A stretch of 64,000 nucleotides of DNA from Cystobasidiomycetes sp. EMM_F5. Taxonomy: Eukaryota. The stretch is from NCBI GenBank assembly GCA_051047955.1, contig JBPGPT010000001.1:930001-994000 (forward strand), read 5' to 3'. This document shows positions 1 through 64,000 of the stretch, in pieces (positions within the stretch are counted from its first letter, which is position 1; each line of letters opens with the position of its first letter). The translations under genes were made by a program, and so were the position numbers. The notes beneath the pieces were generated by a model. That model searched no databases. It was given only the letters and a program-made list of their open reading frames with translations, and was not told the DNA's origin.

Positions 1-1949
1 ACTTTGAGCTTTGCAGGCACATCATCCAAATCTACCAAACTCATCCACGGAGGCGTCCGTTACCTGCAAAAGGCCATCATGGAACTAGACTATGAGCAGT
101 GCGCAGGCTGATCAGCAGCATACACTGCCGTGCTGACAAGATCTCCGTGGCAGATGGAAACTTGTCAAGGAAGCACTACATGAGCGGAAAACCTTTCTGG
201 AGATTGCGCCTTACCTCTCACATCCTCTCCCCATAATGTTACCTATATATACGTGAGTATAGATGGCGCACAGGCGGGAATATTGACCGACCCGTTGCGA
301 TAGATACTGGCAAATTCCCTACTTCTGGTCTGGCTGCAAGGTATACGATTTGCTGGCAGGTAAGAAATATGATGTCGAGTGGTCATAAATTCGGCCGACA
401 CAATCACTGCAGGCAAGATGAACATGGAAGGATCATACTTTATGTCAAAAGGCAAAACTATGGAGCAATTCCCCTTACTCAAGGATGCCAATCTTCGTGG
501 ATCTCTAGTATACTACGACGGACAACACAACGATAGCAGAATGAACATGGCTTTGATAATGACTGCAGTACATCAAGGTGCCGTTGTGGCAAATCATACA
601 GAGGTTGTCGAGCTGTACAAGAACAGCGAGGGACAATGCAAAGGGGCCAGAATCAGGGACAATATTAGCGGAGAAGAGTGGGACGTCAAGGCGAAGGTAT
701 ACGACGCTCGCCGCCTTCCGTTGCGGTTTGCTGATGCTTGGTTCTGCAGGGTATAATCAATGCTACTGGACCTTTCAGTGATGGAATTCGTAAATTGGAC
801 GAGCCTACTACCCAAGAGATCGTTGCACCCTCTGCCGGCGTGCATATCACGTTGCCAAACTACTACTCACCTCAAACAATGGGAATGCTTGATCCAGCCA
901 CGTCCGATGGCCGTGTCATCTTTTTCCTGCCATGGCAGGGTAATGCTATCGCCGGAACGACCGACTCCGCATCGCCAGTTACAGCCAACCCTATACCGAA
1001 AGAGGAAGAGATTCAGTGGATTCTGGGCGAAGTCAGGAATTACCTGAGCAAGGACATCGAAGTTCGGAGGGAGGACGTGTTATCTGCCTGGTCCGGCATT
1101 AGGCCTTTAGTACGCGATCCAGACGCAAAGAACACAGAGTCATTGGTCCGCAACCATATGATCAATATTTCACCGTCAGGTTTGCTTACGATAGCAGGCG
1201 GTAAATGGACAACATACAGAGCTATGGCAGCAGAAACCGTTGATGCTGCCATCAAGCAGTATGGTCTGCAAGAGTCCGCTATTTACCCATGCAAAACAGA
1301 GAAGATTAAGCTTCTTGGCTCACATGGCTGGCGGAAAAATCTTTACGTCGAGCTGATTCAACAATATGGACTGGAGACAGAAGTTGCCAAGCATCTTACG
1401 GATACATACGGTGATTTGGCTTGGAGCGTCTGTGCCATGGAGGAGCGGACGAACCAGAGGTGGCCTCAGCATGGAAAACGCATAGATCCTGTGTATCCTT
1501 ATATCGAAGGCGAGGTACGGTATGCGTGCCGGAGAGAGTTCGCCCATACCGCAGTCGATGTCATTGCCAGACGAGTGAGTTTGCCTATGTTCCGACCACG
1601 GCGGCGCTACCGTTACTAACGACGCTTTTGTCAGACACGACTCTCCTTCCTGAATTCTCAGGCTGCGCTGGAGGCCCTGCCGCGAGTTATCGACATCATG
1701 AGTGAGGAGCTGTCGTGGAGCAAGAAGAGACAAGCACAAGAATTCGATCAAGCGAAAGAGTTCCTAATGTCAATGGGACTGCATCCGGATCTCAAGACTG
1801 CCACTATGGACGACGTCCGTAAAGGTAACATCGTAGCTCGTCGCTCTCTGGGCGATGCGCCAAGGACCGCTCAACTGTCCGACGAAGCAGCGGGTAGTAA
1901 GAACGAACGTCGGACAATCCCTGTTTCCAGATCTGGCGGTGGAACATGA
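1..1949 (+). CDS. GUT2: Mitochondrial FAD-dependent glycerol-3-phosphate dehydrogenase (5'-truncated by window, multi-exon)
   Basis: Spliced translation gives GTSSKSTKLIHGGVRYLQKA, YYDGQHNDSRMN, INATGPFSD, IAGTTD, SAWSGIRPL and GGKWTTYRAMA. First visible intron is 99-153. Confidence 0.95.
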
Positions 1950-2154
1950 CCTCAAGGTGAATGTCATCCGCCTGAACCAAAGGGCGTCAAAATCTAAAAT
2001 TTCTATCGCTCTGTCTAGCATTCGTGCTGTGTGATTGTGGCTGGGCGTACCGCTAGCCGACAGAATGTATTGTCAATGTCAACAACATGAACTAACATGA
2101 ATTACTGCATCGTTGTCTGACTGCACTGTCTTCGCCTACTACCTGCTACTTCTT

Positions 2155-5100
2155 TCATGGTTGCGCATTCTGCAGACATAGCGCATGGTAAGTACTCTGG
2201 CCTCTGAAAACGACGATACTTTCGTGATGACCGCTCAGATTGCTTTTCGTGACCTCTTCTTCGTGCCAATTCGTTTCCTTTCCTTTCAGACTCGGCCGCC
2301 GTTTCATGTTAGGCCGCATGTTGAGCTTTTCGCCGACTTCAATGCCGGAAGCGCTCTGCGGGACTAGTTGAAGATTATCGAAGCGATCCTCCGGTAAATT
2401 TGCAGCCCAGATACTCATTCCGCAGACTTCGCAGATTCCAGTTGAGGCAGGTCTCCAGCCGATGTCTCTTTGCGCCGCTAGCTCTTCGACGTGTACGTAA
2501 AGGTCTGCTTTGACAAGTCCACAAGTGACTTCGAGTAAGTCGCTTTCAAAGCGGTAGGAGTCAATCACTTTCGATATGACGTTGCGCCACTCCGCATATG
2601 AGGTTGCCGTAGTCTTCGTCACCAGTTTGCGGAACAAGCGAGGGAAAGCACGGCCATCGTTATTACTGAGGGCCACCAGCGCCATCAGAGCATCAGAAGT
2701 CATTGATTCGAGCTCCTGCAGGTCGTCGTCAGTTCGACGGTTGCCGTTGTGCATTACGTGGTGATTATGGGTGAAGTTCAGAAAAGATGCGATGAGCTCG
2801 ATGAAGACCGCCTCCCGGTCGAAATTGATACCTAGAACGGAAGCTTTGGCAAGCTCAGATAGCGCTACACGTGCAGCACGCAGGGCAATGCTCAGTGGTC
2901 CCGAGGTTCCGGTCGGTATATTCAGCGCTTCCGACGTGACCCGCTGAGACAGGTCTTGCAGTACGGACGTCAGGGCTTTGACACTGTCATCCAGATTACC
3001 TGACTGTGCGTGATACCATATGAGTGCTTCAGGCACGTCTTTGGCACGGCAGACATCGAGCGCTGCGAGCTTGATCTCGTCATCCGCATGGGCTAAGTAG
3101 GCGATTACACCCTCTACGTCGTGTTCACATAGAAGAGCGACGTACAAAAGTTTGTTGGCCCGTCCCAAGTTTGAACTCAGCTGCGTTCCTTCGGCAGTGC
3201 TCTCGGCATCGTCCGAAAGTAGGCTCCGCAAATACGCCAGCTGTTGCATCGGGTTACCGCGGCAAGCGAATAAAATCTCGGTATGCTTCGAAGGTAACGA
3301 ACGATCAAAAAATCTAGCTGCCGCTATCACGTCCGTGTCGACGATGTCTGCAGCCTTGGATAATATTTTCTGCTCGACTGAATCTCGCTGAGATGGCGCA
3401 GTTATAACTTCCTGTAGCACTTGCGCTAGCTTCTCTAAGACTTGTGGAGTATCCTCTACGTTGTCGACATAGAGAGCGGCAAGTTTGTCGAATTGACGTG
3501 ACCCATTATAGATGAAGGCTAGTAATCGAAAGAAACCAGCTCGATGAAACTTACCAAGGAGGTCTGCAGTATATTCCGGTCGGAAAGCTGACACAAGGTA
3601 CTCCGCAGCTAGCTCTCTGTCTTCCTGACTGGAAAGATCTGCATCGGATGCTAGTTCTGACAGGATTCGGGTCATGATGCCGCTGTCAAGACGTAGGAAT
3701 TGCGAATATTTTGGCAGATTGCGGGAAAGAAAGATGTTGACGTAAGTACGATCTCTGTCATTAACGTCGCTATCGTTTGTAGTAATTTCCAGGAGAATGT
3801 CCGCTATCTGTTGGCGCGTTATGATGCTATGTCCAGTCGAAGTCTCGTCAATATCGTCCAAGAAGGCATCTTCGAAAGCAATGTCGAGGCAGCCCAGCAA
3901 TGCTTCAGCGTCGAAGCGCAGTAAAAGATTCAAGTAGGGATAGGGAGGCTCCCGGGTGTCTGTCACCCTTGTTTTCACTAGCCGGTTCGTACCTGGAGGG
4001 TATTCCACCCGAGATCGCGAAAGGAGAAAGGACCATAATCTTCGTCTAGCCCTCAAAGCTACATCCGACGGTAGAGTCTGCTTGGTTATGTGATTCAGTC
4101 CGATCAACGAGTCGGCAAGATACTCATAAGCTTTGTAGGCATCTGGAGCGGAGCCTTCCACTTCGATATGGTCATCGGCCTGAAAAGAAATTGAAGATTG
4201 CTGGTCCATGCTCTCGTGACTCCATCGAGTTCTGGCATCTCGAAGCTGCTGAATCGTTGCCATCAGCTTGACAAGCTCTATCAGCGGTCCCAGAAAATCC
4301 TGCAAGGCTTGGTTGTAAACGTGTATCAAGGGGTCCCACAGCCTGAAACGAGTGCAGATCTCGACCGCCTGATTAACATCAAGGCATTCCGGCTTTACTC
4401 CGAGCATAAGCTGAGCGAGCATGTCGACATCACCCAATACTTCGTACTTTTTCAGCAGCAATTGTATCACGCTCGTTGGCACGTCCGTCACGGATTTGGA
4501 AATGATGAACGGCTCGATGCGTTGCAGAAAAATGCCAACAATCCCGGTCGTATGATAGCGGTCAAACAGGTCACCAAAAAGAAAGTCGAAGTCTTGTGTA
4601 GCAATCGATGCCAGCGCTGTTGTGTCTACCAGAGATTCGAAGATGGCTGTATCGTCGATTCCGTTTATAGCTTGACGCCTGTGCATGCGGTCTTCGGAGA
4701 AGACGTAGTCCGCTGCCGCAGGAACAATGCTACGGAGTTGTTGTTTGACAGCTTCCCGCCGGACAGAAGGATCGGCAGACAAACCTAGAGACGACACCTG
4801 GCTCGGAGAGAGGCCATCACCGGTCAGGCAACCGACGGTGAAGTCAATGGCCGAGATGACATCCTGATCGTTGACAAGCTGGAGAACGATATCGGTCCAG
4901 GACAATAAAGCACCAGAACTGACGCCGTCGGGTTTCTGAGGCAAGAGCACGACTACTTAGTCTTGGTAATGGGCTCAGTCATCTTGACTTACGAGAATGA
5001 AGACCCTGTTCTTATAGGTCTGGAAGCTCAAGCAGGGTACTATGCCGAGTCCTGAGGAAGGACTTTGCCACGGCCAGGAGAGGGAGTCGCTGATGGCCAG

Positions 5101-7178
5101 CGTCGTGAGATCGAGTATATAGATGTGTTGACTTGCGGCTACAAGCAAGGTCTACATGTTTCTCCGCGTCAATGATGTAAACATCATTTAGACGTCTCGA
5201 CACTCACCTTGTGAGAAAGCCATTGGAGGTTCTCAATGGGCTCAGGGAGGTTTAACAGGGATGTCGCATTGAGATTGGGTTTTGCAGTGTCTGGTCCGGA
5301 CGGCTTCGGCTCCGATATTGAAACGAAGGTCAGCCCGGAACTTGTTCTGGATGCCGATGAGTGTTGATGCAAGTTGTCAGCACGCTGATGACCGTTCTGC
5401 AACGGCTGCGGCCTCTGCACAACCTTGACAATATGGAGGGCTGCCGACCAAGCGAAGGCGAGAAGTGGCTCGGATCCATCAACGCTGGGCAACCACGCGA
5501 GACACCCCGTCGATCCGGCCGGCGATACTTCCGGCAACGGCGCAGCATTGACGTGACGCCACCAGGTCCGCGCGGATGGCTTCAGGCCAGCGACTACCAG
5601 CTTTGTTGCCGTCATCAGCGCAACGAGGGCATATGCGTCGCTCGGATGCGACGTACTGCCCAGCGGCAAGGGTTGAGCGGCCAGTAAGCGCGATGTTGGC
5701 GGCGGCGAAGGTAGAGGCACGAAGGGAGGATATTTGCCTAGTATCCGCAGCACATCTGTACTAGCCAGACCCAGAATCTTGCCCAGAGAATGGTAGAATG
5801 CGAGACCTATCTGGTCACCTGAAACCAGCGCAGTATGCCGGTCACCGACGAAATGCAGGTGTGTCACAATGCTGCTTCCGGCTAGATGTCCCTCCGCCTT
5901 GCCTTGCTCCACGACTTGCAGAGTTGTAGGTGAGACACTTCGGTATGGCTGCGAGGACTTGGCGAGTGCATACACATGTATGTACCCTGTCTCGTGGCCG
6001 ACGGCTACGAATGTATGGTCGGTCGAGACTGCAAGAGCCGTTACTCTGCCCGACTTTTTTACCAGGACCTCGTTACCGCACACGCACCGCAAAGACTGGG
6101 TGTAGTCAAATACGAGCGACCAACCTTTCGAGGTTCCGATTGCTATGACTCCGCCGACAGCCATTACGGTGGGTTCGCCGAGAATTGCGTTGTTTGACGT
6201 AGATCTGCCTACCCGCAAACGCTGAGACAGCTTCTGAAGCGGGGTCCACCTAAGTCGAGTGACAGGTTGTGAAATGTTCCGATGCGGTTTGCCGAGAGCT
6301 GCCAGAACTTTTTCACTGCGGTTATTGCGCGACGTTCGCGTGACATCTGACGAACCTGGCGAGAGATGTCGGTCCGCTTGCATCGCATCTATAGCTGTCA
6401 ACCCATGCAGATTGGCCGCTGAGGATTGGCGGCTTAGGGTGTGCGTGTGCGAGCCATTCTTCGTACGGTCTATCAAAAAAGACGCGTTGGGAGTATCGTT
6501 TGCAAACCCGTTGACTGCACCTGTCAGGTCATCCATTGTCGCCGAAGTGGCTTGTGAAACAGAACGGAGGGAGTTGCTGTGCGAGATGGACGGCGCGCCA
6601 GAAGTGGAGCGGAGTCTTGAGACCAACGGATTCATGGCTGGTCGACGGAGCGGTATCTTTTGCGGTGTGAGCGTACCTGAGCGTGGCCGCGAGCTATTGA
6701 ATGTAAATGTTGACGACGGGGAAGGGGAGATTGGCGTTTCCTTTGCTCTTTCAAGCGTAACGAGAGAAGTGGGAGGGCTGTCCGGGCTGCGTTTGGATGA
6801 AGGTATTGCAGGCTCTGGCGGCCAAGGCGGACCTTCGTCGTCATCCAATATTCCGGCCATCCTCTGTGCATAGCCGTTGTTTGACTCTTTCGCAGCTTCC
6901 AATTGCAGCTCTTGCATCTCCTCGTCGTCTCTGCCTGTATACACGAAGCTGGTTTCCTCGTTATCGTCACTATCGCCATCGCCGTTTCGTGCCTCCAGCG
7001 CCGAGTCCATTGCGCTGACATAGTCGTCAAAGACGTCGTCGTCGTCGTCGTTTGCACCATCAAAATGAAGCACAACTTCAGGCTGCTTGTCCTTTGCCGG
7101 CACAGGCTTCACAGCCGAGTTACCAGGTGCTCGGTCCTTGGAAGTGCTGGCAGACGAGCCATTGCCCAGGCTCGACAT
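2155..7178 (-). CDS. VPS8: CORVET tethering complex subunit Vps8 (beta-propeller, Vps8 domain, C-terminal degenerate RING)
   Basis: ORFs 5184-7178 and 2155-4950 contain IAIGTSKG, VTALAVSTDHTFVAVGH and LAFYHSLGK, an alpha-solenoid region (LDVNQAVEIC..LWDPLIHVYN) and a C-terminal GWRP..CEVC..YHALC. Confidence 0.9.
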
Positions 7179-7421
7179 GAGCAGGCCGCCAGCTCGTCAG
7201 TGCTACTTGTGCAGAATTCTACACCAACTCGGTTGGCAATTTTAGCATAATTATGAAACATCCAAGCTGCCGTCGACTTGGACAACTGTCTTCGTATTTC
7301 GCCAAACTGTTGATAATTCTGACAGATTGTGAATTCAAAGACTCATGGACAGCCATGCTACACTCTATGTAATGGTCTGAGCATGCCCGCCATTTCCATC
7401 GCATAGACGACATCCGACATT

Positions 7422-9968
7422 ATGAAGATAAAGCTAAAGGGCGCGTACGCTCGCGCAATACCGCCGGAAGCAGAGACGGCCACTCCACACCCACCTCTGC
7501 ATGCTAGCACATCGACTGTGCATTCTCCCGAGCTGCGTCCTCCCTCGCCGAGCAAGAGTGTTGTCAATTTAGACAGCGCCGGAACAGTTTTAAACGACGT
7601 TCGAAATGCAGGCAACAATGGGCAGGGACAGGCGAACGTACACCAAGGTGACGAGGATGATCCGAATGGATTGTCAAACGGCCAAAACGGCAGAGACGAG
7701 GACGACGACGAGGAGTATGCCGAATCCAGCTCGTCGCATTCCGACAACGAATTCATCAGTGCTCCTCTACCCCTCAACGACAGTTCCGGAGACGAATATC
7801 ATGCCCCTCGGGGAGGACGTGGGCCGGGGCGTCCGAGATCCAACCATCGGACGTCGTCGAGGCGAGAAAGTACGAGATCGTCACGCAGGGATGGTAGCGA
7901 GTCGCTGGAGCCGGTCGAGGTGGGACCTTCCACGCGTCAGCGTATAAGTCTGACGATGAAGGGCCGGCCGTTGAGGGCATCGCGCCGGGATGAAACGACG
8001 CCATTGCAAGCTAGCGGGACAGACGAGGGTGACGATTCTCTCAGAGAAGACGACGAGCAAGATGGAGATAGCGTGCAGAACGTAGGGCAATACAGTAGAG
8101 TCGTAGAAAGCGAGGACGAGGAGGATGGCATGGACGTAGACGATGACAGCCAACAGGATGAAGAGACGACTTCGGTCTTACACGTACACGCATCGGCTAC
8201 AGCGTCAGGCGGTCCCCACAAACGTCCGCAGCAACTTGGACAGGATGCTCAGCGTCGTGGCAGCATGGGAGTCATGGCCAAACAGCGAGCAATCAAGAAT
8301 GGGCAATATGGTTTCGATGGCGACGAACTAATGTTGCCTACCGATCCAGCAGGAGAGGCAAAGGTCGACAGACTCGGGCAACTGCAAGGCGGTAAGCTAC
8401 ACCGCGTCGCACTATACCATGCCGACTGACCAGACTCGCCAGGACGGGAATACAAAGCTCCGACATTCACTTTCCCCACACGCCCGGAGAAGGAGCGCTT
8501 GTATATGCTTGCGATAGATGCCGCAAGATGCGCCGGCTTCCGTGATTCATTGTACTTCTTTAGACGGAATCCATGGATACACAAGTTGACGTGCACGAAT
8601 GAAGAAAAGGAAATTTTGGTGAACAGGGGGAAACTGCACGTCAACCTCAAAACGCGGCAAGTAACGGTGGTTACGGCTCGAAATTGCTTCAAAGTCTTTG
8701 GGGCCAGATTCATCAAAGGTAGTTTCCTTTCCTTCGTTCTGCTTGTACAGCGTTGAAGCTGAGAAAGGGTCCAAACAGGCGGTAAATACGTAGTTGATGA
8801 CTATTACGAAAGTGCAGCCATAGCAAAGGGCCTGAAAGCCGAAGCTCCGGCTTGGTCCGAGGCCTACAATCCTGAAATCGACAATACAACACTTGCGATG
8901 CCAAAAGTTGGTAACTTTGCTCAGAAATTAGGTCCAGGTCGACCGGCCTACATGAAGATTGGCAAGGCGATGGACATGGCTGGCGCCACACGTCTATCCG
9001 CTGCGCCAGACGATGACGACGACATGAACAATCTGACTGCTGAAGAACGAAAGAAACGCGAAGATGCCGCAGACGCCTTGGCTATAGCTGAAGAGGAGAC
9101 ACGGGTTGCGCTCGCGCAAAAGAAAGGCCTGCACAGTCTGCTCGGCCTTCCAGCTGGCTATTCGCCAGCGCAGTTTGGGCTCGTTCCAGCACAGGGCGGG
9201 GCTGGAATCGGTCTCGGACCGGGCATACAGTTTGGATCCAACGGTCAAGCACCTTTCAACGAACAGTGGGAAAAGAGCAAAGCGCGAAAGCCCGCTCCGC
9301 ATATGAACGGACGGAACTGGATGTGGTTCTGGGCCAAGGCGGTCATCGAGACCAACAAAGCTGTGATGAGCGTGCGCAAAGAGTACAGTGCGTATCATCG
9401 TATCACATTGGGGGCCAACTCTGCCGCGGCGCTCGAGGAAGAGGATGCAGGGGTCTGGCCGGTCTCTGAAAGCGAAGACGAATACGAAACCTTGGACGAA
9501 TACTACGCAAGGCAAGGCGTGCCGAGCGCTAATAGCAAAGCGAAGAGTCTCGAATCCGATGATAGGCGGCGGGGTCGTACACCAGATCCAAGTCCACTCG
9601 CTTTACCGACACCGCTCGATCCAAACGTCAAGGCAGAGGCTGATGGAGATGCGGCAGAGACGTCCGCGATGCATGCAGATGGCACGCACAAGAAGAAACG
9701 ACGGAGACGATCTCCACTCCGGGGATTTTACGATCAGCACACTCGTGCACCGATTGTACGGACGGATTCACAACCACTGGGCGTTCTGTCTTGCGAGCGA
9801 GTCGCTGGATTACCCGAGATCTCGTTGGACGTTGCTAGCATTACTCAGAAGGCGCCCGATGCTGTTACAATCAGCAAGCTGGCTGCTGTACGAGGGGTAA
9901 GCCGGCCAGTACGTGCTATGAAATACTTCAGAGCTGATGACCAGCCCTTATCCAGATGGCGACCGTAG
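7422..9968 (+). CDS. Chromatin-remodelling complex subunit, Rsc7/Swp82 (Npl6-like) family
   Basis: Spliced domain DPAGEAKVDRLGQLQGGREYKAPTF..LYMLAIDAARCAGFRDSLYFFRRNP..VTARNCFKVFGARFIK..GKYVVDDYYE. Acidic low-complexity N-terminus. Confidence 0.85.
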
Positions 9969-10160
9969 AGTACATCGTTCAGCATACCTGACGAGGCCAT
10001 CATGTTCAGTTAGAATTAAACCTGTTGTTCTTAAGCTTGATCATAGCCTGCAAGCGCGTTCTTATGGCCAGCCCAAGTTGGCGCCCCACTCAACCGAACA
10101 AGCAACTGCCGTCTCGTCGCATTCGCCTGGACGCATCTGCAACAAGTACACAATTTCGCA

Positions 10161-12754
10161 ATGCAATGCACTTGTGCGAGAACAGCATCAGGACTTGCGG
10201 CAAGAGCCATCGCGAAGCCGACGCAACAGTTCTTTTCGACAGTGAGCAAGTCAAGTCGCAGTTTCCACCCAGAAAGAGCGGCTGCGTCTCGCAATGCTGG
10301 ACGGCACCCTCGGGGTCTCCAGACCAATGCCCCGCTGCGAAATTGCTGGAATGGCTCGAGAAAGATTCAAACGCGAAACTATGCAAATGCCGTTATTACA
10401 AACAGGCCATCAATGCCAACGGAACCCGTAGACGCTGATGTAACACTGCTTAATTCCCAAAAGCACCCTCACCCGGTGTCGCCTGTCGCTGGGAAAGCTC
10501 TCTCGACAGAACAGCTCGCAGGTCTGCTTGGCCGCCTGCGACTCCTTCTCGAAGAGTACACTGGTATGGCGGCGTCGTCTTCAACGTCCGAAGCCGGTCT
10601 AGAGTCCCGTGTCCGGCATATTGGCTTGACAACGCTCAACGAAAGCCAGGGAGATGAAGCTGTATGGCTAAATCGTCTGACAGCGGCCATGGAAGAAGTG
10701 GAGAGCGCTGGCATTGGCCAGCATAGGCGTACTCGAGTACTTCTGGTTGGCGACTCGCACCGTGTCACATCCGACTTCACGCTGGCCTTGCTCGACGACC
10801 CTCTGTCTAGCGATCAGCAGACCCGCAATATCCTGCAAGCACGGCAAGAGACTAGCAGTTCACATACTGTCGAAACGCATGTCATTACAGGGTCCACTAG
10901 AGCTGTTGATATTGATGGTCAAGTCTCTTCCCAGACATTCACAGATTCAGCTTGGCTCCAGCAGAACAACGTCGACGTAGTAGAATTAGTCCACCGAGGT
11001 AGGTATGCGTATCCTGCCATGTGACGTGAATCTGATACCAGCTTCTCAGATCCTAGCAGGGCTTTCACACCAGCCGAATGGAATACCATTCTTGCTAGCG
11101 ATGCAGTCATGATGCTGTCGCCAGACTACGAGACCGCCTTTAACGAAACGGACCGAGCAAGATTGCTTCGTCAGCCGAATGTTATAAGGGTACTCGCGCC
11201 TGATGATTCGCGATCAAACATATCGAGCCAATTATTTGCGCCCGTATCCCAACACCAAACTCTGTCAGCTGTCCCGATAATGAGAGCCGGAACCTCTCTC
11301 GCTTTGCAGGCGAACGAGATACTGCGATCTTCGACGCCATATTCTGGCGGCAAGTCTGCTTGTAAGGGAGATTTCGCATCGATGCTACTGCGCTCGGGCA
11401 TACCGCAACTGCGAGAATGGCTAGAGACCAGTATCTGCTCGGCAACTCACAAGAATCATACTCTGCCGCCATCACATTATCAGCGTATACTCAGTCTGGC
11501 GCGCTCAATCATGCTGGTCATGACCGATGCGATGGTTGAAGCTCGAGGCATGATCAGCCAAGCGAGTGACGAATTATCCGTGCTGGAGTTACGCTCTGCC
11601 CGTGACAAGAGGCATTCGCAGCTGGAACTTGGCTTCACGGATCTCGGAAAGGTCGACATGGACATGCTCGTCAACGATGCGCCTGTCGATATCCATCGGG
11701 CAGTCTCGCCAGACGCGGCGACAAGTATCGCTGCTGACTCTGCGAACGCCGGTGTCGTTGCTGTCGTAGACGCCAACAAGGCAAGTGCAGCCGAAGAAGC
11801 AATCGTTCCACTCTTGGATGACGGGAGAAAAAGTGTAGAGAAGGCGCTGAACGGTAAACGTTTGCGCTGGTGGAAACTCCCTTTCGGTCGAGCAGACGAC
11901 ATTGCGGTGGACCTCAGTAATGGCTTGAGCGGGTATTTCGTTGATTTGGAACGGAAGGCACGTGATGCTTGCTCCTGCTGCGCAGTAGCGAGACTAACAA
12001 TAGCTTTACTGTCAGCTGGTCTTCGAAACCGGTCGCCTGTCGGAGCGCAGTCTGGCGCTGTCCGCTCTTGTGGACTCTCTCTTCAAAGCCCCTTCAGCGT
12101 TCGGGCCTAGATCGCGGTCACAACCAACATTGTACTCCGCCTCCATACAGAATCAATTGCAGCAAGTATCGCCTTCTAGTGCATTCTCATTCCCGCCTCC
12201 TTCTCATCCATCGCCACTGAATCTGCGACACACGTCATTCTCCGCTCCAATAGCAGACAGAAGAATGCAACTCGCGAGTCCAGGCGGACCAATTGAGAAG
12301 CTGCAACTAAGAGCGCAGCGAGCTGTTCTGCAGTTCTACAGTATCGCCGGTACTTCCTCTGCGACAGCAATATTTCTGGGCCTCACCCCGATAGAGTCGC
12401 TTGCGCTCAGCCTGCCGAGTAGCATTGGCCTCGCCCTGCTTGGAAACGTTCTCGCCGGCTGGTTGCTGCAGGGCAAATGGATAAAGGCCAAGAAGCAGTT
12501 CTGGAAAGATTGGTTGCGTGCACAAGACGGTCTCAGCTATGATCTCCAGGTGGGAGACTTTGCTGCTACTATACAATAAAGCTGATTCGTGCTGCATGTA
12601 GAGCAATGGCGACTTTGTGCTAGACACCAAAGTATTCATCAAAGCGGACCAGGCTAAGCGCAGTCTGAGGGCACACCTCAAGTCTCGATCAGCCAAACTA
12701 GACAGGCTGCGTGAGGAGTTGCAAATGTGTATGCAGATACTGCCTACGTCGTGA
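10161..12754 (+). CDS. Mmc1-like mitochondrial membrane protein
   Basis: Arg/Ser-rich presequence-like N-terminus, LRWWKLPFGRADDI motif, LVFETGRL, and two C-terminal hydrophobic segments followed by LQGKWIKAKKQFW. Contains GC-AG intron 11958-12015. Confidence 0.65.
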
Positions 12755-12957
12755 CATTGCTATAGTGGAGTGACCCATCTCGATTATCTCGACCGCGGAA
12801 AACGTCAACGAAAAGTTACTAGCTACAGTGCGAAATGAAATCGCGGAAACTACCTAAAACCCACCTATTTCGTTATATGCCTGAGCACACGGCACTTCAT
12901 CAAGACATTATTCGTATACCTCGTTGCCGGTCTCGTGCATGATCGTAAAGTGAGATG

Positions 12958-15900
12958 TCAAGCCAAGAATGCTGCAGGGACAAAGCCCTGCTTGCCGTCT
13001 CGAATACGTCGCACTAACGTCCACTGATCGTCAGAATCATCGACGACCTGGCAGATGTATGTTTAGCTCAATTACGATTACAAGCGTTGGGCTGGCCTGT
13101 GACTGACCTCGATCATGTCACCGGTGTTGATGTCAATTTCTTCTTCCTTTTCAGCGATAAACGAGTATCTAACGCCGCGCATCGGAAAGGAGCCATCAAT
13201 AGCATCCATATCGCGCTGATCGTAGATACTGTCATCATCTGATATATTGGTCATGACCGCAGTGCTCGCTCCGGCGCTTTGATGTCTACCATGCGGCTGT
13301 ATCGGTGTCGACAGTCTGGCTCCTGCGACTTGGGCTGTAGCTGCATTTATTGTCTCAAGTATGCTCGCTTGTCCGTGCTGCGCATGTGCGTTCTGTTCCT
13401 TCTCGCTAAGAAGCAGAGGTGTTGGCGAAATCTTCGCAGGATCAAGGTTGTCATAAGGTGGAATCACAATTGGATATGCATGCGAGTCGTCTGTCCGTGT
13501 GTTAAGTGCGATGATCAGAGCAATCAGGACGCCCAAGAATATAATTCCAAGTGATATGGCGATTGATATCAAGATGACCAATCCGACGGCGAGGTGGTCT
13601 GTGCGATCCGCGTCAGAACAGAGTAACCGCATTAGCCGACTTGGACTTACGATTTCCACCGAATGTGATAGTACTCATTGAGTACGCTAATGCAGCAATC
13701 CTGCCCTGTTGACCATCTCGGCCTGTCGTCAATAAGAATGGATACCATGATGCGCTGTCGAAGATGGCAGCGGATGCTTGACCCAAGCTTGGCAGCGTGA
13801 GGGCACCTAAAGCTAGGAGAGCACGGTTCGCGTCGCTGAAGACTGAATTTGGCGTAACAGGGTCCGTCAATGGCATCAAGGTGATCTGCTGTATTGCCGA
13901 AGAAGCTGAGTCCAAAGAACCCCCACCGGCTGCATTTGCCACGCCTGAGGGCATTTCTGTCCATACTTGACCATCCCATTGCCGTAGATACGACGATGAT
14001 GCTCCAGCCACGACTCCGCTTACGAACACACTATTCTCCGTGTCTGCTGTAATAGAGTTGGGCGGACCAGGAAGACCCGTATTTGGCAGGTACATCCACG
14101 TACTATTGCTGTAGAACCAAACAGCAACGTATGCGGTACTTCCGGAAGTTTCTAGATTGCCCGCGACAAACAGGCTGTCGCCTACAGAAGAGACAGATTC
14201 TATGACGCCTGGCACTCCATTGCCAAATGCCTGCCAAGATTTAATTTCGCTGTCGAATTTGGCTATCGATGATGTGCCTCGCTGGCCACCGATACTGTCG
14301 AAGTGTCCAACGATGATCAGGTCGGCGTGATTGTCAACAATAATCGCGTTGACGAGTGGTGCACCTCCTGACATCGCAAGTTTGGCAGAGACAACCGGCG
14401 ACCAATGTGAGGTAGTAAGATCGTATGCAGCCAAGACTGCAGAATCATCGCTGCTTGATAGCTGTCCTGCAACCCAGAGCAAATCACCTGATATCTTGAG
14501 TGAGGATACACTGACGATGCCGTCTGCATTAGGGAGGGTAGACAGTTGGCCAGAGGCCGATAAAACGCCAAGGTTGTGCACGTTGTCTGCTTGAAGACCA
14601 AAAGTACCGCCAATTATAGTGACATCCTCGTTTGAGGTGGCATTGTGCCAGAAGGCTGCAGCCATGATACTTGGATCGGCACTGGTCGGTTGGGTACTTC
14701 TCAACAGCGTCTGACCTGGTGATGTTGTGCTACGTTGACGTTTACTTCGAGTTCGGCCTTTGATTGCTTCCAGGACTCCAGTGTTGGCTGGACTCCAGGC
14801 GGGGCTTGCGCGCTTCGAATTTTGCGAGGATGCAGCAGCACTCGAATCAAAGGCCAAATGCACTGGATGAACGCCTTGAGCTGTCAGAAGTGCCATGCTC
14901 GATGTAGCAAACTGGTTGAGGGCATAAGTCGTCCCGCTGAGGAAGACTGCCGACCCATTCACTGCCTGCTGCACTGTCGAGAATGAGCCGATGACGAATG
15001 AAGCTGCTGTGGTAGCTACCGAGGAGTTGCTCGGGAACCAAATATCGATATGGCGTCGATCGTATGTAAAGACGAGTCTATCGTTGTGCTTTGCCGATAC
15101 AGCTAGAGCTGGCTTCGTTGATGACAAGCCCGATACAGGCTGCCACTTACTGCCGGACATACCGTATTGCCATCGTGCTTTCCCGTTCAAACCAGTCACT
15201 GTACCGTCAGCCGTCGCATTAAAAGAGCCGACTGCATACAGCCAGTCGCCTAGTACCGCCAATCCGGCGACTATGCCATTCAGACCACCGTTAGCGGAAG
15301 AAAGTACATTGCCGGTGACGGAGTACATTGCAACGCTACGAATCGCGACGCCGGATTGCGAGTATGCGAAATCGCCACCGATAAACAGTGCTGCATCAGA
15401 TTGTACGATTCCTGTTATGCTCGAAGACCGAGGAAGCCCAAAGCCAATTTTGTTAATTGGCGATGCCGAATTGATGGACGGGATTTGATGGGTCGCATGC
15501 GTCGCGGTACTTATGAAAGGTACAGCAGGAACGGATTGTGCCATATTCCATTCCCAGAGCCCAGATCCCGGCGTGAAGGCTACGATCTGGCCAGTCTGCG
15601 ATTCGACAGATGTGACATTGACGGCGGTCATGCCAGAACCGACCTTGACCTGGGTACTGCCAGCTCCGCTCGTGCTGCCAGCGGCGCTTACTAAAATCTT
15701 GTCTGCGATGAGATAGTACTTGTCTCCCTTGTCCGCTGCCAATGTCGCCTTCTTTGACTTGGACAGACCCATCGACACTTGGACTTCGTCGTTACCGCTT
15801 ATTGGCTTTATCGGTCCAGAGTAGACCAGGCTGTACGTATCGTCCGTGACTTCCTGGTTGACTGTGGTAGTGACAGCTGTTGCATCTGCGCCTGTGATGG

Positions 15901-17672
15901 TGACGACAACATCGATGAAACCCCGCTGTCCGCACGTCGAATCAAAGCTGCATGCCGGAGTGAAATAGTAGATCTCGTACTTATCGTTGTCTTGCGAGAT
16001 GTACGGATACCAGGTCGTGGTCGGTGCGTCTACCGAATCCGTATTTACAGGCGTAGCGCCGCACAGTATGTCCTCCTTGGTACCCGCGACAGTCGTGGAG
16101 ACGACTTGCACTTGATCCCATCCGATATCCTTTCCAGGAGTATGAACTGCGCTTGACTTGCCATAAGAAGGGTAGGGACCTGATGCACACACTCCGCCGC
16201 CATACCCGTTGTTCAGTTCGTCACTGGCAAAAGCATAGCTCCCGCTCGATAATAGCTGCAAGAGGTGCAGACCTGCTGCATTCCCGTAATGGCCAGTCAT
16301 TGTGATTTCGAAACCGGTGATGGTCGTCGATTGACTGAAAGACACGGAGGGCGCAACAAGAAAATCTTCGTATGCGATAGCCGCGTCGTGACTTAGTGGA
16401 CAGGCATCTGAGCAAGTGGCGAGACTTGACGAGTGAGAGGATGGATCGGTACGATAGTTCAAGGTCAGGACATTGTTATTCGGCAGGGCGGTAATGCTTA
16501 ATGACCGGCGCTTGTCAGGTAAATATCGCGATTACGAGGAATTTCCGGCATGCTTACCTAAATGTCTGAGTTCCATCGCCGTCTACAAAGGTATTTCCTA
16601 TTCTGAAACCGCCTACGACAAGCGGAGTGAACAGTCTGGCCGTGATGCGGCCGACAGTCGCATCTTGAGCCTTCCAAGTTGATTTTGCAGACCCGTCCTG
16701 ACCAGCGGGACATAGGATACTCTGCGGAGTCTGATAGAGGTTATTAGAGGACGAGGAGGAGGCGGTAACTTCGGCAGCGGACAGCGAGATGGGTACAAGT
16801 GACGAGCCCAAAGAGGGTAAAACGGTGGCTGTTCCGTTAGCAGAGACAGAGGTAGTTGCGTTAGATTGGCGCAGGATGACAGAGGCGTTTGACCCGGAGG
16901 CTGTGACGTTCACGCTTGATGTGTTTGCCCAGAATGTAGACAGTCTGCCGCCAAATAATAGCGAACGTGTAGAATCTGAGTTGGCTAGGATGCTGAGCGT
17001 CTTGATATCGATAGACGTTGGTCCTCCGGGGAACCCGCCAAACGGCAGTGGAGACCAGCTTGAGGACAACGCAGACCAGGCCGCTGCTGCGCCTTTATAT
17101 GTGCTTGCAGAAGACACACCGATTGGAGCATTGAAGTGTCCAGCGGCAAACAACGTCTGCGTAGAGGCATCGCACACTAAGGCAGTGACTGGTCCATCTA
17201 AGCCCTGTCCAAGAGCGACGAGGGTCGATGATTGCGTATTGAACGCTCCAATATTGTTTATCGGTATCGTTGTTCCATTTTCTAACGCAATGACCTGCGT
17301 GAAGTTTCCGCCAAAGTAGACTACATCTGGCTGGCTCGTGCAGGTCGCTATAGCCTGTATGCTGGCTCCTTCCTGTGCCTGTACGAAGCGGTGCAGTTGC
17401 CCAGTTGCGTCCAGTTCAAACAGCATATTCGGGGCAATCGATGTTGTTGTCGTTGAATTTGACGCATTCGCTGGCAGCAGGACACTGGAACGAGGGTCGT
17501 AGAGCTCGAGTCCTGCGAATGATCCAACCACGGCGACGGAGCCGAGCGCGCCATAGTCGATTTTGGGTGTTTGAGCCGTCGTGGATGTAGTACCCAGCAC
17601 GAACACGAGCCAGGCGCCTGCGCCTAGTCTAGTCATGTTTGGATATCGAGTGCGACGTATACGCCGTGTCAT
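12958..17672 (-). CDS. RAX2: Polarity / bud-site protein Rax2 (signal peptide, beta-propeller ectodomain, one TM segment, C-terminal SH3)
   Basis: IDYGALGSVAVVGSFAGL, repeated YFGGNF/GLDGPV motifs, FRIGNTF, TM segment LVILISIAISLGIIFLGVLI and SH3 motif YSFIAEKEEEI..DDQWTLVR..GFVPAAFL. The start codon could be 17672 or 17636. Confidence 0.9.
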
Positions 17673-18377
17673 AGCTGCAACGCTACATATGTCATTGTTA
17701 CTGCAATCGCGCTGGCCGGTCATGTATCGAGTTCCCCCTCTCGCAGACGAAGGCTCGACCACTCGTTGAACGGGGTCGCCTATTACACTGAACGGATGGC
17801 GGAATGCGGCGTATGCTTGTATCGAAGTATTGCTGGATGGGTGTACTGCTGTAATGACTGTGGGTGTTATGGGGCTGCTCGAGGTGTCGGATGGGCGGAA
17901 ATCAGTAAACAAATTGGCGATCAGCGAATTCGGCACGGATTTGAATTTTTATAGGATATCGAGATACAACACAGCGGGATACAGTACGTTGGATAGACTG
18001 CAGTAAGTGTGCAGACTATTTTAATAGTAGGCTTCGCGCGGAATTGGCAAATTCCACTTCGACTTCTTTTGACCGAGGGAGATGTGTAGCTGCAGCTTGA
18101 TTTGTGGGAGAATAATATGGGCAGAGACGTGAGAACCACATTGCGCTATAGAACCCAACCTGGGCTTCGGAAATACCATGGATGCAGATTTTGGTTGATT
18201 GGACGTGACCGCGTAAACGATAAGAAATCAACGGCTAAAACGACAGCTTCTGAAGCCATGGTACTGTCTTCTACTTTATCTATGCCTGGATTCAATCACA
18301 GAATTCCAACCATGGATGCAGGTTGACTGGATATTCCCATCGCCGCGCCTTTCTTCTTCTCAGCTCAGCCTTGATAC

Positions 18378-18392
18378 TATATATATATATAT
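18378..18392. repeat. (TA)7 microsatellite
   Basis: tatatatatatatat in the AT-rich intergenic DNA upstream of RAX2. Confidence 0.8.
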
Positions 18393-18946
18393 TGATTGAA
18401 GCAATGTTGGAACATTCTCATACCGTACCGACGCTTCATTTTCGCATTACCCTAGCCCTACTGAGGTTGTGCCAGATGCAATTGTATATTTCAGCGAATC
18501 CACAGGTTTGTTGTATAAAAACTCGATGTGCCTGAAAAAAAGCGGAGAAATCAGGAAAATCCAGTGAAGCGGAGTAAAATCTGAAGACCCAGCCGCGTGA
18601 AAGCCGAGATTGACAAGCAGAACCACTGTAGGCAAGGCAGGGTCGTGCTGGCTCTTGCAGCCATTAAGTACAATTTTTTATTCGCTGGTTCACAACAGCT
18701 TCGTGGAGTAATAATCAGTGCAACGCGACTTTCGTTGACGCAGACACAACGCAAGTCTACAAAAGAGAACACCTATATGCGGAGTTATTGCAAGAGCGGC
18801 CAAGGGCAAGGAAGTGTAGATAATCTGCTTGCCAGGGCCAAACCTTCATGGTAACCTTCGTCTTCATCAGAAAGTCGAGAGAGCTGCTTCCTGCGCAATC
18901 AGGGGGACAAAAAGTAGGGTGTTTCCAAATCGTGCATCCTACACGC

Positions 18947-19028
18947 CGCCCGAGGTGGGGCTTGAACCCACAACTTTCAGATTTCGAACGTAAAAGTCTG
19001 ACACTCTCGCCAATTGAGTTACCCAGGC
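18947..19028 (-). tRNA. tRNA-Lys(UUU) with 8-nt intron
   Basis: Minus strand reads GCCTGGG TA ACTC AATTGGCGA GAGT G TCAGA CTTTTA[CGTTCGAA]A TCTGA AAGTT GTGGG TTCAAGC CCCAC CTCGGGC G. All four stems pair, and a T5 Pol III terminator lies about 35 nt downstream (18909-18913). Confidence 0.93.
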
Positions 19029-19613
19029 GCCGAAGCCTCAAGCTTATTATGCCAAATATATAGTCTGTCTCTTCCAGCGAATCGAAAATTTCGCCATAAA
19101 GACAGTCTCCACATCGCTGCATACATCAGAGTGGTGAAAGGGCGGTGTTGTCACGCGCATGGGAATGTCTGTTAGGCATTTGGCTGTGTTCAATGGAAAA
19201 TCTGAAGAATCCGACGCTCTATTGAATATATTGCTTTATGACTGTTTCTCCGCACAAAATCCAGGATGTGTAAGAAACATGATATAATGCACCATACAGC
19301 GTCTAGCGTTACTACTGTATACAAAGGCTTCTCCATCTGCTTTATTTCTGTCGTTTACGCATTTATTTCGTTGAAGGAAAGAAAAAAAAAATGATTCAAC
19401 CCAGAATGCTAATGGATGTGGCCTCGTACCTACTGTAACCGACTGTTAGGATAGAGGAGCACCTACCAAAGCCGTCTCTTTGTACAAAAGCACTTGCTAT
19501 AGCCGTCGTCCATAATTTCCCTCTGTCTCTCTGACCACGTGACTTGCGAATTTCGGCCAGCAGCAATCATGGTATCGCTTAGATTGTCGGTTGTCGAGCA
19601 CCAACGAGCCAGC

Positions 19614-22600
19614 ATGGCGATCAGGAAGACGCATGTCAAGTCTGCAAAGCGGCAGGCTCGGGAGAAAGAGCAGGCAGCTGCGAGGGCTGCCGCTTCAGCA
19701 TCTGGCAAATTCAAAGACAAGAAACGCAAACCGGATGTCCAGACTGGCTTCAGGGTGGGTTTGCATTGTGTAGCTTAACGAGTAAGACTAACGTAGTTTT
19801 GTCGCAGTTCAAAGGCCAGACGCAACGATACAAGGACATCGCCATAAATCTCCAGAGCCTGCTTGACGAAGCTGTCGAGCGTTACGGACGTTATGATGTG
19901 GCGACCAAAAATATCATGCCGGACGCAGACGATGCAGACGACAGCGATATGGACGAAAGCGAAGACATGGTAGGTGGAAACATGTAACGCGCTGCTGTGC
20001 TGACTGTCCGCTCACAGCTCGCAACACCCATGTCGGCTGCATTAGCCGAATTAATTTTGCTCAACACGAGTCTACCGTTCCAACACTTACACAAGACGCT
20101 GTATTCGCCAACGAGATCGTTACCTCTGATTGTGTACCATCGCCTGCTCATTGCCAGGACGATTTTTGACAACCTCAGTAATACGAATCGAAATGAGCTG
20201 GCACTGTCCGCTGTCCATACTATGGATCTGCTTCCTCCATATTTGCAATCTCTATCGCCAGATCCAGACTTTGCACTTTTGGATCTTGACAGGATACTCA
20301 CGCCCCTGATGCGCGCTCTGGTCAATATCGCCATGGACCCGCCGAGTGTGTCGCAGAACAATGCAGGGGACCGTGGTAACGATCCTACCTCGCCCACGGA
20401 AATTTCGAAACGCGCTTTTGAGGTTCTTGCTTGGATATTTCGATACATCGGCTCCGACTTGTTCAACAGAGGTGATTCCGTCTCTCGAGCACAAACAGCG
20501 TGGTCATGGATTAGCGATGGTCTGCAGGGGCAGCGCGGCGAGGCACATTTTCCAGATGCAGAAGTCAAAATACTTAAAGACGAGTCAGAGGTGACGGACC
20601 TGTTGAGCATTGTCCCGGATCTTGATCTGGAAGTCAGGGAGAGCGAGACAGCAGCCCCTGATTTGGAGATCAATGGTGACGAGCTCCTCAATACTAGCGA
20701 GGAAGCTGCAGAAGATCTTGTGGACACAGCCGAAGACGAGACCGATTCGAGTCAAGACGCAGCACCTGTCAAGGCAGTCGGCAAGCGACCCTCTCATGCT
20801 GCGTCCAGTATTCACCGGCGCCACCTGCTCGCAACGTGCTTTGGGTTTGCAATCAGGAAGGCCAAAGTTGGGTCGCGCTTGGACGCTATTTCAGAGGTCG
20901 TGGTGGTAGCGGTAGCCGCAGCTGAACAGTCTGCGTCTCTCGAAGATGCCCTTGCCTGGATGATATCGGAAAGTGCAAAATCTATCGAAGTAAACATCCA
21001 TTCCAGAGGGCCCGCAATTTTCGATGCTTTTCTCAGACAGACTATGCAAATCGCAAAGGCAGCTACCAACAAAGGCATGCTACATGCGCTTACGGTTCTT
21101 CTTCACCATTCTCGAGCTGAGCACCTTGAATCTATCGTCGACATGGTCATGCATAATCTCGAGACGGTAATTGCAGCGCCTGACCATACAGAGCAGCTAC
21201 GCTTCTCGATTCAGCTGTGCGAATTGCTTCCTGGTGTACGCAAAGGCTCTCGCCTGAGCGAGACAAGCAGAATGAGATTGCTCAGTCTGGTTGCTGACCT
21301 TGTATCACACGACCGCTTGGCATCATATCTGGGGCAGGATGAACTGCTTGCCGACATCTGCCGTCTAGGTTTAAAGGCTCTGCTGTTGATTTCGGACTTG
21401 CAGACCATGCTGCAAGCTGGGAGACGGGTATTGAATGGCATTTGCTCGCTTCCAGTGCAGGTAAAGAAGTTCAGGTACCCTCTAGTTCGTAGATCGTGAT
21501 TACTGATGCTCGGTTGTGTAGTATGCGAATCTGTCTGCGGCTTGTATCGGAATACTGGCGTCGCAACACTGGAGCCTATTCTCCGACTTCTGCGTACCAC
21601 ACATCGCAAAACTGCCAGCTGAGAAGAAGGTGCCTCTGCTATCTCAGCTGTATTCGAGCGGCCAGCTTGCAAAAATAAAAGTTGACGCAATGAGCGCTGC
21701 TGCGGAAGTATCAGCTATCCTTCGCGAGTGGCTTACCTGTCGCAGAAATGGCAAATTGACTCAACGTCAGGTGTGTCATGAGTGAAGCAGTCAGTCCAGC
21801 CACTGTAGCTCATTCTCAATCTGCAGACCGCCGCAATGCTTTCTTGCTTGACGATATGTCCACACTTCGAAATGGATGATCAAGTATTTGACGACGTGCA
21901 AGCGATCTTGACGGAACTACTTGATCGAGGCTCAACGGCAGAGGCACAACGCGAGTTCGCCGAGACTGCTGTGAATAGCGCGGTCATCGTCGCGGCAGCT
22001 TTATGCGCTCTGGGAGTGCGCGGCGCAGCCAGTCTCGTTGCAGACGGAACATATAACAAGATTTTGACCCAATTTGGCTGGCACAGGCTCGTGCTGGACG
22101 CTCTCGCAAAACACCTGAATGACAGACAGTACGTTGCATACAGCATTGTCATGGTGGGCCTCGCTGATGTTCGTGTATTAGGGATCAACTATTGGTCTCT
22201 GGAAATACACTTGAAATCATATTACGAGCCCTCGACAGTCATGATGCTTTGGCGCGTTCAGCCGCACTTCACCTTCTTTGTCACGTGGAGAGCGCAAGCA
22301 GCATTGCAAAACAGCTGTTGCAAGTGGAGATTCTGCCCTTAACGGTGCAGGGATCCCGCACTAAAGCCTTGGAAGTCAAGCGGCTTGGTCGATTTATCAC
22401 AAGGATGTCGAAAGAATCGCAAGACTTTGCGATTGCTATTCATTACTTGCTTGGTAAGTCACTCACCCTGGCTGATCCTTCCAGACACGCCTCTGACACG
22501 CGAACTAGCTTTACTCAGGGTTAACTTCAGACCTCTGTGGTCGCCGGCTATTGAGGCGCTTGGCTCTGGAATCCATATTGGACGTCGCGAAGTTTGGTTA

Positions 22601-25600
22601 GCCATCCTGCACCAACTAGAATTGACTGCTTCGCAAGACCTGCGCTTGCACTTAGTTGCGCCTCCGATGTGGTCTCACAAGGTAAAAGCAGGCGAAGATG
22701 CAGTCGAGGGGTTCCAAAAGCAATTTTCTTGTACGAGTAATGATCGCATAAGCGGCACCTTCACACACTTGCGGCTACACCTTCAGGCTGGTGAACACCA
22801 CTTGGCGACAGAGAATCAGGTATTTGGGTTGTCAGACGGACATACGGCAGTGCTGAGTCATGCCGCACAGATTTCGCCCGAGACTCTCATAACAATTTCA
22901 TATGAAGCTAACCTGTTGCAATTAATTGCTACACATGTCGACGTAGCTGAGCAACACAGTCGTGAGCTCCTGAGCGTCTTTTTTCGCCAATTTGGCCGCA
23001 TACATGCCCGAGAAAGTCTATCCTTGGGGCGAGCGGGGCGCGAGCGGCTTACGAGCTGGCTATCACTGTTCTCAAAATTCACCAATCCGAAAGCATTACA
23101 TCGCTCGGAGGAATTTTACGCATATCTAAGGGATCTCCTGTCCTATCCGGATATCAAGTTACAAAAACTTGCTTTGTCGTGTATCCTTACTTGGAAATCA
23201 TCTTCGCTGCTCAAATACCAAGAACACCTCCACGACCTACTGGACGATCACAAATTCCGGGACGCACTCTTGCAATTGTCGCTCTCAGGCTCCGAAGGCT
23301 CGGAAGATCTGGTGCAGCCAGAAGATCGCCCTGTTCTTTCGGACATTCTGTTGCGTATCTTGTATGGCGTCGTGGTATCCAGGTCAGGAGCTGCCGCATC
23401 TGCGGCTGTTAAAAGCGGTCGACGAAGAGCTATCCTTTCGGCGATGAAGGCCTGCACCCGGGTTGAACTAGACATTTTCCTGGATCTGATGCTGAACTCG
23501 CTTGATCACGAAAGAGATTCAGTACCATCTGAAACTACGCAAATCAGGGATGTTGCCACGCACGCTCAAAATGCAGGCTTCCTCACACTTCTGGGGGATG
23601 TCCTGCAATATCTAGGAAACGTGACACAGTATCGCTGGAAAGATCTGATGGGCGCTGTCCTCAAGCTTGCAGCAAGCAGTCGCGATTCTCCTGGAGAATC
23701 GTCTTCAACCGAGCATCAACGCAAAATCCGCCAACTGGCTATACGACGAATTACGTCGTTTTTCTCGGTGGATCCATCTTTCGACTTTAAGGCATTTCTA
23801 CCGGCCATCTTCCGCGAATTGGTCAGCCCGCGTCTTGAGAAGTTCGCAGAAGAAAATGCCCAAGCACCATCAGCGCTACTGCAGCTTCTGCTTTGTTGGG
23901 CATCTCATGAGCAACTGATCGACAATTTGGTCAATTACAATGGGACTGTGCTACCTGCAGTTTATACTTTGATGGCCAACAAGAGCATCAAACCGACGGT
24001 CACATCCACAGTCTTGCAATTCGTGGAGTGTCTTCTCACTGTCGCAAAGGACAATGAAGACCTGAAAAGGCGAATTATCGATCCGCACATTCTGTCCCTT
24101 CTTGATAACCTAGCAATCCTTATGGCATCGCGCATACCGAGTATGACTAATCGCGATGGCCTGGCTCTTCGTCAGATCGACGTTCTCAGCTTGCTTTCGA
24201 CGTACGTTCGGGATGTTGCGGTTGCAGCCAAGTTTATAGCAATACTTCTGCCGCTGTTGACCAAACCCCATGCTATCATATCCGAACGCAACAAGGCCAC
24301 GCTATTACGCGTGTTGGCTGCAATTACGGGAAACAATACGGCCAGTTTGCATGCGTCTCAAATGACGCTTTTCACTCAAATTGTGTCAACTATTCCTATT
24401 CTGCTAGGTACCGTCAACATTCGCGAGGGCAGAAGCCTAATAATACAAATTATGCAGGACTTGGCGGCTTCTGATGCAACAATAAAATGCGGCACAGAAA
24501 TTGTGGCAGGTCTCAATGCCTACTCGATTAAACGTATTGATGTGCCCGACTTCGATACGCGGCTTTCGACATTTGCTCGATTGAACGGCACAGAATACCT
24601 CAACATGTCCTCCAAAGACTGGACTCCCTTATTGTATCAATTATTTTATAATCTTCGGGATGTGGACGAGTTATCGATGCGATCCAACGCCAGCGCCGCC
24701 TTGCGGAATTTCGTCTCGGTCGCAGGTCCATCTTTAGACTCCGGAATCAGGACACTCTTCGCAGGTTTGTTCCGACAGCTCTTGCGCGCCAATCTCGCAT
24801 CGAAAAGCGAGGTCATCCGCGCTGAGACGATTCTTGTCCTGTCCGCTGCTGTGGAGTCTGCAAACGGCATAGCGGAACTCGAAGAAATGCGATGTCTTCT
24901 TGCGGGGGGTGATCAGGAAGCGAATTTCTTCCATAATATCTACCATGTTCAAGTGCACAGGCGTACTCGTGCTATGCGGCGCTTGGCGGACGAAGCCGAC
25001 GAACAGCGAATTTCCAGTAAAACCTTGTTTGAATTGTTCATTCCGCTCTTGTCCCAGAATCTTGTGCTGGAGCAGAATCAGTCGCAGAGCACGGAAGTCG
25101 TCAACGAGACTGTTCAATGTATTGGTCGGCTATCTGGCCAATTGGCGTGGTCAGCTTACAACCGATGCATTCAGCACTTCCTCAAGATGACCCAGAAGCC
25201 CACCGAAGGGCAACGTATCTACGTGCGTCTGATCGTAGCCATGCTGAAGCACTTCAAATTTCGCCTGGATGAAGAGGCAGATGCGCCACTGTTGGCGACC
25301 GTCCTTACCCGATTACTGCCAGCATTGATGCGGTTTGTGGACGCGCGGGAGGGGACGGACGAATCTTTACGTATCATCATGGCTGAGGGTATCGCATATG
25401 TCCTTCAACACCTGCCAGAGCAGAGAAAAGTCGCAGATTTGTCTAATCTTGTGACCTCGCTGGCCCAGATCCTACGCAGTCGGGCCCAGGAAGTAAGGGA
25501 CCTCACGAGAAGCACTCTGGCTAACATTGTGGCGCGTATGGGCGCCGAGTACATGTCTCTCTGCATCCGAGAGATCCGAGCTGTGCTTCAACGAGGTCCG

Positions 25601-28314
25601 CAGCTGCATGTTTTAGCATCAGTTCTGCATACCCTCCTTGCGCGAGTTGACAAGGAGGATCATAGCATGCGTCTGGACGACAGTCTTCAAGACGGCATAT
25701 CGATTGCATACAACGATCTTGTAAGGATTTTTTTGTAAAGGTATCAAAGACCGCTGACGAGCAGCTGCAGTTCGGCAATCCAAGCAAAGACCGCGAATCT
25801 GCAGAATTCCGAGCTAAAACCAAGTTTCGTGAGGTGCGCTCATCAAAATCTTTGGACTCTCTGGAAATATTGGCGAGACACGCATCATTCAATCAGATCA
25901 GTCTTTTAATCGCACCCCTCCGCGACATCCTGGACCAGTCGGAATCTATCAAGACGATGAATGTAGTCACAGATGTCACCAGGCACATTACCACGGGCAT
26001 TCTACTGAATACAACCTGCCGGAACGAGGACTTGCTGATTCTGTGTCAAGCCTTGATTCGCCAAAATTCGGATTTTCTAAAGCCAAGAAAAGCTCTGCAG
26101 GCAGAGAAGAAGGCTGCAAAGGATTATCAAGTACAGTTACGTCGCGTAGCCGCCGCTCCCAGCGGGCACTACCAGCAAAACTCTTTCTATTTCGTTGCAA
26201 TGGGTCTTGACCTCGTCAACGGTGCTTTCAAGAAGGGAAAGTTTGACATAAAGGATGCAGATACCGTCTCGATGCTGGACCCGCTCATTGCTACTGTCGG
26301 TGACACGCTGTATACCGATAACACCCACGTGCTTGAAAGGTCATTGCGAACAGTGGCTGCACTTGTCCGGTGCCCACTGAGGTCGCTCGACAAAATGGCG
26401 CCTATTCTCATGAAACAAATGATAGAAATTCTAGATGATGCTGGAGGCGCAGGGACTGATCTTGCGCAATCATGCTTGAGGAGCTTAGCTGCACTCATCC
26501 GTGATCGGAAATCTTTACAACCGACAGAGCAACAGACCGCCAAAATGATTTCATTCATTTCTCAAAATCTCGATGAAATTGACCAGTTGCCGGCCTTATT
26601 CGCTTTACTGCGGGCCATAGTCGGCCGGGTCATCATCGCGCCCGAGGTCTACGATATTCTAGACCATATCGCTCAAATCGCCGTCACCCACCAATCGCAC
26701 GAGACAAGAGAATTGAGCCGGTCTATCTATCTGCAATTTCTGTTGGATTATCCGCAAGGCAAGAAGCGTCTCACCACAGCGATGGAGTATCTGGCTAGAA
26801 ATCTTGGTGGATACGCTCATGAAGCTGGTCGTATCTCGGTACTGGAGCTGGTTAATGCCATACTGAGTAAATTTACAATTGACATCTTGGAGCAGCACGC
26901 CAAACTCTTTTTTGCCGCTTTGACGATGTGCATTGTCAATGACACGTCGACGAAGTGCAGAGAAATGGCCACAGAGAACATAAAGGTTATCTTTCGCCGC
27001 GTTGGAAAACAGAAGCGGCAGGAACTGCTTGACATTGTCTTGAGTTGGAGCGATCAAAATCAACAAGCCTTACTCAGAACTGCGTCAGCGCGAGTTACCG
27101 GAACTATAATCGATGCCGCGATGGGTTCCTCCGAGCTTGGTGGCATTGCTACTACCCTGGTCCCGTCTCTTTCCAGCATCATTTCCGAATACGCGAGAGC
27201 CACAACACAGTTCGATGGCGAGGACGAAGACTGTGGACAACCGACTCTAGGCGACGATTGGCAGATGGCATATCACGCCATTCACTCCCTATCGCGATCT
27301 ATCAAAGCCTCCCCTGCCGTCATTACGAGCATCGACGCGGATTTGTGGCGCTGCGTACGCGAGCTGTTATTACATCCACACGGCTGGATGCGGCTTGCTA
27401 GTGCTCAGTTGATCGGCATACAATTCTCTTCTGGCAATAGGGTGCCCTTGTCCGACCTCATAGAAGCTGCCGCGAACCTCAGTGTACAGCTACGGAGCAA
27501 GCTGCTGACTCCCGAGCTGAGCATACAAATTGTCAAAAACCTTTTCTTTATCGGCAAAGAGTTCGCCAGTCAGACCCAGTCGAAGACATTGCCCGACAAG
27601 TCATCACATCCGACGGAAATCGATGGTGACGATGATAAGCCGGAACGCGACCCTACATCTGACCCTTTCCATTGGCTCTTTGTCAAATTATCTCACAGCG
27701 CCCGAGTTGCGCACCAGAACCGGTCTGGCAAGTACGAGGATGTCCCGGTAAGGGCAATGCCACTACTCCTTCGAGTACAATCGACTGACGATGATGGCTG
27801 AGCAGAAGAATTTCAAGTGGTCAAGCGAGCCCACCGCAGTCCTTCAGATTTTCGGAGCCTTGATATCCGAACCCACCGTTTCTGTCGATCAACTGAAGCG
27901 GCAAGTGCAGCAGGTTATGATACCTGTTGTGAGGATACTGTCCGACGGGAATCAGGCCAGAGATCCGCAACTAGGTGCGCAGACAGCACTCTTACCGCGT
28001 CTCGCTCCCGCTAACTTGACGGGTTACACGCAGATGATCTGCAAGTCTTGGCACGAGAGCTGCAGGATATGCTCACCCAGAAGATCGGTGCAAGCGAAGT
28101 GACCAAAGCGTACAATGATATACAGCGCAAAATCGGTGTACGAAGGGAGGAACGCAAGCGATCAGCTGCTATGGCTTCTATTGCCGACCCTGAACGAGAC
28201 GCCCGTCGGAAAGCACAGCGGACTGAGAGCAAGACTGCATCAAAAGCTAGGAAGAACAAGAGTTTTGCGGATACAAAATTGCGATATGGAATGATGGATA
28301 AGCGCAGATCCTAA
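19614..28314 (+). CDS. UTP20: U3 snoRNP / SSU processome HEAT-repeat protein Utp20
   Basis: About 8.7-kb multi-exon HEAT-repeat gene with VNFRPLW, LFSKFTNPKAL, LNAYS..RIDVPDFDTRL, EANFFHNIYHVQVHRRTRA, LQRGPQLHVL and FLLDYPQGKKRL, ending in a basic coiled coil. Confidence 0.93.
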
Positions 28315-28475
28315 GCCATATACTTGTAGACTGTGAAGCCGTTTGATCTATTTGCGAATTCGCAAGAGGAGTGTTTGTAATTTCAGTATAACTGCAGCCG
28401 GGTGAAATACCGCTACAATGTTGCTACAACGACAATGTATCATTTAATTCTGCACGCACGCAACTACTGATGCGA

Positions 28476-29552
28476 TCAGCCAAAACACCGCACATTCTCG
28501 GCCTGCATGGCTTTAATGTCATGCGAAGAGAGTGCTGTACTTTCCGATTGTCCACACAGGACTTCCCATGCTTGCTCAAATTCGACGTCGAGAGCAGTCT
28601 CGCTGCCTGATATCGCTAGAGAATCGTCTTGCGGAATGTCACTGCCCTGCCGCTCTTTTGTGTACGAAGCCAGACTGATGAGCTTCGGTTCGCTCGTATT
28701 GTCCGGTGTTGCTGGACTTGTAGTACTTTTGCTCAATAAGGTGGATAAGCTGGGATTTGGGTTGGATGACATATCTAAAAGGGAAGGTATGGGCAGAACC
28801 CATATCCTTTCTCGCAAGCGCTTGTGTCGCTCGCGATCATCTTCTATTCGACGGAGGATATCAGTCTTGGAAAAGACTTGGTCTTGGGTGGATGGCGTTG
28901 GAGCGTCGATTGTAGGGAACGTTGCTGAGCGCAAATCGTCCAAAAGCGAGTCCAGCTTGGTTATCGGAAGTAGTCGACGTGTTTTCCAGCCGTTGAGCAC
29001 CTAATATTTCGGACGGAGACCCAAATTGGACAGTCAGAGTCTGCAGGCGATATCAGAGGGCGTCAACATACCTGCATGGTGCTCATTCTATTTAGTACGC
29101 CCTCTCGCAAGCTGGTCGGTACAGTGAATTGCACGACTTTGTCGATATCCAGCGACACCAATCTTCTGTAGCTTTCGACCCCTATAGCGAGACTCTGGTC
29201 GAGGAGCGAGTCGAGCATGTAAAAGATGTTCATCCTCGCGTTGATTGAAGCTTTTTCGAGCTCTTCCATTATGCACTCCCACAAATCAGCTTCACCGTGT
29301 GTGACGTTGCCAGACTCTGATGCCGAGGACGCATCCACAGCAACGGTGGGCCTGCTGTTGTGCCGAGTTCGCTCGTTGGGTATGGCAGACTGCTTGAGCA
29401 GAAAGGCTACAACCTTGTTGATGCTTTGCGCGGCCGATGTGAGGCGACGCAGTTGCGTAAGGAATTGCATACGGGTCTGGAAGACATTCAGTGATTTGGC
29501 CGTGGGAATCCTACGTCGTTTCCCTCCAAGTACTCACTTCAAAGGCGTCCAT
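28476..29552 (-). CDS. CTK3: CTD kinase I gamma subunit
   Basis: Spliced N-terminus MDAFE|..RMQFLTQLRRL, DLWECIMEELEKASINARMNIFYMLDSL, and C-terminal DILRRIEDDRERHKRLRERIW. Confidence 0.9.
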
Positions 29553-30717
29553 ATTGACCAGGTTTGCTGAATGGGCATCCCAATTCCGACAATGCAGGGA
29601 GATGAACGACAAACGAGCCAACAGAAGCAGCAGGGAGGTCAGAGCTGCAGAATTCACCTGCACGAAATAAGCGTGTCCATGGTCAAGTAATTCTGCGTAC
29701 AAAGATAAAGCCAAATTCGCACAATATTTCAAATTTATTACACGACTAAACGATGTATGAAAGACAAATGTACGTCTTCTGCAGGGCGGCCACCTTGCTC
29801 TGCCATCTCTCGTCCTTTGGTGTGGCCGCAGACCAAACCAACATCCTTTGGTGTACTGCGCCAAGTCTGCCAACATCGTACGCGACAGGCAGCCTCGACA
29901 AACTGTCCATGGAAAGGCCTGTCATGGTTAGCTCGCAGCAACATCAAGTCCCGGAGGACGACGGCGCGTGCTGTAGTCGCCCAGAGAGAATGTCTTTGTA
30001 GCGGCAGCCTGTGCGTTGTCGACGTGGTCGACCTGAACACAGCAGATTGAGGGCCGGTCGCACAGCCAGACGGGACATCAACAGAGAATGAGGACAGCAG
30101 CTGAATCCTGCAGCATGGACTTGCGCGTCTGAGCGAGGAGGACCACGTATGGCATCCCGTCGATACGCTAAGGAGTACTTCTTGGGGACTGGAACGGTTC
30201 GAGCACCATCGACGCTCTCGCAAGAGCAGAGTGAACGAACAACCTAGGCAGTAGCGTACATCGAGTTAGCGGTGCCATGTGCGTGTTAGATTTAAGTCTC
30301 CAGGCTCACTTTGTGTCCCCTTTTGATTATTTTGTTCATCGGAGGAAAGGAAACCCAGGTCGGTCCAAAATTTCGAGTCGCGTACAAAGGGCGGTAGATG
30401 GGACGTTTGGGAGGCAGCGGAGGATTACCTAACTCAATAGACAGACATATACTGAAGTTCCAGTAAAAGGTGCTTCGTTTCAGTTATGCATTTGATTGGC
30501 AATCCCCAGTCATCTATTCGGCAACTACGCGTTGCAGGATGCTGACAACACCCAATTCTATGGCACATCCTGGAACTGTGTAAATCCCACCCTAGTCTGT
30601 AACGACGACATTCTCCTCACTACGAGACCATCGCCCGCTGTTTGTATTCCGACGCTCGTACGAAACCTGTTACGTCGCTCAGCAAAGCGAGCAATACAAT
30701 AAGCTGCAATCCACGAT

Positions 30718-31687
30718 ATGGCCAATTCCTTCGACCCATATGCAGCACAGGCTGGCTCGTACGGCGTTGCGCCAGACCTGCAGTTCTACTCTGGCGTTTC
30801 AGGGCCCAGCGCGTCCACGTCGTCTGGGATGGGCAGCATGGCACACAACGCTTCGGCGGGGACGTCAAGCGGCGGCATGGACTACTACAGCGGCTTCAGC
30901 GGATCCGGCGGTGTTGCTGCTTCGGGAAACATGCAGAGCAATGGCGTGGGAGGAGCTATGATTCCAATAGTCGGATTCTGGAGCGCTTTCACCGCAGCAC
31001 CAATGTACGAAGGTGAACCGCCGTTGCTAGAAGGTAGGTCTGATACACGCATCCTGTACCGAAGTCGCCCTGCTTTCGAGGCTCAAATACGACGCAGAAC
31101 TCGGCTTCAACTTTGAGCACATCAAGCTCAAGTCTTTGACTGTCCTGAATCCATTGAGAAAACCAGATCAGCACATAATGGACGACGCTGATCTCGCGGG
31201 CCCAATACTATTTGCATTCTGCTTTGGCATGTTTCTACTGCTAGTACGCACCGGAATTGATTAAAGAGCCGTACCTTTTACTGATGATGCCGCAAAGTCT
31301 GGTAAATCGCAGTTCGGCTACATCTACGGTGTGGCATTGCTAGGCGACGCGTCCATATATTTCCTCCTAAATCTCATGTCGCCAACGGGGATAGACGCTT
31401 ATCGCGTATCATCAGTTCTCGGGTACTGCCTTCTGCCAATAGTATTGACATCTCTAGCGAGCGTGGCCATCAATCTCGACGGCTTAATAGGCTACCTCAT
31501 GTCCGGTCTCAGCGTGTTCTGGTGCTCATACGCAGCAAGCGGGATATTCGTCTCAGTACTGCAAATGCAGAACCAGAGGGCGCTTGTAGCGTACCCCGTC
31601 AGTCTCTTTTACGCAGCCTTCAGTCTGCTGACGGTTTTTCAGCATAGAGGTGAGCCTGTCTTTTCACTGAATAGACGAGGCATATAG
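30718..31687 (+). CDS. YIP1: Yip1-domain ER/Golgi membrane protein
   Basis: YEGEPPLLE|ELGFNFEHI, HIMDDADLAGP, SGKSQFGYIYG, SVLGYCLLP and LVAYPVSLFY. Confidence 0.93.
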
Positions 31688-31828
31688 TTGACTCTTCCGT
31701 ATGGTAGTCCTCGTCAAATGATTGATCTATATCATCTGTACTGTTAGAAGTGACAGGAATGGACCCTTTACCACAAGTGATACCAGCCTTGTGAACGACA
31801 GCGATGACAATGCAAGATTACTGAATAC

Positions 31829-32506
31829 TCAGTCCTTAGATGGGCCTTTCTGCGACCATTCGGGTGGTTCATCCTGCAGGGCGTAAAGTTTCGTCAGTAT
31901 CCTGTCCCTCAGACGCGTCATTGTCTACATACCTTTCCTTCGTCTTCCAGCTTCTCGCCCTCGTCTAACGATTTGTGAATAGTCTTTTCATTGTGCTCGG
32001 CAGGCGCGTAGACCGTAATTAAGACTAACGGTGTATCGGAAGTTGTAATGAAATTGTGCTTGCAGCCTGTTTGGGTGTACTCCTCATGTCAGCGACGAAT
32101 CCAAGTGTAAGAGTAGGAGGCTTTAGCCTACCGGCCGGAACCACGACAACGTCACCGGCACCGACGTCGCGCTCTTCGCCGCTAATGATCGCCTTGGCTG
32201 TGCCAGATGTGAAGATTAGGGTTTGATCCACCTGATGCAGAGATTGGCATCAGCAATGCAAGTACCTGTCGTCCGGGACTACCCATTATGACCTCACCGT
32301 GTGTACTTCTTCGCCAATCTCGCCCTTTTCCTTCTTTGACGGGACAGTCATGCTGACGAGCTGCAAGAAAGGGGATTAGCATGGTTGAATACTGTATCCG
32401 AAGGCTAGACGCATGGGCATACCTGGGAGTGCTCGCCCGTCCACAAGACTTTACGGAATGCCGTAATCTGAGCGAGTGTTTCGTCCATCTTTGGTACTAC
32501 GAACAT
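31829..32506 (-). CDS. Small single-domain cupin (Cupin_2 / RmlC-like) protein
   Basis: Spliced FRKVLWTGEHSQLVSMTVP..GEIGEEVHT|VDQTLIFTSG..GDVVVVPAG..HNFI..LITVYAPAEH. Confidence 0.85.
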
Positions 32507-32833
32507 CTTGTTGAGATGTGCTAGGAGTGTCAAGTCGAAGCAGGAGTTGGGACATGTAAGCTGCTTTCTCGGTCTACGTCATTTCACCAGGACATACCTG
32601 GCTTTGAGGACGACATTCTGCGAGGAAGCGTGGATTTGAGGGATGGTTGAATGCAGCGGAGCAAAGGTTTTGATGGTACAGCGATCCGAAGCATGAGTTG
32701 GGCAGTACTAAAGCAAGAGTGCGGACCAATCTTTTGCGAATCGAGCGATGTTCAGGCACTGGGAAACCCGTGACAGAAGACAAAAGCTTGCAATGCAAAA
32801 CATTCGCTGTACTCTTAGCTTGAGCTACTACAC

Positions 32834-34019
32834 TCAGGCACTCGCAGCGTCTAAGCGATTCGGATCCTCAAAGACTTCCTTGATCTGCTGTCGCAATTTG
32901 TTTTGACTCGCACCGAACTCGTATCCTCCTACGCGAGCGACCGCTTTTCCCTTCCATCTTACGAGCTGCTTGCCATCTGTCGTCTCCAATGCCGCTGAGA
33001 TGGCGTCACCATCGCTGTTCACGCCAGCTTCTTCAGCTCCAGACACAGGTTGTGGTATCGACATATCTTCTTACCGAACTGGACCAACTCCCTGTGGTGT
33101 GCCTGTGAGTATCAAATCGCCTTCTTCGAGAGTCATTATGCTCGATACGTGTTGGATCAACTCCGGAATGCGGACCCTGTCAGATGATACCGTTAGCAGC
33201 GAATTATACCCAATAAATTGCAAAAGTTTACATCATGTCCCCAGTAGTGCCGTCTTGCACCATCTTGTCGTTGAGCTTCATCCACAACCTTAGATTATGC
33301 GGGTCTTTGACCTGGTCCGCCGGAATGAAGCTCGAAACCGGGCAGTATGAATCGAAGCCTATTGGACGCAAACATCGGCCCTTGCGCACGTAATGAATGC
33401 ACAGTATGCGCCATGTTGATTACCTTTGACTGCAGACCAGGGGAGCCCCTTTTTCTTTACTTCTTCTTGCATATTTCTCGCCGTCCTGATTCCAAAAGCC
33501 TTCAGATCATGCAGTCGTCTGGTAGTACACTAGTCTCTCTCACATATCAATGGCTAGCGTGTATCCAGCGACGTGCTTCATAGCATCTTGGGCTACAACG
33601 TCCCTGGCGCGAGAACCGATGACCACTCCCAATTCGACTGAATATGCGGAAGCTGGGATCAGCAACGGGACCCTGGTAGATGTATTCTGATCCATTACTC
33701 ACCTTCGTGATGTGTGTCAATACCTCGCGGAAGTTCCACTGTTCCTCCGTCAGCCAGATAGGATGTCGCTGTAATGAGGAGATGTACGCGTGTGTGAGGT
33801 GAAGGATGGAGCTTCCGGACACGGGAACATACTGGGTTTAAGGAAGAAGAATGGTTCAGATGATGCTTGATTGCCCAGTTCCTTGATATGTTTGGCATAG
33901 TTGCGACCAATAGCCACGCTGTTTACGCGCAGGCTATCTCAACGCGGAGTTGCACACAAACGCAAGCAGCGGACTTGCCATTTCTTGCCAGAGCGAAAGA
34001 AGTTTGCAGCACCAGACAT
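32834..34019 (-). CDS. FMP41: Fumarylacetoacetate hydrolase family protein (FAHD1/Fmp41-like)
   Basis: Reassembled from short exons: [54 protein letters not shown] and [20 protein letters not shown]. First intron is GC-AG (33919-33978). Confidence 0.9.
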
Positions 34020-34309
34020 ATTTACACACGGATGAGCGGATTGCGCAGAATACTCAAGGGCTGGGTAAGGTAGCTGCTAGTGCGCGGCAATTGCAAAACT
34101 GATCGAATGGACTCAAGGCATCAAGGCAGTCAAGTCTTTGCACAGTGAATTAACACGTCGCTGATATTTGGGTTGCTCGGTCTACGGTATCTATCTTTCG
34201 CTTAACAATATGGAGTATATTGTCTCGTAAGACAATTGCGACAAACGATCCCCGTGTAGCGGAGTCAATATTCTCAAACGCCGCCTTACTCTGAGTCGAT
34301 ATCAGGAGG

Positions 34310-35128
34310 CTACTCATCATCTGTATCCTCTTTCGCCGGTTTCCGATCTGATTTAACCTTGACGTTGCTGTAGTCTTCGTATGTCTCTTCGAATGGTATA
34401 GCTGTTGGGACGTAGGCGGTAAGTATTACAGCGCCTTCAGTCCGTGATATTAACGACTCACAATTTGGACTTGCGTTACCAAACATGCCAGGGTTCTTCA
34501 TTCTGCGAACGGCGGGCCGCTGAGCGTCCTGAATGAGCAGTTCGTCTTCCGCCGCCTTGTGAGATAGCTGCAGGTGATGCTCATTGCGAGCTTTCCAATA
34601 GTCTCCTCTTGGCATGTGGTAAGCAATGTAGCGGGTCAGGTAGGGCTTGCTCTTGTCGTATGCTTCATTCGGTACACCATGTGGGTCATGCTCCTCATCG
34701 GTAGCTGCTTCTTGTGCCGCTGGAGCATGCTGTCCCGAAATGATGTATACGCCGCTAAGCACAACTAACGCGATGAATGTGTTGCGCCAGACTGGACTGC
34801 TGAAGTCTGTATGCGTTGTGATTGTTTCGACGTAGGCGAGTAGTGACCGGTGAATATGGACAGCACGCGAGCAGGGGATCCATCAGCCACTGCGAATATG
34901 ACTCGCAAACACAAGCTACGGACTTTCTGGCGGGTATTCCACTTCTACGCCGTGTCCATGGCTGTCTGCAGCATGGGAGGCCGTTCTGGATTGTTGCTGC
35001 CTGCCCGTTCGCGGGGCCACAACTGCGTAGCGTGCTGCCATGCGAGCATTGTGTGCAACAGTGCTCCGTACTGCCGCTGCGCGAAGCACTGGTGCCGCAG
35101 CTCCGACGACTCTAGCCAGAGGTGCCAT
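34310..35128 (-). CDS. NADH-ubiquinone oxidoreductase accessory subunit (fungal 17.8-kDa type)
   Basis: Arg/Ala-rich presequence, HGHG..YPPE|NFSSPVWRNTF, one TM segment, then PYLTRYIAYH..WKARNEHHL..LIQDAQRP..FGNASP. Confidence 0.7.
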
Positions 35129-35403
35129 TGTCCGAGTTGAGCGAGCGGAGAGCAGACCGGCAAGTTGTGTGAAAGCGGTACGCCTAATCTTTGCAAAGTA
35201 TCGTTATTTAAATGTCATCACAACAATCTAAGACTACACAACAGCCTGCCGATGGCACAATTGCGTTTGCTCCTGTCAGCAATATACGGAGGCCTCGAAC
35301 AATTGAGATGGATCAGATATAACGTGAAAAACCTCTTCTCTCATACGCCGTAGCGTCGGAGTGAGCTGAGATATGGTACGATCATCATTTGAAAGTGAGA
35401 ATG

Positions 35404-35434
35404 GAGAGCGTAAAGGGACGAGAGCGTAAAGGGA
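35404..35434. repeat. Tandem direct repeat GAGAGCGTAAAGGGA x2
   Basis: Identical 15-mers at 35404-35418 and 35420-35434 in the divergent promoter region. Confidence 0.85.
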
Positions 35435-35989
35435 GCTAAGATAGATTCGATTTTTGCAAATGTCAAGTAGTACCGGTTGATTAGCCTACTTCGCTCTTAC
35501 ATTCCGTGCTAGTATGAATCGAGCTGGACATCGATATATCCTGCCACGTTCGGTTGCGAGGTTGCTCATCTACATCGAGAAAAACTTTACGCAAAGTCAG
35601 CTTTGATGCCCAAATTGCGCCGGCCATCCCATAAGAGCGGAAAGGAGAGACCCAAGTCGGGATCTGCGTCTTCAGCTACCGTTGTAGTTAATTTGCATAA
35701 TAGCTGTCGTCGTTGTACTCGTAGTGAGTACTCGGACAGTGTGAATACTGTAAAGAATTTGCTTGTCATCGTTGACGCGGCGGAGAAGTGTGATGGGTGC
35801 AAGGCATAGTGCGGTAAGCGATATACAAGGAATGGTAACTTACACTAGGCCGTACATGGTTCTGCATTGATGATGGGTGGGAAGGCAGGCTGCCCAAATG
35901 CGAAACGCCCTACAGAGCTTCGAGCAATCGAGAATACTTGCGGTGTAAGGCTGATCTCACCCCAACTGCTTGCTGCAGGACGTTGAAGC

Positions 35990-37326
35990 ATGGCTACGAT
36001 AGCGTCCACGTCCACATCGACTTCGACGTCTGCGCTACCGCTTTTGAGTCGGCGTTTGCCTCGCGCGTCTGGCTCGTTCTTGCGGCAGCTTCGCAATGCT
36101 TCCACATCCTCTCTTACTACCGGAAATCAAGCTCCAATTCCGATACTGAAGCCCCCATCTCCTGCGTGGTACACTGGCAGGCCAGCGCTGCACGACGCCG
36201 TGCGAGAGCTCCAGGATGCTCTTCGAGATTCCCGTCAGGAATTATATCGCAATGGCTATCTGGGAAGTGTGGACGAAGACGTCAGGAAAGCTGTTACTTC
36301 CTTATCTACACTATCAGGTGTATCCTCAAGTCACAGCAAACCAGGTGAACGACGATGGCTCACTCAGCAGGAAATGGCAAAGAAGCTGCAAGTCTCGGAA
36401 ATGGGTCTGCCATTCTATCGACGCATCACTTCCCTTCTCAGCGAACTCCAGACACTACACCCTCTTCTCGTCCGGTCGTCCGCATACACATCCTCCAACC
36501 CTGCTGTCTTCGCCCATCTCGGAATCGCACCACCACAAGCGGAGATTGTTGCTGAGCTGCTGACGAAGTTGGCGAGATCATCGGGATCAGGCGCGTCAAG
36601 CGTTGAAGCGGTAGTCAAAGGAACCGGTGACAGTGAAGTTAGCCCACGCAATCGTGGGAAAGGCCACCTCGATACGAAGACTGGTATCGCGTACGGTATG
36701 GGCCGGAAAAAGACGAGCAGCGCCAGAGCTTGGGTTGTACCCATCTATAGCAACGGCATCAACCCAGAACCTGCTAGGGCGACATCGGATGCAGATGATC
36801 AATTATCGCAATCCCTTGGCAAAGCGACGTTGGGAGAATCGGCCTCGGCACCTTCCGCTGGGTCAGCAGTGAACGAGCCATCAAATAGTCCGTCCAACGA
36901 GAGGCCGCCCGCTCCATCAGAAAAAACTACTATCGGCTCGATACTCGTCAATGCACTTCCGCTCACGACTTACTTCCCTTTAGCGGCATCGCGGACTATA
37001 CTCACGCGCCCGTTCAGTCTCACCGAGACATCTGGCCGCTACAATGTGTTTGTACTGGTTCGAGGTGGTGGCACAGGGAGTCAAGCTCAGGCAGCAGCAG
37101 TCGCGTGTGCTCGAGCTTTAGCCAAGATGCAAGAAGCAGACGGTCGGGTGGAAGCCAAGCAGATACTGCGCAAAGGTCTGTCTGAATGTGTCTACGCGGT
37201 ATGGGCTTGTAGCATGCTGAATCTGTCTGAACAGCCAAACTGCTAGTGAGGGATCCACGTGTTGTGGAAAGGAAAAAGACGGGTCAGCCCAAAGCAAGGA
37301 AGCGATACACCTGGGTCAAGCGGTAG
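35990..37326 (+). CDS. MRPS9: Mitochondrial ribosomal protein uS9m
   Basis: Presequence, [33 protein letters not shown], and last exon [28 protein letters not shown]. Confidence 0.93.
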
Positions 37327-37454
37327 TCAGATATGCATATATGACGATTCTGAAATTATTGTCACATCGTTGAGACATGATTTTCGTAAATTTGTTTCGA
37401 CATCTTCCTATATTTACGAGTGTCAGATTGCCTCTGGATTATTCGAGCAAAACG

Positions 37455-38984
37455 ATGCCTGGCCTGCGGCAGCGGAAAAGCGCGTATGACACCAGTATGA
37501 CCAGCCAGTACGACAAATATGAACACGACGCGAACGCTCGAGCGCGACCAAGCAATATCGTAGACGGGGCCCCAGAACCTACTCTATCTTCTGGTGCGGG
37601 AACAACGGATGTTTTCAATGCAGGACACGCCAAAAGCATCGACTACGATCCACGTCCTAGGGTGGAACCCTTCCAGCGCCTCATGTTGGCGGTGCTCTTG
37701 TTGACGGTGTACGTCGACGTTTGTGACGTATAATCGACGTGGAACACGGACAAAAGCTGAACATCTCGGATTGACAATGGCAGGATTGCCGGCAGTCTTA
37801 CTTCAATCTTGACATCCTCTGCCTCTGTCACTTCGTTTCGCGGCCGCTTACCAGCTGCGAACCGGATTTCTCTGAGTTCCTCTAAGCTTCCTGGACCACT
37901 AGCCGGGCTCGATTTGAGCTACCTCACGCCAAGCTATTTCGCAAACAAGCGCAACATCTTCAACGTCGTCTTTGTCAAGCAGGCCTGGGCCTGGACGACC
38001 CTCGTGTGGCTAGCTCACTATCTTACTGGCGTTTATGCACACTATACGACATCCAGTGCTGCCCAACAGCCCAGCCAAGTTCCAGCAAGGAGAAATACAA
38101 AAGATGTCCTGTATAGGCCTGTCAGGCGCTATGCCGTGGCTACAGTGTACTGGCTCCTTTGTAAGCAAAAACATGAAGGGTAGTAGGCTGATTGATTGAG
38201 CTGATGTAGTACAAAACAGTCACCACGTGGTTTTTCGGAGCTTCAATTTCCGATAGAATTCTCGTTGCTTCAGGGGCGCAGTGTGTCCCCTCGTCAATGT
38301 CATCTGGCGGATATCTGTCCGGGTCATTGAGCGTCCCGGATGCTGGACACGCACAGAGTGCAGCCGAGCCGAATGTAGTCCTGGAGCCCTCTGCATGCGC
38401 CTATTCGAGGCCCGACGACATACATGTGGACACGTGGAGCGATGTCTTGGAGGATGGGCACGACACGATGGCGAGTGTACAAGCAGACTCCGCCAAGGGT
38501 GCTTCGGCTGCATCTGTACTGTCGCCGAGTGATGACCGAAAAAAGAGCTCAAACAAGGCGATATGGAAGGGAGGACACGACATCTCGGGTCATACATTCC
38601 TCTTGTCCCTTTCTTCGATGCTCATCATTACGGAGATTGGCCCTACCCTGGCAGCGCTGGCGTCATCGTCATCATCGAGTATACCAGCTTCAGTATCGGC
38701 GGCTGTACCGACGCCTACACCGGCGCGCAAACGCCTCGAGTTGCATGTACTGCGAAAAGCGGCTGCGTACGCTGGTCTAGCGCTCGTCGGGCTGTGGTGG
38801 TGGATGATCTTGGTGAGTAGTTGATGTAGTTGAGAGCACGGGGAAGGAGACGAAGCAGTTGCTGAATACTGAATTTGTTTCTATGCAGATGACATCGCTA
38901 TACTACCATACGCCGCAAGAGAAGCTGAGCGGCTTGCTTGCAGGTTTCGGTGCCTGGTGGAGCAGCTACACGCTAGCGAGGTGA
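37455..38984 (+). CDS. SCS3: FIT family acyl-CoA diphosphatase (Scs3/Yft2-like)
   Basis: YFANKRNIFNVVFVKQAWAWT, TTWFFG, WKGGHDISGHTFLL and TSLYYHTPQEKLSG. Confidence 0.88.
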
Positions 38985-39635
38985 CTCACGACGATGCATG
39001 AGGGTGCTTCAGTCTGTACTCCCAGTCGTGGTCTCGGACTGTTGCAAACCGAAGACACTTTATCGGCTTGTCGGAAAGCTGCACGTGACCCAAAGGCCGA
39101 CCTCAAAGTGGCTCCTCTTGGTTGGAATCGTACAAGCCTGGGTGGATGGTTAGCCAGGACATGCGGGGCAGAGTGAGGCTGTCAGGCTTCTATGATTATT
39201 CCGAGTGGTCCCCTCTTTGCTCCCCGCCAACACAACAGTCGCGCTGGCTGAAGTTGCCCGCTGGACATGCAACACAGTCTGATAACTTATGCGGGCAGCG
39301 TCCGCCGTGTTGTAGCATCACACGCAGTATTATAGAATGATATATGCAAAACGGCTGTTGTGCCAGCCTGCTCGCCCGACTTTGACTGGAGCTCGTCGTT
39401 TGCCGAGCTCTCTTACTACGACCAGCCAGACTGCTGCACCGACACTCCAGAAGCACCCCGACACCTGGCCATACCGCCCTCACCACTCTGCGTGCATGTC
39501 TGTGGCCGCTGCTCCGGCACTTGCACAGACGGGAGCAGCATTGTAACATCGAGCACCGCGTAGGGGAAAGTCTGCACAAACCAGAGCTGGCCCAAGCAGG
39601 TGTAGCCCGACACTGCATACGGCAGAGTCATCGCC

Positions 39636-42600
39636 ATGGGTGAGTCTATATAGTGCACTGGACTGCCCCCCTCTCGAAATCTTTGTGTCGGCACATCTCG
39701 TCTGTACTGACTCTGCAGGCCATCCTTACTGAAACTCTTGTTGCGTTAATACAGCAGACTCTGCAGAGATGACAAACGCACACATGGACACGGCAAATGT
39801 CCCGACCGCTGTCGAGGGTGTGTCTGGCTCGAGTGACGGGCAGGATGTCGTCGCCACTCTTCCGAGGCTGGACTCTTTGTCGGGCAACAATGCGCTCGAC
39901 GATGCTAATGAGCACGTCAATATCGACCAGAGTAACCAAGTTGGACAGACCAGCATTCAATCCGCCTCTCTGCCATCCATCTCTACGGAAGCTGATCCCG
40001 GTCCGGCTGGCGCTGCCGTCGCATTAGCAAACATGGTCAGCACTTTAGCAACGACCGATGATTTTCCCATAGACCCATCTCTCATCGCCGAGAATGGCTC
40101 AGCTCGGCCAGCATCTTCCGCCGGTATGATGCCTGGTGCTCGCGTAGAAGAAGCAATCCTCCGGGCGGACGAGCAAGTCTTGCTCGACTCTATCGAACAC
40201 GTACAGACCTTTGTATCGGATCAGAATGAGCGAGCACCTGCTCCATTCTTGAACACTACACTACCTGAAGCTGCTGTAGACGCGGATATGGAGTCTGTTC
40301 TGACGTCTCCACTCGGCTCGACTCTGTCTACCACTCACGACAACTCAACTGCATCGTCCGGGTCAAATGGGCCTTTGGCAAATGTCAATGACGAACACAC
40401 ACTCTCCAACACGTCTACACTTGACAAGTCTGCAGACACTGCAAATAGTAGCGCTGTAGCAGCTTCATCGACTTCGCAAACTAGCGAGAAACCAGTATCG
40501 ACAAGGTCTACGCAGTCACACGCCGCAATGCAGTCTGGGACGCGCGTGCAGAGACAGAGGACAGCCTCAAGCCGGTCAGTAGCGGCAGATACTTCGATGA
40601 ATGTCGCGACAGAGGGACATGAGGATGCTGCCACTACTACTTCCTCTGCGTCTCTCTCAAGGCGCTCGGGCGGACCTCGCTCTCGTAAACCTCCTTCCGC
40701 TTCCTCATCCAACCAAGCGACTTCTGCGGCTGGTCCATCCCGTCCATCAATTGTAGCAAGCAGTACCACTGCTGGGGGTGGAACGAGCAGGACTCGTTCA
40801 TTGGCGCTGCAGAAGGAGCAAAAGGAGAAGGATGCTGAAGCGAAAGCTGCTAGAGCTGCAGCAAGACGAGGAAGAAGAGGTAGGAGAGACCAAAGCGTCT
40901 CGAGCAGCGATGAGGAATCGGAGAGGAGCGCTAGCGCTAGTGCTAGTGCATCTGCTACGGCTACAAGCAGGAACGGGCACGATCACGCTAACGCTCACTC
41001 TCAGAATCTCGTAAAGGTCGAGGATTTGATGGTGCCCGACATGGAAGTGGACGACAAGGACGCCGCTCAAAGCGGCAGAAGGCGCCGCTCAACGAGAGCT
41101 GTTGCGAATGCGACTAACGACAAGATTGCGAATCCTAGTGGGGCTTATGGGAGATCTGGTGGGCTACGAGCTACGATAGGGGAAGAAGAGGAAGACGTCG
41201 ACGGAGATGAAGGAGTCACTCGCTGTATCTGCGGCATCACAGGTAAGGTCTTCGACTTCTCATTGCGTTCTATGCGCCTGACTGATGCATATACCCGTGA
41301 CAGACGAGGATGCAGGCGGCTTCATGATTCAGTGCGAGACGTGTAAAGTCTGGCAGCATGGCCAGTGCGTCGGCTTCAAAACGGAGAATCTATGTCCCGA
41401 TACCTACTATTGCGAATTATGTCGGCCTGACTTACATCCTACACTTCATCGCAAGAAGCATGGTCGCACAAATTCGTCATCTACTAACCGTCCTGTGCTC
41501 GCAAGCAGCGCCAGCGATCAAAATCGACCGGCATCCCCTGGTGCGAAACCGATATCTAGGGATCGTGGGTCTGCGCCCCTGTCTCTTGCGTCGCCAGCCC
41601 TACCTCAACAGCCACAACCACCAACGATGCATCGCGCTCGATCCTCTGCTGATGCTAGTATTATCGCCACTTTTTTGGACCAGAGTAAAGGCTCGCATTC
41701 ACCTTCACCTGGTTCACCGGGGGCGAGCGGCGCGAGCAGTGGGAGCCTGCCTCTGGCTGCTGACGGCAAAAGACCAATGTATCCTGCAACATCTCATCTA
41801 TCAGCACCTCTATCGACTAAACGCCGTAGTACAATGAATTCCCGGGAATCTGCAGCCTTTGACGAGTCGATTATGCTCGCAAACGCTAATGCTATCAAGG
41901 AATCTAAAGCTATGGCAGCAGCAGCAGCTCATCCGGGATCTGGCGCGTTTGATCCCGCCTTGTCTTTGTCTGCTCAGACTGCCGCATACAGAAAAAGAAG
42001 GAAGCTCGACGATTTGTCCCCTGATGTGACAATGGACACTGTAAAGGAGGAAGAAGGGGAGGAAGCCGACGTCCACAATCTACTTGATGCAGATGATGCA
42101 CTAGAAGCCGGTCCAAACGATGAAGCAGACGGAGACATACAGCACGAGGAAGACGGGGATGCTCCACCGGCTCGAAAGCGAGCAAGACGCGGCGGTGTGC
42201 AAAGCCGCACTGCTGCTCGGGGAAGTAGACGAGGTCACACCAGCGGGAAAAGTAGATCCAACCAGAAAGGAGGGGATGATGGTGATGCTCCAAACCAGGC
42301 GGACGGCGAAGTCGATGCAGAGGATAGTGCGACGGCCGGCCAGAAGAGGAAGCGCACGGCTGGTCAGCCTAATGCGAGCCAGTAAGTCGTAGCACAAATC
42401 AGGCGCGTTTATCTCAATTCTAAGAGAGTCAAATTACCACTTGCGCAGGACAAACAGGGCGTTAGGTGCACCAGAAGATGCGGCTGCCTTTGTGACAGAT
42501 AATAACTCATCATCCGAAAGCCTTTTGGTTAGTGGAGATCAGCAAAGCTCCGTGCCCCTCGCCCGCAACAGCCTGAACACAAGTGTCGATCGAAATAATG

Positions 42601-43817
42601 ACGCCGAAGCACAAGATGACGATGTCTTAAAAGGTCCGAGCGCGGCGAACGATCCTGAAGGCGAGCTACCACTCTCTGTTCGCTCTTCCAGAGAAAACAT
42701 GACAGCCTCGGCGAGAGGCTCCGATGCAGCGACATTACCAGCGTCAACGCCAAATGGTCAGCAAGACAAGGAGATAGCCTCGCAAGCTGCAGAAGTATTC
42801 ACAGCACCGGGGCAAAGCTCGCAACCGAATCAGGCGAAGAACGGCAAGAACTCCGCTTCGTCAGACGAGGATTGTAAGTCTCTTGCGCAGACGAGCACAC
42901 GGTAAACTGATTAGCCTTTAGCTGCGACAACTTCCGTTGCAGGGACCGCGCCAAGCAGAGCCAAAGGCAGAGGCTATGGCTTCCGTGGACGCGGAGGACC
43001 GGGAAGCAGAGGTGGCAGAGGATCGCCCTCGAAGCGAGGTGGATGGAGCGGCTCTCACACAGCAGCAGAAGCAGCGCGTCGCGGTCAGAACCGCGATGAC
43101 ACGCCTTCAGGTGAAGATTTCCTGAATACGCCTCCAACGTGGGGATTGCCCGATCACTTCAGCCATCTCCAGCATCTGCTGCCTACTCCTACCCCCCAGC
43201 TTTTGCAAATACCGATTTATAAATGCGAACCGGACGTTGAAGGCGCAAACCATTACCGAAATGAACGCAAGATTTCGCCTAGCACCCTGCCCAGCAGTAC
43301 GGTCCCCGAGACCATCAGTAGCGAGTCCGCGGTTGCCGCCGAGACAACAGCGGATACGGCAGTAATCGCTGCCACGAAGTACACTCCAACATTCCCTCCT
43401 GCTCCGCCTACGTCTGCTGCGGCAGGACATACGCTAGAAGGCCCAGCGAAGATTAAGTTTCCGACCCGTCGTATGTCATTGGCGGAGATGAAAAAACGAA
43501 CCACTACTGTCCTCGAATACATCACGAAGCTGCAGGTTGAGTCCGCTGAGCGGGCGAACCGCAATCGAACACTCGGCTTGCTCCAGGAACGCTTTGCGTC
43601 TAGTGCAGATAGCACCGCAGCAAGCCCAACCAGTTCGAGTAGTGACGGACCTGCAGCGGCTCCAATACATCCAGTAATTGCGTCATTGCGCGGTGGTCGG
43701 ACATCTAGTACGGCAGCTTCCCGCCCGTCCGAATTGCGCGACACCGCCACGCGATCGGCTAACCTGCTTGCGGAACTTAGTAAACAGCTTGTTGGATTCC
43801 AAGAGAAGTTCTTGTAG
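39636..43817 (+). CDS. PHD-finger protein, Cti6-like (Rpd3L HDAC complex associated)
   Basis: EGVTRCICG..FMIQCETCKVWQHGQCVG..YYCELCRPDLH, and C-terminal KIKFPTRRMSLAEMKKRTTTVLEYITKLQ..FQEKF. The start is either 39636 (spliced) or 39769. Confidence 0.8.
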
Positions 43818-44078
43818 CGAGCGTACTTTACGCTCAATCGATCATTCATCATTTACGAGATACGCACGGAGCGAAGTATCTAAACACGCTCCGGTAACTT
43901 CCGCGCATTGAGGGTCTCTCCCTCAGCTTGTCTAGTTATGTTCAGCTCAATTATGTCGTTGTACGCCTTGCCATGCAGTATCTAAAAAGCATACATATCG
44001 TGGCAGAATAAAGATGATTGTAACAACAATGAAAACCATTCTGATAGCAGGAGGGACTGATTACCTTCGGACTACTAT

Positions 44079-47000
44079 TCAGCTTGCTACATTTCCGCTA
44101 CAATCGTTCGGAGCTGTCATACTGAGGGCTGCCAAATTTGTCTGGCTGGGATGCCGCTTGAGTTCTGCAAGCCGCTCCTGCAACTTCGGAACCTTGCCAC
44201 AGGAATGCGTCAGTCGGACAAGATAAATGTGCGTCAGTCGTCCACGTACCTCCAGCAATTTCTGCTCGAGCAGTTGCTTTTCCTCCTGAAGTCTGCAACA
44301 ACAGGACTACATAGTCAGCGCTAATGCATATCGAAACACGATGGCGCTTACGCGAGGCGCTTTTCGGCATCGAGAGGACCAAAGAAGTAGCCACCCTGCC
44401 CATCAAATTGTAGAATGGTATTATGATACCTGTCGAAAAGGTAGCTTGAATTAGAAAATGACGTGAAGAGCTACGATCTCAAGACTGACTTCCATAGGGA
44501 CGGCCGGTGCGAAACTGTCAGCATTGTTATTCCAAGCTCTGTTGCGTGGTCAAAGCTGACAGGAAAATAGCAATTCAGCGACGTTCATGCTGGTTCCTGT
44601 AAGTTGCAAAAGCGTACATTATTTTCTCGAGCTCCAGCGTAACAGCACTCGTGCACTCGTCCAAGATGGCATACTTCGGACGATGGTAGAAGAGGCGCAC
44701 CATCGCTATGATCTGCTTGTCGCCCCCGGAAAGAGCGTCTCTCCACTCGCGTTGCGTATTCCATCCACCCTCTCGCTCAACGATTTGCTCGAACTGCACG
44801 ACTCTCAATAGATTAGATAGATCCTCGTCCGTCTTGCCTGCAGCTTGCATATCCGCCTGTGTATCGGGGTAGATAATCTGATCACGTAGGGTCCCGAGTG
44901 ATAGGTATGGCCGTTGCGGAATATAAGTGAAGTCAGAAGACGGCGGTTTGGTCACCGTTCCGCCATAGACTGGCCACAGTCCGCCAAGGAGGCGGAACAT
45001 GCTGCCTGTAATTGCACAGTGCGGACAGTGTCAGTTGATGAGACACTGGCTATGCAAGACCGATGAGCAGCCGACTAACTCTTGCCGCAACCATTTGGCC
45101 CGACGATGAGAAGATGATCCTGAGTGCGCCCAAGCAAAATCTGTTAGTCCACAACGCCACGGTTATACATACGGAAAGAAGTACGGACTCCCGGCGATAT
45201 CTTGAAGCTTAGTTGCTTGAGCAGTATGTCACCGTTCGGACTGACGATGGGGACACGATCAAACGTAATACTACCGTCCCTTGAAGGCTGTATGACTCCC
45301 TGTCCCTGAAGCACCCGAGCATTCTCTCCTGTTCCAGCAGAAGAGACCAATTTCTTTTGGAATTTACGCTGCTTGATGTCTTCCATTGTACTTATAAACT
45401 CGTCTACGCGTTGCGTATAGCCTGCCAGCTCTGCCAATTCTTTGTATGAATAGAGAATGCGACCGAAGGCGTCGGAAGCTGAGAGGAGCAGTCTTCTATT
45501 CGTGATGAAGCCTTGATGAACGCAGATCACTATGCGAAGTAGCTTGTCCTTCAACAAATATCCACTCACCCTCGGTACGGCTGCCGAAATCGCTCTGGCC
45601 AGGCATTCCCGAAAGTTTGCCTCCAAAAACGGGGAGCGCACAAATGATTAGACCTAAACTTCCCCACCACCACTTGATAATACCATCCTCCACCATCCCG
45701 TGCCACAGCCTCATCCGAAAGATGCGGTTGACGTGCCTGATGAGGGTGAAACTGTCAATTGGGCGGAAATATTCAGCTAAAACTACGAAGATATCGACGA
45801 TCGAAGCTCAGATTTTCAACTGACTATTGCCGTTCTATAATGTTCTTCTCAATTTCTTGCCCGTCGTAGAATGCGACTAGTCGAGTACAGCGGTCAGATA
45901 AGGATAGATGTTCCCCAACGACACGAGAAGCTTACTCTCCTCTGCGTTCTCAATAAGTCTGGAGTGGGCGAATCGGAACTCCCCTTCGAGTCTCTGTTCC
46001 TCAGCTGCGAATCTGCCAAAGGGTGGCGTGAGGAAGCGTACTGTAGACGCGGACAATGTGAAGGCAGAAGGAGATTGGAAATTGAGCAGCGTCAGGATTG
46101 GTGGAAGCGTTTGAGATTTGGCCCCGTCAAAAGAGGCAGCATGAATGAATTGTCGAGTAAAAAAGTACGACAGAATACAAAGCAGCGTAAAGGTGGAAGA
46201 GTGGGATCACATTGGAGTAGTTAAATCATGAAGGACATCGACAGCCAAGTGCAAGTTTAAATTGGAAGCAGAGAATGCATGAGCGGGATAGGAGCATATT
46301 GAAAGGGGTATTATGCAAGACATTGAGTTTCAGCCGCGAGGTACGATACAGGCATAGTGAAGGATTGCAGTCAGCCGCCATCACGAATGCCTCTCTGAAT
46401 AGTATATAGACCACCCACACAACCACGCCGACAGCTGGACTGTAATTGTGAGACCAATGAGACCCTCTGGTCCGACATTTCTCGACAGCTGGAGGTTGTA
46501 GATTGTGCAATCGAGAACGGGCTTGGCGATATTTGAATAGATTTCTGCGAGGGACGCTGAAAACTTTGCGATATCCTGCGTTATGAGCTGATCAGGATTG
46601 CGTATCCTGTCGTCGAGGTTACCGAGGGCATAGAAGGTATTGTCCGAGAGGTACTGCTGCTGTACGTAATTTGTCAGTCGGGTACGGTATGTGAGTGCGA
46701 GTTTCGACTGGAGGTACGAGAGGAACGAGTTTGTGTACGTTGCTGGTACGGCTACGAGCATCCAGGTGGCGATACGTCGGATAAAGACCCTGCCCTGACC
46801 GCGGACAAGAGCTGCAACGATTGTCCCGTCGAGATGGGCGACGTAGAGGCTCAGGAAAGTGCGAAATACGAGAAAGAAAGAGTGGAGAATAATCATTGAG
46901 GCTTCTTTGGATCTGTAAGAGGGTACGACGATGGCGAGGATACGCTGGAGACGCTCGAAGAAGGCGGCGTCCACCTCTACTCGAGGCCCTTTCCGCCGGG

Positions 47001-47211
47001 ATGACCTTGACGATGACGACGAAACCGCTGCCGACGACGACGCCCGCTTGGCTTTCGGTTTCAGACCCTTGTAGGTGCTGTAGAGTGCCCACCAGGTGTA
47101 GATGGCCATAAAGGCGTACTGGCGTGTGCGGGGATGGCGCGCATAGGCTGCGGTAAGCCGCTTGAGGACATGGACGTCTCTGTCGACGCTGAGCCCGGCG
47201 AGCGCAGCCAT
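44079..47211 (-). CDS. Peroxisomal ABCD half-transporter (Pxa2/Pxa1-like fatty acyl-CoA importer)
   Basis: [17 protein letters not shown]-like motif [17 protein letters not shown], Walker [25 protein letters not shown] and ILDECTSAV. Confidence 0.92.
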
Positions 47212-47757
47212 GGCTCATAGGTAGATCAGATGTCGGGGCAGAGTACGGTACAGCTAGTCACAGATGCATGCATGCGGGCAGGTAGGGTTGTGCTTGGTGT
47301 GGCTCATTCGGATAGTAACAGTCAATCACGGTGAAGACTGTATAATAACCATGCATTATATTATATTGATACATGGCGATAGATCTGCCATTGTCTGAAG
47401 TCTAGCCTTACATCAGACCAACCATCCAGAATATCCTGCTCGCCGTGTCTAGTCGCGTAGATTGGCTGTTTATTGAGCTCAAAGTGGGATGCATTACCAA
47501 ACACTCGGACCAGCATTGACCTTGACCTTGACCCCGACTCGCTCCGTCTCTCTCGTCAATATTACTGCATTCTCCATTCCGCACCCTCCCATTCGTCCAC
47601 AGCCAGCCTTCAAACCTCAAATATCCCCCCCGGATTTCTAGAAGTTTTCTGATTTCAAATAAAACTCCGGAACTTCCGACGAGCCAACCTCGCTTGGGAT
47701 TTGGATAGAACGACGTCTTGATCTTTTTACAACAGAGCAACCACATCACTTGACATC

Positions 47758-49438
47758 ATGTCGGCGTCCAGATCAGTTATTCGCACTGCCCGCGCAGCAG
47801 TCAGGAGCAGCCGGGCAGCATCGTCCGTAGCTCCACCGACATCGCGCATCGTCGGACGGGCATTATCGAGCTCAAGCAGGCAATCTTACGGGAATGGCTC
47901 GTCGTCCAACAAGGATAGCTACACTGGCCGCTCAGCCCGCACACCGTACGCTCTCGGTCTCCTCGGTGGACTGACGACCTACCTCGGTCTCTCACCCAAA
48001 AACGAGGAAACGACCCAGGAGGGTGCACTCAAGCACGGCTCACAGGTAGACTACGACCAGGTGTACAAGGATATCGGTGAGTGAAGGTTACTACGCGTCT
48101 GCATGCTTTTCTCTCCTGTCTCCCACCCTTCTCGCTTATCAGGTATCGGAATATACCACACGGCCCATCCCGGCTGTGATGAGCTGGCTCGGCTTGCAAT
48201 TCCACATCCATCATTTCTATCAACACGTCCTGCCTTATCCTTGTCTTTGCTGGTTCCCATCGCGGAACATTCGCCACTGCCGACCCAGGTGTTGAGGACG
48301 GGAAGTGCAGCAGTGATACGGCTAGGGTGGGAGAGTCCAGAGCTTCTTTGGTCCGCTACGCCTACTCCAAGGTGTTGCCCTATCTTCTTATAATCATGTT
48401 TCACACATTCGCCACTTGGAGTTTTCCTTACACGAGCCTTTCATCAGACATCGAGTAGAGACATTAGACTGACATGCCCCTTTTCTACATCCCCAGTCGC
48501 TGTCCTCGAGGATGAGTCGTACGACGATGGATCCTACGGCCCAACTCTAGTTCGTCTCGCATGGCATTGTTCCGGGACATACGACAAGGAGACGGGCAGT
48601 GGAGGCAGCAACGGCGCTACGATGCGGTTTGCGCCAGAAGCGGACCATGGAGCCAATGCGGGATTGAAGGTCGTAAGGGACCTTCTGGACCCAATCAAGA
48701 AGAAGTATCCGGCAATGTCGTACTCCGACCTATGGACACTCGCTGGCGTCGTTGCGGTTCAAGAGATGGGAGGACCCGTCATTCCATGGAGACCAGGTCG
48801 CCTTGATGCGACTATTGAGAAATGCACACCCGATGGAAGACTGCCAGACGGTGACAAGGTAATTTGGGAATGGATATGACTTGGCCACGCTGGCGTCGGT
48901 CTGATATGGATTCCCTATCACTCCCAGGGCGCAGATCATATCCGTAAAATCTTCTACAAGATGACTTTCAACGATCAGGAAATTGTCGCTCTATCTGGTG
49001 CTCACGCTCTCGGACGTTGCCACAAGGATCGTTCTGGCTTTGACGGTGAGTAAAGACATCCCGTCGAGTGTCGTCGACGTTAGGCAAAGCCATCCTAATT
49101 TCTCTATGCCCCCTTTAGGCCCATGGACATACTCGCCCATCACCTTTAGCAACTCGTACTATCAGCTCTTGTTTGACGAAAAGTGGAACGAGCGAAAGTG
49201 GGATGGACCAATCCAGTTTGAGAATACAAAGGGCAAGAATCTCATGATGCTCATGACGGACATGGCACTCACTACCGATCCGTCATTTAAAAAGTATGCA
49301 AAGCGATATGCAGAGTCTGAAGAAGAATTCTTCAAGGATTTCTCAAAGGCTTTTGCAAAACTCCTAGAGTTGGGCGTCCCATCGTCCCACTGGAGCGGAC
49401 CACCTATGGCTCTTGGTCAGCACCAGGAGGCAAAGTAA
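47758..49438 (+). CDS. CCP1: Mitochondrial cytochrome c peroxidase
   Basis: Presequence plus TM segment, [52 protein letters not shown] and FAKLLELGV. First intron is 48077-48496. Confidence 0.95.
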
Positions 49439-49730
49439 GGAAATGAGGCGAGTGGACGATGGCGGCATCATCCGAATCAGTATGGATGGCTATGACCATC
49501 CTCGCGAGCGTTCTTCTGGTCGACTCGGCGTTACGGCGCTAGACGACACGTGTTTAGATGCAGTCTAGACTGGACCGTAGAGGTCTCGAGGGCCACATTC
49601 AGTGGAGCATGTAGTGTAGACTTTGATTCTTTAGACGAGACAGAATCGCAAGTATTGCGTGGTTTGGACAAACGAACTGATTGCGACACTGCCCATCCTT
49701 CATCCGAGCTCTCACTCTGCGTCTTCAGCC

Positions 49731-50836
49731 TCACTTACTGCCTTGCAAGGCCTTGATGTGGAGTTTGGCAGCAACAGCAAGATGATCAGAGGCATCTGCA
49801 ACGGCAAACCAATACCAGTCATAAAGCGCTCAGCACCGCTCTGGTCACTTGGCAAAATCTGCTCACAACAATGACCACCTTTTCCCTCGGTACACCGCAA
49901 CTTAACGTTTCTCGGTGGTCTCGCTTCATTCGTGGCACTTTGTCCGCCTTTTCTACTCCGCTTCGGCTGCGAAGTTCGCAGAGGTTGGCCTCCGTCCGTC
50001 CAAGCTTCCAAGAGCTCAAAGGTTGCTGGAGAATGAAGAATGAGATCAAGTCGTCTTCCCCTTCTCCGCTCACGAGATCCAGGAAAGAAGGGATACAACT
50101 CGCCAAAGGTCGGTTGATGTCGGAGGAGCGCTTCGCTTGAAAGTGCTCCAGAGGACGGACGTTTAGGCTGACATGCATCGACGTATGCGCCTTGCATCGA
50201 TCCGTGTCCGAGCAGTGTGGATAGTTCAGTGTATGAAGAATGGTTGAAATCGCCTAGTAAAATGGTAGGGTTGTCCGCTTCAATTCTAGCTCGCTGCGAC
50301 ATATCGGTGTACTGTCGGACTCTGGTCGAACTGTTTGCAGACATGGACTCAAAGTGCGATGTTGCGATGCGTAGCTTTGAGGCGAGGGAGAGAAAGATTG
50401 CAACTCTGCCTTGGCTACCAGGCAGCTTGAGCATCTCGGCCGTAGTGCTACCCTTTGGCAAGAGAGAGCGCTTGATTGCGAGTATGCATCCATCGTTGGC
50501 TCTATCGGCGATGGCTTGGCTTGAATATTGGTTGACACTCTGGCTTGAACCTGGCAGACCTGTACGCCAGTAATCTTGAAGACTGGTCATTACCCATCCG
50601 GCACCCGCATCACTCCCATCGCCGCTCAGCCATCGTTCTCGTCGGAGGGCTTTCTCAAACCCTACCGACACTTCCTGGAGCGCAATAACATCGGCCTGCA
50701 GTCTCCGGATGACTGCTATGGCTCCCTGTGTCCTCGCAGACGCATGCGGTAAGTCTGACGATGCTGTTCCAGAGTATACATTGTACGTCAGGCAGGTAAT
50801 TTCGGAAACTAGCTCGTTGTTCTGGGAGGCAGTCAT
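49731..50836 (-). CDS. Endonuclease/exonuclease/phosphatase (EEP, TDP2-like) domain protein
   Basis: LTYNV, DVIALQEV, ATSHFES, LLGDFN and RLDLI. The terminal SDH motif (YASDHLAVAAKL) appears once a late GT-AG intron is removed. Confidence 0.82.
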
Positions 50837-51040
50837 CGACGATGCGCCAGGCAGGCTCGACAGTGCGACCCATCGTCGTGTGGCATGGCAGAATGCAAAC
50901 AGTGGAACATGACAAACTTGCATAAAATGGGTCGCGGAAGTTGGTCGAAACCGACGAGAAGTAATGTGTCTTTCGAACCTGACGACATTGAGCCGGATAC
51001 CGACACAAACAAACGCAATAGGTTCAGAACTGAGCGCAGC

Positions 51041-51666
51041 ATGAGTATGTCGAGTGGTCTATACGGCCCATGACCGCGTATGCTACACCTGGTTTTGTGC
51101 AAGGACTGACTGCGTGCTCGCAGGCAACACCGTCAACAGCGAAGGCAACGTCCAGCACGGTCAGGTCGATGAGACACCGCTCTCGCCGGTCGAGGAGATG
51201 AAGTCCCCGCTCGAGAAACTGCTCAAGCAGCGACCAAACGAAAAGGAGCTCATAGAGGTGCGCGTCGATAACAGCTGGGGTCCCCGTCCTCAGGTACCCA
51301 CCCTGACGTGACGTGTTGCCTTCCGCAGAAAAACATCATGCATGGTATTGCATATTGCTGAAGCGGAACATGCCATCAAGGCTAAGTACTAACATCGTCC
51401 GTCCCTGCTCCCTAGACTCCAAGGTCGCACCAGCCCTACAGGCAGCGCAAAAGGAGCTGGAACGCAGTCAGCTCCAGGACAAGCTTGGACAGGCTCTTCA
51501 TACCCGTCCAACCCCTCAGGAGCTGGTCAAGGAAGGTATCCTAGAGAGTGGGTTCAAGGTACCGGTCGACTTGCATCGGTGGGCTAATGCGGGGATTTTT
51601 GCAGAAACCGAGGCTCCAGATAGCTCTCTGCCGGCAGAGAAGGTCGAAGTACCATCTATCTCGTGA
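51041..51666 (+). CDS. Small fungal RPEL-repeat protein
   Basis: Spliced MSNTV..LEKLLKQRPNEKELIEKNIMHDSKVAPALQAAQKELERSQLQDKLGQALHTRPTPQELVKEGIL, which contains two RPxxxEL repeats. Confidence 0.85.
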
Positions 51667-51753
51667 AGAATGCCTATCAGAAGGTGCGGATACTCACGGA
51701 GGGTGCCTTTCGCAGTATGCGCACACGCGATTGCCACACTACTCGTACCGTAT

Positions 51754-53613
51754 TCAAATCTGTGCCAGGTCAACAACGCCGCCGTCTGTGCCAGATATAC
51801 CCAGCAAATCCCAAGCACGTTGAATTGACTTAATGTCTCTGCCGCTCTCTGCTTTTGCCAAACAAAGTACTTGTCCCCGCCTTCGCTCACCAGATGGAGT
51901 CATTCTCCCCACTCGCCCCGATATATGGAGATAATCTTGCGAATCCTTGACCAGACCCGGGCCAACAATGATGTGATTAAGGCCAGGAATATCCAATCCC
52001 CGAACGGCATTGACTGATTGTACGTATAAGCGTGCTTCGTCGTGCTCGAGCCGTTGGATGAGCCCCTCGCTGACAGTAGTTGCTGGTACATCCAATGCCC
52101 GGAGCTGTTCAATGAGCGTTGTTGCTGACATTCCTGATGGTATGAGTAGGAGACCGTTCGATATCTCGTGGTAGGCCACCAAGGTGGCAACGGCCATGCT
52201 GAGACGGTCTGAAGCGGAAGTAGTACCTGAAACCGTCTGCGTTCTCGAGCGCAGGTCTCCCTGAGAGCTGCTCGGCGCAACTAGCTCTCCGTCTGCATCA
52301 AACCTATACAGGATATGCTGCAACTCGGATGATGGCAGCAGAGATTGTCCGATCCTTTCGTACTCGGTCGCATTGGCTGAGCTGTCAATCTGAGACTGCC
52401 CTGAAAAATCGTACCAATCGATCTGCTTCTTGCCCAATATACCTTCCGAGCCTATCCAGCCGCTCCTTCTGACCAGCCAGTCACGAAATACTGAATTCGC
52501 GGTAGCGCTGACTGCAATCAACCGCTTCGTCTCCGCTTGCTTTGTTTGCCGGGACATTTGAGATCGACCTCGGCGCGGAAGGGTCTTCGCTGATTCCGGC
52601 TGACTATGCTTACCGTCTTGAGTGAGCAGTTCCTTCATGAGCGAGATCAGTAACGGTGGATGCCGTTCCCACTTGTGGAGTTCAGACCGTGCGGCAAAGC
52701 GGGACGGTAGAGACATCATATCGTCCGCTTCATCCAGCGCAATAGTATGTATATCGGCAAATTGTTCGAACGGATGATCAGTCAATGCATCGAGAAGCGC
52801 GTTTGGCGTGGCTACGAGCATTCGAGTCATGGGCGATATAGCAGTCTCTTCGGCTCCCCTATACAGCACTTGCCAGACTGGGGTGGGTAAGGTATCTGCT
52901 GCTCCATTGTCCATTTGTGCAATTTCTTGGCCCTCGGGACCGTCTGGGCTTCTTTCGGTTAACTTGCCTGATGAATGTAAAGCAGAACGATGCATAGCCA
53001 TGCCATCCTGTAGCTCGGACAGCCAATATTCGTACTGTCGAGCCAATTCGGTGTGGGGAACGAGCAGGAGGTGCAACAGAGGTCCACGGCCATTCCGCGA
53101 AATACGTTTGCCAATGGAGTTTATGCCAGCGGAGAGGAGACCTAGTGTTAGAGCCAAAGATCTATGGATCATCGAAGCAAGATCGAGGGAAATGGAAAGG
53201 GTTTCTTTAGCCGAGAATTTGAAGATTCCTTGATTGCTTGGACTGACTTGCCGGAGCCTGTGACATCTCTCAATATGAAGCTATTACCGTAAAGAGGTTG
53301 GTCTTTGGCTTCCTGAACGTTCTTGCGACGGGAAAGCAGAGCCTGCAAGATTGCGACTTGACATGGTGTCGGGTCCTTGACGTAGGGAAACGCATACCCT
53401 AGACCAGCAAGGACTTCAGATGGCAGAAGAAAGTCCTTCACGTTCGACAGCACGCTCGTGAGCCATGTCAAGCAGTGCTGTTGTTTTCTTGAAACCTACG
53501 CGAAAAGTTACGGCAGGATCTGATTCTGCAGACGTTGATGACAGCCGTCGAGAGCCCGGAAGCACATAGCCGCGACGAGAAAGCAGCAGCAGACGTTTGG
53601 AGCAGGTATTCAT
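51754..53613 (-). CDS. DEAD-box RNA helicase, probably mitochondrial
   Basis: Presequence-like start, Q-motif PTPCQ, TGSGK, VPHTELA, VATP, LDEAD, SAT, RGLD and YLHISGRVGR. Confidence 0.85.
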
Positions 53614-53888
53614 GGTAAAAGTTGAATATACATGACGAAATTCGGTAAAGGGCAGGAATAGAATAGACAGCTATTTGTATAACTTGTTCATGAGCGTTTA
53701 CGCGCGTCATCGCGAGTCACAGCAAAATTTAGAAAAAACAATGCAACGAACAAGTCAATTTTCAGCGGTTGTAGGGATCCGGCTACATATTTATCGAGAG
53801 CTGTTATCCTTTTGATCTATGTAACAAGATGGCACAGTATCCCGATGAGCCATTCTGTGCAACGCCCACATAGAGCATATGTCGCTGC

Positions 53889-55718
53889 TCACTGCCCATA
53901 TGACTGAACTGACGGCGAGAAAACCGAATAGTAACTAAGAGGAGGTTTGTTTACTGTGACAGCATCGGTCGTTGGCTGCATCGCTGCGTTCAAGGCGGAT
54001 GTCAGAAGTGGAACACAGCGAGAGTCAAAGGGACATCTCACGTACTATTTGCAAAATGGTTGCCTGGAGCAGGCTGATAATAGAACGGCGGCGGAATTTG
54101 GTCGATTTTGGGGGATACTATGTTCGGGGTTGAATTCGGCGGGGACACCAAAGCGATGTCGAGAACATTGGCAGCAAGCGGAGTCGCGCTTGACGTCAAG
54201 AACGATGACGACAAAAGGCCTGCTGAATCAAAGGGTTGATTCTGTACGGCGGCCAATTGCAAATTTTGCATCGCGGGGTCACCAATATTATTGCTGGCTG
54301 CACCAGCGAGAGCTCCAACGGGCAACGGCGGTAACGGGGGTAGTGCGCTTGAAGCGAAGGCTGAGACGTTTGCGACAGCGTTCGCGACAGGGTCCTTTGC
54401 AATACTCAGCGAGGATCTTGCCCGGTAAAGAGCCTGCCCATTGATCTCCGTTGTGAGCGGCCTGGCCCCTCTCAACATACGGAAGGCTTCCTGCAAGCTG
54501 TGGGGCAGACTCGGATACAGCGTCGCAAGGCTCCCACCGTTTACGACTTCCGGCGCGAGAGCATCGGAAAATCCTGTATATCCACCTAAACCGTGGTCCT
54601 GTTGTCCAGCAATCGCAGCAGACGACAATGGCGCGGTTGTTGAATGGTTCTGACTTCGGTCATCTCCTGCCAACAATCTCTGAAAGTCGAAGGCTTCGAT
54701 CGTGTTCTGGTTGCTGAGTCCGTTTGTGGGGGCGGGCATTTGGACCTCCACATCGGACATCGACCACCCGAGACCTTCGGCACCTTTCTGACGTTTTGAT
54801 GATGCCATATCAAACTCGCTCTTGCGCTTTATGTGCTGATTGTTACTTGCACCGTCGACTGCTTGGTCTCTTGCATCAAGTGGCGTGAGGCTGAAGAAGT
54901 TGGACAATACAGGACTTGTACTCCCTCGATCTGAGTGAGAGCCCGTCACGGCGCCTTTAGCCCGAGAGGCTTTCGGCTTGGCTTTGCGAACGACAGCTTT
55001 CACTTCATCCATCGGCGAGTCGCGAACCTGGGCGTATATGATCATCAATGTCGACCTCAACCCAGGCCATCGCATTCCTTAGATATACGCACGAGGTGTT
55101 CATGCTGCATGACCTTGACATTCGGTCCAAGCGTAGAAGCCACCAAATGAGTCTCATTGTCAAGGATAATTTTATTGAGCTCGTTCTGCGAGATCCTTCG
55201 CCATCCGTATATCTAAGATTGGAATAGAATCGACGCAGTGAGGATTTGCCTCAACTGATTCACACATTGCTCTCTTACGTACCGTCATTTGACGCTGAAA
55301 GCTCTGATAGTCCTTGTGCTTGCATATTTGCGATTCTGTTAGAGCGATTGGAACTGCATCTGGATCGTATATAACCAGGTATTGCCCATTGCTGGAAAAG
55401 CCAATGATGGGCGTAGAAGCATCGTCTGCAATGAAACTTTCACGGAGTTTTACGACCGTCAGGAGCCGGAATGTGAGGGGATCTAATAAACCGCTTGGCT
55501 CACTTCCACAACTTTTCCAAGAAGTTGTTGTCCCTCCGCTTGCCATTCGTGATGCTCTCCGAGCTCGCTGATGTCGACGGTACCACACCACTGCCGATTT
55601 CAGCTGTCATCGTCTCAGTAGTAGCCGTACGGGCCATATCGGTCGAGGCGGGCCCGACCGGATGCGTATAGCAGTGTGCAGCTGATGGCACAAGCGTCGA
55701 CTGCTGTTACCTATCCAT
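53889..55718 (-). CDS. Divergent HSF-type DNA-binding domain transcription factor
   Basis: Spliced NNFLEKLWK|LRE..IIGFSSNGQYLVIYDP..CKHKDYQSFQRQMT|IYGWRRI..QHEHL|VRD..VVRK, followed by a low-complexity tail. Both termini are uncertain. Confidence 0.72.
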
Positions 55719-57809
55719 GAGTGCGTTGTTGCGAACAAGAACGTCAGAAAGACTCGCTCGCATCATAATCCGTGCTCCGATCGCGGCCTTCAGGAAAGTG
55801 TCCTGCAAACCATCTTTTCGTCTGCATGCATAAAGCATAAGCATTCTTCCCCTCCGCTCTGTTTCTATCACAGTACCTCGAGCTCGTCCGGGATCCCACA
55901 GCCGAAGTAGCTGACTTGACCTGCACATACATCGATATCACATATCACATATACTTACATCCTCTAGTGAATGCTAATGTCTGCTCCGTAGGATGAGCCG
56001 TACTGATCCACAACCGATAGTCGCGCACGTACGCGAGGCCTCAGTACCGAGCCTTTCCAATCGGCATGTAGACCAGAGCTGCGACTCCGGCACCGCATCC
56101 GCAAATCGAAATCACCCCTAGCGGACGCACACTCACCAAGAACAACAGCAGATCTACTGCTCTGTTCGACCGCCGCTGAAGATTACGGCTACACTGAGGT
56201 TCTGCTCGGCCAAAGGAGATGTCGCGCTGCAAGATCGCGAGTCGAGACATACGGCCATGCTCAGCACTTTGGTATGACAGGGCCAGAATGTACTTAGCAA
56301 GATGGGCGTACGGTGAAGGGCTGATTGCCATTGTACGCTGAAACGTGCAAGCGCGTGCAAACGTATTGAAAGCTACGGTTGCCCACGTCTTTGACCTTTG
56401 GAGCTGATCGTCAGCTACTTTCCCTGAATTGAAAATGCGTGCTGCTTGTCTTACAACACAGGTGCCGCGGGCTGAACCGTGGAATTTGGAGAAAGGCAGA
56501 TATCTTTCACAGACGAGGGTATATACATGGCTAACTTACACTTTGCTGCTGACATGACTGCTGGGAGTTAACGGAGAGTAAGGCATCGTTCTCTTGATCC
56601 ACGGCAAATCAACGCATCATATGATTCACTGTCGCTTCGCATGCTCAGCTCGAGCGATTCCTGCGAGACTTACTGCTGACAAGCCGCAATACGCTCCTCA
56701 TGCTTCGCTGATTATGGACAATAGCACCCACCTCACGCCTGGAGCAGTCATCATTCACACTACTGAGGTCCGAGGGTTGCGAATGCGGTTCTTTGACGCG
56801 AGGCCGATGAAGAGGAAGTCAAGAATGATTGGTCTGTCGTTTCGATCTTTTGACATTCATCCTGTTCGTGCTGTGCGGCAGGTCCCGCTACCTTTCTCCA
56901 GTATCCGACGTCTGGATCCAACAGAGTCTCACGAGGCATGTCTTTCTTGATCCATAGCAAGTCTACCGTTCCAGAAGCATTGCAGTGGAATGCGGTAGCG
57001 CTATGTATGACTTTCTCTAACACAGCTTGCGAGGCTACAATGTCGGTCTGTGCAGCTGGTAGTGACGATCATACTGCATGCGATGCTTGAACGAAATGTG
57101 CAACCTTGGCTCGTTGTGCTAGAGTCGCAGGGGATGCGGCCGTGACAGTGGCGTAAGCGGTATCATCTCGACTCCGACTCTGTGAAGGGACTGTGAGAGT
57201 CGAATGTACGATATCGGCCATTCCTTCGTGTGCACTAGGAACTACTCCAGGCCCTGACTGACGGATACAAGTTCTGTTTGCATGGCCAGAATCTTCGAGA
57301 TTTGAGGTGAGTTTATATATGCAATAGGCACCTCGATTCGGGATCTCGATGGTCGCATAGCTCAGTTTGGTTAGAGCATTGTACTAATAATGCAAGGGTC
57401 GGCAGTTCGAGTCTGTCTGTGATCACTTTTAGATGTCGAGAGTCGCTTCTCCGCTTTTTGCTTGATGCCACGCCAAACGTATTTGCGTATTGAAGCGCGA
57501 TCACGCACGAGCATAGCAATCGCACACGCGTTACCGTTTCACGCAAAACCTTTCGATAATGCCGTGATGGACCGTTATTATAAATATCACTAAAAAAGCA
57601 TCGACATAAGCAATCCAGAGATACTGTGGATTTTCAGACATAGACCCATGCGCAAAGCTCAATAGTAATTCCAATTGAAAAAGGACAATAATTTCTTCCC
57701 AATCATCGCCGGACTATTTGGCCAAATGATACAGGAGGTCAAATCCATATAAATGTATACGCTACTTTTCAACGACAATATTCGCCAGAATGACCATTCC
57801 ACACCAATA

Positions 57810-59292
57810 CTACCAACCCTTAACCGGAATCCACACGTCCTGAACCTTCGTATCTCCATCGACAATAAGGAACCAGGGGTGTTGCGCTGCGGTTAGGCAT
57901 GCATGTTGAGGTACAATTCTCACGTACTGACCGATCTCCGGCAATGCACCTTGTCCTACGAGAATACCGTGCTCTTGCGAATTTCTTCCCAAACTCCACC
58001 CATCAAGGCTTTCCGGAGACACTACTGGACCAAAACCTGGGATAGGACCGGTGTCTTTCGACATGCAGATTGCGCCTGCGTCACAGACGGCTTCGTTGCG
58101 CTCTTCGTATGTTGACAGAACGGTCGCTCCGACAGTCATTGCACAGTCTGGTAGCCCGACAAGAGTTGTTGCGACTTGCTGGTAATCGAGCAAGCAGTAG
58201 TTGCCTGCATGCAATTCGACCTTACCAACGAGTTGTCCTTGAGCGACGCCCGCTCTAGCCCGAGCCTCTTCCCACTCGCCATGAGCAGCATGGGCGGTCG
58301 GAGTAGCGCCGACCGCAAGTCTCAAACCGCCTTCTTCCAGCTTTTCGGGCCCAGCTCCAACCTCTTTGAGCACTTGGAGGACTCTCTTAGCGACATTGTT
58401 GGCCGAAGCAACTTCAAGCGCAAGGTAGTCGGCAGCAGTTTGACCACTCTTGGACGTGTAGGAGAAGCTGGCGTGCGTGTAGGTGCCGAAGATGGAGACA
58501 TGCGGAGACTGAGCGGCCGTTTTGATGAGGAGATCCATTGCAGCAGAGTCGGGTGGTAAACCTGCGCGTCTGGGAAGACATAAGATTCTCAGTAATCACA
58601 TTGTAGATACGGCATATTCAAAGACTACGCACTTCGTCCCAATGTCTAGCTTGAGGAAAATGCTCCATACACCCTTTTCTCCTTGTGCTGCAAGAGCCTT
58701 CTCCAATTGTTGGATTTGCGAAGGATGATCCACCATAACACGCAACCTCGCGTTGTATTGCTCCAACATTTTTTTTGAATGGATAAGCTCTGGGAAGAGA
58801 TTAACAGGAAGTGGCATGCTGTACAAGACCTGTGTGACGATGTCAGGAATTTCATGCACATCTTGGGCGAACTGCAGCTCAATTGACATCTCTAATAAGT
58901 CCTTCTTTCAATCCTGCATATTGCACGGAACGCCTGATTGACGTCAAGTCAGTTCATGTACGCGCTCGGATCAGGGACGTTCGCTGTACATACAGTTCGG
59001 GAAGCGTGCTGACCACGATACGAGACGTTGAGGTAGCTTCGCACTGTAAACGCGCTCCTTCGGGCGTTTTATGAGTCTTGATGTGAGCTCGGAAATCCCA
59101 CCCGAGCTTCTCTACGGACTTTTGCATTCGCTGGCAATTTTGCACATAGATACTTCTGTCAATGACAAGATGCGGGGTTTGAATTTGCGAGACGTTTTTG
59201 CCCTTGAACAGTTGCAGCAGAGCGTCCTTGTTCGGCGTTGGGACTATGGGCTGCCTGTCATTCAAATCGTGGCTGTGACTGGAGGAGGCCAT
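57810..59292 (-). CDS. DSD1: D-serine dehydratase (fold-type III PLP enzyme)
   Basis: TPHLVID, FRAHIKTHKT (PLP lysine), MVDH, FLKLD.G, YTHA, GATPTA, ELHAGNY, DAGAICMSKD, SQEHG, IVPQHACL and C-terminal W.PVKGW. Confidence 0.9.
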
Positions 59293-59917
59293 CGCGACGC
59301 AAATACAATGCAGTGACGAGAACAAGGACGGTGAGTGTGGAGTTGCAAGCGGACAGGCTGTTAGGAAAGCACAAAGACTCAACAAAATATCGCTATTCGC
59401 AGAGCCCGGCTACGTGAACCGAAGTCACGTGTCTTGTTCTTCGGCTGCTGGGACGCCCTAACAAGACTCGTACGCTACATCCAGCTGCTGCCGCTGTCTA
59501 TTACATAGCTTTGCGTGTTTGAACATCTCTTCTGTGCTATTCAAGACCGACTACATCGTATCATCGGGTCATTACCTTGGTAAACGAGCTTCAATTCATA
59601 GATAGTCTATGCATGATGTCCGACAGAAGCTTATTATATGCTTGCTTCGACCATTTGCAGGCAGCACGGCTCTACTGGCTGAAACAGTAGTGGTCGCATA
59701 CCGCCATTCCGAGCAACGAGTAGATCTATCTCGGTTGAGAGGCCTGCGTCGGTCCATGCCGCCTGGAATCAAGCGATAGCTGGGGCCTACGCGGTTGGAG
59801 CCTGCCGATAAAAGGATATCCAGGCGTGCGACATAAAGACTGCATTCTCAGCCGATGGGCTCTCGTCTTCTTTCCGCTCCAGAAAGCAGTTCTAGCAACC
59901 TCCCGAAAGAAACTACA

Positions 59918-61185
59918 ATGTCTACCGACCACAGCGCCAACGTCCTCAATGGCCTGACTGACCGCTACGCAGAAATCTTTGGACCAAAGTATGCCGACCT
60001 GTATCGTAAACACATCGGTCAGTTCGAGGCTGCAATTTATAGACTTTCATGGCTTGTATGAAAGCTGACGGTCTATTTTTATTAGCTGGTCACCGCTTAG
60101 CTCATGACATGGCCATCGAGGAGTATCGTGCAAAGCCAGTCATCCTATCATTTGGTAGTCCAGCAGGCCCTGAAGTCGGTCGCATTGTCGATTTGTCAGT
60201 CCCCGTAGAAGACGGATCCAGCATCCCGATCCGCGTGTACTATCCCAAATCTTATGAGAACGGTCAAATCCTGCCAGCATACATCAATTACCATGGCGGA
60301 GGTGAGTGCATAGGCATATACAATCTCTTCTGAGGTCAAATTGCTGACTGTAGAATAAATCAGGATGGGTTATTGGCAATGTCGGAGATGATGACGCTTT
60401 CAACCGCAGCGTTGTCCGCGACTGCAATTGCGTAGCCATAGACGTCGGATATCGTCTCGCGCCCGAATACAAGTTCCCAATCCCCGTCACCGACTCATGG
60501 GACGCCTATCGCCATATTGCCAACAATGCCAAAGACTACGGCGTGGACCCATCCAAGCTTGCTGTCGGCGGTTTCTCCGCAGGAGGTCACATCGCAGCTG
60601 TCATCAGTCAGCTTGCCCGCGACACCGAGTTTGCATACAAACCGTGCTTCCAGCTGTTGGTCATTCCGGTATGCGACGCTACTGCCCTGGATTCAAACTT
60701 CGAAGTGGCCAGAGGTGTGCTTGATCCTTAAGGTGATGAGATGGGTTATTGATGTCTATAGCAACGCCGCAGATTGCCCGCACAAGTCCTGGATCGAACA
60801 CCATGACGCTCCTTTTCTTTCTCACGCCCGTATGTCCTGGTTCTACCGATATTTCCTCAAGGCGAAGCCGTCCCGTGAATACCTATCTCAGCCAACTCTG
60901 TCTCCGCTCAAGGCAGAGAGCCTCGCCAATCTCCCTCCTGCTCTTGTCGTACCTGCAGAAGTCGATGTTCTGCGGGAGGAAGGCATTGCATACGCACGCC
61001 GCCTAGCAAATGAATCTGGGTCTTGGACCCAGCTTTGGCTTGCTAGACGAGTGCCCCACCCTTTCCCGCATCAAGTTGATGCCACGCCCGTGGCAGCAGA
61101 ATTCAGACAACTGGCTATCGAAAGACTTCAGGAAGCATTCGCAGGAAAGTTGCAGGGCAAAACCGACTTTATCTCAAATCTCTAA
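59918..61185 (+). CDS. Hormone-sensitive-lipase-like alpha/beta hydrolase (Abhydrolase_3) with PTS1-like SNL terminus
   Basis: IPIRVYYP, YHGG|GWVIG, YRLAPEYKFP, GFSAGG nucleophile elbow, AEVDVLREEGIAYARRL, VPHPF, ending DFISNL*. Confidence 0.88.
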
Positions 61186-61348
61186 GCATTTTCGCGCATC
61201 TTTGAGCTACACACCAGGACTTTTGCCATCCTTGATTCTAGATATGGCTTCAACGTAATGACCGCTGTATCGTCTCTAAATTCGCATCTCTTTGTACACG
61301 CATTAACCTGTGGTTCCCAGTCAAAACAATTATGACTTCTCGGTTGAG

Positions 61349-64000
61349 TTACGAGTAGGGATTTAACCACCATGCGAGATTTTCAGCTGCAGGCGTAGGA
61401 GAAGCGATAAAACCGTCCATGATGTTTGAGCTTGTCAAATTTAGCAGCCAGTCCATATCGGCCATAGCTTGCACAGGGTCTATATTGATATCGCTTGCAA
61501 ACGTGATGTTTTGGTTTGAGGGAGCGAGATGTTCTAGTGACATCGCGCCACCTGGAGGAAGTGACGCAGGCAGCGTCGTTGCGATACTCTGTTCGGCGTA
61601 TTGTGGCTACATGTATAGGCCCATTAACAGAGCGCACCACATTAGCTTGCTCCAAAGATGCACTCACATGCGCCAATGCCGGCCTAACAGCATCCTGAAT
61701 TGTACGCACAGCTTCCAGAACTTGTACGACAGCAGGATTCTCCCCACTTTGTTCGATTTCCTCGAGAAGGGCCACGGCGGTTTCAAGGCCTTGCTGAGGT
61801 TGCGCTAGATCCGAGCTTCCTAACAGACCACGTTCAACGTAGTTCTGGATATACTCGCACAGCGCCAGGCATGAAATCTGGATGTGGGACGTAATGAACC
61901 AAAAAGACAGATGGACGCCGAGACGGATAAGCCGTCTGCAAAAGTCCAAGATTTGCATGGCGCTGTCGAGAATGGCAGCTTCTGATATGCCGCGCTGATA
62001 CCGGTAGGCCTCGCTAGGCTCCTGAATTTCTCGCTGAATGAGGAAACTTCTGTGCATGATGATGCCTGCAAAAAGGATTTTTTGCGTCAATGGCCAAGCT
62101 GGTGCACAGACTCGTGAGCACTGACGGATGATGTGGTATGCGAGGAGAACGCCTTGAAATTGCATCTTGTCTGCCCGCTTTGCACCAGCCCCCTCTGGCG
62201 GCGTAACATACTCGTGCATGTCAGCACACCAGATCTGAAATTGATTTTCAAGGAGGGGCAATGTCGCAAGCCAGTGGTCCGATTTGCCAACATGGTGACG
62301 CTGGTACAGAGCGTCGTGGACTGCTCTAGTGCTCAACTCGGGCGAAACGGAAAGAAAGCCTAATCGGACTTACTTTTCGTCCAGATGGCCGAGAGACGCA
62401 CTCGCATAGCGAAAATGTCTGAAACAACTTGCCGAGGCTGTCCATTGCGCATTGCATCAAAGGGCGGATCAAGGTCGATGTCGGCTTCCGATGTCAGAGA
62501 CGGTCGTCCAGTTGAGGAGGAATGCCAGACATCATGTACGCGAGTACACCACCATAATTGCGTTCGCCGCAGAGACTCTTCTGGCGACTTGTTGGCCAAT
62601 GCTGGCTTGCGATGCAGATTCTGCAATTTTTACCAGCTCAACTTTCGGACAAAGCGTTGATGGGGTGAACGGACTTACGAGTGCGTGGGCGACTCTTGTA
62701 GCGACAGCTAGTGTCGACCATAATATTCGTGACCTGTTTGTATTGATTTCGAAGACGGCCATCTGCATAGCTAGCTGCACAGATTCGAGGGTCATGAGTT
62801 CGGCAATGTCGAGATAGCACTGCCGAGCTGCCTGATACAAGCGTTCACTGTCCTCGTATTTTCGCTCAAACAGCGCGCCAAAAGCCAAGAGCGCACAAAT
62901 CGTGGTGCGGGCTCCCAGTGGCAGGTCTCGCGCGGCGGAGGTGTTGGTCTGCTTCGGCTTTCCTGCCTGGTATTGCTCCTCTTCCGCCCAAATTGCTTCA
63001 TAGCGCCTGTTTATCACGGCTCAGGATTGAAGGAAAGGGAGGTAGCTACGGATGTGCTTACGACATGGCCATGTCTGGAAAAGGCCACAACTGGTATATC
63101 CATTCAGCTTCAGCGACTTATGGCATACGTCAGCTTGATCCGCAAAGACCGGCCGAGGAACGCATCGAGGCATGTGCTCACAGTAAGCATCGAAGTACCG
63201 AAGAGACGCCCGCCTTTCTATCATTTTCGGAATGTCAGGTTCCACGACTGTTGCTGTCGGGATGCGCTGAAAACGCGTCAGAACAAGGCCTGATACGCTA
63301 TGATCATTCTCTTGCTGAGGCGGTTGGGCGGTGCCATCTCGACCTGCTGAACTGGGACTCGTCACAGCTGGCGAAGTTTGCGAGACTGTCTGCAGAATTG
63401 ATGGAGGCCGATTGAAAGGTGGAGGTACCGGCTTCGGGCGGGACGCAGCTGGCACCGGAATCGAGGCTGCAGGTTGCGGTGCAGATATAATTGGTGGAGG
63501 CACGTACTTGTGTGCAGGAGGCAGCCTCGTATTCTGGTGATTGGAAGGCAATGGCGGTAAGAGGCCGTTTGTAGTAGACGTACTTGCTAACGGTAATCGA
63601 AAGATTTGGGCAGGGTCTATTTGCGGAGCATGCTGATAGGTATCGTGAGAATTGAGCGACGGAAGCCTGAACAGAAACAGACGTCTATACTTCCACAACC
63701 GTCTGTACGGAGAGGCAGCTGCTTACCGTGCGATTGGCCTGCCATAGTCCAGAAAATCATCGGACGCTACGTTGGTGTAGTTCTGAGGAAGAGCCTGATG
63801 GTATTGATGTCCATTTGTAAGGTCCCCAACGTCCAAATGGTTTGGTAATTCTGTATCAATTGCGGAATGTTTCCCGTTTCGGGGGAAGCCCAACGTCGGC
63901 GCTGGTCGCAAAGCTTCTCCACTATGCTCGCTTGAGGAGACGATTGGTCTGGATGATTTATTCTGCGAGGTGGCTATCCCGACACTGCCTGGCAGTACTG
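61349..64000 (-). CDS. Fungal-specific transcription factor (Fungal_trans domain; probable Zn2Cys6 N-terminus outside window)
   Basis: LTLESVQLAMQMAVF, W..LAVATRVAHAL|NLHR and EESLRRTQLWWCTRVHDVWHSSSTGRPSL, with a Pro-rich linker and acidic/aromatic C-terminus. Confidence 0.8.

What the first reader, a model, noticed from the sequence alone, without database searches (positions are those of the whole stretch)
46041..46418. 378-nt intron with an about 348-nt AG-free tail after a normally placed branch point (ABCD transporter)
Seen: the first intron of the ABCD gene runs from donor GTGGGT at 46418 to CTACAG at 46041 and joins SAWL|LRFLTPP. It is about six times the usual intron length here. A consensus GCTGAC branch point (A at 46371) lies 48 nt from the donor, as in a standard short intron. 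The sense strand then has no AG from 46390 to 46043 (no CT on the + strand), where chance would give roughly 10-20 depending on composition. A second CCTGAC lies at 46091-46096. Established: long AG-exclusion zones mark distant branch points in metazoans, and a long branch-to-acceptor distance favours first-step-only spliceosomal cleavage in fission yeast telomerase RNA. Inference: AG appears to be purged by selection, so the spliceosome branches early and must span about 330 nt. This could act as a regulated splicing switch or release a long-tailed lariat RNA.
Basis: partly seen in the sequence, partly recalled or inferred. Interest (0 to 1): 0.75.

Follow-up and report, generated by a model that had tools for sequence, protein, structure and literature searches.

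The report
Long AG-free intron in fungal ABCD gene
A fungal peroxisomal-transporter gene has one intron six times the usual length that contains no AG at all before its true end, most likely because any extra AG would be mistaken for the splice acceptor; which branch point it uses is still unknown.

Summary
On the minus strand, 46418..46041 is a 378-nt GT..AG intron. It joins SAWL|LRFLTPP in an ABCD (PF06472 + PF00005) gene of a Pucciniomycotina-like basidiomycete, and 10 of 10 homologues are collinear across the junction. The gene's other nine introns are 57-74 nt. From 46390 to 46043 (348 nt) the sense strand has no AG, against 10.2 expected. GA (9), AA (19) and GG (7) are at expectation, and 0 of 200,000 shuffles lacked AG. 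It is the longest run free of any dinucleotide in the window.

The intron sits at an old phase-1 position shared by 7 of 32 metagenomic relatives, where it is 48-131 nt. The nearest relative has a 131-nt, also AG-free version, but its branch site lies 18 nt from the acceptor.

The AG purge therefore looks selected. That the branch forms at GCTGAC (+48) and spans 330 nt is not shown. CCTGAC (-51) and TTCAC (-18) are alternatives, and fungal data make spacings over 30-50 nt inefficient. No RNA evidence covers this intron. It is a fungal member of the AG-exclusion-zone class; a switch or lariat-RNA role is unsupported.

The parts
46419..47211 (-). Exon 1 of the ABCD (Pxa-type) half-transporter gene, from the first ATG of the open frame to the last base before the donor. 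It ends ...TVQLSAWL plus 1 nt (phase 1).
   Evidence: The open frame is listed and its translation. PF06472 ABC_membrane_2 matches at E 5.6e-58, profile positions 1-172 of 269. There are 665 homologues at E<=1e-10; the best are Pucciniomycotina ABCD/Pxa proteins at 54-76% identity.
46041..46418 (-). Intron 1, 378 nt, GTGGGT...CTACAG, phase 1.
   Evidence: A homologue-guided model picks it. 10 of 10 homologues are collinear across the junction. No other AG exists that could serve as an acceptor.
46413..46418 (-). 5' splice site GTGGGT.
46391..46397 (-). CAGAGAG: the only three internal AGs, at intron positions 23-28. They lie upstream of every branch-like motif and too close to the donor to act as acceptors.
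46370..46375 (-). Upstream consensus branch motif GCTGAC. Its A is at 46371, 48 nt from the donor and 330 nt from the intron end. GCTGACT is the same heptamer as the presumed branch site of intron 9.
46329..46334 (-). Second upstream branch-like motif, GCTGAA (within a repeated 8-mer, GCGGCTGA). CTGAA is the best available motif in introns 3 and 7 of this gene.
   Evidence: intron sequences (motif choice in introns 3 and 7 made by eye)
46043..46390 (-). AG exclusion zone: 348 nt, 65.5% pyrimidine, no AG. It is predicted to be no more structured than shuffled sequence.
   Evidence: Fold of the whole intron: z = +0.97, and 83 of 100 shuffles fold at least as well.
46091..46096 (-). Downstream consensus branch motif CCTGAC. 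Its A is at 46092, 51 nt from the intron end.
46058..46062 (-). Weak branch-like TTCAC (yTnAy). Its A is 18 nt from the intron end, inside the 15-25 nt range seen in the gene's short introns.
   Evidence: range
46041..46046 (-). 3' splice site CTACAG.
45936..46040 (-). Exon 2, (L)[34 protein letters not shown].
45752..45824 (-). Intron 3 (73 nt, GTCAGT..TGACAG). It is the only intron of the gene with direct evidence of splicing.
   Evidence: A contig of run X1 joins 45751 to 45825, skipping 73 nt with ends CT..AC on the + strand.

Best explanation
This is a genuine spliceosomal intron at an old, conserved phase-1 position of a basidiomycete ABCD gene. In this lineage it has grown to 378 nt.

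Its whole body downstream of position 28 is an AG exclusion zone held by purifying selection. The intron carries branch-competent motifs far upstream: a perfect GCTGAC 48 nt from the donor, which is the spacing of an ordinary short intron here, then GCTGAA at +89, and looser yTnAy motifs every 80 nt or less. In this organism the acceptor appears to be the first AG about 10 nt or more after the branch. Any new AG would therefore complete a premature intron and destroy the reading frame.

I think productive splicing most likely branches near the 3' end, at CCTGAC (-51) or TTCAC (-18). The upstream GCTGAC would then act as an 'early' competing branch site. Its intermediates can only be ligated at the one true AG or be discarded.

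Shown: the intron, the AG void and its statistical specificity, the conserved position, and the motif positions. Inferred: selection, the first-AG rule, and which branch is productive.
For: - AG specificity: 0 AG observed vs 10.2 expected, with GA, AA and GG at expectation; 0 of 200,000 shuffles lacked AG. It is the longest dinucleotide-free run in the window.
- AG is not avoided in this organism's introns in general. The nine short introns of the gene carry 0-4 internal AGs each, 22 in total. Sixteen other candidate introns carry 44 AG in 946 nt.
- In the nine short introns the acceptor follows the best branch-like motif by 15-25 nt. AGs 2, 5 and 7 nt after the branch A are skipped in introns 5, 8 and 9 (read by eye from those sequences).
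- Five strict or near-strict branch-like sites and 12 yTnAy motifs are spread along the intron.
- Early or distal branching is reported as common in introns over 150 nt in S. pombe and the basidiomycete C. neoformans. [quoted passage not shown]
- S. pombe reporters with spacing of 30 nt or more splice poorly even in wild type (PMC9508853, passages read).
- The nearest relative, L023, keeps its branch motif 18 nt from the acceptor in the orthologous intron.
Against: - If only branch motifs with a reach of 50-60 nt mattered, about 108-124 nt of the tail would be unconstrained. That stretch should hold 3-5 AG (my estimate from the densities), yet it has none. This favours a long reach from upstream branches.
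- If upstream-branched intermediates were always discarded, AGs between the two CTGAC sites would be nearly neutral. The void therefore hints that upstream branches contribute to product.
- In the human case with the same geometry, the distal site is the functional one, not the -51 site.
- 51 nt is itself twice the largest branch-to-acceptor spacing in the gene's other introns.
- L023's intron is AG-free upstream of its proximal branch without any strict upstream motif. Neither this model nor the distant-branch model explains that.
Confidence: 0.45

Rival explanations
1. True distant branch point. The branch forms at GCTGAC (A at 46371) soon after transcription of the 5' end. The second step then finds the first AG 330 nt downstream along an unstructured, pyrimidine-rich tract. 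This would be a human-type AG-exclusion-zone intron in a fungus.
For: - The motif is a perfect consensus at the 5' end of the void, 48 nt from the donor. The strict branch motifs of seven of the nine short introns lie 37-49 nt from their donors.
- The void covers the full 348 nt, including stretches without strict branch-like motifs.
- The intron is no more structured than shuffled sequence (z +0.97). Human distant-branch regions are likewise reported as unstructured, unlike S. cerevisiae distant-branch introns, which rely on structure and contain silent AGs (PMC3239191, passages read).
- PTB exon 11 uses the branch at -351 and not the candidate at -51 (PMC1431707).
- The 30 nt after the motif are 67% pyrimidine.
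Against: - No branch or lariat data exist for this intron.
- Fungal evidence points to poor second-step efficiency beyond about 30-50 nt. The S. cerevisiae spliceosome is reported as unable to scan processively.
- Competing CCTGAC (-51) and TTCAC (-18) exist.
- CTRAC is expected about 0.9 times by chance in 378 nt of this composition (my arithmetic), so its presence alone is weak evidence.
- L023 shows the AG-free state with a proximal branch.
Confidence: 0.28
2. First-step-only or throttled splicing. The branch forms at 46371, but the long spacing stalls exon ligation, so intermediates are discarded. This would work as spliceosome-mediated decay or a regulated switch on transporter output, or it would release a long-tailed lariat RNA with its own role.
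For: - In S. pombe TER1, a long branch-to-acceptor distance together with a strong branch site causes release after step 1 (PMC4299874, passages read).
- Branch-to-acceptor distance predicts Prp43-dependent discard of intermediates in C. neoformans.
Against: - Exon 1 is ordinary coding sequence of an essential part of the transmembrane domain.
- If these intermediates were dead ends, AGs in the tail would not be selected against.
- No known RNA family matches (0 matches at E<=10) and no stable fold is predicted.
- There are no expression data for this intron.
Confidence: 0.07
3. The AG-free, pyrimidine-rich stretch is a by-product of something other than acceptor choice. It might be a protein-binding pyrimidine element or intronic enhancer shared with relatives. 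Or it might be a recent AG-poor insertion or expansion that has not yet decayed.
For: - The orthologous intron of the nearest relative is also enlarged (131 nt), 64% pyrimidine and AG-free over 124 nt (3.4 expected), although its branch motif is proximal.
- L023's two other long introns (172 and 106 nt, approximate model) carry 7 and 4 internal AGs.
Against: - Only AG is missing. GA, AA and GG are at expectation in both species, which a simple pyrimidine tract or decayed CT repeat would not give.
- There are no tandem or internal repeats.
- There is no copy elsewhere in the window.
- No motif is enriched beyond chance: four copies of CCAAT, but a top 5-mer count of 4 arises in 87.5% of shuffles.
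- The two introns do not align, and exon DNA is only 68-76% identical, so a shared recent insertion is excluded.
Confidence: 0.1
4. Chance. The stretch is a long, purine-poor intron that simply happens to lack AG.
For: - The sense strand is purine-poor (34.5%).
- Runs free of other dinucleotides reach 323 nt (TT) and 274 nt (CC) in the window.
Against: - The Poisson probability of zero at 10.2 expected is about 4e-5, and 0 of 200,000 shuffles reached zero.
- The missing dinucleotide is the one with a known role, on the sense strand.
- The void is bounded exactly by the acceptor.
- The relative shows the same void (P about 0.03).
Confidence: 0.05

Closest known systems
Human distant-branch-point exons with AG exclusion zones (Gooding et al. 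2006, PMC1431707), e.g. PTB exon 11
   Same: Both have an AG-free zone of about 350 nt ending at the acceptor. Both have a consensus CUGAC-type branch motif at its 5' end and a second candidate at -51. The tract is pyrimidine-rich and unstructured, and AGs reappear upstream of the zone.
   Different: Here the branch is unmapped. The organism is a short-intron fungus with no exon-definition context. The upstream motif lies only 48 nt from the donor, so nearly the whole intron is the zone. No alternative exon is involved.
Early or distal branching in long introns of S. pombe and Cryptococcus neoformans (spliceosome profiling, bioRxiv 10.1101/224170)
   Same: The host is a basidiomycete, the intron is over 150 nt, and a branch-competent site lies far from the acceptor. 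The expected consequence is a slow or failed second step.
   Different: Those are measured branching events, not sequence voids. In the passages I read, no AG-free zone is described for them.
Branchpoint-distant 3' splice sites in S. pombe that need Sde2, Cactin/Cay1 and Tls1 (PMC9508853)
   Same: Both are fungal introns whose branch-to-acceptor spacing exceeds the norm. The spliceosome prefers a branch-near AG when one is offered, which is the basis for selection against extra AGs.
   Different: 'Distant' there means about 24-39 nt. Here the spacing would be 51 nt or 330 nt. Whether this organism has those factors could not be checked, because no genome is held.
S. cerevisiae distant-branch introns (COF1, UBC13; PMC3239191)
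   Same: These are fungal introns with branch-to-acceptor spacing over 50 nt (UBC13: 155 nt).
   Different: They rely on a stem between branch and acceptor and contain masked AGs. This intron is AG-free and shows no predicted structure.
Spliceosomal cleavage of S. pombe telomerase RNA TER1 (PMC4299874)
   Same: A long branch-to-acceptor distance acts as a brake on the second step.
   Different: TER1 releases a functional non-coding 5' exon. Here the 5' exon is coding sequence of a membrane domain that is useless alone, and no evidence of cleavage products exists.

Membership tests
AG-exclusion-zone / distant-branch-point intron (Gooding et al. 2006) | AG-free zone of 100 nt or more immediately upstream of the acceptor, beyond what composition explains | tested here: met
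   348 nt with 0 AG vs 10.2 expected. The control dinucleotides GA, AA and GG are at expectation.
AG-exclusion-zone / distant-branch-point intron (Gooding et al. 2006) | [quoted passage not shown] | tested here: met
   GCTGAC has its A at intron position 48, 20 nt into the zone. The next 30 nt are 67% pyrimidine.
AG-exclusion-zone / distant-branch-point intron (Gooding et al. 2006) | No obvious branch candidate close to the acceptor | tested here: not met
   CCTGAC lies at -51 and TTCAC at -18. The verified PTB case also had a -51 candidate that proved non-functional.
AG-exclusion-zone / distant-branch-point intron (Gooding et al. 2006) | Branch experimentally mapped or shown necessary at the distal site | not testable with these tools
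   No run on record as RNA holds the stretch. The two runs laid do not cover the intron.
AG-exclusion-zone / distant-branch-point intron (Gooding et al. 2006) | Zone and distal branch conserved in orthologues | tested here: inconclusive
   The nearest relative, L023, has an AG-free orthologous intron (124 nt, 3.4 AG expected), but its only strict branch motif is 18 nt from the acceptor. The four other distinct relatives with this intron have 48-62 nt versions.
First-step-only spliceosomal cleavage (TER1 type) | The released 5' exon is the functional product, and splicing rarely completes | not testable with these tools
   No RNA data exist. Exon 1 encodes profile positions 1-172 of 269 of PF06472, which argues against a stand-alone product.
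Intron-hosted small RNA (snoRNA and the like) | Match to a known RNA family, or a stable conserved fold, inside the intron | tested here: not met
   Rfam gives 0 matches at E<=10 over 45500-47000. The fold z-score is +0.97.
Spliceosomal twin intron (stwintron) or hidden exon | An internal intron or exon with its own acceptor AG inside the interval | tested here: not met
   There is no AG between intron positions 29 and 376. 10 of 10 homologues have no extra residues at the junction. The stwintron definition is recalled, not taken from a call.
Introner-like or transposon-derived intron | Multiple similar copies in other introns of the genome | tested here: inconclusive
   There is no second copy in the 64-kb window; the best non-self hit is 40 nt at 77.5% identity, E 0.019. 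The genome is not held. The intron position is old and shared with relatives, which argues against recent gain.
ABCD (peroxisomal Pxa-type) ABC half-transporter | ABC_membrane_2 (PF06472) domain followed by an ABC_tran (PF00005) domain, collinear with known ABCD proteins | tested here: met
   PF06472 at E 5.6e-58 and PF00005 at E 6.3e-06. tblastn of five homologues covers the gene from 47169 to about 44150.

The most novel reading that the evidence does not exclude
A basidiomycete fungus uses a human-type distant branch point. The branch forms 48 nt from the donor, and exon ligation finds the first AG 330 nt away by moving along an unstructured, pyrimidine-rich, AG-free tract. In the papers I read, the fungal spacings are far shorter: 155 nt for UBC13, the second-longest in S. 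cerevisiae (structure-assisted), and under about 40 nt in S. pombe reporters. If true, processive acceptor search would be older than animals. This intron could also throttle peroxisomal fatty-acid import through second-step discard.
Probability: 0.25. Interest if true: 0.65.

Novelty: new member of a known kind. Interest (0 to 1): 0.4.

Why it matters
AG exclusion zones are the accepted sequence signature of distant branch points in animals. In the fungi studied so far, acceptors lie close to the branch, and longer spacings either fail or need RNA structure. A 348-nt, AG-specific void in a short-intron basidiomycete would be a natural substrate for two questions. Can a fungal spliceosome search hundreds of nucleotides for its acceptor? 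How do rare long introns survive in genomes built for 60-nt introns?

My searches found no paper describing such a zone in a fungus (a full-text library of open papers, listings and selected passages only), but they are far from exhaustive. As it stands this is one locus with strong statistics, a suggestive second species and no RNA evidence.

Tried and rejected
- **Whole genome.** None is held, so no genome-wide scan of AG-free tails was possible.
- **RNA evidence.** No RNA holder is listed. The two runs laid (X1, X2) cover 45600-45866 and 46553-46753 only, not the intron.
- **First metagenome scan.** The scan with exon 1 alone found no relative.
- **Known RNA families.** None matched.
- **Structure bridging branch and acceptor.** None is predicted.
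- **Repeated or mobile element.** There is no copy in the window, no tandem repeat, and only one 11-nt two-copy direct repeat with no inverted repeats.
- **CCAAT.** It occurs four times and looked enriched (P 0.00075 alone). A top 5-mer count of 4 arises in 87.5% of shuffles, so I dropped it.
- **Decayed pyrimidine repeat.** Rejected because GA, AA and GG are not depleted.
- **Hidden exon or twin intron.** Impossible without an internal AG, and homologues show no extra residues.
- **Ancestral 65-nt intron followed by lost coding sequence.** Read by eye, the frame after such an acceptor closes within about 50 codons, and homologues have no insertion. Rejected.
- **Target-site-like repeat.** The last bases of exon 1 and of the intron share 8 of 10 nt (TGTCsGCGT, by eye), and tblastn extends 'SAS' into the intron. 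I judged this chance-level and did not pursue it.
- **Alignment with L023's intron.** The two introns show no alignment beyond a 12-nt block.
- **Other long introns in the window.** All 11 ORF-bridging candidates over 110 nt hold 7-39 internal AGs. At least three are composites that skip known ABCD exons, so no verified long intron is available for comparison.
- **Second AG-free run on the minus strand.** The run at 7545-7730 (185 nt) looks like an acidic coding stretch of the + strand, not an intron (by eye).
- **Earlier notes of this scan.** Nothing on this genome or on related sequence.
Full report
**1. What is there**

The minus strand between about 47211 and 44150 encodes an ABCD-type (Pxa-like) ABC half-transporter.
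- Exon 1 matches PF06472 (E 5.6e-58, profile positions 1-172 of 269), and a later exon matches PF00005.
- A search with exon 1 found 665 proteins at E<=1e-10. The best are ABCD/Pxa proteins of Pucciniomycotina (Cystobasidium, Mixia, Melampsora, Rhodotorula and others) at 54-76% identity.
- The host is therefore a basidiomycete of that subphylum, with no close relative in the collection.
- No whole genome is held for the window.

**2. Gene model and junction**

tblastn of five homologues gives collinear blocks from 47169 to about 44150. A homologue-guided greedy splice model gives ten introns: 378, 59, 73, 58, 69, 74, 62, 60, 59 and a less certain 57 nt.

For the first intron, all 10 homologues examined read ...VQ(A/G/L)SA(A/V/S)(L/V)L(R/K)...TP(P/A/S)FG... 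straight across the join. The window reads ...[16 protein letters not shown]. No residues are missing, and the split codon is T|TA (phase 1).

Intron 3 (45824..45752) is directly confirmed. A contig of public run X1 joins 45751 to 45825, skipping 73 nt with ends CT..AC on the + strand. No run covers intron 1.

**3. The observation**

- The only internal AGs are three in CAGAGAG, at intron positions 22-28.
- From position 29 to 376 (46390..46043, 348 nt) there is none.
- The tail is 65.5% pyrimidine (A 68, G 52, C 109, T 119).
- Expected AG is 10.2. The other purine-purine steps are normal: GA 9 vs 10.2, AA 19 vs 13.3, GG 7 vs 7.8.
- 0 of 200,000 mononucleotide shuffles lacked AG.
- This rules out a plain pyrimidine tract or a decayed CT repeat as the cause.
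- On the + strand the CT-free run of 349 is the longest run free of any of the 16 dinucleotides in the window. The next are TT 323 and CC 274, and there is no AG-free run of 150 or more on the + strand.

AG is not avoided in this organism's introns generally.
- The nine short ABCD introns hold 22 internal AGs.
- Sixteen other ORF-bridging candidate introns (unverified models; median 61.5 nt, range 48-101) hold 44 AG in 946 inner nt. That predicts about 16 in 348 nt. Their longest AG-free tail is 54 nt.
- I found no other credible long intron in the window for comparison. All 11 candidates over 110 nt hold 7-39 AGs, and several are known composites.

**4. Anatomy**

Strict or near-strict branch-like motifs in intron 1:

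| Motif | Position of branch A from donor | Distance to intron end |
|---|---|---|
| GCTGAC | 48 | 330 |
| GCTGAA | 89 | 289 |
| TTTAAC | 198 | 180 |
| TTTGAC | 292 | 86 |
| CCTGAC | 327 | 51 |

- With the loose yTnAy pattern there are 12 sites, never more than about 80 nt apart. One is TTCAC, 18 nt from the end.
- In the gene's short introns a strict motif is found in seven of nine. Where it is credible, it lies 37-49 nt from the donor and 17-25 nt from the acceptor.
- For the remaining introns I picked looser motifs by eye (CTGAA, GTGAT), 15-21 nt from the acceptor.
- AGs 2, 5 and 7 nt after the branch A (introns 5, 8, 9) are passed over.
- So the 5' 50 nt of intron 1 look like a normal short intron that lacks its acceptor. 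Both 3' candidates are also plausible, although 51 nt is twice the usual spacing.
- The intron folds no better than shuffled sequence: -64.7 vs -69.4 +/- 4.9 kcal/mol, z +0.97, and 83 of 100 shuffles fold at least as well.
- It matches no Rfam family at E<=10.
- It has no tandem or meaningful internal repeats and no second copy in the window.

**5. Relatives**

A metagenome scan with exon 1 alone found nothing. A scan with an alignment of seven homologue segments plus the window returned 37 loci.
- 32 of the 37 loci cover the junction codon.
- 7 of those 32 (five distinct sequences: L023, L025, L026, L031=L032, L033=L034) carry a phase-1 intron in exactly the same codon.
- 25 of the 32 do not. 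That group includes L024, L027 and L030, which have introns elsewhere. L001-L020 show no intron over the 170 aligned residues (L002 and L003 carry a 3-residue insertion) and may be cDNA or intron-poor taxa.
- The position is therefore old.
- Lengths are 48, 58, 58, 60, 62, 62 and 131 nt, so the 378-nt state is a lineage-specific enlargement.

The 131-nt case, L023, is the nearest relative available.
- It is 74.5% identical to the end of exon 1 and 91% to exon 2. It is 90% identical to Cystobasidium minutum P0001 over residues 144-256.
- Its intron is 64% pyrimidine and has no AG between the donor's GTGAG and the acceptor. Over those 124 nt, 3.4 AG are expected, while GA is 3, AA 4 and GG 3.
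- Its only strict branch motif, GCTGACG, lies 18 nt from the acceptor.
- Two other long introns in my approximate L023 model (172 and 106 nt) carry 7 and 4 internal AGs, all upstream of their branch motifs.
- The two species' introns do not align, and exon DNA is 68-76% identical. The shared AG-free state is therefore not inherited sequence.
- Taken alone, L023's void has P of about 0.03.

**6. Interpretation**

The AG void is too specific and too large for chance. It is bounded exactly by the acceptor and concerns the one dinucleotide that defines acceptors. I take purifying selection against premature acceptors as established at about 0.85.

Why every AG should be harmful is less clear. Two versions compete.

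(a) The productive branch is 3'-proximal (CCTGAC -51 or TTCAC -18). Upstream motifs, above all the perfect GCTGAC at the ideal donor distance, are early or competing branch sites that any nearby AG would turn into a complete mis-spliced intron.
- Fungal data favour this version.
- S. pombe reporters with spacing of 30 nt or more splice poorly, and a branch-near AG beats a distant one (PMC9508853).
- In C. neoformans, early branching is common in introns over 150 nt, and spacings over 50 nt 'may be prohibitively large' (bioRxiv 10.1101/224170).
- S. cerevisiae cannot scan processively and uses structure instead (PMC3239191).
- L023's proximal branch points the same way.

(b) The branch really forms at +48 and ligation reaches 330 nt.
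- The void covers stretches with no strict branch motif within 50-60 nt.
- AGs between the two CTGAC sites would be nearly neutral unless upstream-branched intermediates yield product.
- The tract is unstructured, like human distant-branch regions.
- The human PTB exon 11 intron has the same geometry and uses the -351 site, not the -51 site (PMC1431707).

I put (a) at 0.45 and (b) at 0.28, plus 0.07 for a first-step-limited variant of (b). A non-splicing element gets 0.10 and chance 0.05. L023's void upstream of a proximal branch is not well explained by either (a) or (b) and remains open.

**7. Comparison with the known, and novelty**

In form this is an AG exclusion zone as defined for human distant-branch exons. 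Two defining features are met: the zone itself, and a consensus branch with pyrimidines at its 5' end. One is not met, because proximal candidates exist. The decisive one, a mapped branch, is untestable here.

It is not TER1-like in product, not a snoRNA host, and not a twin intron. It shows no sign of being a mobile introner within the window.

My searches turned up no fungal AG exclusion zone (open-access full text, listings plus selected passages). The Fyv6 paper remarks only that AGs are typically depleted between branch and acceptor in yeast introns (PMC11651659).

I therefore rate it a new member of a known kind, of moderate interest. The statistics are strong and a second species is suggestive.

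Noticed in passing
window 45600-45866; run X1: Run X1 is labelled 'DNA?', yet it holds a 253-nt contig that skips intron 3 exactly (45752-45824). It therefore contains cDNA-like sequence of this organism at over 99% identity. X2 holds a 201-nt exon-1 piece with one G>C difference at 46682.
   Followed up: partly
window 45824..45819 and 44489..44484 (minus strand): GTCAGT serves as donor in introns 3 and 8 of the gene, and in several other candidate introns of the window. In fission yeasts this donor is reported as very rare (1-3 of more than 5,000 introns) and inhibitory for the second step in TER1 (PMC4299874).
   Followed up: no
window introns 45188..45120, 44489..44430, 44351..44293 (minus strand): AGs lying 2, 5 and 7 nt after the presumed branch A are bypassed in favour of AGs 20-23 nt away. 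This suggests a minimum branch-to-acceptor distance of roughly 8-10 nt in this organism.
   Followed up: partly
L023:3035-3165: The nearest metagenomic relative (Cystobasidium-like) has an enlarged 131-nt, 64% pyrimidine, AG-free intron at the same codon, with its branch motif only 18 nt from the acceptor. Its other long introns hold AGs at normal density.
   Followed up: yes
window 46419-46434 vs 46041-46056 (minus strand): The last bases of exon 1 and the last bases of the intron share 8 of 10 nt (TGTCsGCGT), so tblastn extends the exon-2 match into the intron as 'SAS'. This is probably chance, but it resembles a boundary repeat.
   Followed up: partly
window 42085-42408 (+ strand): A 323-nt run without TT, the second-longest dinucleotide-free run in the window. 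It probably lies in coding sequence with biased codon use. Not examined.
   Followed up: no
window 7545-7730: The second-longest CT-free run on the + strand (185 nt; AG-free on the minus strand). By eye it is a GAC/GAG-rich acidic coding stretch of the + strand rather than an intron.
   Followed up: partly
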